Source: Patescibacteria group bacterium (GTDB taxonomy: Bacteria > Patescibacteriota > Microgenomatia > Daviesbacterales > UBA10151). Taken from it: a DNA stretch of 60,859 nucleotides. The position numbers and the translations under genes were made by a program. Shown piece after piece: positions 1 to 60,859 of the stretch. The stretch covers positions 1 through 60,859 of the forward strand of contig CALRFD010000007.1 in the NCBI GenBank assembly GCA_943356485.1, written 5' to 3'. Below the pieces are notes generated by a model, which worked only from the letters and a program-made list of their open reading frames with translations, was not told the origin of the DNA and did not search any database. Within the stretch, counting starts at the first letter, position 1, and every line of letters begins with the position of its first letter.

Positions 1-1607
1 GCTATCACAATTCCTGCAGCATGAACTGAGGCATGTCTGACAGTACCCTCAATTTTTACAGCCAGATCCAGCAGCTTTTTAATCTGCGGATCATTTTTAT
101 AATACCCTGCAAGCTCCGGGACTTCCTTTATCGCCAGATTTAGGAGCTTATGAAAACCCTGATGCGGGGGTGGAACCAACTTGGCAATCTTATCTACCTC
201 TCCATAACTCATACTTAAGACTCTTCCAACATCCCGAATAGCTGCCCGACCCATCATCGTTCCAAATGTAACAATATGCGCCACCCTATCCTCACCATAT
301 TTCTTCATTACATATTTAATAACATCATCTCTTCTGTCATCAGCTAAATCTACATCAATATCCGGAAGTGAGGGTCTATCTGGATTTAAGAAACGTTCAA
401 AAGGGATTTTATAAATTAAAGAGTTAATCTTAGTTACACCAAGGGCATAGAGAACGAGTGAGCCGGCAGCAGAACCTCTGGTATTAATAATAATCTCATT
501 TTTATTAGCCCAGTTAGCAAAGTCCTGGACAACTAAAAAATAGGCCGGATATTTCTTTTTCTCAATTATTGATAATTCATAATTAATTCTTTCAAGAGCC
601 TCAGGGGTTAGCTCTAACCTGTTTTTGACCCGCTCAAAAGTTAACTCCCTTAAATATTCCATCGGAGTTTTATCTCCCGGAATTTCAAATATTGGAAAAT
701 GCGCTTTCCCAAGAGGAATCTCGATGTTTACCATCTCAGCAATCTTAGCTGTATTTTCCAAAGCCTCCGGTATTTCTTTAAAATCCTCCAACATCTCCTC
801 TGGTGACTTTACAAAATAGTCCGGACAATCAATCATCCTCAGTCTATTGGTATCTGTCACCATTTTCCCGGTTTGTACGCAAAGCAGGATATCCTGTGCT
901 TCTGCATCTTCTTTTTTGATGTAGTGAAAATCATTGGTGGCAACTATTGGAATACTTAATTTCTTAGATAAAACCTTTACACTATCCCAAGTCATCTTTT
1001 GTACCCTGGCCATATTTTCCTGATCTTTTTTTATCTCATCACTGATTGCCTTGAGGGCAGAATCTTCATATGGATGAGATTGCAGTTCAAAAAAATAATT
1101 ACCCTCCCCAAAAATTTCCAGATAAGTCCTGGCTATTCCTTCTCCTTTTTCTATCCCGCCTTCATCTAAACCTCTGATAAACTCACCTGAGGGACAACCG
1201 GAGAGCGCAATTAACCCTTCGTGATATTGCTTTAGTAAAACTTTATCCACCCTAGGTTTGTAGTAATAACCATCAACATTAGCGATTGTGACCAACTTTA
1301 ATAAATTAAGATAGCCCTGATAATTTTTAGCTAATAATGTTAGATGGTAGGGCTCTGCATCAACTTTAGCTTCTTTGTCAGCATAACCTCTTTTGGCAAC
1401 GTACGTTTCTACCCCTATAATAGGTTTTATCCCTGCTTCGCGGCAAGCCTTATAAAATTCAATTGCCCCGTATAATGACCCATGATCTGTTATCGCTATC
1501 GCATCCATACCCAGCTCTTTTACCCTTTTGACAAGTTCAGGAATTTTAGAAAGTCCATCCAGGAGTGAATATTGGGTATGAGAATGCAGGTGAACAAACT
1601 TAGGCAT
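1..1607 (-). CDS. dnaE: DNA polymerase III alpha subunit (5' part; runs off window start)
   Basis: Not in ORF track. ATG at 1607 reads MPKFVHLHSHTQYSLLDG (PHP domain); downstream RGSAAGSL and FERFLNPDRPSLPDIDVD motifs. Confidence 0.97.
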   Translation of the reverse strand, partial: MPKFVHLHSHTQYSLLDGLSKIPELVKRVKELGMDAIAITDHGSLYGAIEFYKACREAGIKPIIGVETYVAKRGYADKEAKVDAEPYHLTLLAKNYQGYLNLLKLVTIANVDGYYYKPRVDKVLLKQYHEGLIALSGCPSGEFIRGLDEGGIEKGEGIARTYLEIFGEGNYFFELQSHPYEDSALKAISDEIKKDQENMARVQKMTWDSVKVLSKKLSIPIVATNDFHYIKKEDAEAQDILLCVQTGKMVTDTNRLRMIDCPDYFVKSPEEMLEDFKEIPEALENTAKIAEMVNIEIPLGKAHFPIFEIPGDKTPMEYLRELTFERVKNRLELTPEALERINYELSIIEKKKYPAYFLVVQDFANWANKNEIIINTRGSAAGSLVLYALGVTKINSLIYKIPFERFLNPDRPSLPDIDVDLADDRRDDVIKYVMKKYGEDRVAHIVTFGTMMGRAAIRDVGRVLSMSYGEVDKIAKLVPPPHQGFHKLLNLAIKEVPELAGYYKNDPQIKKLLDLAVKIEGTVRHASVHAAGIVI

Positions 1608-1715
1608 ATTATGTCCTACTACACCGGGCTATTAAGAAGTCACCGGAATATATACGACTAAGCTATTTAACAGTAGATCTTTACTTGTTTCAAGTAGTAA
1701 GTTCAAACCGGAATG

Positions 1716-1752
1716 TACACTTCGGAGGTGTATCAGCTAGGACACCTCGGGG
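1716..1752 (+). repeat. REP-like element family A, overlapping gatB 3' end
   Basis: tacac-ttcggag-gtgta-tcagc-taggacacc, matching copies at 42426 and 55361. Confidence 0.85.
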
Positions 1753-3086
1753 TTTAAAAGTTTTTCAAGAATTGTTTTGGCTTTAGACGCATCGGCTTTG
1801 CCTAAAGTTTTTTTCATAACAGCACCAACCAAAGCCTGAATTACTGTTAATTTACCTTTTTTATAAGCTTCCACAAATCCAGGATTTTCAGATATTACCT
1901 CTTTGGCAATTTTCTCAAGCTCACTTTCATCTGAAATCATCCCGACTTTTTTGCCTTTAATTTCTTCAATTATGTGAGTCGGTAAAACAGTAGTTATATC
2001 TACTTTATGATTGACTATATAATTGGCTACATCCTGAGGCAGAACTTCATGTTTTCTAGCATGTTCAACGGTGCTTTCGAAAAACTCTGCCATTTCTTTT
2101 GTTTCAGCCAAAATCCTGGCATCCGCCTTTTTAACTGCCCATCCTTCAAACTTTTTAACTTTTTCGTGAGGCAATTCCGACAACTCTGATCTCATCTGAT
2201 CTATCTGGTCTGCTAATATGCTGATCTCTGGGATATCCGGCTCTGGAAAATATCTGTAATCCTGGGCATCTTCTTTACTCCTTTGCGATACAGTAGCATT
2301 TTTAGTCTCATTCCAACCCCTAGTTTCCTGAGCTGGAACTTGCCCTTTATCTAAAATCTCTGTCTGCCTTTTTATTTCAAATTCAATTGCTTTTGCCACA
2401 AAACTAAATGAATTAATATTTTTCACTTCTACTTTGTACTTAGGTAAACCCGTCTCACCTACTCTTCTCAAAGAAATATTCGGCTCAAGTCTCATATCAC
2501 CCTTTTCCATATCTGCATTGGAAACTCCAAGGTAACGTACAATCTGCTGCAGCTTTTTCAGGTAATCCACCACATCTTGAGCGTTATCAAAATCCGGCTC
2601 TGTAACTATTTCTACTAAAGGAACTCCGCTCCTATTGAAATCTACTAATGAATAGTTTTGACTTTTGACATTTGAGTTTTGAATTCCAGATTGGTGTGCC
2701 AATTTGGCTGTATCTTCTTCCATATGTACCCGGGTAATCCCGATGACTTTTCCACTACCTAAAGTAATACTGCCCTTTAAACAAAATGGCTTATCATACT
2801 GGCTAATCTGATAACCTTTGGCTAAATCCGGATAAAAATAATTTTTCCTGTCAAATTTTGAAGACTTTAATAACTCACAGTTTAAAGCCAAGCCTATTTT
2901 CCTGCACCAATCTATTGCGACTTCATTTGGCACAGGCAAAGCACCGGGAAGCCCTAAACATACAGGGCAGGTATGTGTATTAGGCTCTGCGCCAAAATAA
3001 TCAGCGCTGCAACCACAAAACATTTTTGATTTGGTTTTCAGCTCTACATGCACTTCTAATCCTATAACTGGTATATATTTATTCAT
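1737..3086 (-). CDS. gatB: Asp/Glu-tRNA amidotransferase subunit B
   Basis: IGLEVHVEL, FDRKNYFYPDL, DYRYFPEPD motifs. Confidence 0.98.
   Translation of the reverse strand: MNKYIPVIGLEVHVELKTKSKMFCGCSADYFGAEPNTHTCPVCLGLPGALPVPNEVAIDWCRKIGLALNCELLKSSKFDRKNYFYPDLAKGYQISQYDKPFCLKGSITLGSGKVIGITRVHMEEDTAKLAHQSGIQNSNVKSQNYSLVDFNRSGVPLVEIVTEPDFDNAQDVVDYLKKLQQIVRYLGVSNADMEKGDMRLEPNISLRRVGETGLPKYKVEVKNINSFSFVAKAIEFEIKRQTEILDKGQVPAQETRGWNETKNATVSQRSKEDAQDYRYFPEPDIPEISILADQIDQMRSELSELPHEKVKKFEGWAVKKADARILAETKEMAEFFESTVEHARKHEVLPQDVANYIVNHKVDITTVLPTHIIEEIKGKKVGMISDESELEKIAKEVISENPGFVEAYKKGKLTVIQALVGAVMKKTLGKADASKAKTILEKLLNPEVS
2656..2683. repeat. 4 x 7-bp imperfect tandem repeat inside gatB
   Basis: ttttgac ttttgac atttgag ttttgaa; encodes QNSNVKSQN. 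Confidence 0.75.
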
Positions 3087-3096
3087 AATCTTTGTT

Positions 3097-3126
3097 CAGG
3101 TCGCACCTCGGTCGAGGTGCGACCTG
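3097..3126. repeat. REP-like palindrome family B
   Basis: caggtcgcacctcg-gt-cgaggtgcgacctg, perfect 14-bp stem between gatA and gatB. Confidence 0.9.
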
Positions 3127-3132
3127 GGTAAT

Positions 3133-4542
3133 TCACAACTTAGGCTTCTGCTCCTTCCAATCTGTTGCCTGCTCGTACTGATAAGCTACATTGAGAATTT
3201 TACTTTCACTGAATTGTGAGCCGATAATTTGCATCCCGATTGGCAAGCCTTCTTTCGAAAAGCCACAAGGAACATTAATACCAGGTAAACCTGCAATTGA
3301 GGAAGGTTCGACTAATACGTCGGCCATTTCACCAAACATTGGATGATTTTTAGAAGAGCCTAAAGGCAATGCTGTTGAAGGAGATGTTGGCGCAATAATC
3401 ACATCAACTTTTTGAAAAGCTTTTTTGAAATCTTCAATAATTACTGTTCTTACCTTGGAAGCTTTGTTATAAAACTGGTCATAGTAACCCGCAGATAAAG
3501 CATATGTTCCAAACATGATCCTTCTTTTCGCCTCTTCACCAAAAGCTTCGCGGTTATTACCAAACCTGATTCCATCATATCTGGCTAAATTCGAAGATAC
3601 TTCAGCCCGCTGAATTATTGTATAGACTGCAATTGCATACTTTGGTTCAAAGAGTTTGATATGAACAATTTCTGCCCCCATTCCTTCCAAGACTTTTAAC
3701 GCATTTTTAACGCTGGCAACAATTTGGGTATCAACTCCCTCAAAATAATCATCAGAAATACCAATCTTTAATCCTCTAATAGATTTGTTTAAATCTATAC
3801 TGTATTTTTCTGTTTGCCTAGGAGAAGTTGTTGCGTCAAAATGATCTTTACCTGCCAAAATTTCCAAAATGATCGCTGCATCTTCTACCGACTTTGTAAT
3901 TGGACCAGGACAATCAAGAGATGATCCCATGGCAATTACCCCATACCTTGAAACTCTGCCATATGTAGGTTTCAGTCCAACAACACCACACCATGAAGCA
4001 GGTTGTCTTATCGACCCAGCAGTCTCTGAACCTATACCAAAAATGACCTCATCACCAGCTACTGAAGCAGCAGCACCACCGGATGAACCGCCCGGTAAAA
4101 AGCCTATATTCCAGGGATTTTTAGTTGATCCATAATCTGAGGTTTCAGTAGAGGAGCCATGCGCCCAGGCATCCATATTGGTTTTTCCAAGCAAGACTAT
4201 CCCCGCATCTTTTAGTTTTGACACAACTGTAGCATCATAAGGAGGTATATAGCTATCCAGAACTTTAGAGGAGGCCGTTGTTTTAATGCCTTGTGTACTA
4301 AAGTTATCTTTTATTGAAATTGGCACTCCCAGAAGAGGAAGATCCTGACCATTCGCAATCAGTCCATCCGCTCTCTTTGCCATCTCCAGCGCCTCTTTTT
4401 CTGCAACAGTCACAAAAGCTGCGATTTTTGGCTCAACTTCTTTTATTCTTTGTAAAAAAGCTTTTGTTAAATCAACGGATGAAAAATCTTTTTTCTTGAG
4501 TCCTTCTTTTGCCTGTTTTAAATTTAGTTTAGTTAAATCCAT
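3133..4542 (-). CDS. gatA: Asp/Glu-tRNA amidotransferase subunit A
   Basis: Amidase signature PGGSSGG, GSETAGSIRQPA; SSNLARYDG. Confidence 0.97.
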   Translation of the reverse strand: MDLTKLNLKQAKEGLKKKDFSSVDLTKAFLQRIKEVEPKIAAFVTVAEKEALEMAKRADGLIANGQDLPLLGVPISIKDNFSTQGIKTTASSKVLDSYIPPYDATVVSKLKDAGIVLLGKTNMDAWAHGSSTETSDYGSTKNPWNIGFLPGGSSGGAAASVAGDEVIFGIGSETAGSIRQPASWCGVVGLKPTYGRVSRYGVIAMGSSLDCPGPITKSVEDAAIILEILAGKDHFDATTSPRQTEKYSIDLNKSIRGLKIGISDDYFEGVDTQIVASVKNALKVLEGMGAEIVHIKLFEPKYAIAVYTIIQRAEVSSNLARYDGIRFGNNREAFGEEAKRRIMFGTYALSAGYYDQFYNKASKVRTVIIEDFKKAFQKVDVIIAPTSPSTALPLGSSKNHPMFGEMADVLVEPSSIAGLPGINVPCGFSKEGLPIGMQIIGSQFSESKILNVAYQYEQATDWKEQKPKL

Positions 4543-4618
4543 AAATCCTCTTATAACTATTCCGCCTGAGAGGATTATACATTAAGTATTGTTAGCTGTT
4601 AAGACTTTCTATGTCTTT

Positions 4619-5875
4619 TTAACCGAGAACTGTTATAGCCCGCCTTACTTTATCGCTAAAATTGGCTATCATATCTTCTCTTGCATCAATTAGACTAGTC
4701 AGTTCATCCCATGAAATTTCTTCTAATGGAGAATTTGATCTGTGTGCTTTATAGGCTTCATTAAAAGCCTTTAAACCTATTGCTTTGATAGACCAATCAT
4801 ACTGACCTAAATTACCATTTTCGATAACATTACCTACAACTGCTGACATTCTGCTTGGACTAAGTTCACGCCCCGAACTTTTAAGTATATTCTCAATCAA
4901 TTTAAAATGAGCTGATTCTGGATTAAACGCCACTACTTCTCCTGTCATTAATAATTTAGACTCAGCTATCGACATTCTAATATGGTCAAGTTCTCCATTG
5001 GAAATATGCAAATATCTAGCCATTTGATTCTTAACAGCAGTATTAATATCCTCTAATTTGTTAATTCCCCACTCCGCAAGTTGACTCAAAAGCGAACTCC
5101 TATTTGCTCTACCGATCAAATGTTTCGTTACTCCATCAAAGTCTACTGGGGCAAGTCCAACCCGTTCATTATCATCAAATAAAACTATATTACCAATATG
5201 CGCATTACTTGCACGACCGATCGATGGATTCCAGGTAAACCTTCCGTCATGAAAAGTACGTAAAGTTTGACCTGCTAATTTAAACAGTCTCGAAAATACA
5301 TTACTGATTCTATCAAGTTCAGGTTGCTCAAGACACATAAATGGAAGTCCAAGCTGAAATTTATACATCAATTCATCCAAACGAGTATCACCCAGAGTAA
5401 AAAATAGCGATGCCCCACAAACTTCTCCATCAAAAGTCATATCAGAGTATTCCCAAATTCCTGCAGGCTCAAGTGGATATCTGATATTTTTTCCCCTAAA
5501 ATAATCCGATACCATATCCACCATTTCTAACTCATGACGAGCCCTTAAGAGTAATTGAGTACCCCAAGGATCTCTTACATCTACCCCATCACCAAAGATT
5601 TGACTAGAATCCAATCGCTCTCTTAACCCCTTAGCTTTAACCCATCTTTTAAGCCTAGGGAGATAAAATAAAGCTGATCTTTCTCCAGATTCAAGCGCCG
5701 AATACACGATCGATGAATCACCGATAACGGGCAACCTTCTGTCATATGGCCTAATCAGGGGTTTTCTTAATTCCTGTATTTCTTGATTTAAATCAGAAAG
5801 TGCCGATCCAGGATATGTTTCTAATACTACGGGATTCCTCCCAAAAAGTACTATTTCTTTTTGTTGGTTCAACAT
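4619..5875 (-). CDS. Hypothetical protein, possible atypical kinase / SelO-like fold
   Basis: 418-aa ORF with VKAKG, RHELE, HIGN and VDFD in kinase-like order. Confidence 0.55.
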   Translation of the reverse strand: MLNQQKEIVLFGRNPVVLETYPGSALSDLNQEIQELRKPLIRPYDRRLPVIGDSSIVYSALESGERSALFYLPRLKRWVKAKGLRERLDSSQIFGDGVDVRDPWGTQLLLRARHELEMVDMVSDYFRGKNIRYPLEPAGIWEYSDMTFDGEVCGASLFFTLGDTRLDELMYKFQLGLPFMCLEQPELDRISNVFSRLFKLAGQTLRTFHDGRFTWNPSIGRASNAHIGNIVLFDDNERVGLAPVDFDGVTKHLIGRANRSSLLSQLAEWGINKLEDINTAVKNQMARYLHISNGELDHIRMSIAESKLLMTGEVVAFNPESAHFKLIENILKSSGRELSPSRMSAVVGNVIENGNLGQYDWSIKAIGLKAFNEAYKAHRSNSPLEEISWDELTSLIDAREDMIANFSDKVRRAITVLG

Positions 5876-5932
5876 AAGGATAAAAGTATACTATATCCTA
5901 GAAATATTTGCAACTATAGGCCGAAAATCAGA

Positions 5933-6229
5933 TTAATCGTTGTCTACAAAGACTGACAGCACCTTAAAAAATCCCTTTTCTTTAGACTTTGTATTCTGCA
6001 ACACTTGTTCTTCTGTTAAAGAGGTAGCTATCTCGTCAGGCCTTGTAATGTTCAGGAGTCCTGTTACCTGACTCGTAGGTTCTATTCCTTTGGTATCAAC
6101 TGCATCTAATTGTTCAACATAAGTTAGAGTCTCGCCAAGTTGCCCTGCAAATTTTTCTAACTCTGTATCAGAGAGTGTAAGATTTGCAAGTTTAGCAATA
6201 TGTTTTACCTGATCTTTAGTTAATTTCAT
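5933..6229 (-). CDS. gatC: Asp/Glu-tRNA amidotransferase subunit C
   Basis: VKHIAKLANL start and FFKV end; gat operon context. Confidence 0.95.
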   Translation of the reverse strand: MKLTKDQVKHIAKLANLTLSDTELEKFAGQLGETLTYVEQLDAVDTKGIEPTSQVTGLLNITRPDEIATSLTEEQVLQNTKSKEKGFFKVLSVFVDND

Positions 6230-6240
6230 AGTTACTGTGG

Positions 6241-6268
6241 AGGTCGCACCTGAACCAAGGTGCGACCT
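6241..6268. repeat. REP-like palindrome family B
   Basis: aggtcgcacct-gaacca-aggtgcgacct; same arms as the 3097 copy. Confidence 0.9.
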
Positions 6269-6282
6269 TGGTTGTTAGCTGT

Positions 6283-7212
6283 TTAGACTTTTCCCTCCAT
6301 CTGCCTTAAAGCGTTCACTCTAACTTCTATAGAAGGATGCGTATTAAAAAGGTTTGCTAAAAATGCTCCAGCTTGGTTACCCTTGAAGGGATTAACTATA
6401 TAAAGATGAGCTGTTCCCCTATTCGCAGCTTCCAGTGGTTCTCTATCTGAGGAAATCTTTTGCAAAGCGGAAATTAGACCTCCTGGATATCTGGTTAAAA
6501 GCACACCCGATGCATCTGCCAAAAGTTCCCTCCTTCTGGATACAGCCAACTGAATTAAAGTGGCGACAACCGGCGCCAAAATTGCCGAAACTAAAGCTAA
6601 AACCATGAAAATAGTGTTATTTTTACCTTCATCATCTCTCCCTCTTCCACCCCAGAACATTGACCGCAGAAACCAATCAGAAAGTACCGCGATCATCCCA
6701 ACTAAAATAGAAACCACCCCCATAAGCAGTGTATCTCTGTTGCCAACATGAGAGAGTTCGTGTGCGGTTACTCCTTCCAATTCCTGTTTATTTAACTTAT
6801 CTAAAATTCCTGTTGTAAAACAAATTGCTGCATGTTTCGGATCTCTGCCTGTGGCAAAAGCGTTGGTGGCGCTGTCATCAATCGTATAAATTTTCGGGGT
6901 AGGTAAACCCGCAGCTATACAGAGATTCTCAACAGTCCGGTAGAGCTCTTTGTTTGAATTTTCACTAACTAACTTTGCTCCGGATACAGCTAAAACAATT
7001 TTATCTGACCAATAATAGCTGGCAAAATTCATCAGCCCGGTAAAAATTAGAGCAAAGCCAACTATCCCTAAACCTCCTGTTTGTCCATATCCAAACCCTC
7101 TGGCAATTATATAAATTATGCTTATCGCAAAAAACGAGAAGAAAAACATAATCAGCCAGGTTTTAAAAATATTCGATGAAACCTGATCCCAAGCAGTATT
7201 TATTGTAGCCAT
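6283..7212 (-). CDS. htpX: M48 zinc metalloprotease HtpX
   Basis: NAFATG, HELSH, SRRRELLAD, THP motifs; TM segments. Confidence 0.93.
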   Translation of the reverse strand: MATINTAWDQVSSNIFKTWLIMFFFSFFAISIIYIIARGFGYGQTGGLGIVGFALIFTGLMNFASYYWSDKIVLAVSGAKLVSENSNKELYRTVENLCIAAGLPTPKIYTIDDSATNAFATGRDPKHAAICFTTGILDKLNKQELEGVTAHELSHVGNRDTLLMGVVSILVGMIAVLSDWFLRSMFWGGRGRDDEGKNNTIFMVLALVSAILAPVVATLIQLAVSRRRELLADASGVLLTRYPGGLISALQKISSDREPLEAANRGTAHLYIVNPFKGNQAGAFLANLFNTHPSIEVRVNALRQMEGKV

Positions 7213-7241
7213 ATTTGCTTATTTTAGCATACTCACATAGA

Positions 7242-7281
7242 TACACCTCCGAAGTGTATTAGATAGTGCACATCGGGATGG
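7242..7281 (+). repeat. REP-like element family A, left flank of RAYT1
   Basis: tacac-ctccgaa-gtgta-ttagatagtgcacatcgg. Confidence 0.8.
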
Positions 7282-7300
7282 AATAAGGAATAGATAAATA

Positions 7301-7972
7301 TTATTCCCAGGTTAAATGCTTTATTCTATCCAGCTCTCTCTGGTAATCTGCCTGATTGTAAACAAACTGCTTGTAAGATTCTACATTTTTGAAATTAGAA
7401 AGAATTATTTCTTTATTACAAAGTAAAACACTTGTCTTCCCTAGATATTCCGGTAATGAAGACCATTGATATCTCTCTAAATCTTCAAATGTTTTTACAA
7501 CAAACGAGGTAAAAGGGTTAAGATGAATATAGCGGGATAAATGCAATAATTGATCGTCATCTTCCACCCTGACCGCCTTGAATTGACCCTGCATTAAAGG
7601 TCCTATTCTTCGATGCTTAGTATTGAAATAGCGAATGTAGCTATTTTGTAAATTAGCCATAAATTTTGAAATGCCATTTTCCTTTTTTTGAATCAGAAGC
7701 AAGTGGAAATGATTTGGCATTAGGCAAAAACAGATTATTTCAATTAATCTATCATTTTTCTCACGCAAGCTATTTAAAAAATGACTTTTATCTTCTTGCG
7801 ACAATAGTAAAAATTTAGAATACCGCAATTTTGTATTATAGGAATAAAACTCAAGTATATCCAAAGCTCTCTTATAATCTCTCACGCCCTGGAAAATAGG
7901 CTGCTTATTTACCCCACGGTTAAAAATATGATAATACTGATCTGTTATTAGGGAAATAAATCTTGCAGGCAT
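7301..7972 (-). mobile_element. REP-associated tyrosine transposase (RAYT, Y1 HUH), RAYT1
   Basis: YHIFNRG, CLMPNHFHL (HUH), YIHLNP (catalytic Tyr), YQWSS; flanked by inverted family A elements. Confidence 0.92.
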
Positions 7973-7990
7973 AATTTTACTTTATCAACT

Positions 7991-8030
7991 CGTACACCGA
8001 TGTGTCAAGCTAGTACACTCCCGAAGTGGA
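7991..8030 (-). repeat. REP-like element family A, right flank of RAYT1
   Basis: Minus strand reads tccac-ttcggga-gtgta-ctagcttgacacatcgg. Confidence 0.8.
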
Positions 8031-8032
8031 TT

Positions 8033-8428
8033 TTAAGTGGATTTTTCGAACCAAAGCGGAGTTTTTGGGTTTGACGAACCTTTGTAGTTAAAGTATAGTT
8101 CACAGTCCTTTTTGATATCTTTAATCGCTGTAAAAGTAATAGTTTTCTCTTCCCTGTTTAATTCGTATTTACAATTCGCCTCCGGGGAATGGTTATACAT
8201 TGAAGCAAACCCTAAAGCTAAGGCTACATAATCATCCATCCAAAAATAGTATTCAAAAAGGAGATTCCATCTGGTATCAATGAAATCGCTAAATTCTAGA
8301 ACTAAAATTGGAGCTATTTCAATAATTTCATCCTTAAGGATATCCTTTGAAGCAAATACACCCAACCCGGAACCCGGAATTTTTGATTTATTGATGTAAA
8401 TACGAGAAGATGGATAAATACTGCTCAA
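8033..8428 (-). CDS. SET domain protein
   Basis: GLGVFA, YNHS..ANC, ELYFNY motifs; TTG start. Confidence 0.9.
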   Translation of the reverse strand: MSSIYPSSRIYINKSKIPGSGLGVFASKDILKDEIIEIAPILVLEFSDFIDTRWNLLFEYYFWMDDYVALALGFASMYNHSPEANCKYELNREEKTITFTAIKDIKKDCELYFNYKGSSNPKTPLWFEKST

Positions 8429-8434
8429 GGAAAT

Positions 8435-8986
8435 TTAGAATTTTACCTGTACATCGGCTTTTTCTTCATCAGTTGCCTGGAAAAATTGCTCTTTTGTAAA
8501 TCCAAATATATTAGCAAACCAGACATTAGGAATTGTTTCCAGGCTATTGTTTAAATCTAAAACATTAGTGTTGTAAAACTGCCTGGAAGCTGCCACCTTA
8601 GTTTCTGTATCAGAAATCTCATCTTGCAGTTGTTTAAAATTATCAGAGGCTTTAAGTTCCGGATAAGCCTCAGCCACAGCAAACAAAGATTTTAGCGCTC
8701 CACTTAGCTGATCATTAGCTTTAGCTTTATCAGACAACGAAGTTGCTCCCATCATAGCTGACCTGGCCTTAGTCACTCCCTCAAACACACTTTTTTCGTG
8801 CTTCGCATAGCCCTTAACTGTTTCAACTAAATTAGGGATTAAAGAAGACCTTCTTTTTAGCTGAACATCAATCTGTGACCAGGCCTCCCGAACTCTATTT
8901 CTTAAAGTCACTAACCCATTATAAGTAGCCAGGAACCAAAGGATTAACAAGATTGCAACTCCAATTAAAACGTAGCTTAAGATCAT
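8435..8986 (-). CDS. lemA: LemA family protein
   Basis: N-terminal TM, WSQIDVQLKRR, AEAYPELKA. Confidence 0.95.
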   Translation of the reverse strand: MILSYVLIGVAILLILWFLATYNGLVTLRNRVREAWSQIDVQLKRRSSLIPNLVETVKGYAKHEKSVFEGVTKARSAMMGATSLSDKAKANDQLSGALKSLFAVAEAYPELKASDNFKQLQDEISDTETKVAASRQFYNTNVLDLNNSLETIPNVWFANIFGFTKEQFFQATDEEKADVQVKF

Positions 8987-9182
8987 AATTAATATATTAA
9001 ACCTTTTTTTAAAATCTATCTAGTACCCAAAATTAAGAAATCCTTTTTCAATTCGTGATGATTAAGTACTCGAACACTATTTGTATTCTTTTATTTGATG
9101 AATAAATTCTGTACTCTTTCTTTAAAATAAGCCAAATACTTCTGCATTATTGAATACCGATCTTTTCTCTGCTAAAATAGCT

Positions 9183-9345
9183 TAGTTTGGGATCATAGCT
9201 CAGTTGGGTTAATAGTCCAATGGACTATTAACGGGATAGCTTCAAACTATTCCGCGTTCAGCGGATATAGGATAATTGCTATCACAGGATAGAGCGTGCC
9301 GAAGGCTTACAAGCTCAGGCATCAGATCACGTTAAGTTTGTAATC
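9183..9345 (+). pseudogene. tRNA-Asp 5' pseudo-copy interrupted by hairpins
   Basis: 25-bp exact repeat (9183-9207 = 9346-9370), then perfect hairpin gttaatagtcca-a-tggactattaac and others. Confidence 0.7.
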
Positions 9346-9351
9346 TAGTTT

Positions 9352-9428
9352 GGGATCATAGCTCAGTTGGTTAGAGCGCTTCCCTGTCACGGAAGAGGTC
9401 GCCGGTTCGAGTCCGGTTGGTCCCGCCA
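9352..9428 (+). tRNA. tRNA-Asp (GTC)
   Basis: Cloverleaf; anticodon arm cttcc-ct-GTC-ac-ggaag; T-loop ttcgagt; encoded CCA. Confidence 0.97.
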
Positions 9429-9516
9429 CATTCAGTTTACATGAACATGACCTGCATTATTTATTAGAGTAACTATAGGTTGAAAATTAGTCGCTATTCT
9501 GCTATAGTTTAGCCCT

Positions 9517-10215
9517 ATGGAAAGAGATAATGGAGTTATTGCCTTACGGACTAAACCGTTTACAAAGGTTGCCTTAAGACAAAATACGGCTTTAAATGTT
9601 TTATCCCAAAGTACCAGAGAAATATTTAGAGCAAATACCACAATGCTTTTGGAAAACCCTGAAATCCAACTACCGGAAAATAGCGGTTTTAGAAACAGGT
9701 TGGAAAAAGCTAAGGCCGAGACTGATAGCCTAATTGATCCTGGTGGAACATCATTATCCAGCGAAGAACTTAATTTTATTTATAGGCGGTGGGGGAATTT
9801 AACCTTTAACAGGATTGTCGGAAGATTTTTAACTGAAGTTTTTCCTGGTTTCTTAGAAAATAAATCGGAGAGGGAGCCCGGCGTTGTTTGTTTGGGATAT
9901 TGCTTGGATTTAATCAGGATCATCAATCCTAAAGTTGCCTCTTTTGATGCAGGAGTTCAAAGCGTTATTGATGAAATGAAGCATTCGGATTTAATTACTC
10001 CTTTTGTTTTAGGGGCAATGGTAGATGATACTATAAATCTATCTACCAGAAGCAAATCTCCAATCGACTTCCTGGCCGATAAAAAAGGCGCGCTACAATT
10101 TAAAGAGAGCTATCTAAAACTTGCAGACGAAGGTGAAAAACAAGACTTTGAAAGAGGTTTTAAGATAACCCTACATCAACTTTACTTGGATGTACACGGC
10201 ATCTCCTTAAACTAA
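9517..10215 (+). CDS. Hypothetical protein
   Basis: 232-aa ORF with -10-like tatagt just upstream; no recognised motif. Confidence 0.7.
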   Translation: MERDNGVIALRTKPFTKVALRQNTALNVLSQSTREIFRANTTMLLENPEIQLPENSGFRNRLEKAKAETDSLIDPGGTSLSSEELNFIYRRWGNLTFNRIVGRFLTEVFPGFLENKSEREPGVVCLGYCLDLIRIINPKVASFDAGVQSVIDEMKHSDLITPFVLGAMVDDTINLSTRSKSPIDFLADKKGALQFKESYLKLADEGEKQDFERGFKITLHQLYLDVHGISLN

Positions 10216-10301
10216 ACTTTTAATTCCCCCTTGACAAGAAGTGACAATTAGAATAAAAAGAAGAAGTAAAACTCTGCCCCTTTAATCCTGCCTAAAATAA
10301 A

Positions 10302-10982
10302 ATGCCAAGAAAAGCTTCCAAGATCAATAAGAAAAACCGCCCGGAAATTTCTAAATCTGTTAACCTGCAAACCAGCAGTTATTTAGACAAAATAGAAAAC
10401 GAGATTAAATCAAACCAATCTAAGTTGAATATGGTTTTAGGAGCATTGATAGTTTTAGTTATTGGGGTTTTAATATTCAATTATTTTAATAAAAATAAAT
10501 CAGATTTAGGACCTGCTCAAAATACTACCTCTGACCAACAACAAGATGTAGCCTTAAACAATCTACCGGGTAAATATACAGTTAAAGAAGGCGATACCTT
10601 ATTTGATATTGCCATTAAATATTATAATGACGGCTACAAGTATACAGAAATAGCAAAGACAAATAATATAACCAACCCAGACATAGTAACGCCCGGACAA
10701 GTGTTGGAAATACCTAAATTAGAAAGTACAGCTTCAACCCTAGCTTCACCCGTTCCTTCCCAATCACCAGCGGCTGATACGATGGAGGCCTCAAAGAATA
10801 CAACAGAGTGGGGAGCAAAAATCACCGGGGATTCATACACCGTTCAAGCAGGAGACTGGCTCTCAACAATTGCCGGAAGGGCATACGGTGATATTTATGC
10901 TTATGAAAAAATCTCTAAAGCAAATAATATAACTGATCCAAATAACATTGAGATTAATACAGTTATCCAAATCCCCAGATAA
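10302..10982 (+). CDS. Membrane-anchored protein with two LysM domains
   Basis: One TM helix; YTVKEGDTLFDIA and YTVQAGDWLSTIA. Confidence 0.93.
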   Translation: MPRKASKINKKNRPEISKSVNLQTSSYLDKIENEIKSNQSKLNMVLGALIVLVIGVLIFNYFNKNKSDLGPAQNTTSDQQQDVALNNLPGKYTVKEGDTLFDIAIKYYNDGYKYTEIAKTNNITNPDIVTPGQVLEIPKLESTASTLASPVPSQSPAADTMEASKNTTEWGAKITGDSYTVQAGDWLSTIAGRAYGDIYAYEKISKANNITDPNNIEINTVIQIPR

Positions 10983-11029
10983 ATTCCCCTGGTACACAAA
11001 ACATAAAAGGATTATGATAATATTTCTTT

Positions 11030-12655
11030 GTGTTTAAGCTTTTTTTAAAAAACCATCGGCTCAATTTTTTAATCCTTTCGTGCCTTATACTGCTAACCTA
11101 TGCCTATTTTCTAAATAACGCCTTTGTCTCAGACGATATTGCAGAAATTGCTCAAAAGCCTGAGATAGCAAATTTTTCCCATGTGCTGACTATCCCTTTC
11201 GGAGCGATCAGGTTAATTGTTTACTGGATCTGCGCAAATCTAGGCGGGGTTCATCCATTTCTTTTTAGGTTTTCTAATATACTATTCCATCTTTTTTCCG
11301 CTTGCTTTTTATACGCAATATTATTTTTAATCTATAAATCCAAACGTGTGGCTTTTTTTGCCTCTTCTCTCTTTGCCATCCATCCCGGCATCTCAGAAGC
11401 AGTTCTTTGGATCTCCGGTGGAATGTATGCCCAATATACGTTTTTTTACCTATTATCTTTTCTGCTCTATATCTTATCCGACACTTACAAAAAAGCTTAC
11501 TGGTTTTCAGCGCTTGCTTATCTTTTTTCTTTAATGTCCCATCCCGTAATGCCTATACCTTTGTTTATTATTTTTCCGTTATTTGAATTTTGCTTCGGAA
11601 ATTTTAAAAAGAACTGGGTTAAAGTTATTCCTTTCCTACTCCTTGCCATAGTTTACGTTTTCATCAACCTTGGTGCATTACCTGAGAGGGAAACAACTTT
11701 GCAAACAACTCATTACCAGGAAAAGGGGGTAGACAACCCGTTAATGCAAATTCCAATTGCCATCTCTTCATATGCAGAGCTTTTATTTTTCCCAAAAACT
11801 CTAACTCTGTACCATTCCGAACTTAACTTTAGCAGTATATCTTTTAGCATAAGAGCTTTTTTAACTGTTATGTTTTTTGTAGGTCTGGCTGCTGTTTTTA
11901 AAAAAAGCCTGCCGGTTTTTTTCTGGCTGTCTTTTTCAATTATAGCTTTATCTTTCACCCTTACTCCGTTTAGATTAAACTGGATCGTAGCTGAAAGATA
12001 TCTATATTTACCTAGCATTGGGATTTTTACTTTAGTTTCTTTGGGATTAGATAAGTTAATTTCTAAAAAACAAAACCTGAAAACCACTATCTATATAATT
12101 TTTGTAGTAGCAATAGTTTTACTGTCAACAAGAACTTTTCTCCGCGGAATTGACTGGGAAAACGAGGATAACCTTTGGATTGCCACCGGCAAGACCTCTC
12201 CCTCATCCCCAAATACCCACAACAATTTAGGTGATGTCTACGGAAGAGCAGGTGATAAACAAGCGGCTCTAAAGGAATTTCAAAGAGCGATCGATCTAAA
12301 ACCTAACTATGCTGATGCTTTTCATAACTTAGCAAATACTTACCAGGAGTTGGGGCAAAGTGATAAAGCGCTTGAAAATTATCAAAAGGCTGCTCAAATA
12401 AACCCGAGTCTTTGGCAATCTTATCAAAATATAGCTGCTTTATACTTTCAGTCTAAACAATACGATTTGGCTTTGGTAAATATCCAAAAAGCCATCTCCA
12501 TCAACCCTAAAAATATTAATTTGTACAATAATTTGGGGATCATTTATCTGTTAAAAGGAGACCGGGCTCACGCCAAAGAAATTTTTAACCAGGTATTAAC
12601 TGCTGATTCGCAAAATGAGCTGGCTAAGCGGGGACTAATCGAAGCAGGTAAATAA
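11030..12655 (+). CDS. TMTC-like GT-C membrane protein with C-terminal TPRs
   Basis: FVSDD, AERYLYLPS, multiple TMs, TPR repeats (HNNLG.VY). Confidence 0.85.
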   Translation: MFKLFLKNHRLNFLILSCLILLTYAYFLNNAFVSDDIAEIAQKPEIANFSHVLTIPFGAIRLIVYWICANLGGVHPFLFRFSNILFHLFSACFLYAILFLIYKSKRVAFFASSLFAIHPGISEAVLWISGGMYAQYTFFYLLSFLLYILSDTYKKAYWFSALAYLFSLMSHPVMPIPLFIIFPLFEFCFGNFKKNWVKVIPFLLLAIVYVFINLGALPERETTLQTTHYQEKGVDNPLMQIPIAISSYAELLFFPKTLTLYHSELNFSSISFSIRAFLTVMFFVGLAAVFKKSLPVFFWLSFSIIALSFTLTPFRLNWIVAERYLYLPSIGIFTLVSLGLDKLISKKQNLKTTIYIIFVVAIVLLSTRTFLRGIDWENEDNLWIATGKTSPSSPNTHNNLGDVYGRAGDKQAALKEFQRAIDLKPNYADAFHNLANTYQELGQSDKALENYQKAAQINPSLWQSYQNIAALYFQSKQYDLALVNIQKAISINPKNINLYNNLGIIYLLKGDRAHAKEIFNQVLTADSQNELAKRGLIEAGK

Positions 12656-12661
12656 ATTTGG

Positions 12662-13267
12662 TTAGGGTTTAGCTTCTTCATCACGCATATGCTCTCTTAC
12701 TACGTCTTTTTCTATATCTGCATCCGTACATAAATCTTTTAGCAGTTTAAAATACCTGTGCGGGTTATGAATATAGTTTAGATAATAGTATTTATATACT
12801 CCCCGGTCAAAAATGCTTAAAGATCCAAAGTTAAAAATTTTTCCCAGTAAACTTTGTTGTATTCCAACTGAGCGGATATGACCAAAATCATACACATCGA
12901 CTTTACGCCAAACAATACCCCGCCTGTAGACTACCTGTTTTGGTGTTATTTCATAATATTCATTTAACCACTGAAAAACTACGTATAATGTAATCATAAT
13001 TTTAAGTCCGGCCAGCACCAAAAAGTAAGTAGCGCTATTTGAGATCAAAGACACTTTTAAGTCTTCTGATAAAGAGGGCACTGATAGTACTCCAAAAAAT
13101 ACCAAAGCAGTTGCAGTGGCTAAAATATCTAACAAAATCACCTTTAATATTAAAAAGACAATGCTGGTGCGGACATTAACATGCGTCACTTCAAAGGTAT
13201 CTTTTGAATCCTTTTTGATTGGAAGGCTAATTGGGTCTTCAGATGGTGTTAAGTTAGTTTTATCCAT
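12662..13267 (-). CDS. Membrane protein with bacterial PH domain
   Basis: Two TMs, then YEIT..V....G and QSLLGKIFNFG. Confidence 0.75.
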   Translation of the reverse strand: MDKTNLTPSEDPISLPIKKDSKDTFEVTHVNVRTSIVFLILKVILLDILATATALVFFGVLSVPSLSEDLKVSLISNSATYFLVLAGLKIMITLYVVFQWLNEYYEITPKQVVYRRGIVWRKVDVYDFGHIRSVGIQQSLLGKIFNFGSLSIFDRGVYKYYYLNYIHNPHRYFKLLKDLCTDADIEKDVVREHMRDEEAKP

Positions 13268-13343
13268 TTAAATTAATAATGACATATCTGACGTTAAAAA
13301 ACAAAGCTGTCTTAAAGTACTTATTCAGAGTTTCCCGGCATCT

Positions 13344-13414
13344 GTCATTCTGGAGCGTAGCGATAGAATCCAAAAGATCCTATCAGTCGGCTTTTAGCCT
13401 CCTTCCAGGATGAC
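13344..13414. repeat. Palindromic element with gtcatt...gatgac ends
   Basis: Terminal stem gtcattctgga/tccaggatgac; internal gagcgtagcga and gaatc..gatcc. Confidence 0.7.
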
Positions 13415-13509
13415 TACTCGGAAGAACTGAATAGTTACGTCTTAAAGGATCATAAATATTTACAAATAACTTCGGATCTGTCATTATGATAGCCAGGAGG
13501 TGATGAAAA

Positions 13510-13650
13510 ATGATGGGATATGGAACTTGGGGAGGATATGGCATGATGAACTCTGGTATTGGAATTATAGGATCTATTTTTTGGTTGGTAATCTTAGGTG
13601 ACCTGATTCTTTTAGGTATCTGGCTTTGGAAACACATTCAAGGCAAGTAG
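13510..13650 (+). CDS. Small membrane protein (46 aa, below ORF-track cutoff)
   Basis: SD aggaggtga at 13495-13503; MMGYGTWGGYGMMNSGIGIIGSIFWLVILGDLILLGIWLWKHIQGK*. Confidence 0.85.
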   Translation: MMGYGTWGGYGMMNSGIGIIGSIFWLVILGDLILLGIWLWKHIQGK

Positions 13651-13685
13651 ATAAAATCGGGCTGTTTATGGCATAATCCTAAAAT

Positions 13686-16085
13686 ATGAACAAACAAAGG
13701 TTTATCATCCCTTTTGAAAACCTAACAATTAAAGATGTAGCGGAAGTAGGCGGTAAAAACGCTTCATTGGGCGAGATGATCGGAGCGCTTTCCAAAAAAG
13801 GGGTCAGAGTTCCTTCCGGTTATGCAGTTTCTGCTGATGCCTACAAAACCTACCTGTTGGAAACAGGCTTAGGCAGTTATATCAAGAAACAACTAACTGA
13901 TCTTAAAGCTGATAATTTAGATAAGCTAAATGAGGTTTCAAAAAATATCCGTGAGAGATTTTTGCAGACCCCTTTTCCAAAAGAAATTGAACAGGAGATA
14001 AAAAATGCCCATAAAACAGCTGAGAAACAATACGGCCATCTATCCGATTTTGCCGTCCGCTCAAGCGCAACGGCTGAAGACCTGCCTACCGCCTCTTTTG
14101 CCGGCGAGCATGAAACTTATTTAAACGTCAGGGGAGAAGAAAATATCCTGCAGGCTGTCAGAAAAGCTATGGCTTCACTTTTTACTCCCAGGGCAATCGT
14201 TTATAGGATCGAAAAAGGATTTAACCATCTGTCAGTTTACTTATCAGTCGGTGTCCAGAAAATGATCCGGTCAGATTTGGCATCATCCGGAGTTATGTTT
14301 ACCTTAGATACAGAATCCGGGTTTGCAGATACGATTATTATAAATGGCGCCTGGGGTTTAGGCGAAATGGTTGTCCAGGGTAAGGTTACGCCGGATGAAT
14401 TTATTGTATTTAAAAAAACTCTGGGTCAAAAAAATAATGGTAAAGAATATATGCCAATCATTAAGAAAAAACTAAGCCCTAAGTTATCGAAAATGGTCTA
14501 TACAGAAAATGGGACAAAGGTCATTGAAACAAACCGCAAGGAGCAATCTAAATTTGTTTTAACCGATCAGGAGATTTTAACTTTAGCCAAGTGGGCGTTG
14601 GAGGTTGAAAAACATTATTCAAGTAAGAATAAACACTGGACTCCGATGGATCTGGAATGGGCAAAAGATGGACAAAATAATCAACTGTACATTGTTCAAG
14701 CCAGACCGGAAACAGTTAATTCACAAAAAGACTTCTCTAAGGTCAAAGAATATGTAAAAAAAGAGGGTGGGGAAAAAATACTTAGCGGCGCCTCTGTTGG
14801 ATCAAAAATTACCTCCGGCATTGTCCGTGTTATTGACAGTCCAAAACAAATTAATGATTTCAAAACTGGAGACATATTAGTCACCACTATCACTGACCCT
14901 GACTGGGGTCCGATTATGAAGATGTCTTCTGCAATCATTACCGACAAAGGCGGCCGTACTTCGCACGCGGCAATTGTAGCCAGGGAGCTCGGAATTCCGG
15001 CTGTTGTTGGCTGTGGCAACGCGACCAAAATTTTAAAAACAGGAGATAAAATTACCGTTGATACTACCGGCTCGGATGGAATAATTTATAAAGGTATTCT
15101 AAAATTTGAAATCATTGAACATAGTATCTCTAAAATCCCAACTACCAAAACCCACATCATGGTTAATATTGCCTCACCGGATATTGCATTTGAGAAGTCT
15201 TTCTTACCAAATAAAGGTGTCGGGTTAGCCCGTGAAGAATTTATTATTAGTTCTGAAATTGGTATTCATCCCCTAGCACTTATTAATTATGAAAGATTGG
15301 AACTTAAGTTAAGAAATAAGATTGATAAAAAAACTTTGGGTTATGAAGATAAAGTAAAATTCTATGTTGATAATCTATCGTATGGCATTGCGCAAATCGC
15401 AGCCGCTTTTTATCCAAACCCGGTGATCCTGCGTTTTTCTGATTTTAAGACTAATGAATACCGTGAACTTTTAGGCGGTGAGGCTTATGAACCTTTGGAG
15501 GAAAATCCCATGCTTGGCTGGAGAGGAGCTTCCCGCTACTATGATAAAGAATTTCTTCCCGCTTTTAAATTAGAAGTCGAGGCCGTAAAAAAAGTCCGGG
15601 ATGAGATGGGTTTAACTAATTTAATGGTTATGATCCCCTTTTGCAGAACTCCGGAGGAGGGAAGCATGGTCGTCAAGCTCCTTTATGATTTTGGGCTGAA
15701 AAGAGAAAATAGTTTAAAAATTTATGTGATGTGTGAGATTCCATCCAATGTTATATTGGCAGATCAATTTTTGGATATATTTGACGGAATGAGCATCGGG
15801 TCAAATGATTTAACCCAACTTACATTAGGGATAGACCGCGATGGAAATGAAAAAATTAGAAGTATCTCCAACGAAAACAACCAGGCTGTTAAAGATTTGA
15901 TAAAACAGGTTGTAACTACTTGTAAAAAACGGGGAAAATATATCGGCATCTGCGGGCAGGCTCCATCTGATCATCCGGATTTTGCAGCCTTTTTAGTTAA
16001 ATGCGGAATTGACAGCATCTCTTTAAACCCTGATACTTTAATTGCCACCACATTTGAAATTTATAAAGCAGAAAAAAATATATGA
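13686..16085 (+). CDS. ppsA: Phosphoenolpyruvate synthase
   Basis: VGGKNASLGEM, AVRSSATAEDL, GGRTSHAAIVARELG, SIGSNDLTQ, GICGQAPSD. Confidence 0.97.
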   Translation: MNKQRFIIPFENLTIKDVAEVGGKNASLGEMIGALSKKGVRVPSGYAVSADAYKTYLLETGLGSYIKKQLTDLKADNLDKLNEVSKNIRERFLQTPFPKEIEQEIKNAHKTAEKQYGHLSDFAVRSSATAEDLPTASFAGEHETYLNVRGEENILQAVRKAMASLFTPRAIVYRIEKGFNHLSVYLSVGVQKMIRSDLASSGVMFTLDTESGFADTIIINGAWGLGEMVVQGKVTPDEFIVFKKTLGQKNNGKEYMPIIKKKLSPKLSKMVYTENGTKVIETNRKEQSKFVLTDQEILTLAKWALEVEKHYSSKNKHWTPMDLEWAKDGQNNQLYIVQARPETVNSQKDFSKVKEYVKKEGGEKILSGASVGSKITSGIVRVIDSPKQINDFKTGDILVTTITDPDWGPIMKMSSAIITDKGGRTSHAAIVARELGIPAVVGCGNATKILKTGDKITVDTTGSDGIIYKGILKFEIIEHSISKIPTTKTHIMVNIASPDIAFEKSFLPNKGVGLAREEFIISSEIGIHPLALINYERLELKLRNKIDKKTLGYEDKVKFYVDNLSYGIAQIAAAFYPNPVILRFSDFKTNEYRELLGGEAYEPLEENPMLGWRGASRYYDKEFLPAFKLEVEAVKKVRDEMGLTNLMVMIPFCRTPEEGSMVVKLLYDFGLKRENSLKIYVMCEIPSNVILADQFLDIFDGMSIGSNDLTQLTLGIDRDGNEKIRSISNENNQAVKDLIKQVVTTCKKRGKYIGICGQAPSDHPDFAAFLVKCGIDSISLNPDTLIATTFEIYKAEKNI

Positions 16086-17086
16086 AAATTGCCTTTTTTG
16101 AAATTAAAGATGAAGAAAAAAAGCTTAGTCTTAAAGGTGGCCTTAAGGAACACGAGTTAACTTTTTTTGAACAAAGCCTGACTCCTGAAAATTTGCCGGA
16201 GCAAAGCGACTTTGAGATAATTTCTACTTTTGTTAATTGCCAAGTTGACCAAAGTGTCATAGATTATTTTCCTTCATTAAAATTAATCACGCTGAGAGCT
16301 ACAGGATTTGATAATATCGATATAAAGGCGGCAAAAGAAAGGGACATTAAAGTTACTAATGTTCCATCCTACGGCTCTCATACTGTAGCTGAATTTACTT
16401 TCTCCTTAATGCTATCACTTTCCCGTAAAATCCCCCAGGCAGTACAAAAATTAAAATCAACCGGTGAATTTGAGTTTGAAAATTTAAGAGGAATGGATAT
16501 ACATGGTAAGGTTTTAGGGGTTATCGGTACCGGCAAAATTGGTTTAAACGTCATAAAAATCGCCAAAGCTTTTGAGATGGAAGTTTACGCCTTTGACCCC
16601 TATCCAAATAATACAGCTGCCGGTGATCTGGGATTTAAATATCTGCCGCTTGAGGAGCTGCTGCCTTTATCTGATATTGTCACAATCCATGCGCCTTTAA
16701 ATGAAACCACACATCATCTGATAAATGAAGAAAATATTTTCAAAATGAAAAAAGGTAGCCTTTTGATAAATACTGCCAGGGGCGGAATTATCGCCACAGA
16801 TGCTTTATTTAAAGCCATTACCAAAAACCACTTGGCAGGAGCTGCCTTGGATGTTTTAGAAGGGGAAAAAGATTTAAAAGAAGAGCTGGAAGTATTTTCA
16901 AAAAACTATCCTCAGGATTTAAAAACGATGTTAGAAAACCATATCCTCTTAGACCTTGAACAGGTCATAATTACTCCGCACATGGCCTTTTATACCAAAG
17001 AGGCAGAAGCAGCTATCCAACAAACAACTATTGATAATATTAACTCTTTTATCCTGGGAAAACCGGTTAATTTAGTTAGCGGATAA
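16082..17086 (+). CDS. ldhA: D-lactate / D-2-hydroxyacid dehydrogenase
   Basis: GVIGTGKIG, INTARG, ALDVLEGE, TPHMAFYT; overlaps ppsA stop. Confidence 0.85.
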   Translation: MKIAFFEIKDEEKKLSLKGGLKEHELTFFEQSLTPENLPEQSDFEIISTFVNCQVDQSVIDYFPSLKLITLRATGFDNIDIKAAKERDIKVTNVPSYGSHTVAEFTFSLMLSLSRKIPQAVQKLKSTGEFEFENLRGMDIHGKVLGVIGTGKIGLNVIKIAKAFEMEVYAFDPYPNNTAAGDLGFKYLPLEELLPLSDIVTIHAPLNETTHHLINEENIFKMKKGSLLINTARGGIIATDALFKAITKNHLAGAALDVLEGEKDLKEELEVFSKNYPQDLKTMLENHILLDLEQVIITPHMAFYTKEAEAAIQQTTIDNINSFILGKPVNLVSG

Positions 17087-17171
17087 ATTAATAATTCTTG
17101 TATATAAGATCGACCTTTGATAATATAACGAAAGAACTACTGCCCTAACTTCTGCCCCGCTTAAATTTATA

Positions 17172-17768
17172 ATGAATCCTGAAAAATTAGTCGCAAAAGC
17201 TAGAAAAATAAAAGAAGATCTTGTTTCAGGCTTAGATCCATTGATGAACAAAGATTCAATGTTAACTCTAGGTGGTGTTGGTGGTTTTGTTACATTAAAA
17301 ATTGCGACATTAGCCTTAACAAAAGCTCATATCCCAGAACCGCATGACTTAGCTACTTTAGTTACTACTTTACCTTTTGCTTATCCTATTTTTAAAGGTG
17401 CGGCCAGGAATTTGCGGGAATATTTTTCCGGTGGAAAAACCCTTCGCCTTGCCCAAACAGGTAACGATATAAATCATATGACTTCTGCAGGTGTTAGTTT
17501 ACATTTTGCAGGCGAGTATGCTCAAATTCTGGCTTATGCCTTAGGGGGATCTGACTTTGGGCAGGGATTCTATTATGGTAGCGATCTGAAGCAATTTCTC
17601 ACTGATCCATATCTGATTCCTTTTTGGTCACTTAATATTCCCGGCTTTTATTTAATGGGAAAAAGTTTGGTATCCCAAGCAAGAAGTTGCATTGGCGGGG
17701 TAAGAGAACAGATACAATGGACACGTGCTTTATTCAAACAAAAACCAGATCACCTAGAACCTAAATAA
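17172..17768 (+). CDS. Hypothetical protein, probably membrane-associated
   Basis: 198-aa ORF with hydrophobic segments. Confidence 0.65.
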   Translation: MNPEKLVAKARKIKEDLVSGLDPLMNKDSMLTLGGVGGFVTLKIATLALTKAHIPEPHDLATLVTTLPFAYPIFKGAARNLREYFSGGKTLRLAQTGNDINHMTSAGVSLHFAGEYAQILAYALGGSDFGQGFYYGSDLKQFLTDPYLIPFWSLNIPGFYLMGKSLVSQARSCIGGVREQIQWTRALFKQKPDHLEPK

Positions 17769-17775
17769 ATAAAAA

Positions 17776-18444
17776 TTAAGGATGGCTTTTTAACTTTGTT
17801 CTAACATATAGATCACAAGCTATACTTTTACCAGCATATTTATCTCTTAATATAAATTCCGGATCTGGATTTTTTACAACTGAATGTTTTCCCCATTTTT
17901 TATCATAAAAATCAGTCATTTCTGGGTTTTTTGGGAAAGTGTTTAAGACTTGAATAATTGAATCATATTTATCTACCAGATCATGCAGATTGTTAACTTT
18001 AAATCGAAACCATTTTTCATAAACTTTAGTATTTTTACCTAAATCTAAAGGAAAATCATAAGCATAACTTAATTTGCTTCCCTGATTGTCTACGTAAAAA
18101 CATACAAAAGGTATAGAATAAGGTTCTATTCCTTCAATTCTTGGCACACCATCTCTGCCATACCAAAAAGAAACAGAACCTTTATTTTGAACTTCCAAAG
18201 TTACAATACTATCTCCCTCCCAAAGCATAAATTTAGTAACCTTTATTTGGGGAATATTGGCAATTTCTGCATGGAACTTTTTATCAATAATAGATTCATA
18301 GTATTTATCTAAAACAAAAAATCTTAAGTAAAAATAACCTACTGCACATACTGCTAGAAGCGAAATTATGCCAAACGCAAGAAAAATAGAATGGATTAGT
18401 GGATCTTTCTTAAACCAACTTGATAAATTATTAAGAATTAACAT
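17776..18444 (-). CDS. Hypothetical protein with N-terminal TM anchor
   Basis: 222-aa ORF, single TM near the start. Confidence 0.7.
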   Translation of the reverse strand: MLILNNLSSWFKKDPLIHSIFLAFGIISLLAVCAVGYFYLRFFVLDKYYESIIDKKFHAEIANIPQIKVTKFMLWEGDSIVTLEVQNKGSVSFWYGRDGVPRIEGIEPYSIPFVCFYVDNQGSKLSYAYDFPLDLGKNTKVYEKWFRFKVNNLHDLVDKYDSIIQVLNTFPKNPEMTDFYDKKWGKHSVVKNPDPEFILRDKYAGKSIACDLYVRTKLKSHP

Positions 18445-18543
18445 AAAATTAAGTACTCAACTTTACCTCATACATAAATTATAACATTCTAAATATCTTC
18501 CCAATGAAGCAAAGAAGGAAAACTTAGGTGTTTGGAGTAATAA

Positions 18544-19431
18544 TTAAGCTACTGTTGCTTGGCTTGGTCCCCCATAGATTCTTCTCTGATCTGATCCTTT
18601 GATAGTTTGCCCTCCATCCAAAATTCCATCATTATGCGTAACTTCTACCCATCCACCAGACATTAATTGTTGATAGCTTTCTTGATTAATTGGATAAAAA
18701 GAAGGCATAACAGTATGCACATTTCCATCTTCTCGCTTTATTAAAGTTGGGTTGGTGGGATCAAAAATGAAATAATTAGTGTCTCCTTTAATGACTGTAT
18801 AAACATGGCCTCCTTCGTCGCCCTTTTCTGGTGACTCTAACCTGCATTTAGTAGACGCCACTAGCTCGCTTTCATAACCTAAAAAACTTAAAAGATTTTG
18901 AGCAACGGCTCCTTTTTCTGCGCAGACAGCAATGCCTTTACCTTTTAGTTCATTAAGATGGATATCATCAGATTCTGCAGTACTTCTTTTCATATAAAAC
19001 GCTCTATTATTATTTTCTGTGTTATTTGAGCTCCAATGATTACCAAAATAATTTCCAATGGTTCTTAAAACCGCATAAGGCGCAATATCCCTTAGACTCT
19101 TCTCGCTCCACCCAGGAGCATCTTTAAATTCCTTAAATGTATCTATAAGAAGTTTATAAGCCTCAGGATCATCCACCATAAATGGATCAACGAAAAAAGT
19201 TCTTCTTATTCTTGACTCCGGGTTTAAAAATCCTTTTCTTGGTCTGGATAAAAGAGAGAATTCTCTTGGGGCGCTTTGCTCAGTCAAAAGTTTTAAACGC
19301 TCATCGATAAATTCTGCTGTTTTTGCTTGTCTCTCATCCTGGTCTTGTATTTTAAGAAGATCATCTATTTGAGACAGAACCTGATCTCTATTAAAAATAG
19401 CCGCGTCCTTATTTTCTACAGTATTATCCAT
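18544..19431 (-). CDS. Transglutaminase/papain-like Cys-His-Asp protein
   Basis: AVCAEKG, GGHVYTV, IFDPTNP in triad order. Confidence 0.7.
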   Translation of the reverse strand: MDNTVENKDAAIFNRDQVLSQIDDLLKIQDQDERQAKTAEFIDERLKLLTEQSAPREFSLLSRPRKGFLNPESRIRRTFFVDPFMVDDPEAYKLLIDTFKEFKDAPGWSEKSLRDIAPYAVLRTIGNYFGNHWSSNNTENNNRAFYMKRSTAESDDIHLNELKGKGIAVCAEKGAVAQNLLSFLGYESELVASTKCRLESPEKGDEGGHVYTVIKGDTNYFIFDPTNPTLIKREDGNVHTVMPSFYPINQESYQQLMSGGWVEVTHNDGILDGGQTIKGSDQRRIYGGPSQATVA

Positions 19432-19574
19432 GGCATTGTCTAATTAATTTTACATCAAATTCTCTGTTTTGATCCCACTTTAAGGGAGCCAATTAAATTT
19501 GGATCATCTAATATCTCTTCTGACATACCAGTTTAATTATACTCTTTTACTCAGCTAAGTTTTATATATTTTTA

Positions 19575-21398
19575 TCATTGGTAACCTTTAGCTTGTAAAT
19601 TAAACAAATTTGCATACTGAGCGTTAATCTTCATCAATTCTTGATGTGAACCTGACTCTATAATTTGCCCATTGTCTATCACAAAAATCTTATCCGCATT
19701 TCTGACTGTAGAAAATCTATGGGAGATAATAATTACACTTTTATCCTTAGATAATTTTTCTACCTTACCAAATATCTCCGCTTCTGCTTTGGCATCAATT
19801 GATGAAGTTGGCTCATCCAAAATTAAAACTTGTGCATCTTTCAAAAATCCTCTGGCTAAAGCAATCCTTTGCCATTGTCCTGCTGAAAGCTCAACCCCTC
19901 CTTCAAAAGTTCTGCCTAACATTTGTTCATAACCTTTTTCTAGTTTTTGTATCATCGGATCTGCACCGGATTGTTTTGCGGCGGCAACAATTTCATCAGC
20001 TACTTCTTGTTCCCAAATTTTCCCAAAATGGATATTCTCTTTAACTTTATATTCATATCTTACAAAATCCTGAAACAAAATTCCTAAATATTTATACCAA
20101 CTGGTTAAATCTAAGTCTTTTAGATTAATCCCCTCGATCAATATCTCCCCAGAGTCTAAATCATAAAATCTAGCCAAAAGCTTAACCAAGGTGGTCTTGC
20201 CTGCTCCATTTTCACCAACCAACGCAATCTTTTCTCCGGGATTAATTGTTAAAGAAAAATCTTTAAATACTTGATGTTTACTGCCAGGATACTTAAAGTT
20301 AATATTTTTAAATTCAATCCTGGGGGCTTTATTTAACTTAAGATGTACCGGCTTTTCCGGTTGTATTATTTTAGGCTGAGCATCCAAAACTTCAAAGATG
20401 GACGAAACGTAAAGACTCTCACTAAAAAGCTTGACTATATTTCTAAAAAATCCCCCTATTCCATTTTGCAGATTGGTAATAACAGTTGTGTAATAGGAAA
20501 TATCCCCAACCGTAATTTTTTTATACAAGGCCTGCCATATAATAAAAAATAAAACAGCTATAAAAGTTACACCACTTAAGAGATTAAACAGGGCATTTAT
20601 TCCCAGGTATTTTGTGGCCAAAGTTTTATTTTCTTTATAGATATTCTCTTGGATATTTTTAAGCTCTGTTAAAAATCTGCCCGGCAGCTCAAACAGTCTC
20701 ATTTCCTTAATACTATCCCGTTCCTGAAGCAGGGTAGAAACATACCAAAATCTTTTTCTTATTTCAGCTTGAGCATCCCAGATGCCCCATGATAATTCAG
20801 ATTGTTTAATTTTACTGATCAATTCCGGAACTGCCAGGATAAAAACAACTAAAATCAGAAACGGGGATAAAGAAGCCAAAACTATAATAGAAGTTATAAT
20901 CTGTACAATACTTTGGAAAGTAAAAAGCAAATTATCCATCATATTAAGCGGTCTATATTCATATGAATCTCTTACTTTTTCTAAAGTATTTTTAAATTCA
21001 CTATTCTCAAAATATTCCATATCTAAACTGGAGATTTTGGATAATACTTTCTGGAATAAAGCTATCGGAACCTTGGTATATAACAATCTTCCAAAATAAT
21101 CCTGGGCGGAAAAGATGAGTGACTGAATCAAATATATTGCAAAGGCAACTAAAAAGAGCGTCGTCACCATATTAAAATTTGGCGGATTACCTCTGGCAAT
21201 AAAAACTGCCTGATCGATTAATAGTTTAAATACAAAAGCAAAGGCAAATGGTACTAAAGCAGATATGCTCACCGCTATTGCATTGGCGGTAATTAACCAT
21301 TTATCAATAGACCATAAAAGAGAGATCAACCTTGCTGATGTAATTAGCGTTTGTTTCAATCTCCCAATCTTTTTTGAATAATCAAATTTAAATTTCAT
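19575..21398 (-). CDS. ABC exporter, fused permease/ATPase
   Basis: TMD plus GENGAGKT, LSAGQWQR, LILDEPT. Confidence 0.95.
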   Translation of the reverse strand: MKFKFDYSKKIGRLKQTLITSARLISLLWSIDKWLITANAIAVSISALVPFAFAFVFKLLIDQAVFIARGNPPNFNMVTTLFLVAFAIYLIQSLIFSAQDYFGRLLYTKVPIALFQKVLSKISSLDMEYFENSEFKNTLEKVRDSYEYRPLNMMDNLLFTFQSIVQIITSIIVLASLSPFLILVVFILAVPELISKIKQSELSWGIWDAQAEIRKRFWYVSTLLQERDSIKEMRLFELPGRFLTELKNIQENIYKENKTLATKYLGINALFNLLSGVTFIAVLFFIIWQALYKKITVGDISYYTTVITNLQNGIGGFFRNIVKLFSESLYVSSIFEVLDAQPKIIQPEKPVHLKLNKAPRIEFKNINFKYPGSKHQVFKDFSLTINPGEKIALVGENGAGKTTLVKLLARFYDLDSGEILIEGINLKDLDLTSWYKYLGILFQDFVRYEYKVKENIHFGKIWEQEVADEIVAAAKQSGADPMIQKLEKGYEQMLGRTFEGGVELSAGQWQRIALARGFLKDAQVLILDEPTSSIDAKAEAEIFGKVEKLSKDKSVIIISHRFSTVRNADKIFVIDNGQIIESGSHQELMKINAQYANLFNLQAKGYQ

Positions 21399-21468
21399 AT
21401 GAGCTTAGTATAGGCGTTTGCTGCCTATAATCCAAGAGATTACAAGGAATCTAACCAACCTTAAATCT

Positions 21469-21503
21469 CACCTGGGGGGTGTAGAATTTAGGACACCTAG
21501 GGA
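21469..21503 (+). repeat. REP-like element family A, next to tRNA-Thr 3' end
   Basis: taggacacctaggga is identical to 42448-42462; preceded by a cacc...ggtg hairpin. Confidence 0.75.
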
Positions 21504-21509
21504 CTTATG

Positions 21510-21581
21510 AGCCAGCGGTGGGAATCGAACCCACGATCCATACTTTACGAAAGTATTGCTTTACCACTAAGCCACGCTGGC
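21510..21581 (-). tRNA. tRNA-Thr (CGT)
   Basis: Acceptor gccagcg/cgctggc; anticodon arm atact-tt-CGT-aa-agtat; CCA not encoded. Confidence 0.95.
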
Positions 21582-21584
21582 TGA

Positions 21585-22085
21585 TTAACTTAAAAAAGGT
21601 ACTATCGCTAAATGCTCCCACTCCGCAGGATTTAACTTGGCAGGGACAATAACCAACTCATTTACTGTAAAAAAGACTTCCGGCAGTTTTACCTTTGATG
21701 CAGCCAGCTGCCTTATCTCCATATCATGATCTCCATAAAGTAAACTGATATGCGGCATAAAAACATTATTTTCTACACCCAGTAGTTTTTTTGCTGCCAA
21801 GTTCAAGTTCATTAATTTAGCAGTAGAATTAACCCTGACAAAAACTGATTGGAAATACGTGGTACTAAATGAAACAGAACCCAAACTTAGCTCCAGCTTA
21901 TCGATTCCTGAAACTAAAGTTTTAACTTTCTCTTTAATTTCAAATAAATCCCCTTCTATATCTCCTAATAAAGTCATATGCGGTTCAAATTTTAGACCAT
22001 TAAACTCGCCGGCTAGTTGTTCGATAACTTTTTTAAGTTTGTTTTCCAGCTCTTCCGGTGGAATAACCCAAATTGTATAAAGCAT
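21585..22085 (-). CDS. 2H phosphoesterase (cyclic phosphodiesterase-like)
   Basis: Two HxT/S motifs: FEPHMTL and FMPHISL. Confidence 0.88.
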   Translation of the reverse strand: MLYTIWVIPPEELENKLKKVIEQLAGEFNGLKFEPHMTLLGDIEGDLFEIKEKVKTLVSGIDKLELSLGSVSFSTTYFQSVFVRVNSTAKLMNLNLAAKKLLGVENNVFMPHISLLYGDHDMEIRQLAASKVKLPEVFFTVNELVIVPAKLNPAEWEHLAIVPFLS

Positions 22086-22132
22086 ATAATTATTATACCT
22101 TTTTTATGAAATACGACCAGTTTGGATATGTA

Positions 22133-22957
22133 TTAAGAAACAGCTACTCTTCTAATCATCTCATCTCCATGCTGACTTAAATATCTTGAACCTCTTATTA
22201 ATCTGTCTATCGGTACAATCGGCATCATAAATTCTAAAGCAGAATGCTTAATAAAAGGATCATTCAATCCCGAACTTAACATTGATCCCCCAAATTTGCC
22301 GAATCTATCATCATAGACAGCATTTAATGAAATAAGGCCATTAACAAATAAGTGCTCTGTGAGTGTTAAGATAGTAATTATACTAATAGTCTCTACCGGA
22401 GTATTTAAATGACCACTAAGTCCTGCTGCAACTACTACTGGGAGTAAAGATAAGTCATAATTTAGTAAAGAAAAATATCCCATTGCGAAAGCCAGATTAT
22501 ATTTACCGCTATTAAAAAGCTTCTCCCTTTTTAAACAATTTAACAGTCCTCTATTTACCTCTTTGTTGAATGCATCCACATACCTGTCCTCAAATTTTCT
22601 ACCTGCTGTTTGATCCCTTGCTACTTTATCTGCTAATTCCTGATCATTAATAGCTATAAGCCAGGTGTCTTCTTCGCTTCTAGTCTGCATCATATTATCA
22701 CCCCGCCATAATCCTAAACGGGGCATTTTTAAAAACTTTGCTACTTTTACAAAGCCAACATCTTCATAGTCCCTGACCCTATCCTGAGGTTTTTGAACAA
22801 TTAGTATATTCCTTCTCATATCGCTTACTCTCATAAAATTATCAGCCACGGAAGGGTTGAGCTCCATAAGATCACTTGCTACACCGGAATAATTTAAATG
22901 TATTGCTCTAGAATGTTTATTTTTGTAATCACCTGAACTCATTTCAATATCAGCCAT
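22133..22957 (-). CDS. Hypothetical membrane protein
   Basis: 274-aa ORF with two hydrophobic segments. Confidence 0.7.
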   Translation of the reverse strand: MADIEMSSGDYKNKHSRAIHLNYSGVASDLMELNPSVADNFMRVSDMRRNILIVQKPQDRVRDYEDVGFVKVAKFLKMPRLGLWRGDNMMQTRSEEDTWLIAINDQELADKVARDQTAGRKFEDRYVDAFNKEVNRGLLNCLKREKLFNSGKYNLAFAMGYFSLLNYDLSLLPVVVAAGLSGHLNTPVETISIITILTLTEHLFVNGLISLNAVYDDRFGKFGGSMLSSGLNDPFIKHSALEFMMPIVPIDRLIRGSRYLSQHGDEMIRRVAVS

Positions 22958-23024
22958 ATAGCCGATATGGTAGCATTTTTTGTATAAAAAGTCAAACTAT
23001 AGGGTTTAAATTAAAGTAAATTTA

Positions 23025-23046
23025 GCTAATCCACCCGAAGGGTGGA
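23025..23046 (-). repeat. Left terminal hairpin of cassette (family A variant)
   Basis: gctaatccacccgaagggtgga; inverted match (21/22) to 29895-29916. Confidence 0.85.
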
Positions 23047-23171
23047 AATATAATTCAGGCATAGTTGGGAGCGATTCTACCCTGTTTTTAGCAAATTGTC
23101 AACCTATAATAAAAAATCTTCATTTGTTATTAAACCTAAAATCTAGTAAAATCCCTTTAGTTTTTTAAATT

Positions 23172-25793
23172 ATGCAGGAAGTAGAAAGACTAGGTTATAT
23201 TCCAAAAATAGAAATAGCTTTTAACCCTGAGCAGGGTGTGCCTTTTAATGTTAAAAAGATCAGTCCACGCTGGCAACTTTCTGTAAATAAAGCTCACTTT
23301 GAAGCCAGAGGTTTCCTGCCTGATGAGATAAATGGTGCAATATATTTAGAAGAGGAACTTTTATTACAACAAATAATAGTAAATTCACAGGCGGACGTTG
23401 AGGGGTTGCGTAAATGGCAGGAGGTGGCAAGTGAAGACCCCAAAGCTGTAGCTTTTAAATCTGCCTTTGAAAGACTGGCGGCGCTGTCATCCTTGGGAGC
23501 AAAAAATGAAACAAGAGCTCGTCAGGCCAGAAAATATTTAGAAAGATTTGCCTCAAGGTCACAAGGCTCAGATTATACTGATCAACTATTCGGCTACATT
23601 CTAAAAAATGGCTTGGGTCAAAACGAGCCAGTTGATGAAGGAGTAGTAGCATCGGTAGTAAATAATCTTCAAAGGCAGGAAACAATTGAGGGTAGAGATG
23701 TATCTACCTTGGAAGCGCTATTTTCACCTGATCTTTCTGCTGCTGCTAGAACTGCCTGGTTTGAGGCACGCTTTTTGCCCAGGCTTCAGTTTTTGGAATA
23801 CCAGGATGAATTGAGGAATAAACAGGAAGAAGCAGAAAGTAAAAGTGAGGCCTCATCTCAACCACAACCATTACCAGAGCCTACTCCACCTGAAGCAAAA
23901 GACGAATTTGAGCAGCACGGGGGAAGCAAAGAAAAAGGTGATGGTCAAGCGCTTTTTATTATAAACCCTTCTTATACAGGTTACTGGGAAGAAGATAGCT
24001 ATGATGTTATAGATGAAGCAACAGGCAGACTAATAAAATCATCGCCGCAAAAAGCGAAGAAAGAAGCTTTTAAGTTTCATGATGACTTTATAGATGGTTC
24101 TGCAAGAACAATAAGAGGATATTCAGGGACAAATTTATTTGCCTTGCCTTTAGCACCAAATTTCCAATTAACGGCCCAAGGTATCGATGAGCTAAAAAAA
24201 CAGGGTATGCAGGTATTAACCGATTCAGAGGGACATATTTTTATTCAATCACAAGCCATCATGCAATTTGAGACGGAAATTGCCATGAGTACTAAGCCCA
24301 ATAATGCCGGAGCTGTCTCAATCGATCGTAGTATTTCAGAGCAAAAATTACCGGACAAGATAGCTATGGAGTTAGACAGAATTGCTAATTTAGCAACAGG
24401 TTCTTTAGATAAAATTCAGCAATGGGTAGATTTTATACAAACCTTTTTTAAATTTCCAAGTGATGACCAATCTGAAGCATTATATGCAGCAGTTGACAAC
24501 AGCCTTTCCAGGCTGGAAACGGTAGCAGAGCGTAAATTATTAGACTGCCATCTGGCCAGAGAGTTTTTTATCGCAGGATTAAAACGGCTTGATTTGCCAA
24601 ATGTGGAGTGGCGGGCAGTAAATGGTTATTATGTAGCAGGTCAGCAACACGATGGCACTGCCCATTTACATTCTGGAATAAATCATGCCTGGGTTAAAAT
24701 TAGGTTAGATCAGGTTGGAAACTGGATAATCATTGACCCAACTCCTCCTGGGGATCCAAGCCATCAAGGAGAAGGAGCAATTGATGAATTTAGCCAGCTT
24801 TCCCCTCAACTTATTTCTAAAAAAGATTTAGATGAGATGGAGCAGGAAGCAATAACTTTTAGACAAACAAGATCTCCGGAAACTTACGATCATTATTTAT
24901 TAGAATTTGCCAGACAAGCCGGGATATCAGAGGAAGAAGCACAAAAAATTCTTGCGACACTCGCTCAAGTGGATAAACTCCAAGACCGTCAGGGTAGGTC
25001 TATTTTAGCCCGTCTTAAAGAACAATTTGACCGTATTATCCAACAATATACTGCTGTAAGGCAGGAAGATATGGGACTGGTCGAGATGAGTAGGGGGCAT
25101 GGTTTGGAAGAAGTGGTTGATGCTTATATTGATATTAGGTTTGGGTATACAGATCCATTAGGTTTTGCCAAAAAAAGGCCGGTTGAGGAAAAAGAGGAAT
25201 ACTATGGCGGATGGGATTTAGAGATTGTAGCTGATGGAAGCAGTTCAATGCAGGAGTCGTTAGGGGGCAGAGTGAAATATTTAGTTCAGCGGGATATGAG
25301 TTATCTGCTTCACCGCGGTTTACACCGCTTTTCCCAGGAGGCTCAAAGGAGGAAACTTAGATTGGTAACCCCTTTAAAAATAAGAAGCAGCCAGTATATA
25401 TTCAGAGGAAATAGGATTGAGGAGATAAAACCTTTAAGTGATGAGTTTACGCCGCTTCAAATGGCTCAACTCTGGAAGAAATCAGCCGAAAATATTGACG
25501 GAGTTACCCCTGCCCATCTTGGTTTGCAGGTTATTCTTGATAGAATACCACCAAATGAATTACAACTACTTAAAGATAAAAAACTGCTTAAGGTGGTAGC
25601 TTTAATTAGCGACGGTGGGTATGATGACCCGACAAGAGTTCAAAACCTAATTAACAGGTTGCATGAAATAAATGTCATCGTAGCAGAGTTTCGTATAACC
25701 TATGCCAAATCTTTAGAAGACCTGCCGCAAAATGTTGCAGAAAAAGTTATTGAAGCAGCCAGGTTGTTAATGCCGGAAAAGGTCAGAAAATAA
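23172..25793 (+). CDS. Transglutaminase-like + VWA domain protein
   Basis: LLDCHLA / NHAWV / IIDPTP triad; C-terminal VWA with MIDAS DGSSSM and LISDGG. Confidence 0.85.
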   Translation: MQEVERLGYIPKIEIAFNPEQGVPFNVKKISPRWQLSVNKAHFEARGFLPDEINGAIYLEEELLLQQIIVNSQADVEGLRKWQEVASEDPKAVAFKSAFERLAALSSLGAKNETRARQARKYLERFASRSQGSDYTDQLFGYILKNGLGQNEPVDEGVVASVVNNLQRQETIEGRDVSTLEALFSPDLSAAARTAWFEARFLPRLQFLEYQDELRNKQEEAESKSEASSQPQPLPEPTPPEAKDEFEQHGGSKEKGDGQALFIINPSYTGYWEEDSYDVIDEATGRLIKSSPQKAKKEAFKFHDDFIDGSARTIRGYSGTNLFALPLAPNFQLTAQGIDELKKQGMQVLTDSEGHIFIQSQAIMQFETEIAMSTKPNNAGAVSIDRSISEQKLPDKIAMELDRIANLATGSLDKIQQWVDFIQTFFKFPSDDQSEALYAAVDNSLSRLETVAERKLLDCHLAREFFIAGLKRLDLPNVEWRAVNGYYVAGQQHDGTAHLHSGINHAWVKIRLDQVGNWIIIDPTPPGDPSHQGEGAIDEFSQLSPQLISKKDLDEMEQEAITFRQTRSPETYDHYLLEFARQAGISEEEAQKILATLAQVDKLQDRQGRSILARLKEQFDRIIQQYTAVRQEDMGLVEMSRGHGLEEVVDAYIDIRFGYTDPLGFAKKRPVEEKEEYYGGWDLEIVADGSSSMQESLGGRVKYLVQRDMSYLLHRGLHRFSQEAQRRKLRLVTPLKIRSSQYIFRGNRIEEIKPLSDEFTPLQMAQLWKKSAENIDGVTPAHLGLQVILDRIPPNELQLLKDKKLLKVVALISDGGYDDPTRVQNLINRLHEINVIVAEFRITYAKSLEDLPQNVAEKVIEAARLLMPEKVRK

Positions 25794-25794
25794 T

Positions 25795-25852
25795 ATGTCA
25801 GATGAAATATTAAGATTAAGTGCAGATCAGGTTAGAGAAATGTTAAAACAGG
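25795..25852 (+). repeat. Shared 5' leader, copy 1
   Basis: 58 nt, 2 mismatches versus 26637-26694; first 24 nt identical to 29869-29892. Confidence 0.95.
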
Positions 25853-26619
25853 GCGAGATGGATATTCCCACTATTCCTCTTATAGAACCACAGATACCTG
25901 GTGATTCTATGATAGAACGTGCAAAAGAGGTTTTGGGAAAGGATTTTATGGGAGTAGAAGCAGTCAGGAATATGGAAAGTAAACTTAAAGGGGTTGGGGT
26001 AAATGTAGAATTTGTATTAGATAATATTCCCCTCCTGCCTTATGATGAACAGGATCTACAACTTGCCAAACAGAATGGAGAGATGTTAGTTCTTAGACCA
26101 GAAGAAATGGAAAGAGATGAAGGAAAAATGCCTCTAACTTTGATGAATTTCCGTAAGTTATTCAGTAAAAACCCACTAGGAAAGACAGGGGCTATATTTG
26201 GCACTAATTGGTATACAAGAGAAAAGTTTGCAACACAGGCTGGAGAGATAAAATTAGGCTGGTCATTGGTAAGGAAGGATGTTTTGATGGTAAGAAGAGG
26301 TGTTTTGGATGGTGCCATCTTTACTAGCTGGAATAAACAAGAAGGGCTTCTTCAGCAGTATGGAGAAGGTTTAAAAATACAAGGAGCTAAAAATGTCTCT
26401 GTCAGACGCAGGACTGCGCTGGAAGCTGTTTATGATACTCTTCTATATTATGTAAATACCGGAGAAAAACTACTTCTTGATAAATACGATTGGGGTCAAA
26501 CTAAAACATCCGTTGGTAGTTACGTGTACCTAGGTCGTTTCAATACAGGTGGTCTACGTGCGTTCCGCATCATACCTGGGCACTCGTACTACAGTATCGG
26601 TGTGTGCGCCACTAGGTAG
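25795..26619 (+). CDS. Leader-bearing protein 1; C-type-lectin-like DGR-target-like protein
   Basis: N-terminal MSDEILRLSADQVREMLKQ; C-terminal YDW.....G..V.LG.F...GL......P......GV...R* pattern. Confidence 0.75.
   Translation: MSDEILRLSADQVREMLKQGEMDIPTIPLIEPQIPGDSMIERAKEVLGKDFMGVEAVRNMESKLKGVGVNVEFVLDNIPLLPYDEQDLQLAKQNGEMLVLRPEEMERDEGKMPLTLMNFRKLFSKNPLGKTGAIFGTNWYTREKFATQAGEIKLGWSLVRKDVLMVRRGVLDGAIFTSWNKQEGLLQQYGEGLKIQGAKNVSVRRRTALEAVYDTLLYYVNTGEKLLLDKYDWGQTKTSVGSYVYLGRFNTGGLRAFRIIPGHSYYSIGVCATR
26485..26619 (+). other. Putative DGR variable region
   Basis: Shift to NNC/NNT codons (tac, agt, cgt, ttc, cgc, atc, cac, tgc) between fixed G/W/P scaffold residues at the 3' end. Confidence 0.6.
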
Positions 26620-26636
26620 TTTTAGAGGAAGAATAT

Positions 26637-27815
26637 ATGTCAGAAGAAATATTAAGATTAAGTGCAGATCAGGTTAGAGAAATGCTAAAACAGGAAGAAT
26701 ATAGAAAACTACTTTCCGCAATTGATTCCTATTCGTCTCTAGAACCAATTACATCTAGAACTTCACCCTCCAATACAATTCAAGCTGTAAGAGAATTAAT
26801 ACATTCTCATTCAGAAGACGATAAAATTGCTGGTACTAGAATGACAATATTGAACGCAAGAACTAGAATTAGCAAAGATCCAGGTATAGAGCCTCCTTTA
26901 ACAAAGGAATTAGTAGCACAACTTGCAGAAGCCTTAAAAACTAACCAGCCGTTACTTGGAGGTATAGAGGAAATACTGGATGTAGCAAATGTTTTAGGGA
27001 CAGATATTTCGGAAGAGCACAGGCGTTTAAATGAAGAAAGCAATGGCACTGTTGGAAAAAGGTTTTTTGATGAAATGGAAGCGCTTGCCATAAGAGTGAA
27101 GAAAGGAGATGGGCAAGTAGAACCTCAACTGTTCAGGCTTGCTTTTGCAGGAGAAGCGCTGTTTTCAACCCCGGAATATAAAAGCTATGATAAACTTGAG
27201 CTTGCACAAATAGCATTGAGGAATGCACGAAGAAAGGGCTTTTCACCAGCCTGGAAAAGGTTAGTTCCTCCGACATATGACGAAATAAGTGAAAGAGCCG
27301 CAAGTTTGAGCGGACGCGAATTGGGAAAATTACCTGCAGGACAAGTTTTAGCATTAATTGAGGAAAGAAAGCTAAAAGTGGGACAGCTTGTAGACATGGT
27401 TATAGATGATGAAGTAAGAAATCTTGTACGCAAACAAGCTCAAAGCGTCATCAATAGTCTCATAAGAGAGCACATAGAACATCCAAGTATTACAAGTATA
27501 ATATGGGAGTTGTTAGTAGCTTTGGAAGGTGAGGGAATAGCAAAATCAAATTTAGCAGATGTGGCTTTGGTAATCGTTGAAATGCAGGTTAAGAAAGCAG
27601 AAAAATATAGGGAAAACATTTCTACAGAATATTTAAGTTTAAACTTTCGTTCTACTAATTACGATTGGCTTAACTCAATAAGACCAACAGGTTTTTTTAA
27701 GTTGGACAAAAGAATAAGTAAAGAAGAAGCTAATAGAGATAGACTATATTTCTCTAATCTTGAAGAACTTTTAGTTAGTATATACCATGGGATAGTTGAG
27801 CAGATAACAAAATAA
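26637..27815 (+). CDS. Leader-bearing protein 2 (unknown, likely helical, domain)
   Basis: MSEEILRLSADQVREMLKQ, then unrelated to protein 1; gagga SD upstream. Confidence 0.8.
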   Translation: MSEEILRLSADQVREMLKQEEYRKLLSAIDSYSSLEPITSRTSPSNTIQAVRELIHSHSEDDKIAGTRMTILNARTRISKDPGIEPPLTKELVAQLAEALKTNQPLLGGIEEILDVANVLGTDISEEHRRLNEESNGTVGKRFFDEMEALAIRVKKGDGQVEPQLFRLAFAGEALFSTPEYKSYDKLELAQIALRNARRKGFSPAWKRLVPPTYDEISERAASLSGRELGKLPAGQVLALIEERKLKVGQLVDMVIDDEVRNLVRKQAQSVINSLIREHIEHPSITSIIWELLVALEGEGIAKSNLADVALVIVEMQVKKAEKYRENISTEYLSLNFRSTNYDWLNSIRPTGFFKLDKRISKEEANRDRLYFSNLEELLVSIYHGIVEQITK

Positions 27816-27844
27816 TTTGTGCTTTAAGCCTGCTTGAGCTATAA

Positions 27845-29863
27845 TTGCCTCCAATTGCTCAAGAAAATATGATTGTTGAAAAAGTTGCACAAGCAGCTCG
27901 AATTGGGAGTGAATATTTACCAACACGGCAAGATCCAAGTCTTTCTCCTCCTGAGAAAGCAGAACAGTTATGGGGTCTTTTTAATGACTACTCCACTTTG
28001 CGCAGAAAGCTTTACCGGGAAGGAATACAGGCAAATATAGGAGGTAGAAGAATTAGAGAAATACCTCAAGATGAAAAGGATGATATTCTTGCAAGATCCA
28101 TCCGAAATCCCCTCGCGCAGCGTTTAGTAGGAGAAATAAGTTGTCTTTGGCAAGATCTAGAGGTAAGAGGAGTTTTTGTATTAAAAGTGCAAGAATCACT
28201 TGGGGAAAGACAAATACATGATGTTTCTCTAAGAAAATACCGCAAATTAAAAAGTGAATTGGTAGGTTTGGAAGATGAAAACTTTGACTTACTCCGCAAC
28301 CAATTTTTGATGCATCAAATGACTCCAACCCTTCGGGCAATTGATCTGTTCCATAACAGGGTTGCAAAAGACAGAGTAAAGAAAAACATTGATGATTTGG
28401 AGACCACAGGGGGCATGGCTGCAAGTGCCAGGACAGCAAGGGGTGGTTTAGATAGAGAACATGCTGATTTAACTGCTCTTTTGGCTTTTGAAAGACTGGT
28501 AGCATACCATCGGGAATTTAAACTAAGCGGTATTATTCTCACCCCTTCCAGACAAGAATTACTCGGAGAAGTAGTAACGAAAACTGCAGCCGAAACCTGG
28601 ATTCAACTGGTTGGTGAAACAGGGACAGGTAAAAGTACTTTTGCCAAAAGGACTTCGCATATTCTAAATGGAGAACCTCCCCAGTATGCATCAGGAGAAA
28701 AATGGGGTGATGCCAGAGCTCTGATTGGAACAAAAACCATGGAAGGCAGCAGGGTCTATTTTGATTTTGGTCCGCTGGTATATGCTTTAACAGGATGTCA
28801 AAACTCTTTGGAGATGGAAGAAGCAATTAAGACCCGAACTGAAACACCGGGGAAAATATTGCAGCTTGATGAATTGAATAAATTTGACCAGGATGCCTTG
28901 ATGGGGGTATTAAACATAGTTTCTACTCTTAGACCGGGTGAGATATTTAACTTTAAAGAGCTTCCGGGAATTAAATTACGCAAGGCAAAAAGAGGATTTG
29001 CAATTATCGCCACCATGAATCCGGCCTCTGTTCGCTATGACAGAAAAGAACTTGATCCTTCTACAGAAAGACGTTTTTATGATGGTAAAGAAAAGGTGGA
29101 TTATCCGCCTATGACTGCCCAGGAGCCAGAGCTGTATGAGATTTTCCTGGCTGTTTTACTGGATGATAATGGCCGGATTAGAATTGCAGAGCAAGAGCTG
29201 GCGCCTGCCTTTAATGAAGTCAGAAATACTGCAACAGGCATGATTAAATACGAACTTGACTCAGATGTAAAAAAGCATGGCGCGCTTTACCGTTTTTCCT
29301 TAGCAGCAACAGAAATACATAAAAGCTTTACCCAAAAAAGTAATGTAGCTAAAACTGCCACTAGTGAAGGATTTTTAGAAAAGACAGTTCTAGATATGGA
29401 GGTTTTAGTGAAATGGATGGAGGGATATAGAGCACAAATTGAAGGTGGTGATTCGCTGGCTGCCTACTTAGACAAAAAAATTCATGATTTTTACACTAAC
29501 ATTGAAAGTGCCAATGATAAAGTGATTTTTGAGAGAATTTTTAACTACTTCGGATTTAATATCACAAATCCCCGTAACATCTCAAAACCACTGTATCATC
29601 CTTTAACACCGATTGAAATTGGCTATCTTACTCCCAAAACCCCCAGGCTAGTGCGAAGAACTGGCGAGGAAGTAACACCCAAAACAAAACTTTATATCAA
29701 CCCACGTTCAGGGGAAGAGATAACATACCTTTCTACGGATGTGGAGATAGAAGCTGGTAAAAAAATAAGACCTGGAGAGATTATTTCTTTGCGATCAAAA
29801 CAATACTTATATCTTGGTATTCACCCTGAAACTAAAGAAATTATTTTGATACTCCAGCAGTAA
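27845..29863 (+). CDS. MoxR/AAA_5-type AAA+ ATPase
   Basis: Walker A GETGTGKS, Walker B LQLDE, sensor-1 ATMNP, DPSTERRF. True start may be ATG 27869. Confidence 0.88.
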   Translation: MPPIAQENMIVEKVAQAARIGSEYLPTRQDPSLSPPEKAEQLWGLFNDYSTLRRKLYREGIQANIGGRRIREIPQDEKDDILARSIRNPLAQRLVGEISCLWQDLEVRGVFVLKVQESLGERQIHDVSLRKYRKLKSELVGLEDENFDLLRNQFLMHQMTPTLRAIDLFHNRVAKDRVKKNIDDLETTGGMAASARTARGGLDREHADLTALLAFERLVAYHREFKLSGIILTPSRQELLGEVVTKTAAETWIQLVGETGTGKSTFAKRTSHILNGEPPQYASGEKWGDARALIGTKTMEGSRVYFDFGPLVYALTGCQNSLEMEEAIKTRTETPGKILQLDELNKFDQDALMGVLNIVSTLRPGEIFNFKELPGIKLRKAKRGFAIIATMNPASVRYDRKELDPSTERRFYDGKEKVDYPPMTAQEPELYEIFLAVLLDDNGRIRIAEQELAPAFNEVRNTATGMIKYELDSDVKKHGALYRFSLAATEIHKSFTQKSNVAKTATSEGFLEKTVLDMEVLVKWMEGYRAQIEGGDSLAAYLDKKIHDFYTNIESANDKVIFERIFNYFGFNITNPRNISKPLYHPLTPIEIGYLTPKTPRLVRRTGEEVTPKTKLYINPRSGEEITYLSTDVEIEAGKKIRPGEIISLRSKQYLYLGIHPETKEIILILQQ

Positions 29864-29868
29864 CAATT

Positions 29869-29955
29869 ATGTCAGATGAAATATTAAGATTATATCCACC
29901 CTTCGGGTGGACTAGCCCGCCTTGCCGGCGAGGCAGGCTTGACACCTCTTCTTAA
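29869..29955 (+). pseudogene. Truncated third leader-bearing gene
   Basis: MSDEILRL (24 nt identical to copy 1), then runs into the hairpin and stops after 28 aa. Confidence 0.8.
29895..29949 (+). repeat. Right terminal hairpin of cassette; composite family A element
   Basis: tccacccttcgggtgga-ctagc-ccgccttgccggcgaggcagg-cttgacacct; same architecture as the murG insert. Confidence 0.85.
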
Positions 29956-30032
29956 AAAATTTAAGTAAATACAAATATATACCACCTTCCATTTGACCTA
30001 GATCGGCACATATCCTTTTACTATTTAAGGTG

Positions 30033-30104
30033 AGCGGGAGACGGAACTCGAATCCGCGACATCCTCCTTGGGAAGGAGGCATTCTACCACTGAATTACTC
30101 CCGC
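30033..30104 (-). tRNA. tRNA-Gly (CCC)
   Basis: Acceptor gcgggag/ctcccgc; anticodon arm cctcc-tt-CCC-aa-ggagg. Confidence 0.95.
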
Positions 30105-30105
30105 A

Positions 30106-30242
30106 ATCAAACTAACACTTAGCCTTAAACTAAATTTCTGTTCTTTATTTCTGCTTTGCAGAAAACGAGGCCCTCTTCCTGGGAATCATTTAGATTCCCG
30201 TCATGCACCAAGTGGTGCACGATTCACTGAATTACTCCCGCA
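30106..30242 (-). pseudogene. tRNA-Gly 5' pseudo-copy interrupted by hairpins
   Basis: 18-bp exact repeat (30225-30242 = 30088-30105), followed on the minus strand by three hairpins. Confidence 0.7.
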
Positions 30243-30328
30243 CTTTGGATATTCTCCCAAACTAGCAATAATTTATCAAGCAACACTGGACTTATTAACA
30301 AAATACCGATATAAAAGAATTTAACATT

Positions 30329-31855
30329 ATGTTAAAACAGATTACTGCCACTAAATCCCTAATCCTAGTTTTTTTGATTCTCTTTATCTCTGCCTGTCTT
30401 AGATTTTATAACTTATCAAACGTCTTTGTCTTTGCAGGCGACGAAGAATATCAGGCCATACTGGCTCAAACAATAGTTAAGCATTTTCATATCATCTGGA
30501 TTGGAGTTGGGGCAGCACATACCGGTTTTTATCTTGGACCTTATTGGACTTATTTTACTGCCTTTTGGTTGTGGCTATCAAAAGGGGATCCTTTAATTAC
30601 CGGGTATGTCTCTTCGTTTATAGGAGTTTTAACAACTTTATTAACAATAACTGCAGGCTGGCAACTATTTGGCAAAAGAACCGGACTATTATCCGGCCTG
30701 CTTTATGCCACCCTACCCCTGGTTGTGTTTTTTGACCAAAAATACTGGAATCCTACCTTAGTCCCCTTTTTATCGCTTTTAATGTTACTCGCTCTAGCTA
30801 AGATGAAGACTAATCAAAATTGGGCTATCCTACTCTCTGGATGTTTTGGTTTAATCTTTCATATACATTTATCACTTTTCCCCCTTATTTTTGTGGCTGG
30901 ATTTTGGTTAATTAAACAAAAAATTAAATTATCAAAAAAAGTTATCCTGTTATCTATTGTTACTTTTTTGTTAACAGTTGCTCCCTTAATTGCTTTTGAT
31001 TATTTTCATAAGGGATCAAATATCTTAACTCCGCTGAGGTTTAACAAAATATCCTCTGATCCGGTAAATAGAATTAATCCTCAACATCATTTTCTGGCTC
31101 TTTTCCAAACCTTGGGCAGAATCTGGTATATCGCCCCTTTTGGCAATAATTCAGATGAAGTTATAACTTCCTGCACTTCAACTTCTAGGATTGCCAGCCC
31201 GCCTTTAACTGATCAGATCTCCAAAAGGTTTAAACCGCCAATCCTATTATCCTTACTTGGCCTAACCATCCTTGCTCTCTTTCTGCTTAATCCCTCTACC
31301 TGGCGAAAGAAAAATTATAGTCTTCTGGGATTGTTTATATTATCTATAACGGGTTTTTTCCTGCTCTTTCCTGGAGGGGCTTTTGAATATTATCTTTTGG
31401 GAATCCTCCCTTTACTGCTATTTTTACCCGGCATTTTAATAGACTATTATAAAAAATCAGGCTTACTGATTATTCCCATGATAATAGTTGCTTGCTTAGC
31501 CGGAATTTTTACAATCATTTCAAACAAACCTGAATTTGGGCTTGAGGCAAAAAAAATCCTGATTCAGCAATCGTTGAGATTAATAGACAACCAGCCATTT
31601 GAGATTAAACAAACAGGTATTTGTCATTTTTATGAGGGCTGGCGCTACCTATTTGTATTAAATGGTAAAAAACCGGAAAGAAGTCAAAGCGATGAAGGGC
31701 TAGGATGGTTGTATCAGGATGAAATAACTAAGCAAAAAACTAAATACCAAATAATCCTTTCTGAAACAAGGGCACCAATAAATTTTGATACTAAAAAATC
31801 TACTGTCTTAAAATCAGGCGGTTTTAGCGCTTATATTTTTACAGAATTTAATTGA
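30329..31855 (+). CDS. ArnT/PMT-like (GT-C) membrane glycosyltransferase
   Basis: LRFYNL, GDE, YLGP, WNP motifs; many TMs. Confidence 0.82.
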   Translation: MLKQITATKSLILVFLILFISACLRFYNLSNVFVFAGDEEYQAILAQTIVKHFHIIWIGVGAAHTGFYLGPYWTYFTAFWLWLSKGDPLITGYVSSFIGVLTTLLTITAGWQLFGKRTGLLSGLLYATLPLVVFFDQKYWNPTLVPFLSLLMLLALAKMKTNQNWAILLSGCFGLIFHIHLSLFPLIFVAGFWLIKQKIKLSKKVILLSIVTFLLTVAPLIAFDYFHKGSNILTPLRFNKISSDPVNRINPQHHFLALFQTLGRIWYIAPFGNNSDEVITSCTSTSRIASPPLTDQISKRFKPPILLSLLGLTILALFLLNPSTWRKKNYSLLGLFILSITGFFLLFPGGAFEYYLLGILPLLLFLPGILIDYYKKSGLLIIPMIIVACLAGIFTIISNKPEFGLEAKKILIQQSLRLIDNQPFEIKQTGICHFYEGWRYLFVLNGKKPERSQSDEGLGWLYQDEITKQKTKYQIILSETRAPINFDTKKSTVLKSGGFSAYIFTEFN

Positions 31856-31884
31856 TTATTAATTACAAAAAATCTATACTGTAA

Positions 31885-32619
31885 ATGCTTAGTATGGCTT
31901 ACAGATATCAATACCGCGCTGTTAAAAAACAACAAAAGAAAAGCAGACAGAATTTTATAATTACTTTGATAATTATAATAATTTTACTGTATGGTACTTT
32001 CTTTTGGATTCTTCCTTTTGTCATTAGCAGCATCGGGGCTATAAGAAACTCTACTAACCCTTCCGGCAAAGTAATCAACCCGACTGATCAGGAAACGCTT
32101 GCCCCTCCAGTCCTAAATATCCCCTTTGAGGCTACGAATTCATCTCAAATTAATATCAGCGGCTATGGCAGTCCGGGTTCTAAAGTTGAGCTATTTATTG
32201 ATGATGACAAAAAACAAACAGTTACTGTAAATAGTGATGGATCTTTTGATATTAATGATATATCCTTAACTCTTGGTATAAATAATATTTATGGTAAAAG
32301 CGTTGATGACTCAGGAAAAGAAAGTTTAGCGTCTAAAATTATCAGTTTAACCTATGATAACAAAAAACCTTTACTCCAAATAAATGAGCCGGATGATAAT
32401 AAGCAGATACAGGGCGGGGATAAGAAGGTGAAAATCTCAGGTAGAACAGATCCCGGAATAAAGGTTTTTATAAATAATAATCAGGTCATCCTTGATAAGG
32501 ATGGGAATTTTTCATCTGATGAATCAATAAATGAAGGTGATAATAATTTTGATATTAAAGCCGTTGATTTGGCTTTAAATACTTCGCAAATTTCAAGAAA
32601 GGTAAACTACAAACCTTAA
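31885..32619 (+). CDS. Membrane-anchored Ig-like domain protein
   Basis: One TM, two beta-sandwich-like repeats (ISG...G..V, DG.F, G.N). Confidence 0.75.
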   Translation: MLSMAYRYQYRAVKKQQKKSRQNFIITLIIIIILLYGTFFWILPFVISSIGAIRNSTNPSGKVINPTDQETLAPPVLNIPFEATNSSQINISGYGSPGSKVELFIDDDKKQTVTVNSDGSFDINDISLTLGINNIYGKSVDDSGKESLASKIISLTYDNKKPLLQINEPDDNKQIQGGDKKVKISGRTDPGIKVFINNNQVILDKDGNFSSDESINEGDNNFDIKAVDLALNTSQISRKVNYKP

Positions 32620-33680
32620 GAAACCCAATAACCGTTAATAAATAAAGATGCATAAATCGAAAATAACATCAAAGAAATTATTTGATAGCCTAGTGAGAGA
32701 TACTCATTTTTAACAAGACTTACAACTATAAAAACCGGGAATATCAACAGGATATATCTGGGTACAGCAACAATAGTTGGTGAGAATAAAGGCAGCAATA
32801 TAGATATTAATGTAAAAATAGCATAATCCAAACTTAATTTTTTGCATACTTTCCAGACAGAAAATCCTGCAAAAATTAAAAACAGCAAATCCAATAAATC
32901 CCTAAAATTATTGGTAATAAATCCCGGAGTAAAAAGCTGCTTAAAGCTGTGTATTATAGCGCCTCCCGGAAATACTAATCCTGAATTCCAAAAATAAGAC
33001 TCTGCTTTAATAAAGTAGAAAAAATCCCCTGTCTGATGATATAAATATAAGCAATATAATAAAAATCCAATCGGAGAGAGATAAACATACCAATTTTTGT
33101 AATTAACCTTCTGGCTAAAATATACTGAAGCCATTAAACTTAATACCACCGCCAGTCCGGAGAGTCTGGTTGCTGATGAAAGGAAAGCAAAAATTGCCGC
33201 TAAAAAATAATTATTTTTCCTGGCAAATAAAAAAGTTAAAACCGACAAAAGAAAAAATAAACTCTCTGTATAGACAGTTAAAAAATGAAACGATAGCGGA
33301 AAGACTAATAGTGCAACTAATGCCTTTTTAGCAACTGACTTACCAAAATCTATATAGACTAGCTGATAAAAAATATTTGCCGCCAAAAAAAAGGAAATAA
33401 AACTTATGATTAAAGCTGAGACCAGATAATCTCCTGTTATTTTAACAAACAGATTAATTAGTATTGGATAAAGCGGGAAAAAAACATACTGGGATTTTAA
33501 CAAATACCCTTTCTCTGCAATCGACAGATAGTGGCCGCCATCCCAATTTGCTAAAGATTTTATAAAGTTATTTTGGAAAAGGCTTGAATGCGGCAGGGTA
33601 GAAAAACTAAAATAAAATACAGACAAAACTGACAAGACCCAAATACTTATTATAATATTTACATTAGGGTATAATTTCAT
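32616..33680 (-). CDS. PIG-V-like mannosyltransferase (GT-C)
   Basis: NWDGGHYL.IA..GY, FFPLYP, YTESLF. Confidence 0.85.
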   Translation of the reverse strand: MKLYPNVNIIISIWVLSVLSVFYFSFSTLPHSSLFQNNFIKSLANWDGGHYLSIAEKGYLLKSQYVFFPLYPILINLFVKITGDYLVSALIISFISFFLAANIFYQLVYIDFGKSVAKKALVALLVFPLSFHFLTVYTESLFFLLSVLTFLFARKNNYFLAAIFAFLSSATRLSGLAVVLSLMASVYFSQKVNYKNWYVYLSPIGFLLYCLYLYHQTGDFFYFIKAESYFWNSGLVFPGGAIIHSFKQLFTPGFITNNFRDLLDLLFLIFAGFSVWKVCKKLSLDYAIFTLISILLPLFSPTIVAVPRYILLIFPVFIVVSLVKNEYLSLGYQIISLMLFSIYASLFINGYWVS

Positions 33681-33682
33681 TA

Positions 33683-34825
33683 GTGATAACTACAATACTA
33701 CTGATATTTTCGATTTTAGCAGGTCAGCTGATTAAATTTCCACTCTTCGGGATTCAAGGATCGACCTTACTTGATGTTTGGGTTTGCTTATTCAGCATTA
33801 TCGGAACTTTCAAAATTAAATTTAGACTAAAAAAACCTAGCTTAGTTATATTATCAGGACTACTGTTTTGTCTGGTTGCTATCCTTTCGTTAATTTTTAC
33901 GCCACTGCATTTAAGTACCCTGGAATACTTAATCAGTTTTTCTTACACTTTAAGATTTTTACTTTACCTTTACTTGGGTTGGATTATATATTCAAATGCC
34001 TTCCCAAAGTTTAGAAAACAAATTTCAAAGACTTTATTAATGTCAGGTATTGGATTTGCTATTTTAGGTATCGGACAATTTATCTTCTTTCCTAACCTGA
34101 AACCTTTACAAAACCTGGGTTGGGATCCGCATTATTTCAGAACTGTTTCCACTTTTTTAGACCCTAATTTTGCCGGAGCTTTTTTCGTTTTAACTTTACT
34201 GCTGATTGGATCAGGCAAAAAGACAACAAAATTAGCAATCGTTTTTTTTGTTACTGTTTATATCGCCCTTCTCACCACATTTTCCAGAAGCAGTTATCTG
34301 ATGTTTTTAATTAGTGGTTTGAGTTTTTCATTTCTGAAAAAATCGAGGGTGATTCTTTTTTCGACAGTTATTCTTTTTTTCTTACTTTTGGCCGGATTTA
34401 AGACATATTCAGAGCTGGTGGCAAAACCAAGGGGTATTGACCGTGGACAATCGGCCTCATTCAGACTAAATACCTGGCAGCAGGGATTAACTTTATTTCA
34501 GGAGTCACCTATTTTAGGAATTGGTTTTAATAGCTACAGATATGCCCTGACTGAGTATCATTTAGCCGACTTGGAGTTTTTGCAAAGCCGCGGAGCATCC
34601 ACCAATGATTCAAGTTTGATATACCTACTCTCAACAACCGGCCTGATTGGAACTATCGCTTATTCGTTATTTTTATTCTCTCTGATAAAAACCGGTATAA
34701 AAAATAATGCTGTTTTACCTGCTGCTATTTTTGGACTTATTCCCCATTCTTTTTTTGCTAACAGTTTTTTTTATCCCTTTATTCTTCTTTGGATAGTACT
34801 TAAAGCCGCTGATATAGCAGATTAA
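33683..34825 (+). CDS. O-antigen ligase/polymerase family protein
   Basis: R..STF.DPN, TFSRS, P.LGIG; multi-TM. Confidence 0.85.
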   Translation: MITTILLIFSILAGQLIKFPLFGIQGSTLLDVWVCLFSIIGTFKIKFRLKKPSLVILSGLLFCLVAILSLIFTPLHLSTLEYLISFSYTLRFLLYLYLGWIIYSNAFPKFRKQISKTLLMSGIGFAILGIGQFIFFPNLKPLQNLGWDPHYFRTVSTFLDPNFAGAFFVLTLLLIGSGKKTTKLAIVFFVTVYIALLTTFSRSSYLMFLISGLSFSFLKKSRVILFSTVILFFLLLAGFKTYSELVAKPRGIDRGQSASFRLNTWQQGLTLFQESPILGIGFNSYRYALTEYHLADLEFLQSRGASTNDSSLIYLLSTTGLIGTIAYSLFLFSLIKTGIKNNAVLPAAIFGLIPHSFFANSFFYPFILLWIVLKAADIAD

Positions 34826-35945
34826 GTTTTTTTGCTGATGCTTTCCAAGAAAATCTTTTGAGATTTTTATGCCCTTCCTCTATTAACTGCTTCCTAAACT
34901 TTTCAACTTCTTTAATCCCTCTAACTATATCTTCTACTGAATTAGGATTCACATACAAAACACTCTTCCCCCCTACTTCAGGAAGCGATGAAACAGAAGA
35001 TGTAATCACCGGACAACTACTTGCTTGCGATTCTAAAATCGGGATCCCAAAACCTTCATATAAAGAAGGGTACAAAAAGCAAAAGGAATTATTATAAAGA
35101 TAGGGTAAATCCTCCTCCTCAACTCTACCTAAAAATTTTACCCTGTCTTCAATTCCCAGTTTTTTTGGAAGCGCAAATATTCCATCACTCATCCACCCCC
35201 TAGCCCCCACCATAAGCAGCTCGTAGCCACACAAGGTCTGACCTTGTGTGGCTAATGAGGCAAACGCTTTGATTAATCTTTCCAGATTCTTCCTTGGTTC
35301 TATAGTTCCAACAGACAATATATAAGGTAAGTTTAGATGATATTTTTTCAAAATTATTTTCATTTTTTCTTTCTCTATCGGGTTTAGAAAGACCTCAGAT
35401 ATTCCTGGATAAATCACCGCTGTCTTTTTACCTGGCGCAAATTTTAGAAAATCTTTCTTCGAATTTTTCGAAATTGTAATTACTAAATCAGCATACTTTT
35501 TAATCCTGTTTAAACGCACTTTATCCATTTGAAGAGTTTTCTTCTGGTGCAAACCCGGAAAAAGCACCGGAGTCATGTCAAAAACAGTTGCCAAAGACTT
35601 ACCTGTTTTTTGTGGGAGTAGGTACCAATTAAAAGAGTGGCAAATATCCACCCTTCCGACCAGTTTTTCAACCTTCGGCCAATTAATCTTTTGCCATAAT
35701 AAAAAGAACCGTCTAAAAAAAATTAAGGGCAGCCGGTATATTTTTAATATAACGTTTGGATTATCCTTAAACTCGATGTTTTTTAAAAGTTTATAGTTTT
35801 TATACGTTGTAATTCCAAACAGGATAAATTTATCTTTTTTATTGATCTTTAGAATTGCCTTTATTAGCTCATACGTATAAATTCCAATTCCCGTTTTATT
35901 TTCATCTGCCAAAACAGAAACATCTAAACAGATTGTCTTACTCAT
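34800..35945 (-). CDS. GT4 glycosyltransferase
   Basis: VGTIEPRKN, PSLYEGFGIPILE; likely start MSKTIC at 35945. Confidence 0.92.
   Translation of the reverse strand: MSKTICLDVSVLADENKTGIGIYTYELIKAILKINKKDKFILFGITTYKNYKLLKNIEFKDNPNVILKIYRLPLIFFRRFFLLWQKINWPKVEKLVGRVDICHSFNWYLLPQKTGKSLATVFDMTPVLFPGLHQKKTLQMDKVRLNRIKKYADLVITISKNSKKDFLKFAPGKKTAVIYPGISEVFLNPIEKEKMKIILKKYHLNLPYILSVGTIEPRKNLERLIKAFASLATQGQTLCGYELLMVGARGWMSDGIFALPKKLGIEDRVKFLGRVEEEDLPYLYNNSFCFLYPSLYEGFGIPILESQASSCPVITSSVSSLPEVGGKSVLYVNPNSVEDIVRGIKEVEKFRKQLIEEGHKNLKRFSWKASAKKLNLLYQRL
35224..35254. repeat. Perfect palindrome in frame within GT4 (family C)
   Basis: tagccacacaaggtc-t-gaccttgtgtggcta, 15-bp stem. Confidence 0.9.
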
Positions 35946-37170
35946 CGGCTTTAAAAACGAATTTATTGACACAAAAGATAATTACTGCCGCGCTTAAAAT
36001 ATCTGATCCAACCGAGATCCAGGAAGCAGCTACAAGTCCAAAAAGGGGAATAAAAATAATGTTAAATAAAATATTAAAAGTTAGCGGAATAACAGAAAAT
36101 AAAATTACCTGTTTTAAATATTTATCACTAGAGGTTAAAACAACTGAGGCAGGTACATGCACAAACATAAAAGGAATTGTTAGGGAGAGAATTTTAATCA
36201 CACTTATTGCCGGAGTATACTTAGGCAAAAACGTATTAATTACATAAGGCAATACTAAGATATATCCGGCCACCGCAAAAAGACCCAAAATAAACATTGT
36301 TTTGATGCTTTTTAAAAATAAAGGTTTTATCTTACCCGGGCTATCTTTATGCAGCTTTGCAAGAACCGGAAAAAGGGCAAAGCTTAGGGCATTTGGTATA
36401 AATACCAAAGCCTCTAAAAACTTATATCCGAGTGCATATATACCTGTTTCAAAATTTCCTCTGAGATACGAAAGAATTACAGTATCTATCTTAAAATATA
36501 AAAACCCTAGGACAGCTAATATTCCATAAGGTATCGATCCTGACAGTACCTCTTTTAAGAAAGGGACGGAAATAGGGGCGGATTTAAATTTCTCCTGTTT
36601 TTTTACAAAATACAAAAGAATGAGCATATAAATTACTTGTCCTAAAATTAACCCGAGTATAGCTCCAAAAATTCCAAAACCTTTAGCTATAAAAAAGACA
36701 CCTGAAAAAAAAGTAGCAAGGCTTAATACAAAGGCCGCAGCTGCGGAATATTGCAGCTTTGCTAAAGCCACAAATACTCCATCAAAAGTAATGGCTACAG
36801 CCTGAGGCAAAAGCGCAATTGATACAAGAGATAATACACTAACCCTCAACCGATCCGGATCAAATAAGTAAATCCCGAGGGAAAATATTGCAAAAAGTAC
36901 AGATACAATGGTTAATCTTAATATTAAAATATTCCAAATTATCTGCCAGGATTGTTGTTTTTTAGAAGAGATTTCCCTTATTAAGAATCTGTTGAAACCA
37001 AAATCGCAGATGGCAGAGATTATTGAAAAGTAGGCAATAGCTACTGAATATAACCCAAAATTTAAAACCCCCAAAGAGTTTGCTAAAAAAATCGTGTATA
37101 AAAAGCCGATTATCCTGGTTAAAGTCTGGGCAAAAAAAAGCCAGGAGGCTTGTTTTAAAATACTTCGCAT
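35938..37170 (-). CDS. Wzx-type flippase
   Basis: Multi-TM; FGLYS, DFG...F..RE, KIDTVIL, GIY. Confidence 0.88.
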   Translation of the reverse strand: MRSILKQASWLFFAQTLTRIIGFLYTIFLANSLGVLNFGLYSVAIAYFSIISAICDFGFNRFLIREISSKKQQSWQIIWNILILRLTIVSVLFAIFSLGIYLFDPDRLRVSVLSLVSIALLPQAVAITFDGVFVALAKLQYSAAAAFVLSLATFFSGVFFIAKGFGIFGAILGLILGQVIYMLILLYFVKKQEKFKSAPISVPFLKEVLSGSIPYGILAVLGFLYFKIDTVILSYLRGNFETGIYALGYKFLEALVFIPNALSFALFPVLAKLHKDSPGKIKPLFLKSIKTMFILGLFAVAGYILVLPYVINTFLPKYTPAISVIKILSLTIPFMFVHVPASVVLTSSDKYLKQVILFSVIPLTFNILFNIIFIPLFGLVAASWISVGSDILSAAVIIFCVNKFVFKADE

Positions 37171-37200
37171 TATTGAATTGTATCAGATTTAGATACCAGC

Positions 37201-37236
37201 TATGAAAGCCTTAAGCTAAAACCTAAGGCTTTCATA
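37201..37236. terminator. Stem-loop downstream of the cupredoxin gene, possible terminator
   Basis: tatgaaagcctta-N10-taaggctttcata; no clear U-tract. Confidence 0.5.
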
Positions 37237-37242
37237 ATGGAA

Positions 37243-37692
37243 CTACTGAACCTCTAACATACCTTTCATACCCATCTGCCTGTGATTTCCAACAGAGCAA
37301 TAGTATTCAAAACTGCCGGCTTTATCTGCCTTAAATTCTAAAACCTCCTCTGCTCCTGCCTTAAGGACTTTAGTACTGACACCCAGTTCATCAATAACAA
37401 AATTATGTGTCCCGCCAGAGTTTTTAAAGGTAATCTTTACCGTATCACCCTTTTTAACTTTCAAAACTGCCGGCTCAAATTTAAATGATGAACCAACAAC
37501 GCTAAAAGCTTTAACTTCTCCTGCCATAGCCGAGCTGGAGGATTCACTAGCGCTGCCAGTGGCTGTCGAATTATTTTCCACAGTTGTATTTGTTGCCATT
37601 TCAGCCGGCTTATTAGCTCCCTTAAGCAATAAAAACCCTGCAACCAAAACTACAACTATAACCACACCTGCGATCAAAACATTTTTATTCAT
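37243..37692 (-). CDS. Cupredoxin / plastocyanin-like protein
   Basis: N-terminal TM; type-1 Cu ligands HN...YYC...H..MGM. Confidence 0.9.
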   Translation of the reverse strand: MNKNVLIAGVVIVVVLVAGFLLLKGANKPAEMATNTTVENNSTATGSASESSSSAMAGEVKAFSVVGSSFKFEPAVLKVKKGDTVKITFKNSGGTHNFVIDELGVSTKVLKAGAEEVLEFKADKAGSFEYYCSVGNHRQMGMKGMLEVQ

Positions 37693-37765
37693 TTACCCAC
37701 CCCCTTTCTTCTTACTTATATAGAAGATACCAACTTTTAACCCCTCCAATCAAGTAGGAGATTAG

Positions 37766-38197
37766 TTAGTTTCTAGCTGAAGCACTGGAACTACCCGCAT
37801 ACCCTCCCCGCATCTGCGGATTGAGTTGGATATTCATAGCAGTTACACTGCCATCAGAATTAGTAGTACCAAAAACAGCTACTTTTTCCCCTGTTTTAAG
37901 ATCTGTTTTTAAAGCCGGTTTCGCTTTATTGATTTGAATTTTATCAGACACCAGAATAATCTTACTGCTGCCATCCGGCAGTTTAACCGTGATACTTTTA
38001 CCATCCACTGAGATTATCTCACCGGTTACCGGCCGGTTATTACCTTGTCCGGGTGCGAATCTTCTTCCGGCTCCTCCACTCCCTTGACTTAACTGTCCTG
38101 ACTCTTTTGTGGAACGCTGATACTCAATTCCTCCAAAAAAACCAAATGCTAGTCCGAGAATTAATAAAACTCCTGCAATAATATTTGTTTTTTTCAT
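37766..38197 (-). CDS. Membrane-anchored OB-fold-like (DUF5666-like) protein
   Basis: TM, then VTGEIISVD, DLKTGEKVAV.G. Confidence 0.6.
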   Translation of the reverse strand: MKKTNIIAGVLLILGLAFGFFGGIEYQRSTKESGQLSQGSGGAGRRFAPGQGNNRPVTGEIISVDGKSITVKLPDGSSKIILVSDKIQINKAKPALKTDLKTGEKVAVFGTTNSDGSVTAMNIQLNPQMRGGYAGSSSASARN

Positions 38198-39153
38198 TTA
38201 TCTTCACCTCCTTTCGTAAAATATTCATAAACATTTTTGGATATTTGCGATATTCTATCTTCTGCTGCTGAGGGCATATCAGTATCAGATAAAACAACAA
38301 TTATATAGTCTCCTTTTTGGGTAAAAACTATTCCACTGTCATGAGTAAAGGACGCAATCTCTCCGGTCTTATGGGCAATTACCAAACCCTCGGGAAGAAA
38401 TCTAGGCAATTTATTATTCAGCTGCTGCCTTTTTAGCAGATCCAGCATCTTATTTGTATTCTCCTGATTTGCCAGTTCACCTTTATATAATTTTTCCAAA
38501 AATAAAGCTATGTCTGAGGCTGTAGTTGTCGGATTTTGATCACCAGTCCCGACTAAGACTTCAAAAAAACCATTCTTCGACAGGAAAGAATTAATGGATG
38601 AAAGCTTTATTCTTTCTGTCAAAAGCAGAGCTGCATAATTATGGGAAATTGTAATCATCTGATTAAGAGCATCCGACACAGAAAGGGTTATCTTACCTTC
38701 AGTTAATTCGGCCTCACCCTCAGATAAGTTGAACGCATTATTTAAAACAGATACATCTTCGGACAACACTTCGTCTTCTTTTAGATCTCCATCCTGAATC
38801 TGCTTAAAAGATTCTGCCATGACCCAAAGTTTATAAAGGCTGGCCGCATTAAAACTTTTATGCTCATTTAAAAAATACACCTCAGGCGTTTTTAAACTTT
38901 TTACGACGATTCCATAGCTACCTTGCGTCCCTGCCAAGGCGTCTTTCACAGTAGCTTCCAAACTCAAAGTTGAATATTCCCTGCTCTTTGAAGAGACATT
39001 AGAAGCTACAGAAGGACTATTAAGCGGCTCATTTTTTTTAAATCCTTTAGAAAAATAACTAAATATTAAAAGTATAAAAAAAACTCCTACAAACAAAGGG
39101 CTTAACAACCCTTTTAATCTTTCTTTAGTTCTCCTGGTAACCATCTTACTCAT
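38194..39153 (-). CDS. Class A beta-lactamase-like serine hydrolase
   Basis: SLYK (SxxK), SHN (SxN), HKTG; N-terminal TM. Confidence 0.88.
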   Translation of the reverse strand: MSKMVTRRTKERLKGLLSPLFVGVFFILLIFSYFSKGFKKNEPLNSPSVASNVSSKSREYSTLSLEATVKDALAGTQGSYGIVVKSLKTPEVYFLNEHKSFNAASLYKLWVMAESFKQIQDGDLKEDEVLSEDVSVLNNAFNLSEGEAELTEGKITLSVSDALNQMITISHNYAALLLTERIKLSSINSFLSKNGFFEVLVGTGDQNPTTTASDIALFLEKLYKGELANQENTNKMLDLLKRQQLNNKLPRFLPEGLVIAHKTGEIASFTHDSGIVFTQKGDYIIVVLSDTDMPSAAEDRISQISKNVYEYFTKGGEDK

Positions 39154-40366
39154 ACCTTAATGCCTCGATCGGCTGCAAATTCGAGGCACGTCGGGCAGGA
39201 TACCAGCCAAATAAGATACCAATGCCGCCGGAAACGGCAAATGCCAACATAATTGATGCAGGTGATAATATGAACAACGACCCGGTTACAACAGAATAGA
39301 TATACGAGACTAAAATACCTCCCATTATCCCAATCACTCCTCCGATAAACGTTAAAATAATTGCTTCAATCAGGAATTGACTGATAATAATTTTTTTCTT
39401 TGCTCCGAGGGCTTTTCTAAGCCCAATCTCCCGGGTTCGCTCTGTCACAGTAACCAACATAATATTCATAATCCCGATACCTCCTACTAAAAGAGAGATC
39501 GCGGCTATTCCTGACAAAAGAGTCGTAAAGGTACCGGTTGTTGCAGAGGCGGTATTTAAGATATCCTGCTGGGAAAATATAGAGAAATCTGCCTGAGAAG
39601 GATCCTTAAGTTTATGCCGGGCTAAAAGCAGATAACCTACCTCATTTTGCGCATCTACTGAAACCTCTGCTGATTTAGCTTCCAGGGCAACCGAGGAGAG
39701 ATAATCTACTCCAAAGAGCTGTTTTTGCGCAGTTGATAAAGGCACATAGATCACATCGTCCTGATTCCCAAAACCAGTTCCCCCTTTAGACTGAGTTACG
39801 CCTATGATAACAAAGGTCTGCCCGAAAATTCTGATATTTTGCCCAATTGGATCAACCCCGTTAAATAGATCGGAAACAATCTGAGGCCCGATTACCGCGA
39901 CTTTAGCCATCGCTTTAGTATCCCGATCAGAGATAAAATTTCCTGAATCCAAAATAATTTTATGGACAATTGGATATATTGAAGTCACCCCGATAACCTG
40001 GGTGTTGGTGTTTGTTGATCCGGTTATTACCTGGGTTCTTCTGTAAAGTTCAGGTGAAACATTGGATATAGTGGTAATTTGTGGCGAGGACTTTATGGCG
40101 TTTGCATCATCCAAAGTTAAAGTCGTTCCACCCCCTGATGCCCCCCTGAGAGCTCCGTTCCTTTGTGCTCCGGGATTAACTGTTAAAAGATTTGCGCCTA
40201 ATGATTGAATTTGATTTTGCACCTGTTGCTGGGTTGCCTGACCTAAAGAGACTAAAGTTATAACTGATCCTATGCCAATAATAATTCCTAAAGCCGCCAG
40301 AGAAGTCCTTAGCTTATTTACCCCCATATTAACCATAGCCTCAGATATAATTTCTCTATATTCCAT
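39146..40366 (-). CDS. MacB-like ABC permease
   Basis: LGIIIGI, GGIGIMNIML..VTERTREIG, ALRYE. Confidence 0.93.
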   Translation of the reverse strand: MEYREIISEAMVNMGVNKLRTSLAALGIIIGIGSVITLVSLGQATQQQVQNQIQSLGANLLTVNPGAQRNGALRGASGGGTTLTLDDANAIKSSPQITTISNVSPELYRRTQVITGSTNTNTQVIGVTSIYPIVHKIILDSGNFISDRDTKAMAKVAVIGPQIVSDLFNGVDPIGQNIRIFGQTFVIIGVTQSKGGTGFGNQDDVIYVPLSTAQKQLFGVDYLSSVALEAKSAEVSVDAQNEVGYLLLARHKLKDPSQADFSIFSQQDILNTASATTGTFTTLLSGIAAISLLVGGIGIMNIMLVTVTERTREIGLRKALGAKKKIIISQFLIEAIILTFIGGVIGIMGGILVSYIYSVVTGSLFILSPASIMLAFAVSGGIGILFGWYPARRASNLQPIEALRYE

Positions 40367-40383
40367 AATCTCCTTTTGTCATT

Positions 40384-41091
40384 TTAAACCTTACGTTGTT
40401 TGTGCCCATTGGAATCTTTAACAATTTTTCCGTCTTTAATAAGGATAACCCGGTTGGCATGCTCGGCAATATCAAGCTCGTGAGTAATCATCACTATAGT
40501 ATGTCCTTCTTCATTTAACTTTTGGAAAATCCCCATAATCTCCGCGGCCTGACTTGATGCAATATTTCCGGTTGGCTCATCTGCAAGTAAAATAGCCGGA
40601 TTCATCGCTAGACCCCTGGCAATAGCCACCCTTTGCATCTGTCCTCCGGAAAGTTGGTTTGAGGTATGATCGATCCGATCGCCAAGCCCGACCATTTCGA
40701 GAAATTTTTTTGCCCTTTCAATCCGCTCCGGCTTCGGCACTCCGCCGTAAACCATCGGCAACATCACATTTTTTAAAGCAGAGGTCCTGGGTAGCAGGTT
40801 AAACGCCTGAAAGATAAACCCGATTTTGCGGTTTCTTATATCTGCCAACTCATCATCACTAAGTTTGGAAACTTCTTCCCCGTCTAAAATATAGGTTCCG
40901 GAAGTAGGGGTATCCAGGGCTCCCAAGATATGCATAAGGGTTGATTTGCCTGATCCGGATGGACCCATAATCGCGACAAATTCAACTTTGTTGATATTAA
41001 TGGAAACGTCCTGCAAAGCTTCGGGTTCAACAGTTCCGGTGGTATAGACCTTTCTTAAATGTGTTGTTTGAATAATAGATTCATTTTTCAT
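40384..41091 (-). CDS. MacB/LolD-like ABC ATP-binding protein
   Basis: GPSGSGKS, LSGGQMQR, LADEPTGN. Confidence 0.95.
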   Translation of the reverse strand: MKNESIIQTTHLRKVYTTGTVEPEALQDVSININKVEFVAIMGPSGSGKSTLMHILGALDTPTSGTYILDGEEVSKLSDDELADIRNRKIGFIFQAFNLLPRTSALKNVMLPMVYGGVPKPERIERAKKFLEMVGLGDRIDHTSNQLSGGQMQRVAIARGLAMNPAILLADEPTGNIASSQAAEIMGIFQKLNEEGHTIVMITHELDIAEHANRVILIKDGKIVKDSNGHKQRKV

Positions 41092-42368
41092 TAACCGCCT
41101 CGTCCTCCGCCCACCCGAATACCTCCACCTCCTCCGCCAAATCCTCCTCTAATTGCCCCAAAAGGCGAGCTTGTTTTTGTTGAGGCAGCTTTAGAGGTTG
41201 CATTGACTACCCCTGTATCTACAATATCGCCATCACTGATCCCTGATGAGATTTCCGTTTCCATCTCGTTAGAATCACCGACTGTCACATTAACTGTTAT
41301 AACCTTCTTGTTTTTTAAAACTCTAACGGATGACCCGTTCGCACCTGTTGAAAGCGCAGCGTTGGGTACTAAAACTACATCATTTTTTACACTGGTAATA
41401 ATCTTTGCCGACACAGCCATGTTAGGATAGATATGATCGTTACCGCTGTCAAAAGAGATTACTGCCGGATAAGTGCTAACTCCTGATGAAACTACCCCGT
41501 TCGTATTTATACTGACAACTTTTCCGGTAAATGTAACGCCTGGAAAAGAATCCAAAGTTAAGGTTGCCTTTTGTCCTTCCAAAGCTTTAACAGAATCAAT
41601 TTCAGAAATATTAACCTGTGCTAAAATTGAGCCTTCCTGGTTAATTGATCCTAGAACCTGAGAGGTACTGGTGGCATTGGAAGAACTGCTGGTGACAGTT
41701 ACAATCGCACCCGGCGTAATAGTCAAACCTTTAATTATCCCGGAAGCAGGAGCGGTGATGGTAGATGAAGTTTGACTAAGGTTTAAAGAAGCTGCAGTCA
41801 AAGAAGACTGGGCAGCTAAAATAGCTGTTGCCTGATTTTTATAATCTGATTCGGCCTGTAACCAGGTAGCATTTTCTTCTATATAAGTTGGATCGCTTGT
41901 TAGAAGACCTCTTGCCACAGCATCATTTATCAGCTTTTGGTTTGCGACGAAAAGAGTATTTTGCAGTGAATTATATTTAGCATTTGCATTGTCCAGGGAA
42001 TTTCTAGCTGAAAGGTAAGAAGCATATGCGCCAGCTGCCTTTTGTTGCGAGGCCTGATCCAGTGTTAAGGTAGCAATCGTTTGACCCTGTGTAACTTTAT
42101 CCCCGTTTTTCACCAGGACTTCTTTTACAACCCCTGAGGCCTGAATTGTAATATTTACGTTATTGGCAGAGGTAATTGTGCCCGTGGCAGTAATCGTATT
42201 GATTAAAGTCCCTGTTTGTGCCTGCGCTGTCTGGTAAGTAGGAGCTTGGTTTTGACTACTTATTTTTGTATAGACAAAGTATCCGGAGACGACAAGCATG
42301 ATTATTAAGACGGCAATCTTAGTCTTGCTTTTAAAAATACTTTTGAGAAATTCTACTATAGATTTCAT
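41091..42368 (-). CDS. MacA-like membrane fusion (adaptor) protein
   Basis: TM, barrel-sandwich hybrid motifs, coiled coil, Gly-rich tail. Confidence 0.88.
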   Translation of the reverse strand: MKSIVEFLKSIFKSKTKIAVLIIMLVVSGYFVYTKISSQNQAPTYQTAQAQTGTLINTITATGTITSANNVNITIQASGVVKEVLVKNGDKVTQGQTIATLTLDQASQQKAAGAYASYLSARNSLDNANAKYNSLQNTLFVANQKLINDAVARGLLTSDPTYIEENATWLQAESDYKNQATAILAAQSSLTAASLNLSQTSSTITAPASGIIKGLTITPGAIVTVTSSSSNATSTSQVLGSINQEGSILAQVNISEIDSVKALEGQKATLTLDSFPGVTFTGKVVSINTNGVVSSGVSTYPAVISFDSGNDHIYPNMAVSAKIITSVKNDVVLVPNAALSTGANGSSVRVLKNKKVITVNVTVGDSNEMETEISSGISDGDIVDTGVVNATSKAASTKTSSPFGAIRGGFGGGGGGIRVGGGRGG

Positions 42369-42396
42369 TTAGCATCCCCCATATTATCTCTTAATC

Positions 42397-42413
42397 CTGA
42401 GAGAAAGCTTAAA
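42397..42413 (-). promoter_or_regulatory. Putative OmpR-family direct-repeat box upstream of the macA-like gene
   Basis: Minus strand tttaag-N5-tctcag just upstream of a -10-like element. Confidence 0.5.
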
Positions 42414-42425
42414 AATTAATCCCAG

Positions 42426-42462
42426 TACACCTCCGATGTGTATTAGCTAGGACACCTAGGGA
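42426..42462 (+). repeat. REP-like element family A
   Basis: tacacctccgatgtgtattagctaggacacctaggga, just past the kinase stop. Confidence 0.88.
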
Positions 42463-42465
42463 TTT

Positions 42466-43476
42466 TTAATATTTAACCGGCAGTTGAATGGAAAAGATTG
42501 AACCCTTGTTTATTTCGCTTTCTACTTTAATCAAACCCTTATGCTCATCAATAATTTGCTTGGCAATAGATAACCCTAAACCATAGCCGGAAATACCCTC
42601 TTTGGTTCTGGATTTATCTGAGCGGTAAAATCTATCAAAAATATGTGCTATATCTTCCTTGGAAATTCCGACTCCTTGATCCTTCACTTTGATAAGAATA
42701 TATCCATCTATTTTTTCTGATGTAACAATCACATTTTTCCCTTGAGGACTATACTTAATTGCATTGTCTAAAAGAATTACAAAAAGCTCTATTAAACTTT
42801 GCTTATCTCCAAGAAGTTTTATATTCCTGATATTATTTTTAACAATAATTTTTTTATTTTTTGCTAAGTTGATAACTTTTTTAACTGCTTCTTCCAAAAT
42901 TTCTAATAAATCAACTTCTTCAAAAATATTTCCGTTATTTTTTTGATATTGAGCAAGCTTGATTAAATTATCAGACAGGTATTGTAAGTTATTGACCTCC
43001 TCTAAATTACTCATCAAAAGTTTTTTAGCGTTAGGCAAATTTAGATTTTTATCCCTCAAATTAACTTCTATCTCAGACTTTAAAGAAGTTAAAGGGGTAC
43101 GCAACTCATGTGAGGCATCTGTTATAAATCTGCTTTGCTCATCAACCATCTTCTTAATCGGCTTAAGCGTTCTCCCGGCCAAAAAATATCCCAATATACC
43201 TGAGGTTGCTAAAATACCTAAGTTAATTAAAATTAATATCGACCTTAATCTATTTTTACTTTCATTTATTAACTCAGGATCTATCACAGGTTGCCTGAAA
43301 ATATTTGGTTGCAATCCTAAAGGCAGCAAACGTTCCCTTCTCAATCTTTGTACTCTTTCAACTCTAGTCAGCTCATTACTTAAAACTCCATAAATTGCAA
43401 CACTAAATGCAATACTAATCAGCATAATAATAAGTAAGTACCAACCTGTTAGCTTAAACCTGGCTGATTCAAACAT
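42466..43476 (-). CDS. Sensor histidine kinase
   Basis: DASHELRTP, DNAIKYS, D.G.G, GYGLGL; likely start MFES at 43476. Confidence 0.95.
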   Translation of the reverse strand: MFESARFKLTGWYLLIIMLISIAFSVAIYGVLSNELTRVERVQRLRRERLLPLGLQPNIFRQPVIDPELINESKNRLRSILILINLGILATSGILGYFLAGRTLKPIKKMVDEQSRFITDASHELRTPLTSLKSEIEVNLRDKNLNLPNAKKLLMSNLEEVNNLQYLSDNLIKLAQYQKNNGNIFEEVDLLEILEEAVKKVINLAKNKKIIVKNNIRNIKLLGDKQSLIELFVILLDNAIKYSPQGKNVIVTSEKIDGYILIKVKDQGVGISKEDIAHIFDRFYRSDKSRTKEGISGYGLGLSIAKQIIDEHKGLIKVESEINKGSIFSIQLPVKY

Positions 43477-44152
43477 TTTTTGCTCCAATCCTATAACCAA
43501 ACCCTCTGACAGTTTGTATTAACGGCTGTTTGTCTGGAAAAGGCTTATCAATTTTAGTCCGCAGATACCCAATATATACCTCCACTGTATTTGGCAGGAT
43601 ATTAGCATCATAATCCCAAACATGTGAAATTATCTGTTCTTTGGTTAAAATCTGATTTGGATGTCTTAAGAGATATTCTAATAAAGCATACTCTTTCGCT
43701 GAAAGCGATATTTTTCTATCTTCCCTTCTGACTTCATAACTTAGTGTATCTAAAGTTAAATCTCCAACCTGCAAGGCCTGGCCTTGCGAAGATAGCGGTC
43801 TTCTTAGCAAAGCTCTGACTCTGGCCAGTAATTCCTCAAAAGCAAAAGGCTTGGTTAAATAATCATCTGCCCCGGAGTTTAATCCCGACACTTTATCCTC
43901 CAGCTGTCCCTTCGCGGTCAATATCATAATCGGGGTGTGAATTTGCTTACTCCTTAGTTTTTTACAGATCTCTATACCATTAATACCAGGCAGTAAGATA
44001 TCCAAAATAATCAGGTCATATTCTTCACTTGAGGCCAAATCAAAACCATCAGTTCCTGTAAATGCACAGTCAACTGCAAAGGCTTCCTGCTCTAAGCCTT
44101 TTTTTATAGAGTTAGCAATCTTATGTTCATCTTCCACCACTAAAATTCGCAT
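43469..44152 (-). CDS. OmpR-family response regulator
   Basis: MRILVVED, LDILLPG, GADDYLTKPF, TVRGFGY. Confidence 0.96.
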   Translation of the reverse strand: MRILVVEDEHKIANSIKKGLEQEAFAVDCAFTGTDGFDLASSEEYDLIILDILLPGINGIEICKKLRSKQIHTPIMILTAKGQLEDKVSGLNSGADDYLTKPFAFEELLARVRALLRRPLSSQGQALQVGDLTLDTLSYEVRREDRKISLSAKEYALLEYLLRHPNQILTKEQIISHVWDYDANILPNTVEVYIGYLRTKIDKPFPDKQPLIQTVRGFGYRIGAKNV

Positions 44153-44175
44153 GTGGCTATTATAGCCATTTTAAT

Positions 44176-44192
44176 CTGAGAAACAACTGAAA
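44176..44192 (-). promoter_or_regulatory. Putative autoregulatory direct-repeat box
   Basis: Minus strand tttcag-N5-tctcag, 11 nt upstream of TATAAT (44159-44164). Confidence 0.55.
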
Positions 44193-44208
44193 CTAAAATT
44201 TATTGACT

Positions 44209-44283
44209 TGGTGGACTCGAGAGGTATCGAACCTCTGACCTCTTCGATGTGAACGAAGCGCTCTACCACTGAGCTACGAGTCC
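44209..44283 (-). tRNA. tRNA-Val (CAC)
   Basis: Acceptor ggactcg/cgagtcc; anticodon arm cttcg-tt-CAC-at-cgaag; encoded CCA. Confidence 0.96.
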
Positions 44284-44300
44284 AAACAATGTTAAGCAAG

Positions 44301-44354
44301 TCTAATCAACTGCCAGCCAAAGGCTGGTCGTCCTCTGGACGAAGCTATGCGTGC
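44301..44354 (-). pseudogene. tRNA 5' fragment split by a 30-bp double hairpin
   Basis: Minus strand gcacgcatagct[tcgtccagaggacga ccagcctttggctgg]cagttgattaga. Confidence 0.6.
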
Positions 44355-44419
44355 TCAATGATACATTCTAGCACCGTGCATATTGCATCTCAATTAGTTT
44401 ATTTGTAATAATACTATCC

Positions 44420-45040
44420 GTGGATCCAAATATTACACCTGCCGATTATTCAACTGATCTGTATAGTCAAGATAGTCAAATTCCAAAAAAAGGAATTTTT
44501 GAAAATCTGGGAGGTTTTTTCATTGAGTTTTTTGAAACATTAGTAGTCTTTGGGGCAATCTTTGCGGTGATCTATCTGTTTGTAGCTCAATTTCATAAAG
44601 TCTCCGGCCTATCTATGTTTCCCACAATGCACGATGCTGATTATTTAATTACAGAAAAAATTACATATAAATTTGAACTCCCTAAAAGAGGGCAGATCGT
44701 AGTTTTAAAAAACCCGAGGGATAATTCACAGGATTTTATAAAAAGAATCATTGCAGTTCCGGGAGATACTTTAAAGGTGGAACAAGACAGTGTTTTTCTA
44801 AATGGCCAAAAGCTTAATGAACAGTTCTTACCTGCCGCTACCCCTACCCACTCCGGTGCCTTCCTGACAGAAGGAACTACTGTTAAAGTTGGCTCTAATC
44901 AATACTTTGTTTTTGGCGACAACAGAAATCATTCTTCAGATTCAAGGGAATGGGGATCAATTACCAAAGAAGAAATCGTCGGCCGGGCATTTTTTAGATA
45001 CTGGCCTCCTGTAAGAGTCGGATCTCTGACTAATATTTAA
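44420..45040 (+). CDS. lepB: Signal peptidase I
   Basis: SMFPT, FIKRIIA, GDNRNHSSDSR. Confidence 0.95.
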   Translation: MDPNITPADYSTDLYSQDSQIPKKGIFENLGGFFIEFFETLVVFGAIFAVIYLFVAQFHKVSGLSMFPTMHDADYLITEKITYKFELPKRGQIVVLKNPRDNSQDFIKRIIAVPGDTLKVEQDSVFLNGQKLNEQFLPAATPTHSGAFLTEGTTVKVGSNQYFVFGDNRNHSSDSREWGSITKEEIVGRAFFRYWPPVRVGSLTNI

Positions 45041-45878
45041 GGTTAAAATATCCAACCAAAGCCTGACGGATATCTTCTAAAATAGGACTTGTTCTTGCAG
45101 GATCTCCATCAAGTCTGACTTCAACCTTGGCAGTTTTACCGGTTTGGATACATCTTACGCTTGACTTATTTATTTTTTGAGAAAAAATGGAACTTAAATC
45201 ATCCTGTATCTTATCTATCTCATCAGACATAATCCGCATCATCTCCGCTGTAGCCTGTTTTCTAGGTCCAATACCCTCTCTGGCTCGCAATCTTCTAACT
45301 AACTCTTCTGTTCCTCTAACTGATAAATTCTTCTTTAAAACATCCTTATAGGCATTTATTATTAAATGCGGATCTTCCAACGCCGCCAAAGCTCTGGCAT
45401 GTCCCTCACTTGTTGCCCCTGCCATTAATGCATCTTTTAGGGCATCCGGCAATGTTAAAAGTCTAATTGTGTTTGAAATATAAGGAGGGCTTTTTGAAAC
45501 TCGTACTGAAATTTCTGAATTAGTTAGTCCAAATTCATCCATTAATCTTTTATATGCCTGAGCCCGCTCCAGAGGATTTAGATCTATTCGCTGCACGTTT
45601 TCTACAATCGCCATCTCCAACATTCCCTGTGGACTGGTCTCTCTGATCCTGACCGGTACCTTAGGCAACCCTGCTACCTTTGATGCTCTCCAGCGTCTTT
45701 CACCTGCTATTATTTGATAACCTGCCGGAGTTTTAGCCACTACGATCGGCTCAAGTATCCCATGAGATCTGATTGACTCTGCAAGTTCAGAAAGTGATTC
45801 GGGGGTAATTAAACCTCTAGGTTGGAGCGGATTAGGCTGCAGTAAATCTATTTCTAACTCATAAATCTGTTCTTCCAT
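45030..45878 (-). CDS. parB: ParB/Spo0J partition protein
   Basis: NPLQPR, IIAGERRWRA, ENVQRIDL, HTH; likely start MEEQ at 45878. Confidence 0.93.
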   Translation of the reverse strand: MEEQIYELEIDLLQPNPLQPRGLITPESLSELAESIRSHGILEPIVVAKTPAGYQIIAGERRWRASKVAGLPKVPVRIRETSPQGMLEMAIVENVQRIDLNPLERAQAYKRLMDEFGLTNSEISVRVSKSPPYISNTIRLLTLPDALKDALMAGATSEGHARALAALEDPHLIINAYKDVLKKNLSVRGTEELVRRLRAREGIGPRKQATAEMMRIMSDEIDKIQDDLSSIFSQKINKSSVRCIQTGKTAKVEVRLDGDPARTSPILEDIRQALVGYFNLKY

Positions 45879-45906
45879 TAAATTTTGAGATAAACCCCTT
45901 ACTAGA

Positions 45907-46152
45907 CTAAACCACACTAACTATTGTCTTAGTTAACTTCTTTTTAAATTCTACTTTGCCTACTCCTGTTGCAAAAAGAGTGTAATCATTACCCTGCAAA
46001 ACACCCACTCCAGGATAAAATTTGTTTCCTTTTTGTCTAACGATTATATTGCCTGATTTTACGACTTGACCACCATAAATTTTGACGCCCAGGCGCTTTG
46101 AAATTGAGTCTCTATTTTTTCTTGTACTTCCACCACCAGTTTTATGTGCCAT
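45907..46152 (-). CDS. rpmA: 50S ribosomal protein L27
   Basis: [26 protein letters not shown]. Confidence 0.97.
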
Positions 46153-46231
46153 ATTTTACTTACCTGCTTTACAGGTTAAATTGTTGATAGATTTTAACCT
46201 TTGTGAAAACTTTAGTCAAGAGTTTGTAAAA

Positions 46232-46543
46232 TCAGGAGGACTTTTTAGTTTCTAAAACAATCTTTGTTAATTTAGATTTATGCCCTGTTGTTCTCCTGTA
46301 GTTTGCCTTGGCATGAAATTTAGAAACCCGAATTTTTTCTCCCCGGACATTTTCGAGCACGCTTAAAGTTAGCTTATCCTTTAAATAAGGTTCTCCTAAT
46401 TTAATCTTACCATCTTCAGATAAAAGTAAAACTGAAGCCTCTACAACTTTAGCCTCTTCTCCCTGATAATCAACCACCAAAGGTTTTCCGGGAATTACTT
46501 TATATTGTTTTCCAGATATCTCACAAACAGCGTAGTTTACCAT
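46232..46543 (-). CDS. rplU: 50S ribosomal protein L21
   Basis: YAV...GKQYKV, YRR..GH; adjacent to rpmA. Confidence 0.93.
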   Translation of the reverse strand: MVNYAVCEISGKQYKVIPGKPLVVDYQGEEAKVVEASVLLLSEDGKIKLGEPYLKDKLTLSVLENVRGEKIRVSKFHAKANYRRTTGHKSKLTKIVLETKKSS

Positions 46544-46603
46544 GTGCTAAATTTTACATTTTCATGAACTAAAATGCAACATTGATCTAAATTAGGTAAT
46601 TAT

Positions 46604-47671
46604 TTATTCCAAATCAATTCTTTTTCTAAAACTATTTGTTGAGGCAACCATTCCTAAAGAAAAAAGCGTAGCAATCAATGAACTTCCACCATAAGAAATT
46701 AGGGGCAGAGTAATTCCTGTTATTGGAAGTAAACCTAAATTCATCCCAATATTTACAAAAAATTGAAAAACCAACATTGAAACCACACCTAAAATGACTA
46801 AACTGTTAAAAAAGTCTTTCTGTTTAGCCGCATTAATAAAACAATATATGAAAAGGTACGAATATAACGACAGGATTATTAACGACCCTAAAAACCCCAT
46901 CTCCTCCGCAATTGAGGCAAAGATAAAGTCTGTTCTAAATTCCGGTAAAAACTGTAACCTGGACTGAGTGCCCCTGCCTAAACCCCGGCCTAGAAACTGG
47001 CCAGAGCCTACTGCGATTGTAGACTGGATTAAATTATAACCACGACCCAACGGATCTGCTTGCGGTGATAAGAATGAGGTGATCCTTTGTTTTTGATAAT
47101 CATGTAAAAATATCCAGCTTATCGGAACAATGATTAAAATAATTAATCCCAAAATTAGGATCTTTTTAAATGAAACTCTTGCCGCAAATAACTCTCCGAT
47201 CCAAATTGCAATTAAGGTTAGTGATGATCCTAGATCAGGTTGCTTAAAAATTAGAAATATTAAAGGTAAGCTCCAAAAGACACTTTTAAAAATATTTTTC
47301 CAACTCGCTATATTTTTTGACCAGAACAAAGCTAATACTAAAATAAGCACCGGTTTGGCAAACTCAGAAGGTTGGATATTAAAAATACCGAGAGGTATCC
47401 ATCTGACTGATCCACGCGTTTCTATGCCTAAAAATAAAACCAAAAGCAACATTAAGATGGTTATTACATAAAGTGGAAGAATAAAACCTTTGAGTGATTT
47501 AATTTCCAAATGGGAAAAAGCCAGAAAGATCAAAATTCCAACTAAGGTAAACATCAACTGCTGAACTGCTAATTCCTTAGATGAAGAATATATAACCAGG
47601 ATACCAAAAGATATCAGCGATAAACTGCTTAGAATAATAGGAAAATTAACTAGACTTAAGGGCTTCATCAA
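46604..47671 (-). CDS. rodA: Rod shape-determining SEDS protein RodA
   Basis: QPSEFAK, QPDLG, GYNLIQS, LP.ISYGGS. Confidence 0.92.
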   Translation of the reverse strand: MMKPLSLVNFPIILSSLSLISFGILVIYSSSKELAVQQLMFTLVGILIFLAFSHLEIKSLKGFILPLYVITILMLLLVLFLGIETRGSVRWIPLGIFNIQPSEFAKPVLILVLALFWSKNIASWKNIFKSVFWSLPLIFLIFKQPDLGSSLTLIAIWIGELFAARVSFKKILILGLIILIIVPISWIFLHDYQKQRITSFLSPQADPLGRGYNLIQSTIAVGSGQFLGRGLGRGTQSRLQFLPEFRTDFIFASIAEEMGFLGSLIILSLYSYLFIYCFINAAKQKDFFNSLVILGVVSMLVFQFFVNIGMNLGLLPITGITLPLISYGGSSLIATLFSLGMVASTNSFRKRIDLE

Positions 47672-50561
47672 AAACTTTCTCTACTTTTAACTCAGATCCT
47701 TCTTTAATAGAAATAGACGCACTGCCTTTAAGAATCATTTCTTCATATGCTTTCGGCCAGTGGGGCGCAAAAATATTGGTTTTATCCTGAAGCGTTAAAC
47801 CCTGATCTTTCCGCAGTTGCTGGATTTGTCTGGTCAGATCCCTTGCTTCACCCTCCTGTTTAAGTTCCTCGGTCAAATTTGTATCCAAAACCACTTTTAA
47901 CTCCTTTTCCCCGTCTCTAAATATCACAGTTTTTACATTAACTTCTTCCGCCAATAGAACTTCCAAATCTTTATCCAATTTTTCTATACCAGAATATGTT
48001 AAAGATGCTAAGGGCTGGCGGAGTTTCAAATTTTCTTCTTTTCTTTGAGCATGACCCTTTTCTGCTATCTCCCTAACCAGCCTCATATCCCCTATTAATT
48101 TCTCATCCAGCAGCTCTTTATCTCCTTCCGGAAAATCCTGCAGATGCACAGACTGCTCAGCAACTAAGTTTTTAAAGATCTCCTCGGAGATAAAAGGTAA
48201 AAAAGGAGCAAGCAGTTTTGAGGTAGTAACTAAACATCCATACATCACAGAAAGACTAATCTTTTTATCCTCTTCTCCTGCTTCAAACCCAACCCTATCC
48301 CTTGACCTGCGGATATACCAGGTAGAAAAATCGTTGACGATAAAATCTTCAATCGCCCGGGACGATGAAACTGCATCAAACTTAACCAGCTGTTTATTTA
48401 TTAGCAAAGTCAGTGCAGTAAGCTTGGATAAAATCCATCTATCAAGTACTGTCAGTTTATCCTTAATATCAGAGTCGGTATTATTACAATCCCAATCAGC
48501 AAGATTTGCATAGTCAACAAAAAATTTATATGAGTTCCAAAGTATTAAATAAAATCTTCGCTTTACCTGCTCTGCTACATTTACACCAAAATTTAAATTA
48601 ATTTCCGGGTTTTGAGTCACATATAACCACCGCATAATATCAGCGCCAATATTATCAGCCGCTTCATTAAACTCAATTGAGTTGCCTTTTGATTTATGCA
48701 TGGCTTCCCCTTTTTCATCTAATAAAGAAGCAAACCCTAAAATATTTTTAAAAGGGGTTTCCTTTTTTAAAGCTGTACTCATCGCAATTAAAGAGTAAAA
48801 CCAATTTTTAAACTGACCGGGAAAACTTTCAGTAATAAAGTCTGATGGAAACCAATCTTTTGGCAGAGTAGAAAATGGGACAATACCGGCATCAAGCCAG
48901 GGATTTCCCACATCGGGAATTCTTAAAATAATCTCAGAACATTTTGAACACTTTATTTTGATCTGATCAATCCAGGGCCGATGGGGCGAGTTTCCCTCAA
49001 ATTTTTCAAAACCAGCCACAGCTTTTTCTTTAAGCTCTTCCATACTGCCAACAACCTCAAAATTCCCGCATTTTTCGCACTGCCAAATAGGCAAACTAAG
49101 TCCCCAATATCTCTTTTTGGAAATCAACCAGTCGTGCATATTTTTAAGCCAGTCTAACTCCCGATCCAGTCCCCATTTTGGAATCCAGTTTATACTTTTA
49201 ACCACCTCTACCATTTGCTCTCTGAATGTTTTGCCCGAAGTATCATCCCGATCCATAGCAATATACCACTCATCAACAACTCTCCAAACCAGCTCGGATT
49301 TACATCTCCAGCAGTTTGGATACCGGTGTTTAATCCTATGAGTTGTAAGCAAAAATTTGCCACCCTCTTTACTTTTTAGATAATCAATTATTACCTCCGG
49401 ATGTTTTTTACCATTGAATCCTGAAAAATCCTCCATTTTATCCATGTATACCGCTTCTTCATCAATTAATTCAATAACAGGTAGATTCAATTTCTTTCCC
49501 AACTTAAAATCTTCAGATCCGGCTCCGGTGGCCACATGCACCAATCCTGTTCCCTCTTCTGCGCTTATAGGTAAAATTAGATCATCTGTTTCAACTACTC
49601 TGTGTTGATATTCTCCTAATGCCTCATTAATTCTAGGTAAATGATCAAAAGGAGCATCGTATTCCAAGTCAACTAACTCCTTACCTTTTTTCTTTTCACC
49701 TTTGGTTCCATCTTTTGACAGAATTTGTTGCTCTTGCAATCTAGACAACGCCTTTTCCATAACCCATATTTTTTCTTCTCCAAGTTGATAAATTACATAG
49801 TCTTCTTTTGAGTTAACTGCTACAGCCACATTTGCCGGAACTGTCCAGGGAGTTGTTGTCCAAACTAAAAGGTATTCACCTCTCTTATTTCTTAGGGGTA
49901 ACTTGAAGAAAACTGATTCATGCACTATTTCTTTATAATCTTCGGTTAATATTTCATGCTGGGAAATAGCAGTCCCGCATCTGGGACACCAAGGCACACT
50001 ATCATGCCCTTTATAAAGCCAGCCTTTTTCATTTACTACCTTAATAAAATTCCAGATCGCATAATTGTTCTCATCTGAGGAGGTATGATAAGAATTATCC
50101 CAATCCATAAAATAACCCAGTCTTTTTGATTGCTCTGTTTGGATATTTGAAAATTTATTAACTCTTTCTTTACAAAGATTAATAAACTTCTCAAGACTCT
50201 TAAATTTATCCCCAGGGATTAAATTTTCAATATCTTTTTTACTGTGAAGACCTAACTCTTTTTCAACTTCAACCTCCACCCAAAGCCCTTGTTCATCAAA
50301 ACCATTTTGAAACCTCTGCGCAAACCCCTTCATATTAAAAAACCGCTGCCATAAATCTTTGTAAGTACGACCCCAGGCATGATGAACACCCATTGGGTTA
50401 TTGGCAGTAATAGGACCGTCTAAAAACGAGAATTTTTTATCAGATGATTTATTTTTACTTAGATATTTTTCAATAATTCCCTCTTTATCCCAATATTCAA
50501 GCAACTGCTTCTCAAGCGTCGGGAAATCAACCTGGGATAAAACTGGTTTGAACTTGCTCAT
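47646..50561 (-). CDS. ileS: Isoleucyl-tRNA synthetase (type 2)
   Basis: DGPITAN..MGVHH, WTTTPWT, AMHKSKGN, WYIRRSR. Confidence 0.95.
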   Translation of the reverse strand: MSKFKPVLSQVDFPTLEKQLLEYWDKEGIIEKYLSKNKSSDKKFSFLDGPITANNPMGVHHAWGRTYKDLWQRFFNMKGFAQRFQNGFDEQGLWVEVEVEKELGLHSKKDIENLIPGDKFKSLEKFINLCKERVNKFSNIQTEQSKRLGYFMDWDNSYHTSSDENNYAIWNFIKVVNEKGWLYKGHDSVPWCPRCGTAISQHEILTEDYKEIVHESVFFKLPLRNKRGEYLLVWTTTPWTVPANVAVAVNSKEDYVIYQLGEEKIWVMEKALSRLQEQQILSKDGTKGEKKKGKELVDLEYDAPFDHLPRINEALGEYQHRVVETDDLILPISAEEGTGLVHVATGAGSEDFKLGKKLNLPVIELIDEEAVYMDKMEDFSGFNGKKHPEVIIDYLKSKEGGKFLLTTHRIKHRYPNCWRCKSELVWRVVDEWYIAMDRDDTSGKTFREQMVEVVKSINWIPKWGLDRELDWLKNMHDWLISKKRYWGLSLPIWQCEKCGNFEVVGSMEELKEKAVAGFEKFEGNSPHRPWIDQIKIKCSKCSEIILRIPDVGNPWLDAGIVPFSTLPKDWFPSDFITESFPGQFKNWFYSLIAMSTALKKETPFKNILGFASLLDEKGEAMHKSKGNSIEFNEAADNIGADIMRWLYVTQNPEINLNFGVNVAEQVKRRFYLILWNSYKFFVDYANLADWDCNNTDSDIKDKLTVLDRWILSKLTALTLLINKQLVKFDAVSSSRAIEDFIVNDFSTWYIRRSRDRVGFEAGEEDKKISLSVMYGCLVTTSKLLAPFLPFISEEIFKNLVAEQSVHLQDFPEGDKELLDEKLIGDMRLVREIAEKGHAQRKEENLKLRQPLASLTYSGIEKLDKDLEVLLAEEVNVKTVIFRDGEKELKVVLDTNLTEELKQEGEARDLTRQIQQLRKDQGLTLQDKTNIFAPHWPKAYEEMILKGSASISIKEGSELKVEKVFDEALKSS

Positions 50562-50607
50562 ATCCTGATAATTTTACTTTTCTAGTTAAAGAAAGGCAAG
50601 TTTTGTT

Positions 50608-51432
50608 TTAATCTTCCTGTCTAACTAATTTACTTCTTAAATCCAGATACCATTTTGCATGGCTTGTTTTGATGGGTTGAATAATGTCTGCAATATGGTC
50701 AGAAATCTGAATTAAATTTAAATCGTCTTCGCTTATGAGTAATTTCCTTTCCCTTGCAAAACGTTTATGATACATCTCATTATTCCAGGCCTCAATTAAG
50801 GGTAACCAAGCCGGGTGGGCTATTATTGGATAATCTTTTTCCAAATGCCCAACCTGCCGAAGCTGCAGAACCATTGCCAACTCCAGCAATGTTCCTACTC
50901 CTCCCGGAGCATTATATGCAGCCCGGGTCTTATCTAAAAATTCCTGAAGTCTGGGCGGAAAATCCTCATGCGTAGTAGAGATATGCGCCAGTCCGTTCGC
51001 GTCCTCTGTATTTGGTAAATCTATATTTATCCCAAGATTCTTACTTTTTATTGTATGACCATTTTCTTTAGCTTCATTAATAGCAAAAAGCGTACCTTCA
51101 TGCGCAGCTCTCATCACACCTGGCCCACCTCCGGTAACTATGTCTATTCCTACTTCTTCAATTCTAACTTCTTTAACAAGTGAGCAGGATAAATCTCTAA
51201 CAAATTGAAACTCTTCATCGCCTCCATCAAATCTGGCACTCCCAAAAATGGCAATCCGGTAAAATCTAGCCAGATCCATCCTTAAAAAATCTTTTCTTGC
51301 CTCCTGCAGTTCTTTATAGGCATTTTGCACTCTTTTTTGTGCGCTCTTATACTCTACGTTACCTACTGTAATTGATCCTGTTTGCGCAACTTCTTTATAT
51401 AGGAGATCTAGAGCTTCAAGTCTGTGTGACAT
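50608..51432 (-). CDS. LOG family (Rossmann-like nucleotide-binding) protein
   Basis: IFGSAR, VTGGGPGVM, PGGVGTLLE. Confidence 0.8.
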   Translation of the reverse strand: MSHRLEALDLLYKEVAQTGSITVGNVEYKSAQKRVQNAYKELQEARKDFLRMDLARFYRIAIFGSARFDGGDEEFQFVRDLSCSLVKEVRIEEVGIDIVTGGGPGVMRAAHEGTLFAINEAKENGHTIKSKNLGINIDLPNTEDANGLAHISTTHEDFPPRLQEFLDKTRAAYNAPGGVGTLLELAMVLQLRQVGHLEKDYPIIAHPAWLPLIEAWNNEMYHKRFARERKLLISEDDLNLIQISDHIADIIQPIKTSHAKWYLDLRSKLVRQED

Positions 51433-51442
51433 TAAGTAACTT

Positions 51443-52594
51443 CTATCTATTACTCCTTAAAAATGCCGGAATTTCCAGATCTTCTTCATCATCTTTTCTC
51501 TCTGCCTCTTCCTCTGCGTCAGAAACTGTCTGTGGTTTTTGATCTTCTTCTTCCGGTTCTTCTTCATACGAAGGCTGCTGTTGAGCTCTTGCCTGAGGTT
51601 GAGCAAAGCCTGTTCCGATATACTCTCTTAGTCTTCGTCTGGTTTCATCAAATCCGGTGGCAATTACAGAAATTTTAATCTGATCCAACTGATCCTCTTT
51701 GATAGTTGCGCCAAAAATTATATTAGCATCAGGATCTGCAGCCTGGGCAATAATTTGAGCAGCCTCGTTAACCTCTGTCATAGAAAGATCTGCTCCGCCG
51801 ACTATATTAAAAAGCACTCCTTTGGCTCCTTCAATTGAGACTTCCAAAAGAGGAGAGGCAATAGCCATTCTGGCCGCCGCAGCTGCCCTATTTTCACCGC
51901 CGGCAACACCAATACCCATCAGCGCCGATCCGGCATTACTCATGATAGTTTTAACATCAGCAAAATCAACGTTAATAAGTCCCGGCATAGTTATTAGATC
52001 CGAGATACCCTGCACTCCCTGACCTAAAACAGAATCAGCCAGTCTAAAAGCCTCCTGTAAAGTAATATTTTTATCCACTGTTTCAAGCAGTCTTTGATTT
52101 GGGATAATGATTAAAGCGTCCACCTTGTCTTTTAGTTTTTCTATCCCCTCCTCAGCTGCTACCATCCTTCTGGTTCCTTCAAAGGTAAAAGGCTTAGTTA
52201 CAACCGCTACCGTTAAAGCCCCCATACTCTTTGAGACCTGTGCCACGACCGGAATAGAGCCTGTTCCAGTACCTCCTCCCATTCCGGCAGTAAGAAAAAC
52301 CATATCCGCATCCGACATTACATCTTCCAGCTTCTGAGTAGACTCTTCAGCTGCTTGTCTGCCAACTTCCGGGTCTCCTCCTGAACCTAATCCTTTTGTT
52401 AAAAGCTCACCTATTTGTACTTTAGTGGGGGACTGATTATTCATCAGGGCTTGTGCATCGGTATTAATAGCCACGAATTCCACCCCCTGAATCTGCTGCA
52501 AAGATATCATCGAGTTAATAGAATTTGAACCACCACCACCAAGTCCGACAACTTTAATCTTAGCCAGCTTTTGAACATCAGGTTTAATTAACAT
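51443..52594 (-). CDS. ftsZ: Cell division protein FtsZ
   Basis: [23 protein letters not shown] tail; likely start 52594. Confidence 0.98.
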
Positions 52595-52673
52595 AGTATT
52601 TAGTATTAGTTGACTTAAAACTCTTTCTAGGCAGAATATAGCAGATTCTAACAATCAATATCAATCCCGTAAA

Positions 52674-53975
52674 TTATGGCAAAAATGATTTCACCAAAGA
52701 AATTCCTTTTTGAATCAAACCTCTAATCGGCAAATTACCGGACAAAACAGGTATCCGCATCTCGTTTGAGCTTCCTTGCGCTGAGCCATACAATATTAAT
52801 CCCGCAGCTGTTGCAAAAGAGGAGGAATCTATTTCTTCTATCATACCGGATAATCCATCAATTTGGCCTAACCTGGCAGGAAATCCCAAAACATATTTTG
52901 CCTGATCCAACACGCCAACAGTCTGCGCTCCCCCTCCGCAAATCACTAAACCGGATGGAACCTGTGTGCCAAATCCGCTTTTTTTTATTTCCTTACCTAC
53001 ATATTTAAAAATTTCCTGAAGCCTGGGGCGGATTATCCCATCAATTACTGCTTTTTTAGAAATTTTTTGAACATCCTCAGTTAAGCCTAAAGCTTTAATA
53101 TCTAGAAAGCTCTCTTCTTTTTTCTTTGCAGAACCATTTTTAATATTTTCTTCTTCTATTTTTTCTGCCAGAGCCGGAGTTTTTTCTGTTTTTCCTAAGG
53201 ATACCTTAATCTTCTCTGCTGATTCTAAGGAAACTCTAATACCAACTGCCATATCAGAAGTTATATGGCGGGCACCGATCGGCACAACAGATGAATATGC
53301 AACGGAACCATCAATAAATATCACCACATCTGTTGTCTCTCCGCCTATATCGACCAGGACAACGCCTAATTCCTTTTCAGTATCAGTTAAAACTGCAATC
53401 GATGAAGCTATCCCTGAGAAGACCAACTCAATAACATCTATCCCCACCTCTGAAACACATTTAACTAAATTTCTCATCGAGGTAGATGAACCGGTTATTA
53501 TATGTGTTTCTGTCTCCAACCTTACTCCAGTCATTCCTATCGGGTCTTTAATTCCTTCCTGTCCATCAACAGTAAACGTTCTTGGGATAACATGCAGGAT
53601 TTCTCTGGAGGAGGGAAGAGGTATGGCTCTTGCAGCCTCATTTACCCGTTGGATATCGCTCGTTTTTATCTCACCCTCAGGCTCTGAAACAGCTACCACA
53701 GCATGCTGGTTGACACTTTCTATTTGTGGCCCGCCCAAGGCTATAAAACTGGAGGAAATTGAATATCCTGCCATTCTTTCTGCGGCCTCAACTGATTCTG
53801 TTATGGCGGCAACTGCTTCTTCAATATCAACCACCTGATTTTTCCTTACTCCTTTGGAAGGAGTACTGGATACACCTATCAGGTTTATTTTTCCATTATC
53901 ATCAACTGAAGCTATTAGCGTTGCTATTTTCGATGAACCTACATCAATTCCACATATTACTTTATCTTTAGCCAT
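52674..53975 (-). CDS. ftsA: Cell division protein FtsA
   Basis: GIDVGSSK, P.GMTG.RLE, VDIGG.TT. Confidence 0.96.
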   Translation of the reverse strand: MAKDKVICGIDVGSSKIATLIASVDDNGKINLIGVSSTPSKGVRKNQVVDIEEAVAAITESVEAAERMAGYSISSSFIALGGPQIESVNQHAVVAVSEPEGEIKTSDIQRVNEAARAIPLPSSREILHVIPRTFTVDGQEGIKDPIGMTGVRLETETHIITGSSTSMRNLVKCVSEVGIDVIELVFSGIASSIAVLTDTEKELGVVLVDIGGETTDVVIFIDGSVAYSSVVPIGARHITSDMAVGIRVSLESAEKIKVSLGKTEKTPALAEKIEEENIKNGSAKKKEESFLDIKALGLTEDVQKISKKAVIDGIIRPRLQEIFKYVGKEIKKSGFGTQVPSGLVICGGGAQTVGVLDQAKYVLGFPARLGQIDGLSGMIEEIDSSSFATAAGLILYGSAQGSSNEMRIPVLSGNLPIRGLIQKGISLVKSFLP

Positions 53976-53978
53976 AAC

Positions 53979-54806
53979 TTAATTCTTTTTGGGAACAAAT
54001 TTAACAATCGGTTTATCAAATCTAAGATCGATAAACGCAAGATTATCCCCATTTATTTTAGCTTTCTGCAGGATCAATTGTAAAGACGCAATTTGAACAT
54101 CCACATTCCCGTCTAATGAAAATATTACTCTTGGTAGCGAATCAACTATAAAAAGATTATTATAAATAGTCATACTTTTAACCTCTATTCCATTATTTCT
54201 AAGCTGATTTATAATTATCTGAGCTTTTTTTAAAGACTCATCCTGAAGTTGTACTCCAATTAAAAATCCTTTCTTAAAAAAATAAACCTTTGGATTATCC
54301 CCTAGAGTACTTTCTTTTGAAAACACCACACCCTCATCATCAACTATGTAGAAATCCCCAATTAAAGATGCTGAGGGCGTTGAGATATTTTCAATTAAGG
54401 ATGAAGCACTTGCCTCCCAATTATTAACTGAAATAAGCTGCATTGCGCTTTTACGCCCAATAATATTTATTCTTATCTTATTTGGTATTATTTTTGAAAA
54501 ATTAACATTTTTAATACAAATAAACTGCTTTTTTAAATCCTTACTGTCTTTTTCACCGTTAAATAATAATAAATTTCTACCCAGGATTCCTGATTTTTCC
54601 TTGATATAACTGTCCTCAACACAGTTTGCGTCCTCTTTCTGAAGATCAAAATTTTTAATAGCAAAAACTCTTGAGCGAAACACCATATAGCCGGCTGAAA
54701 CAAAAACAATTATTAAAAAGATTAGAAAAAATTTATGTGGATAATTGAATTTTCTTTTTTTGTTATTAATTAAATAGCTTTTTCTTTTCCACATACCTTT
54801 TATCAA
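53979..54806 (-). CDS. ftsQ: FtsQ/DivIB-like protein
   Basis: Single TM, POTRA-like region, IDLRF; between murG and ftsA. Confidence 0.75.
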   Translation of the reverse strand: MIKGMWKRKSYLINNKKRKFNYPHKFFLIFLIIVFVSAGYMVFRSRVFAIKNFDLQKEDANCVEDSYIKEKSGILGRNLLLFNGEKDSKDLKKQFICIKNVNFSKIIPNKIRINIIGRKSAMQLISVNNWEASASSLIENISTPSASLIGDFYIVDDEGVVFSKESTLGDNPKVYFFKKGFLIGVQLQDESLKKAQIIINQLRNNGIEVKSMTIYNNLFIVDSLPRVIFSLDGNVDVQIASLQLILQKAKINGDNLAFIDLRFDKPIVKFVPKKN

Positions 54807-55936
54807 ACCCTTCCAGCAAGCAGTAGTGTTTCCAACACTAATCTTTTCGCTGCATCATAGATAACTACAGATTTTGCAAATTTGGCTTTTTCTTTTATAG
54901 AATCTATATTCTTTAACATAAATTTCACCTTTTCAAACAGGCTTTCTGAAGATAAATTTGACTGATTAATTATTGCTGTCAAACCTAATTTTTCAAAAAA
55001 CTTTGCATTTTTAACTTGTTCGTCCTGGTAAAGGTAGGGTATTGGAATAACCAGCGCTGGTTTAGCCAGATAAGCCAACTCAGTTAAGGTATTAATTCCT
55101 GCCCGGGAAATTACCAAATCCGCTTTTTGCAAAACTTCAGCATAATCAGAGCCAAACCACTTTCTAACAGTATAGTTTCCGCCTGATGGCTTTGAGCTTT
55201 CCAATCTTTGTAATCTCTCGAAATCCATATATTTAGAATCACCTGTCTGATGATAAATATGGGCTATCTTTAGGAGCTTTTGCAAACAAGCCTCTATCAA
55301 CAAGTTTATACTGTGCGAACCCTGGTTCCCTCCCATAACTAAAATACTAGGCAATTTCGATACACCTCCGATGTGTACTAGCCCTGCCTGCCGGCAGGCA
55401 GGTTGGACACCTAAGGATATTTGAACAATTTCTTCCCTGATAGGGTTACCGGTTAAAACGACTTTTCCGCCTTTAAAGGAATTTCCCTCAAAAGACACAG
55501 CAATTTTATCTGCAAAAAAAGAGCTTATTTTATTGGCAAGACCAGATACTAAAGTTTGCTCATGAACTATAATTGGAATTGAAAAAAGCCATCCTATAAC
55601 TACTAGAGGGATGGCTACATATCCGCCGAACGATAAAATCACATCCGGCTTTTCTTTCAAAATAATAAAGAACCCTTGCGCAAAGCCAACTGGAATCTTA
55701 AGTAAGGAGGGAATTGTATAAAGAGTAAACGACCTTTGCAGTCTACCTGTAATTATCGAAATAAATTTAACTCCAAGTTTAGGCAAAACTTCAGATTCGA
55801 TAGATTTTGTCTTGTCTCCCTCCTGAGTCGTGCCTCTACCCACATAAACAATCTCTACTAAAGGATCCTGTTTTTTAAACTCTTCAATAACCGCAATAGC
55901 AGGAGTAAAGTGCGCACCGGTAATAAGTATTTTCAT
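54803..55936 (-). CDS. murG: MurG glycosyltransferase with in-frame repeat insertion
   Basis: SFGGYV, HEQ, TGNPIR, GGNQG, SRAG, Q..NA. Confidence 0.95.
   Translation of the reverse strand: MKILITGAHFTPAIAVIEEFKKQDPLVEIVYVGRGTTQEGDKTKSIESEVLPKLGVKFISIITGRLQRSFTLYTIPSLLKIPVGFAQGFFIILKEKPDVILSFGGYVAIPLVVIGWLFSIPIIVHEQTLVSGLANKISSFFADKIAVSFEGNSFKGGKVVLTGNPIREEIVQISLGVQPACRQAGLVHIGGVSKLPSILVMGGNQGSHSINLLIEACLQKLLKIAHIYHQTGDSKYMDFERLQRLESSKPSGGNYTVRKWFGSDYAEVLQKADLVISRAGINTLTELAYLAKPALVIPIPYLYQDEQVKNAKFFEKLGLTAIINQSNLSSESLFEKVKFMLKNIDSIKEKAKFAKSVVIYDAAKRLVLETLLLAGRV
55361..55417 (+). repeat. Composite family A element with nested 20-bp palindrome
   Basis: tacacctccgatgtgtactagc[cctgcctgccggcaggcagg]ttggacacctaagga. 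Confidence 0.92.
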
Positions 55937-55978
55937 TAAAATTAATCATACTCTATACATCACAGTTGTTCAACTTTT

Positions 55979-56007
55979 ACGCACCAAAGGCGACGCCTTG
56001 TGTGCGT
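55979..56007. repeat. REP-like palindrome family C upstream of RAYT2
   Basis: acgcac-ca-aaggcg-a-cgcctt-gt-gtgcgt. Confidence 0.8.
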
Positions 56008-56033
56008 GAATAATTTATGATATTCTGGAAATT

Positions 56034-56729
56034 GTGCCAGCCAGAAATTCAATTAAACAATATGTAGAAAATAGTTATTACCATATTTATAACCGTGGTG
56101 TTGAAAAAAGAAGGATCTTTTTAGAGGAACAGGACTATAGAGTATTTCTTTCCTACCTAAAGGAGTATTTATCTTTTAGAGACCAAAAAACTTTATCAAA
56201 AAAACTAGCAGATTATTCTATTTCTTATAAGGAAAGGGAGAGCATATTAAGAATTTTACACTTAAATAACTTTTATGATGAGATGACTCTTATGGCTTAC
56301 TGCCTAATGCCAAATCACTTCCACTTTTTTGTTAAACAAAGAAATGCTCTGTCCATAGATAAATTTATGAACTCATTATGCACCAGATATACTATGTATT
56401 TTAATAAAAAATATAAAATAGTTGAAGCTTTGTACCAAGGTGTGTATAAAGCAGTATATATTGAAAATGACGAACAATTTATCTACCTATCTAAATATAT
56501 CCACAAGCAATCATTTATTCATCTAGCCACTAAAGGCGACGCCTTGGGAGGCTGGGAACAACCTTCATCCTATCCAGAATATCTGGGTAAGAGAAAAACT
56601 GAGTGGATCCATCCTGAAGAAATATTAAGTTATTTTTCTAAAACAAACCCTAAACTTACATACAAATCTTTTGTTGAAGAAAAGGACGTTTTTTCAATCA
56701 TACAAAATAAGGTATTAGAAGAAATATAG
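56034..56729 (+). mobile_element. REP-associated tyrosine transposase (RAYT2)
   Basis: YHIYNRG, CLMPNHFHF, LSKYIH, SSY.EY; on the opposite strand inside the dcw cluster. Confidence 0.9.
56523..56555. repeat. Family C palindrome inside RAYT2 CDS
   Basis: Shares aaaggcgacgccttg with 55986-56000; encodes LATKGDALGGW. Confidence 0.82.
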
Positions 56730-56795
56730 GATTATAAAAGCTAACTAAGGAGCTTTCAATGAATCAACTTATATCGTACCAACTTCTTTTTCCAC

Positions 56796-56969
56796 TCACT
56801 GCCTCTTTACAACTTTTAACTTATACAGTGGTACTATACGGATAATTTTATTACGACCTTCAAGTACGAGTTGAACCTTTGTATCACCCGCTATTCCTCC
56901 AGACCCTGAAAATTCCTGCCAATACATAGGTGTATTAGAATGTGTTCCATCAAAATATTTTTCACTCAT
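56796..56969 (-). CDS. Possible 57-aa hypothetical protein
   Basis: MSEKYFDGTHSNTPMYWQEF...KRQ*, with TATAAT just upstream; no motif. Confidence 0.4.
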   Translation of the reverse strand: MSEKYFDGTHSNTPMYWQEFSGSGGIAGDTKVQLVLEGRNKIIRIVPLYKLKVVKRQ

Positions 56970-57003
56970 AAGGAATTATACACACAGAAACTATAAAGTC
57001 AGT

Positions 57004-58101
57004 TTAAGTTTGCTGTTTTGAAATGTTTAATAAAATTCCAACAGCAGTTAGATTTACCACCAAGGCAGAACCGCCATATGAGATAAACGGTAGCGGCACT
57101 CCGGTTAGCGGAAGCAGAGCCGTCATTGATGATAGATTAATAACTACTTGTATTCCAAGCCACGAAGTAAACCCCAAAGCTAAAATTTTTCCAAATAAAT
57201 CCTGCGAATTTTGGGCAATTTTAAATCCTCTGTACAGTAAAAATATAAACAGCATAATCAAAAAAAATGAACCTATAAATCCCAGTTCTTCGCCAATAAT
57301 CCCAAAGATGGAGTCTGTTGATACCTCCGGGATATATTCAAATTTTTGCCTCGAATGTCCTAAACCTAATCCAAACAAGCCTCCTGAGCCCAAAGCTATT
57401 AAAACCTGAGAGATATGGTAGGTAAAACCCTGTGGATCGGAAAAAGGGTCTAAGAAAGCAAGAACTCTTTTGCTCCTGTAGCCTGACGAAACTACCAATA
57501 ATAAAACCCCTCCCAATCCAAAAGGAATTAAGGCTAAAAAATGCCAAAGCGGACCGCCACTGGCAAGATACAAAAGCACAGTAGTTGCGATAAATACAAT
57601 TGATGAACCTAAATCTTTTTGTAAAACAGCAGTTATAAAAGTCACAAATCCAACCAATAAGATAAATGGTAAAACCTTTGTTTTGTTTTCAAAGATCTTG
57701 GCAAGAAAAATTACCCCTGCCAGTTTAATAATTTCAGCCGGCTGCAAGGTAAGAGGGCCAATTTTTAACCAACGGTGCGCTCCCCCTCCTGCAATCCCCA
57801 ACCCTGGGATAAACACAGCAACAAGCAGTACAAGTGAAAGAAATAAGATGTATGAGGCCATTTTTTTAAACCTTCTATAATCAAAATTTATAAAAAAAAC
57901 CATTGAAAATAATCCGATTAAAACCCAGATCATTTGTTGTCTGATGTAATAATATCCATCCTTAAAATCCTTGAGGGCTTGAATTAAAGAAGCATCATAA
58001 ACCATAATCAGCCCAAAAATGATTAGAATAGATACAACTATTAAAAGAGGAAGGTCGATATTTTTTTTCTGAGAATGCAAACGGCTTTTTGGAAAATTCA
58101 T
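57004..58101 (-). CDS. ftsW: Cell division SEDS protein FtsW
   Basis: RW...G...QPAE, GLGHSRQK, GVPLPFISYGGS; dcw context. Confidence 0.93.
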   Translation of the reverse strand: MNFPKSRLHSQKKNIDLPLLIVVSILIIFGLIMVYDASLIQALKDFKDGYYYIRQQMIWVLIGLFSMVFFINFDYRRFKKMASYILFLSLVLLVAVFIPGLGIAGGGAHRWLKIGPLTLQPAEIIKLAGVIFLAKIFENKTKVLPFILLVGFVTFITAVLQKDLGSSIVFIATTVLLYLASGGPLWHFLALIPFGLGGVLLLVVSSGYRSKRVLAFLDPFSDPQGFTYHISQVLIALGSGGLFGLGLGHSRQKFEYIPEVSTDSIFGIIGEELGFIGSFFLIMLFIFLLYRGFKIAQNSQDLFGKILALGFTSWLGIQVVINLSSMTALLPLTGVPLPFISYGGSALVVNLTAVGILLNISKQQT

Positions 58102-58105
58102 AAAT

Positions 58106-59116
58106 TTACTTGGAAAGTAAGGCTATCCAAATACCCAAAATGGCAAATAATCCTTGCGCAAGCCAAAAACGTGTTACTATTTTGGGTTCTTCCCAACCAA
58201 CATATTTAAAATACATATGAATTGGCGCAACAGTAAATATTTTTCTTTTGAGAATTTTTTTAGCAAGTATCTGCAAAAGAGAAGAAGCGGCGATTATTAC
58301 AAACATACCTCCAATTATTGCCAAGGCTAAAATTTTCCCGGTCAAAAGTCCAACAACCGCCAGCGTTGCTCCGAATGCAAACGCCCCGGCATCTCCTAAG
58401 AAAATCCTTGCCGGCCAAACATTAAAATAAAGATAGGCAAATAAAGCCCCAATCCAAATACCTATGAAGGTGGCCAGAGTTAAATCTAGCAACCTGGAAG
58501 TTAAGGCTAAAAAAGCAAACAAACAAATAAGCAATAGTCCTGCTGATAGTCCATCCAGACCGTCAGAAATATTATAAGCATTAGAAAAAGCTACAATAAC
58601 AAAAGCTGCCAGAGGAATATACCAAATATTAATAATGAAATTCCCGAGACCTGCAATATATAGATTATTTAACCCTGCTAAGAAAAAAAGCATGGTGGAT
58701 ATAATTATTGCCAGTACTACTTGTGCTAAAAATAACTGTTTCCTGCCTAATCCTAAAAACTTACCCTTCCTCCTTGATAGAATTAATTTAACATCATCGA
58801 TTAGTCCTAAAGAGCCAAACGATAAGAGAGTAAATAATAAAATAATTAAACTAATTTTATCAACAGAGTAACTAAAAAATGCATAAATCACGCTTAAAAT
58901 AACTAAAATTAAAATTAAAAGAATCCCTCCTCCTGAAGGTGTTGTTTCATCAGATTTCATCAATTTATCATGAATAGGGGTTTCAGTTTTTTTTACTAAC
59001 TCAGCATTTTTTCTTTCAAATCGGTTTTTTAAAAAAAATAACAGGTCTATAAAAGGCACCATACAGATGCCGGTTATAATAAATGACAGTATAACGAGTC
59101 CCAAAAGGCTAATCAT
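58106..59116 (-). CDS. mraY: Phospho-N-acetylmuramoyl-pentapeptide transferase
   Basis: TP.GGG, NAYNISDGLDGL, IFLGD.G, APIH, GWEE. Confidence 0.95.
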   Translation of the reverse strand: MISLLGLVILSFIITGICMVPFIDLLFFLKNRFERKNAELVKKTETPIHDKLMKSDETTPSGGGILLILILVILSVIYAFFSYSVDKISLIILLFTLLSFGSLGLIDDVKLILSRRKGKFLGLGRKQLFLAQVVLAIIISTMLFFLAGLNNLYIAGLGNFIINIWYIPLAAFVIVAFSNAYNISDGLDGLSAGLLLICLFAFLALTSRLLDLTLATFIGIWIGALFAYLYFNVWPARIFLGDAGAFAFGATLAVVGLLTGKILALAIIGGMFVIIAASSLLQILAKKILKRKIFTVAPIHMYFKYVGWEEPKIVTRFWLAQGLFAILGIWIALLSK

Positions 59117-60309
59117 TTTTTTACAATTCTTTTTACCACTTCATCCAGTCTAACTGCTCTGGATCCTTTTATCAAACAGACATCTCCCTTTCCAAGAGTT
59201 CTCAGTAGCTTGTTGACTATTTGTGAATTTTGTAAATTCGACTCTATTCTTTCTTCTAAAAAACCCAAATCCTTTAGTTCGGCTTCAATAAATCTAGTTT
59301 CTCCCTGACCGAGTAAAACTAAATCCATCTTTTCTTTATATATTCTTTGAGCTACTTTTCTATGTAGACCTTCGGAAAAATCACCCAGATCTTTCATTTC
59401 TCCGAGCACCACTATCCTCCTTCTGGCAGGAAGTTCAAGTAATGTGTCAATTGCATGCTCAAGAGTCGCCGGAGATGAATTATATGTATCATCTATAATA
59501 ACCGAATTATTTGGACCTTCTAATACCTGCATGCAATGATCCAAAACTTCAATCGATTCCAGTGCTGACTTTATTTTAGTTAAGGAAATACCGGAAACTA
59601 TACCTAATGTAGCAGCAGCCATAGTAGGATAAATTTGATGATAACCTAAAAGCTGTAGATTTATCTTTACTCTTTCAACACCAAGGTTCAATTCAAAATT
59701 TGTTTTAAAATTCTCTATTTTTATGTTTCCTGCCCAAACAGTACAATTTTTTGAATCAGTACCAAAATATACTATAGTTCCTTTGCATTTTTCTGCTAAT
59801 TTTCTACAATAAAGATCATCCCAATTTAAAATCGCAATCCCTTCTTTATCTAAGCTTTCTATTAACTTACCTTTCTCCCCTGCAACCTCATTTAAATCCC
59901 CTAAATATTGATTATTCGCATAAGCAATCCTGGTAATTATCGCTATACGGGGTCTTACTAAAGATAAATAAAAATCCATCTCTCCTTTATATTCAATCCC
60001 CATTTCTAGAACTACCTTATTATAAGAAGGGTTTAGCTTAAGAATAGTCTCAGGGATATTAAGAATAGGATTTGAATTACGTTTTGTCGATATAGTTTTA
60101 TATTTTTGAGATAAAACTGCAACAGATGCCTCCATGCAGGTTGTCTTACCAACAGACCCGGTAATACCAATAAACATTTCACCGGGAAAAAGTTTTGCAA
60201 ACTGCCGAGCCGCATAAATTTTAAAAAGATGTAACGGCTTTTTATATCCCGAGACCAATGTCTTAGAAGTAGTTATCTGAGTCCAAATAGGGTGGTTTGT
60301 AATATCCAT
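59113..60309 (-). CDS. murF: UDP-MurNAc-tripeptide:D-Ala-D-Ala ligase
   Basis: GITGSVGKTT, VLEMG, DDTYNSSP, LGEM, KGSR. Confidence 0.92.
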   Translation of the reverse strand: MDITNHPIWTQITTSKTLVSGYKKPLHLFKIYAARQFAKLFPGEMFIGITGSVGKTTCMEASVAVLSQKYKTISTKRNSNPILNIPETILKLNPSYNKVVLEMGIEYKGEMDFYLSLVRPRIAIITRIAYANNQYLGDLNEVAGEKGKLIESLDKEGIAILNWDDLYCRKLAEKCKGTIVYFGTDSKNCTVWAGNIKIENFKTNFELNLGVERVKINLQLLGYHQIYPTMAAATLGIVSGISLTKIKSALESIEVLDHCMQVLEGPNNSVIIDDTYNSSPATLEHAIDTLLELPARRRIVVLGEMKDLGDFSEGLHRKVAQRIYKEKMDLVLLGQGETRFIEAELKDLGFLEERIESNLQNSQIVNKLLRTLGKGDVCLIKGSRAVRLDEVVKRIVKK

Positions 60310-60324
60310 AAAAAAATTATGAAT

Positions 60325-60859
60325 TTAATCTGCCGATCTTTCAATGTCACCGCCAATACTCCTAAGTTTTCCTGCTACATCTTCATATCCTCTTTCAATA
60401 AGTTCTGCCTGATTAATAATGCTTTTACCTTTTGCAACTAAGGAGGCTAAAACTAAAGCCATTCCGGCCCGAATATCCGGAGTTTCCAATACCCTGGCTT
60501 TAAGCTTTGTCGGACCATAAACAAATACTCTGTGGGGATCAGCCAAAGTTATATTTGCCCCCATAGATATTAACTTATCCACAAAAAACATTCTTGATTC
60601 ATACATCCAATCATGACAAAGAATTACTCCTTTTGATTGAGTGGCTAATACTATCATTACACTCATTAAGTCTGTTGGAAAACCCGGCCAAATATTTGTA
60701 ATTATTTTTCTAGGCGATTTTAAATGTTCTGCCCAAACATTAACGCTTGTACCTTTTTGCTCAATCTTAACCCCAAATTCTCGAAGAGGACAAAATACCG
60801 GGTCAAGATCCGTTGTATCTAATCCTTCGACTTCCAGTCTCCCTCCGGTAATAGCAGCC
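60325..60859 (-). CDS. murA: UDP-GlcNAc 1-carboxyvinyltransferase (3' part; starts beyond window)
   Basis: Frame stays open upstream of the track start (WPGFPTDL); DIRAG and IERGYE motifs. Confidence 0.93.
   Translation of the reverse strand, partial: AAITGGRLEVEGLDTTDLDPVFCPLREFGVKIEQKGTSVNVWAEHLKSPRKIITNIWPGFPTDLMSVMIVLATQSKGVILCHDWMYESRMFFVDKLISMGANITLADPHRVFVYGPTKLKARVLETPDIRAGMALVLASLVAKGKSIINQAELIERGYEDVAGKLRSIGGDIERSAD

Follow-up and report, generated by a model that had tools for sequence, protein, structure and literature searches.

The operon between the two hairpins

In this study we analysed a window of 60,859 nucleotides (contig CALRFD010000007.1) from the 1.2-Mb genome of a Patescibacteria group bacterium, in which two inverted hairpins bracket 6.9 kb at 23025-29916. 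The bracketed DNA is an operon encoding a vWA/transglutaminase protein, a C-type-lectin target and a MoxR ATPase. The first gene (23172-25793, plus strand) encodes an 873-aa protein that is 59% identical to its ortholog in a related genome, G006. This protein has a weak Pfam match to Transglut_core (E=0.045) and no sequence match in PDB; we read its Cys/His/Asp motifs as transglutaminase-like and its DGSSS motif as a MIDAS-like motif of the vWA type. The second gene (25795-26619, plus; variable region 26500-26619) is a putative target (CLec) of a diversity-generating retroelement (DGR), judging from the C-type-lectin/FGE fold of its predicted model (pLDDT 92.8) and from its orthologs in G006, which carry variable repeats with adenine-specific mismatches to a template. 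In fold comparison the best match was TvpA (Z 9.2, rmsd 3.8, 155 aligned), tied with PvdO and PorKN, and Z was 7.0 against Mtd and 6.0 against TaqVP; Foldseek alone returned no match at E<=0.001. The third gene (26637-27815, plus) encodes a 392-aa protein of no known family, with no Pfam match and a best Atlas TM-by-query of 0.29, which carries the 19-residue N-terminal leader common to the targets. The fourth gene (27845-29863, plus) encodes a MoxR/AAA_5 ATPase (Pfam AAA_5, E=6.5e-15) with Walker A at 257 and Walker B near 339, and a lectin domain is fused to the ATPase in 10 of the 39 matches from our search. Consistent with the first-pass annotation, Pfam finds no integrase among these four open reading frames. 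After the operon, a second lectin/DGR target gene is reduced to a stub of 8 codons (29869-29892, plus), all 24 nucleotides of which are identical to the start of the 25795 gene. This homology ends 2 nt before the right hairpin, and the earlier proposal of a gene cut at the right boundary is therefore confirmed.

The left hairpin, GCTAATCCACCCGAAGGGTGGA at 23025-23046 on the plus strand, and its inverted partner, GCTAGTCCACCCGAAGGGTGGA at 29895-29916 on the minus strand, fold with a 7-bp stem and a 3-nt loop. The left feature (23024-23046, plus) is a short solo RAYT-type end without the AGGTG arm and sits between divergent promoter-like sites, with its 3' (outer) foot toward the operon. The right repeat unit (29895-29953, minus) consists of the hairpin (29895-29911), GCTAG, a further palindrome of 22 nt inserted at 29917-29938 and the AGGTG arm (29939-29947); its outer foot abuts the stub, and its composite layout recurs on contigs C1 (twice), C3 and C8. 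The same family supplies a further end, the degenerate variant M, at 29981-30018 (minus); five copies of this variant are present in the genome. The first-pass annotation described the hairpins as an inverted pair of a variant seen nowhere else in the window, which holds, but for the window alone and not for the genome: a search at <=3 mismatches gave two matches in the window, and none of 100 shuffles gave two.

A dispersed repeat associated with RAYT genes

Genome-wide, the hairpin is a dispersed repeat with 9 exact copies of the 21-mer pattern; shorter probes give 4 exact copies (17-mer) and 14 near copies (15-mer). Most copies lie between open reading frames, so the hairpin is a multi-copy, mostly extragenic palindrome, and conservation among the copies ceases 1-2 nt beyond the outer foot. 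In relatives, RAYT-like transposase genes carry the hairpin as their terminal repeat, its 3' foot outward. Such a gene lies within 70 bp at 8 of the 29 loci inspected, and it is on the AGGTG side in all nine adjacent units, as it is at both ends of two RAYTs of our own genome and at one end of a third. For example, in G094 the exact hairpin directly follows the RAYT stop codon, and in G067 variant M bounds a RAYT gene on either side; in these genomes a Y1 (HUH) transposase gene is thus flanked by the repeat in an inverted layout. Our genome contains six Y1 transposase genes, including RAYT1 (7301-7972, minus), whose ends are related but different. RAYT1 is not the obvious partner of the hairpins, because the G094 RAYT with the exact hairpin is only 45% identical to it (33-49% to all six), and none of the six is a clear cognate enzyme for this hairpin variant. 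The RAYT link drawn in the first-pass annotation is retained in that the hairpins are RAYT-associated repeats, and the likeness to the repeats flanking RAYT1 lies in architecture (a GTGTCAAGCTA arm plus a CAC-core hairpin) rather than in sequence.

TIRtrons/TIRYT and REPtrons/RAYT (PMC3733652, PMC3333891, PMC8266576) are similar systems, in which Y1 (HUH) transposase genes are boxed by inverted, partly self-complementary repeats, solo copies are dispersed and several paralogues each have their own repeat. The present family differs in having AGGTGYSAAGCTAR as its arm, about 10-15 copies per variant, Y1 proteins that score about 50 bits against an NCBIfam REP_Tyr_transpos cut-off of 80, and no matching enzyme in the genome for the window's hairpin variant. 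The canonical GTAG tag is absent from the 5' foot, which reads GCTAR plus one base.

Two candidate generalizations were rejected. Large truncations were not shown to recur at the hairpin: compared with 59 homologs, a C13 gene that reads through it is missing no more than the stop codon, and for a C3 gene that does likewise the length range searched yielded no homolog. A tRNA bias as a family-wide rule was also abandoned: 7 of 14 copies in our genome are co-oriented with and <=1.5 kb downstream of a tRNA, compared with 1 of 29 loci in relatives.

Compared with intact RAYT elements, the window pair is inside-out. Both outer feet are directed at the operon, and the operon therefore occupies the place of flanking DNA, not of cargo. 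Under random placement, a pair in the window's orientation within 0.5-7 kb has P=0.10 for 9 copies and P=0.20 for 13 copies. A close inverted pair is thus not rare at such copy number (about 0.1-0.2 genome-wide). The bracket is likely due to chance, the left hairpin probably being one more, independent copy of this dispersed repeat.

The 8.45-kb insert and its DGR-bearing relatives

Relative to its kin, the locus carries an insert of 8.45 kb between tRNA-Thr(CGT) (21509-21581, minus; ARAGORN) and tRNA-Gly(CCC) (30032-30104, minus), which runs past the left hairpin by two genes; Rfam detects nothing beyond four tRNAs. In six relatives the two tRNAs are only 7-133 bp apart. The two genes outside the left hairpin are a cyclic-phosphodiesterase-like (2H) gene (21585-22085, minus; Pfam CPDase, E=1.4e-13), which is not between the two tRNAs in these six relatives, and a patchy hypothetical gene (22133-22957, minus). 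Of 95 other family genomes, 5 contain a homolog of the latter, and in none of these does a CPDase or operon gene lie within 1.5 kb of it. The search for an empty site thus finds kin, all outside the genus, that lack the whole 8.45 kb rather than the bracket alone. The insert ends showed neither a target-site duplication nor an att repeat, and no circle or empty-site joint was found in the contigs of three runs, although contigs drop rare variants. Run X1 holds one opposite-strand joint, 21503/30018, which likely derives from C3, where the two short repeats stand on opposite strands 5 kb from each other.

The gene order in G006 is vWA, target, ATPase, intact target, RT, Avd, template repeat, serine recombinase and tRNA-Thr, and the operon points at the tRNA as it does in the window. 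In the two variable repeats of this locus, 18 of 19 and 24 of 26 mismatches to the template fall at adenines. G049 carries vWA, an ATPase-lectin fusion, RT, Avd and template repeat. Neither locus has a hairpin unit. Two relatives thus have the operon with an intact lectin target and a complete, hypermutating DGR, and after the ATPase, where the window has the stub, G006 and L052 have an intact target. RT, Avd and a matching template repeat gave no match in our genome; at 94.6% completeness of the assembly, a DGR acting in trans may be possible. In G006, another copy has decayed via an internal deletion that fused the vWA gene to the recombinase, with no hairpin nearby, so RAYT is not needed for DGR loss. 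A serine recombinase adjoins both G006 copies, and neither a recombinase gene nor the att repeats of such a tRNA island were found in the window insert; membership of a serine-recombinase island is therefore inferred for the ancestor only. The operon with its flanks was detected in 2 of 401 class genomes, ours included. A search of genome contigs gave one locus, a duplicate of one already counted, a metagenome search gave three loci, one of them a close 4.4-kb contig, and a viral search gave 13 loci with matches at 24-29% identity only.

CPR DGRs with an AAA ATPase-CLec target have been reported (Paul et al. 2017, as cited in PMC10907252). They resemble the present operon in combining MoxR/AAA_5 ATPases with C-type-lectin variable domains, fused or adjacent, and our relatives carry RT, Avd and template repeat. 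The window differs in lacking all three, in having a stub as the ATPase-adjacent target and in sharing the leader with the third protein. PMC10907252 also describes DGR components degraded by small mobile elements (MITEs, transposons), whereas here a solo Y1-transposase end is present and the whole retroelement is absent.

The right hairpin belongs to a 350-bp block (29896-30245) that also holds tRNA-Gly and an upstream half-tRNA, and this block is duplicated with 89% identity at a tRNA-Gly(GCC) locus with other neighbours (C3:151092-151455). Its homology stops at the hairpin's 3' foot.

Origin of the junction and its meaning

We consider it probable, if far from certain, that the operon arrived in a tRNA-integrated DGR island and then lost the tRNA-proximal part by a RAYT-made deletion ending at the outer foot of the solo transposase-end hairpin. 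Judging from G006, about 4.7 kb would have been lost, comprising target 2, RT, Avd, template repeat and recombinase. The outer end of the hairpin would have been joined to codon 8 by a RAYT acting in trans, either directly (an adjacent deletion or one-ended transfer, possibly along with the copying of the tRNA-Gly block in a single event) or through insertion of a hairpin copy at codon 8 that later recombined with a tRNA-proximal copy. That a RAYT-type enzyme made the junction is likely; the duplicated tRNA-Gly block likewise ends at the outer foot, and the E. coli TnpA(REP) cleaves on both sides of REP, also at a distance (PMC3333891). Against this explanation, the relatives compared are all outside the genus and about 60% identical in protein, polarity beside RAYT genes does not prove the enzyme's cut site, and none of the six RAYTs is a clear cognate.

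A rather unlikely alternative is that the operon is a DGR-island remnant in which the hairpin served as a passive breakpoint, through replication slippage or through ectopic recombination from the tRNA-Gly(GCC) locus with resolution at the stem-loop, and with no RAYT chemistry at the junction. The 350-bp block common with C3 and a tRNA that looks like a GCC/CCC mosaic suggest homologous exchange, and the hairpin-free decay of the same region in the G006 paralogue and the want of a clear cognate RAYT fit this alternative as well. However, the break lies no more than 3 nt from the foot at which intact elements have their outer end, conservation among hairpin copies ceases 1-2 nt past this foot, and the C13 gene ends there as well. 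The shared block could also have produced a chimeric right junction during assembly, and public contigs do break at its 39-bp identical core. We regard such an artefact as very improbable, because the stub-hairpin junction is itself unique sequence and contigs with 0 differences cover 26655-29956 (ATPase, stub and hairpin) and 21474-25692 in run X1 and 29927-30644 in run X2, two runs of one study that may be the source sample.

The suggestion in the first-pass annotation that cargo was captured, moved or trimmed at REP sites is upheld for trimming at the right junction, where a DGR target is cut, but not for 6.9-kb capture or movement as a unit. It is improbable that the two hairpins are the ends of a giant REPIN or composite, which a RAYT would have captured, with the third gene cut, and moved to this site. 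Two of the four exact 17-mers form the pair (P=0.018-0.037 when only these are counted), the arms reach 26 nt at 92%, and the pair encloses an operon with a promoter-like site, whose capture would leave a stub; gene sequestration by BIMEs has also been proposed (PMC3333891). This reading does not account for the inside-out polarity, opposite to that of the only close doublet in the genome (C3:83474-83519), for the two extra genes of the insert, or for a right hairpin that lies in a block common to a locus with other neighbours. Furthermore, the outer 30-nt flanks of the hairpins share no string longer than 3 nt, the operon occurs hairpin-free in two relatives, in one of them next to a serine recombinase, and on C1 an M-plus-hairpin pair of the window's polarity encloses genes matched in 15/15 same-family relatives, an imperfect control given its mixed variants. 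REPINs (PMC3116915) resemble the window in combining two inverted copies of a RAYT-associated palindrome with an enzyme in trans, but their described doublets have spacings near 71 and 110 bp, compared with 6.8 kb here, and here only one such pair exists, with polarity reversed relative to the family doublet and RAYT flanks. Its ends are not oriented as those of intact elements enclosing cargo. The locus thus makes a poor case for a REP-bounded transposon of 7 kb.

Returning to the deletion at the solo hairpin, we speculate, with considerable doubt, that solo RAYT ends may be one-ended, kilobase-scale genome editors at tRNA-proximal accessory arrays in this CPR lineage. The outer foot would be joined to neighbouring genes, as in deletion of the whole DGR here, and inner-side DNA would be carried along, such as the tRNA-Gly block or, on C1, an insert of 3.2 kb. 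Natural kilobase-scale rearrangements associated with RAYT enzymes and their repeats are difficult to demonstrate; this locus offers a base-precise junction between an outer hairpin foot and codon 8 of a DGR target. One route by which a CPR DGR is lost is illustrated as well, likely leaving a frozen lectin-ATPase module whose remaining lectin target is predicted to be no longer diversified. If the one-ended reading is true, domesticated RAYTs would gain a role in gene gain and loss, including the switching off of hypermutation.

The hairpin pair and its background

A search of the window at up to 3 mismatches confirms that two inverted 22-mers lie at 23025-23046 (+) and 29895-29916 (-) and, as the first-pass annotation had held, that this variant has no further match there. 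Two such matches were reached in 0 of 100 shuffles of the window, and on folding each hairpin forms a 7-bp stem with a 3-nt loop. In its own genome (G000) the hairpin belongs to a dispersed repeat: a 17-mer has four exact copies, the 21-mer GCTARWCCACCCGAAGGGTGG nine, and a 15-mer core 14 copies at up to 2 mismatches. The 21-mer is present in 1 of 95 other family genomes, and a looser unit pattern in 33 of 96. The full unit consists of an AGGTGYSAAGCTAR arm plus the hairpin; the AGGTG arm is absent from three copies, the left hairpin among them, and several copies have a second palindrome inserted before GCTA. This second palindrome family recurs at that one position within the arm (window 29917-29938 and 55383-55402; copies on contigs C1, C3 and C8).

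Under random placement among intergenic positions, the chance of a pair in the observed orientation at a spacing of 0.5-7 kb is P=0.018 (4 copies), 0.10 (9) or 0.20 (13); allowing either inverted orientation gives P=0.037, 0.20 or 0.37, respectively. Seven of the 14 copies follow a tRNA gene in the same orientation, no more than 1.5 kb downstream; such zones make up 4.3% of the DNA, and about five independent loci are involved. With clustering of this kind, close pairs become likelier than under uniform placement. The earlier concern that abundance might explain the flanking is thus borne out in part: the bracket is mildly unusual, not compelling. The tRNA-proximal copies lie on C3, C7, C8, C10 and C13, often dividing accessory genes in an array-like manner; neither the other G000 repeat families nor the loci of relatives are clustered in this way.

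The operon and the diversity-generating loci of relatives

The bracketed genes encode a transglutaminase-like/vWA protein, a 274-aa protein, an unknown 392-aa protein and an AAA_5 ATPase, according to Pfam and motifs; we further take the ATPase to be MoxR-like and the vWA protein to carry a MIDAS and a transglutaminase triad. The top fold match of the 274-aa model (pLDDT 92.8; 40-row alignment) is TvpA, a Treponema variable protein of a diversity-generating retroelement (DGR) (Z 9.2, rmsd 3.8, 155 aligned), which is level with other FGE/C-type-lectin folds; Mtd and TaqVP score lower, and Foldseek alone found no match at E<=0.001. Counting G000, the ATPase is found in 3 of 96 family genomes, as is the vWA protein, and 10 of 39 ATPase matches have this domain fused C-terminally. 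According to PMC10907252, CLec-AAA targets are the commonest architecture of CPR DGRs, and DGR loci are reported to be degraded by small mobile elements. Further relatives of the operon may figure in the tables of Paul et al. 2017, which that paper cites.

The 274-aa and 392-aa proteins have the same leader. Lectin targets from the same genome carry nearly the same N-terminal leader, which varies from lineage to lineage (window 25795 and 29869; L022:6380 and 9365, and L052, loci outside the window), and it is also grafted onto the unrelated 392-aa protein (window 26637). Docking to the ATPase/vWA pair is one possible role of this leader.

As claimed earlier, the third leader gene is cut at the right boundary: a stub at 29869-29892, identical at 24 of 24 nt to the start of the gene at 25795, ends 2 nt before the right hairpin. 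The relative G006 has, one after the other, vWA, target, ATPase, intact 276-aa target, reverse transcriptase (RT), Avd, template repeat, serine recombinase and tRNA-Thr(GGT); where its pair of variable repeats departs from the template, 18 of 19 and 24 of 26 positions are adenines. The relative G049 has vWA, an ATPase-lectin fusion, RT, Avd and template repeat, and on a metagenome contig an intact target immediately follows the ATPase. An intact counterpart of the third gene, which the first-pass annotation proposed to look for, is present in G006 and on that contig. The operon loci of G006 and G049 have no hairpin unit. The stub is thus what is left of the ATPase-adjacent lectin target. Judged by G006, the window locus would lack about 4.7 kb, DGR and recombinase included, which would also account for the reported lack of an integrase.

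Neither the two RTs, the two Avds nor the template has a match in the G000 genome. The variable region that G000 retains departs from the G006 template at 67 of 117 positions, and 45 of these are non-adenine. G006 also has a decayed second island copy (L088:10536-13937, on its contig C1), in which a truncated vWA/transglutaminase gene is fused in frame to a serine recombinase at tRNA-Ser; everything between the two genes is lost, and no hairpin was found there.

Hairpin polarity and the flanking tRNA genes

In a survey of 29 loci of the looser pattern outside G000, one for each genome and always the first listed (of the 33 positive genomes, 3 gave none), a RAYT gene lies within 70 bp at eight loci (nine units), on the AGGTG side in 9 of 9 units; at one further locus it lies 975 bp off on the opposite side. 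In G094 the exact hairpin comes after the stop codon of a gene of RAYT type, whose product is 33-49% identical to the six G000 RAYTs (45% to RAYT1, window 7301..7972 (-)), and the degenerate variant M flanks both ends of such a gene in G067. Of the six own RAYTs, two have both ends in this polarity and one has its 5' end so; the remaining three have different repeats. These units and ends indicate that the 3' foot, opposite the AGGTG side, is the outward end of intact elements. Both 3' feet in the window face the operon, which would then occupy the place of flanking or target DNA, and a gene cut beside a foot is what an end-to-target junction would be expected to look like. The polarity is strong yet indirect evidence, because E. 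coli TnpA(REP) cleaves both sides of REP and at a distance (PMC3333891 and PMC8266576). The present family behaves like TIRtron TIRs (PMC3733652) and differs from canonical REPs with their GTAG hallmark. RAYT 5' repeats (e.g. window 7990-8030) hold TTGACA in the inner arm, facing the transposase gene, so that this end may supply a putative -35 box (a consensus match only).

Window 29896-30245 and C3:151092-151455, the surroundings of tRNA-Gly(GCC), share 89% identity; homology stops at the hairpin 3' foot, beyond which the two loci carry different DNA. The right hairpin is part of the tRNA side of the junction, and since the upstream part of the block also occurs at the GCC locus of the relative G009, the block was likely copied from the GCC locus. 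The tRNA-Gly(CCC) at 30032-30104 looks mosaic, with the body and flanks of G000 tRNA-Gly(GCC) and one D-stem pair and the anticodon arm of CCC type. Just upstream lies a 5'-half tRNA-Gly copy with three GC-rich hairpins inserted (window 30105-30245; G000:C3:151092-151232; L025:8024-8155); it is retained in G009 with changes that preserve the hairpins, and is possibly a structured leader.

The gap between tRNA-Gly(CCC) and tRNA-Thr(CGT) is 8.45 kb in the window, against 28 (G018), 133 (G009), 43 (G027), 7 (G021), 68 (G003) and about 60 bp (G040) in six relatives chosen for suspected tRNA adjacency, not at random; a seventh contig ended inside tRNA-Gly. In these relatives, all of other genera, the empty site proposed between the 22133 gene and tRNA-Gly did not appear: they lack the whole tRNA-to-tRNA 8.45 kb, including the CPDase and 22133 genes outside the left hairpin. 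Homologs of the 22133 gene occur in 5 of 95 genomes, and in none of these does CPDase or an operon gene lie within 1.5 kb, so that a stepwise build-up of the insert is possible. The left hairpin, between divergent promoter-like sites, could be an internal seam. Another RAYT-type repeat (21466-21503) lies co-oriented directly downstream of tRNA-Thr. Together with the left hairpin it frames tRNA-Thr, CPDase and the 22133 gene with the polarity of an element, but these two ends belong to different variants.

Proposed origin of the window locus

Gene sequestration by REP units has been proposed (PMC3333891), and the first-pass annotation regarded the cargo as captured, moved or trimmed at REP sites. 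A hairpin-bounded composite is improbable, however, as the feet point inward at the operon and not outward as in intact elements, the insert extends past the left hairpin by the CPDase and 22133 genes, and the right hairpin is part of a tRNA-Gly block common to the C3 locus with other DNA beyond the foot; trimming at the right hairpin is the part of that claim we retain as probable. Misassembly is less probable still. Contigs of run X1 match 21474-25692 and 26655-29956 without a difference, and 29927-30644 is covered by an X2 contig, which guards against misassembly, yet is not independent support because all three runs used are from a single study and the source sample may be among them. The G000 assembly amounts to 1.2 Mb on 15 contigs, with a completeness of 94.6%.

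The hairpin might also mark a deletion of the DGR island passively, without a RAYT role. The second G006 copy lost the same region without a hairpin, so a RAYT is not required, but we consider this explanation rather unlikely. Two other loci speak for activity of the foot in forming junctions: on C13 a gene is without its stop codon at such a foot, and a 3.2-kb three-gene insert (G000:C1:160850-164068), absent from G015 (one relative only), is bordered on the left by a hairpin unit whose inner side faces it and on the right by a different RAYT repeat. The literature covered (PMC8266576, PMC8144416, PMC8867640, bioRxiv 279083, PMC3733652, PMC10907252, PMC3116915 and PMC3333891 included) neither describes this repeat family in CPR bacteria nor gives an account of a DGR deleted at such a transposase end.

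On C1, an M-plus-hairpin pair of the same inside-out polarity (mixed variants) encloses genes that have matches in all 15 same-family relatives compared (15 of 15), which counts for a remnant beside a coincidental hairpin. We favour, as the probable origin of the window locus, a DGR island that would have lost its right part in a deletion ending at a solo RAYT-type hairpin end, the left hairpin probably being a coincidental copy.

Follow-up and report, generated by a model that had tools for sequence, protein, structure and literature searches.

Several described systems resemble parts of the locus considered here. In CPR bacteria, DGR variable proteins with a C-type-lectin/FGE fold occur as fusions with AAA ATPases (Dore et al. 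2024, PMC10907252, citing its ref. 20). In MoxR-vWA 'ternary' conflict systems, as their main texts describe them, a DGR-diversified FGS is usually fused to the vWA component and VMAP forms the third part (PMC7159879; PMC10907252). The EADs of MoxR-vWA and related NTPase conflict systems have been proposed to act as coupling adaptors (Kaur et al. 2020, PMC7159879).

Here we describe an operon on a 60,859-nt contig of a Patescibacteria group bacterium (the window, meaning the whole stretch of DNA analysed). Its genes follow the order 873-aa transglutaminase/vWA protein, 274-aa leader-lectin protein, 392-aa leader-helical protein, 672-aa AAA_5 ATPase and leader remnant. The best reading of the operon is a CPR (Microgenomates/Levybacteria-type) relative of the MoxR-vWA systems with DGR-diversified C-type-lectin domains. 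The features of the locus are these:

21509-21581: tRNA-Thr(CGT), on the other side of the locus from the tRNA-Gly below.
23172..25793, + strand: 873-aa core protein with a transglutaminase-like Cys-His-Asp core and a predicted C-terminal vWA domain (from ORF, motifs and AF2/Foldseek).
25786..25852, + strand: leader copy 1 (MSDEILRLSADQVREMLKQ), comprising 9 nt of upstream similarity, the start codon and codons 1-19.
25795..26619, + strand: 274-aa gene with leader, linker and predicted C-type-lectin/FGE-fold domain of the DGR variable-protein type, ending in ...GVCATR.
26628..26694, + strand: leader copy 2 (MSEEILRLSADQVREMLKQ), a nucleotide repeat of copy 1.
26637..27815, + strand: 392-aa gene with leader codons 1-19 and an unrelated, probably helical domain.
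27845..29863, + strand: 672-aa AAA_5 (MoxR/dynein-related class) ATPase (Pfam AAA_5, 6.5e-15).
29869..29892, + strand: leader copy 3, an 8-codon remnant within the 28-codon ORF 29869-29955.
29896..29916, + strand: dispersed hairpin repeat (CCACCCTTCGGGTGGAYTAGC) adjoining the truncated leader, with an inverted copy at 23025-23045, upstream of the operon.
30032..30104, - strand: tRNA-Gly(CCC), which bounds the locus.

Among Pfam, NCBIfam and PADLOC, the only named family on the operon proteins was AAA_5, and no VMAP component was identified with these libraries; PADLOC and NCBIfam, run on all of these proteins, gave no meaningful match. The hairpin repeat has 11 copies in the genome at ≤2 mismatches. 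The 3′ end of tRNA-Gly was considered as an att site and rejected, as no repeat of the tRNA end lies within the window.

The two small genes between the core genes begin with almost the same DNA and then diverge, as an earlier note on this DNA had observed. Between 25795-25852 and 26637-26694 only 2 of 58 positions differ (GAT>GAA, giving D3E, and the synonymous TTA>CTA), and the similarity stops abruptly after codon 19. It begins 9 nt before the start codon (25786-25852 versus 26628-26694; 67 nt, 93% identity), and none of 100 dinucleotide shuffles produced two matches to the 58-mer. At the protein level, the BLASTP alignment of the 274-aa and 392-aa proteins is confined to residues 1-21. The third copy that the note placed at 29869 is present and identical to copy 1, but it extends over 24 nt only (MSDEILRL); a G+C-rich hairpin repeat follows and then a stop, which leaves an ORF of 28 codons. 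Copy 3 is thus a truncated remnant and not a gene start. No further copy is present in the 1.2-Mb assembly (15 contigs, 94.6% complete).

Related loci contain the lectin either fused to the ATPase or split from it. In seven relatives (G034, G060, G056, L026, L031, L032 and L035), the lectin is the C-terminal part of the ATPase. In eight mutually related loci, most from unbinned contigs and one of them ours (G000), the lectin is separate and always stands behind the leader, with one to five leader genes in a row. The vWA gene precedes this row and the ATPase gene follows it, with one more leader gene beyond the ATPase gene. In G006, an 872-aa protein, a 260-aa protein, a 686-aa AAA protein and a 276-aa protein are encoded in this order; both small genes begin with MPTETLPFDPNQVPKLLKEGRIKVV, and their leader repeat covers 78 nt at 96% identity. 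The same gene order occurs in L040 and L039, with two and three leader genes, respectively, and L034 contains the 3′ end of the vWA gene, five leader genes and the start of the AAA gene. In L034, a membrane-anchored domain also stands as a non-lectin body behind the leader. In the 996-aa fusion protein of G034, residues 742-996 align to residues 39-274 of the 274-aa protein, and residues 94-717 align to residues 89-667 of our ATPase (E 6e-51). The leader therefore occupies the position of the fusion joint. The leader HMM gave no match to the linker of this fusion, so the correspondence between leader and joint is one of position only. The leader is missing from the orphan lectin gene of L033, which does not belong to such an operon.

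We consider that the leader is a docking peptide of stand-alone modules, left where an ATPase-lectin protein split and kept uniform by conversion and selection, with a probability of roughly 55%. According to this model, the core machine would consist of two proteins, the transglutaminase/vWA protein and the AAA_5 ATPase, and the leader would dock each module non-covalently on this core, most likely on the ATPase. If the leader docks on the core, all modules of one locus would have to fit one common site. The leaders would stay alike through purifying selection and through gene conversion or unequal crossing-over among the copies, and the leader repeats would let the cassette array grow, shrink and take up foreign bodies. 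That the version of the peptide differs from locus to locus suggests that the leader plugs modules into a common machine. The docking tag proposed in the earlier note agrees with the joint position, purifying selection, locus specificity, the leader-less orphan and a weak complex score.

In our leader HMM search of 27,297 six-frame segments (the genome and 24 loci), 18 matches were found, 15 of which belonged to the seed alignment, and all were N-termini of genes in these operons. Neither the 873-aa and 672-aa proteins nor their orthologs contained a copy; the HMM found it only at the N-termini of module genes. The leader consensus, x-E-I-L-R-L-x-P-x-x-V-x-x-L-x-K-x-G-x-M-x-V-V, covers ~20-25 aa with a short helix at residues 10-18. 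Leader identity was 0.79 within loci (12 pairs) and 0.37 between loci (93 pairs), and body identity was 0.45 within loci (6 pairs) and 0.43 between loci (60 pairs). In the body tree, the post-vWA copies of L040, L044, L039 and G006 form a clade (99/98) with their same-locus partners outside; judged from this tree, lectin bodies that share a locus fall into distinct paralog clades of older origin.

Leader dS was 0.11 in our genome, 0.20 in G006 and 0.28 in L040, and body dS was about 1.3-1.7. Low leader dS against high body dS in these three loci points to gene conversion. In L039, leader dS ranged from 0.92 to saturated with dN of only 0.02-0.06 (body dN 0.32-0.51), and its three leaders are 88-96% identical as peptides; saturated dS with low dN points to selection on the peptide. 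The five leaders of L034 are less alike (identity 0.50-0.83, dN up to 0.36). Concerted evolution with low dS confined to the tract was found in three of the five loci that have at least two leader genes, with L039 not among them and L034 mixed. The possible recombination handle that the earlier note proposed in the leader DNA fits the low leader dS in three loci and the variable cassette arrays, although assembled contigs contained no junction variant. Logan contigs of three DNA runs (one study) gave no joint for such variants at 25300-30200; these contigs break at the leader repeats (e.g. 25813-26684 and 26655-29956) and rare variants are lost from them, so this result is neutral on recombination.

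Complex prediction with the ATPase, entered as a monomer, and residues 1-60 of the 274-aa protein gave a score of 0.35 (runs 0.35, 0.32 and 0.38), against 0.00 for the best of three controls, and no interface was given. At least 35% of contacts recur across the runs, and the pLDDT of the partner is no lower than 48. The mark for this score is passed by 116 of 157 solved complexes and 2 of 215 mismatched pairs, and passing scores of ≤0.60 belong to 18 of the 157 complexes and to both mismatches; our own alignments were used, so these benchmark counts are only a rough guide. According to the tool, so low a score is wrong in most cases, except where the guess was likely beforehand. The prediction lends weak support to docking of the leader on the ATPase.

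For the 274-aa protein, the AF2 model (pLDDT 88.4) was matched best by TvpA in VIA-align (2y3c; Z 9.8, rmsd 3.6, 155 aligned), with further matches to Mtd (1yu0, Z 8.7) and TaqVP (5vf4, Z 6.4); Foldseek alone was weak on this model (best E 0.11). As modelled, the protein has at its C-terminus the C-type-lectin/FGE fold of DGR variable proteins. RT and bAvd are present in G006 (1e-27 and 8.8e-19) and in L040 (1.9e-25 and 3.3e-20), and both loci have a template repeat; the positions of its adenines are variable in the VR of every leader gene. When the RT of G006 was used as query, our genome gave no match; bAvd gave only sub-threshold matches elsewhere in the genome (22.8 and 22.3 bits versus a cut-off of 40), and no second copy (template repeat) of the last 156 nt of the 274-aa gene was found in the assembly. 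Given the 94.6% completeness, loss of the DGR from this genome is likely, short of proven. The system seems to be partly decayed here: no RT, Avd or template repeat was found, the post-ATPase cassette has shrunk to eight codons and the 392-aa gene keeps only 19 leader residues.

Residues C459, H505, D522 and D688-x-S690-x-S692 (DxSxS) of the 873-aa protein are invariant across six orthologs, and Transglut_core matched the G034 ortholog at 5.8e-13. Pfam and NCBIfam gave nothing significant on the 873-aa protein itself, nor did PDB sequence profiles of the 873-aa and 672-aa families. In Foldseek, an AF2 model of the last 234 aa (pLDDT 65.7 only) matched vWA domains (best E 1.6e-07, prob 1.00), with 290 matches at E ≤0.001. 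As predicted from this model, the ATPase has a vWA-domain partner beside it.

The 392-aa gene differs from the lectin genes in its leader. Gly20 is invariant in 14 aligned CLec-bearing leader proteins and absent from the 392-aa protein, which is also without the Met/Ile22 of the motif. With both residues missing, this leader may be a recombination by-product and not a working tag. Among 1.84 billion representatives, the sole relative of the protein was P0017, an FtsK-like protein (50% identity, residues 42-386 versus 233-581); none was found in 60 related genomes or by word-indexed search, and Atlas gave no usable match. The N-terminal insert of P0006 was rejected as a relative of the 392-aa body, since only its first residues align (E 0.032). 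A leader-like stretch seen by eye at residues 239-250 scores nothing with the leader HMM.

The same recombination could account for every leader, if the leader were merely the 5′ end of tandem cassettes, homogenised by gene conversion or unequal crossing-over and without peptide function, with the 392-aa gene as a crossover chimera. The low leader dS relative to body dS in three loci (0.11-0.28 versus 1.3-1.7) would follow, as would the abrupt end of leader identity, the variable cassette number (1, 2 or 5), the remnant state of copy 3 and the short, Gly20-less leader of the 392-aa gene; L034 even repeats the junction of lectin 3′ end, spacer and next leader (112 nt) in five copies. However, the synonymously saturated leaders of L039 remain nearly identical as peptides, the motif is kept across loci of differing DNA, and in every locus the repeat starts at the start codon or within 9 nt of it. 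We regard a by-product without peptide function as rather unlikely. A role at the RNA level, in which a shared translation-initiation region or regulatory target equalises or couples module expression, has a small chance in our estimate: the repeat takes in the start codon and, in our genome, 9 upstream nt, and stop-to-start gaps of 1-17 nt would permit translational coupling, but the peptide motif is preserved where the nucleotide sequence varies greatly, both between loci and within L039. In addition, Rfam matched only tRNA at 29800-30400, a region without leader copies 1 and 2. The frames of upstream stops and downstream starts are also inconsistent, and because these offsets differ between junctions, fusion of an upstream protein to a leader gene by stop-codon read-through or frameshift was rejected. 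A serine recombinase of the G006 and L040 islands is an unlikely user of the leader as its site, since leader DNA differs though both loci carry the recombinase.

A slightly smaller chance is given to a signal that would direct proteins to secretion or sorting (as a non-classical export signal, compartment-loading peptide or degron) and would not dock on operon proteins. In the AF2 model, the N-terminus forms a short amphipathic helix with a flexible linker behind it, and the leader is found on proteins with different bodies. However, MSDEILRLSADQVREMLKQ is charged and amphipathic by inspection and has no hydrophobic signal-peptide core, a point on which the earlier note was right; by the same inspection it has no twin-arginine motif with a hydrophobic stretch, as a Tat signal would. 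The leader is also locus-specific and not organism-wide, as no other ORF of the 1.2-Mb genome has it, and in P0018 a separate Tat-like or membrane segment comes after it (the Tat label, score 0.83, is a lead only), so that the leader would stay cytoplasmic. The possibility that the copies are a one-off recent duplication limited to this genome, with leader-less orthologs, was raised in the earlier note. Three copies in one operon would agree with it, but homologous leaders head the split lectin genes in all seven other loci and occur on two further proteins (P0004 and P0007), and we give this explanation practically no weight.

The docking reading can be taken further, tentatively and with more doubt than confidence: the leader would be a locus-specific 'address code' (~20-25 aa) by which one AAA+/vWA-transglutaminase machine takes changeable, DGR-hypermutated lectin sensors as well as unrelated domains. 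The repeat would provide homology for duplicating, swapping and capturing cassettes, giving ~1-Mb genomes a two-layer diversification by DGR point hypermutation and cassette shuffling. With its own leader sequence at each locus, modules could not cross-talk with another system. Lectin domains diversified by DGRs and attached to ATPases are regarded as the most frequent DGR targets of CPR bacteria, and a split form whose tag is short and co-evolving would open a direct way of finding out which proteins assemble. Moreover, leader and core would offer a minimal peptide-docking pair, the leader would exemplify short-tract concerted evolution tied to function, and the arrays would show cassette number and content varying on top of DGR mutagenesis. 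Our searches found no literature joining 'diversity-generating retroelement' and 'concerted evolution', and no description of such a leader in the main-text passages of the DGR and MoxR-vWA papers searched.

Short constant segments ahead of interchangeable bodies, as in our leader, are familiar from other systems. Polymorphic-toxin orphan C-terminal modules form cassette arrays with a constant joining segment, in which repeats serve as swapping homology, and in bacterial microcompartments, encapsulation peptides made of an N-terminal amphipathic helix and a linker send different cargo to one structure. Unlike polymorphic-toxin cassettes, each cassette here begins with a start codon of its own and probably is expressed alongside the others and not displaced, with no toxin or immunity genes; unlike bacterial microcompartments, there are no shell genes.

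Compared with EADs as the main text describes them (PMC7159879), the leader is likewise a small non-enzymatic terminal module repeated on different bodies in one operon, neighbouring copies are closest to each other (here 0.79 within versus 0.37 between loci), and the same bodies are fused straight to a core component in other genomes. However, EADs by that description fold as domains, have one copy on a core component and are thought to pair homotypically, whereas ours is a ~20-25-aa peptide with none on the core. Neither the vWA/TGase protein nor the ATPase gave a match with the leader HMM, so a contact, if there is one, would be heterotypic. With the DGR AAA-lectin proteins of CPR bacteria, in the form outlined in PMC10907252, our system shares the lectin fold, fused relatives and, in relatives, RT, Avd and adenine-specific TR/VR. 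It differs from that outline in a lectin split off behind the leader, 2 to 5 or more copies per locus, a neighbouring transglutaminase/vWA gene, and RT and TR not found in our own genome. Like the 'ternary' MoxR-vWA systems in their published main-text form, it combines an AAA_5 ATPase and a vWA protein with a transglutaminase-like, peptidase-type domain and a DGR-diversified lectin as presumed sensor. Unlike the form described there, the lectin sits on the ATPase or stands alone, and the hosts are tiny-genome CPR bacteria and not multicellular.

The shared start of two neighbouring genes in G000, the genome of the window, is real and belongs to a family-wide feature. The operon, on the plus strand between tRNA-Thr and tRNA-Gly, comprises an 873-aa gene, two leader genes (274 aa and 392 aa) and a 672-aa AAA_5 ATPase gene, in this order. 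Copies of the leader, a short N-terminal peptide (MSDEILRLSADQVREMLKQ), are located as follows.

25795-25852: leader copy 1, 58 nt
26637-26694: leader copy 2, 58 nt
29869-29892: leader copy 3, a 24-nt remnant

The earlier note had described near-identical 58-nt starts followed by complete divergence, and this is borne out. Copies 1 and 2 have two differences, D3E and one synonymous Leu change, and two matches to the 58-mer occurred in 0 of 100 shuffles. The shared stretch begins 9 nt 5′ of ATG (67 nt, 93%), similarity breaks off after codon 19, and alignment of the two proteins is confined to residues 1-21. At 29869, where a third copy had been noticed, the sequence is identical to copy 1, but only over 24 nt, leading into a G+C-rich hairpin repeat within an ORF of 28 codons. 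The proposed genome search gave no fourth copy in the G000 assembly (1.2 Mb, 15 contigs, 94.6% complete).

The 672-aa ATPase matches AAA_5 in Pfam (6.5e-15). The 873-aa protein itself has no significant family match, and its orthologs and a model identify it as transglutaminase-type plus vWA: the Cys-His-Asp triad and DxSxS motif are kept in six orthologs, the ortholog in the related genome G034 matches Transglut_core at 5.8e-13, and the modelled last 234 residues (pLDDT 65.7) match vWA domains (Foldseek E 1.6e-07). In the model of the 274-aa protein (pLDDT 88.4), residues ~81-274 resemble variable proteins of diversity-generating retroelements (DGRs) and FGE-like lectin folds (TvpA Z 9.8, Mtd Z 8.7, TaqVP Z 6.4); Foldseek alone gave weak matches. 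Adjoining the operon on the minus strand (21585-22957) are another 274-aa ORF, without family match, and a gene of the 2H/cyclic-phosphodiesterase family (CPDase 1.4e-13).

The 274-aa family is patchy: of 96 genomes in the taxonomic family, G000 counted, 6 were found to have it, as were 5 of 61 relatives. Many relatives have the lectin domain as the C-terminal part of an AAA ATPase, namely G034 (996 aa), G060 (867 aa), G056 (819 aa, Clp-like) and loci L026, L031, L032 and L035. In the G034 fusion, residues 94-717 align to the G000 ATPase and residues 742-996 to the 274-aa protein (its residues 39-274), hence the leader occupies the fusion joint; the leader HMM gives no score there, so this correspondence is positional only. 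Eight split loci (G000, G006, L034, L039, L040, L041, L042 and L044) encode the lectin domain in a gene of its own, and in all eight this gene begins with a homologous leader, as do the proteins P0004 and P0007. A one-off duplication with leaderless orthologs, the outcome that would have spoken against the earlier note, is therefore not borne out. An orphan lectin gene in L033, far from any such operon, has no leader. A broken lectin gene of a family member, in three frames with 2 internal TAG codons, was seen at G105:C14:5878-6512 (L020, L023, L024). At L026 4082-7095, on a Levyibacteriota contig, the vWA partner gene is apparently split, and the 341-aa ORF between its halves looks transposase-like by eye.

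Layouts of the split loci vary. G006 and L040 have vWA, leader gene, AAA and leader gene, followed by reverse transcriptase (RT), Avd, template repeat (TR) and a serine recombinase beside tRNAs. L039 has the same two core genes with three leader genes around them, and L034 has five consecutive leader genes flanked by the vWA gene on one side and the AAA gene on the other. TR adenines vary in the variable repeat of every leader gene of G006 and L040, and the DGR of these two loci is real. In both, a large serine recombinase and then a tRNA gene pair come after the DGR (RT, bAvd, TR) (L013 10268-14270; L040 8889-12305), and the whole unit may be an integrative island.

Different bodies follow the leader. 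The domain catalogue proposed earlier now contains lectin bodies of three clades plus a tandem lectin-domain pair (P0019), the 392-aa helical body, and P0018 of L034, in which a Tat-like or membrane segment and an unknown domain follow the leader (Atlas labels for P0018 are leads only). Among 1.84 billion representatives, the helical body has a single relative, in the soluble N-terminal region of metagenomic P0017 (1106 aa), an FtsK-like protein with alpha, motor and gamma domains. P0006 starts with MSDEILRLKP, continues with ~165 unrelated residues, and then has a second leader, in full, with a lectin body behind it.

Leaders are locus-specific (G006, MPTETLPFDPNQVPKLLKEGRIKVV; L039, MAEQILRIKPADVVKLIKKGDMEVV; L040, MPEEEILSLPQGSAKDLIKKGEMTVLSP). 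Leaders of one locus share a mean identity of 0.79 (12 pairs, range 0.48-1.00), those of different loci 0.37 (93 pairs); for lectin bodies the corresponding values are 0.45 (6 pairs) and 0.43 (60 pairs). In the body tree (22 rows; the G056 body, without the motif used for cutting, was excluded), post-vWA copies of L040, L044, L039 and G006 form one clade (99/98) separate from their same-locus partners. This clade cuts across loci, hence paralog types predate the present leaders. Divergence of leaders and bodies was as follows.

Table. dS and dN between gene copies of one locus
G000: leader dS 0.11, dN 0.02; body dS 1.7, dN 0.98
G006: leader dS 0.20, dN 0.00; body dS 1.57, dN 0.59
L040: leader dS 0.28, dN 0.02; body dS 1.33, dN 0.50
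L039: leader dS 0.92 to saturated, dN 0.02-0.06; body dS 1.13-1.31, dN 0.32-0.51
L034: leader dS 0.39 to saturated, dN 0.11-0.36; body dS 1.94 to saturated, dN 0.50-1.11

These figures show two forces: in three loci leader DNA has been homogenised recently, and where homogenisation is old the peptide is under purifying selection. Among 14 aligned leader proteins, Gly20 never varies and Leu6 hardly does; the 392-aa leader, outside this alignment, lacks Gly20.

The most economical reading is that the leader is a docking peptide. An ATPase-lectin protein would have been split, and the former joint, as leader, would keep the module attached to the core; modules within one locus would then all need to fit one site. 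A complex prediction that paired the ATPase with the first 60 residues of the 274-aa protein scored 0.35 (runs 0.35, 0.32 and 0.38; best of 3 controls 0.00), with at least 35% of contacts in common between runs and partner pLDDT of at least 48. Of 157 solved complexes, 116 reached the mark for such predictions, as did 2 of 215 mismatches; at scores of 0.60 or less, only 18 of the 157 did so, along with both passing mismatches, counts which are only rough for the ATPase-leader job because it used its own alignments. As a model, the prediction is a weak hint of docking. At the DNA level, crossovers in the leader repeat could lead to gain, loss and capture of cassettes. Such a role fits, indirectly, the variable arrays, the repeated junctions in L034, the chimeric make-up of the 392-aa gene and the remnant at copy 3. 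Among the contigs, the material in which junctions were looked for, no variant junction appeared.

In G000, no RT or TR was found, and nothing scored above the cut-off for bAvd. Only 8 codons are left of the cassette that lies 3′ of the ATPase gene in relatives, ending at a dispersed hairpin repeat. The G000 system is probably in decay or frozen. Repeats and tRNA-side features of the window are as follows.

29896-29916 (+) and 23025-23045 (-): 21-nt hairpin repeat CCACCCTTCGGGTGGAYTAGC, an inverted pair bracketing the operon
1715-1764, 7241-7290, 21466-21515 and 42425-42474: 50-nt double-hairpin repeats, 62-80% identity to the reference copy
30032-30104 (-): tRNA-Gly(CCC)
30228-30246: repeat of the first 19 nt of tRNA-Gly(CCC), ~124 nt upstream of the gene, with an adjoining hairpin
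9183-9207 and 9346-9370: exact 25-nt direct repeat, the second copy overlapping the start of tRNA-Asp (9352-9428)

The 21-nt repeat, of which the 1.2-Mb genome has 11 copies (≤2 mismatches), including the inverted one directly upstream of the operon, could be a REP-like or terminator-type element. The layout of the 50-nt family (hairpin, TAGC, GACACCT) is similar to the element following leader copy 3. Neither ARAGORN nor Rfam gave a second tRNA at 30228-30246, and the 25-nt repeat may be a partial tRNA duplication.

Fusion of an AAA ATPase with a lectin domain is, according to PMC10907252, the commonest DGR target architecture reported in CPR bacteria. PMC7159879 describes MoxR-vWA systems whose FGS domains are diversified by DGRs, as well as EADs, adaptor domains common to core and effectors. 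No description of such a leader was found in the literature searched. Compared with EADs, the leader differs in being a short peptide rather than a domain, and it lacks one of their defining features, with 0 copies on core proteins by the leader HMM. In its pattern it resembles them, in that several different bodies carry copies, neighbouring copies are closest, and the bodies are fused to the core elsewhere.
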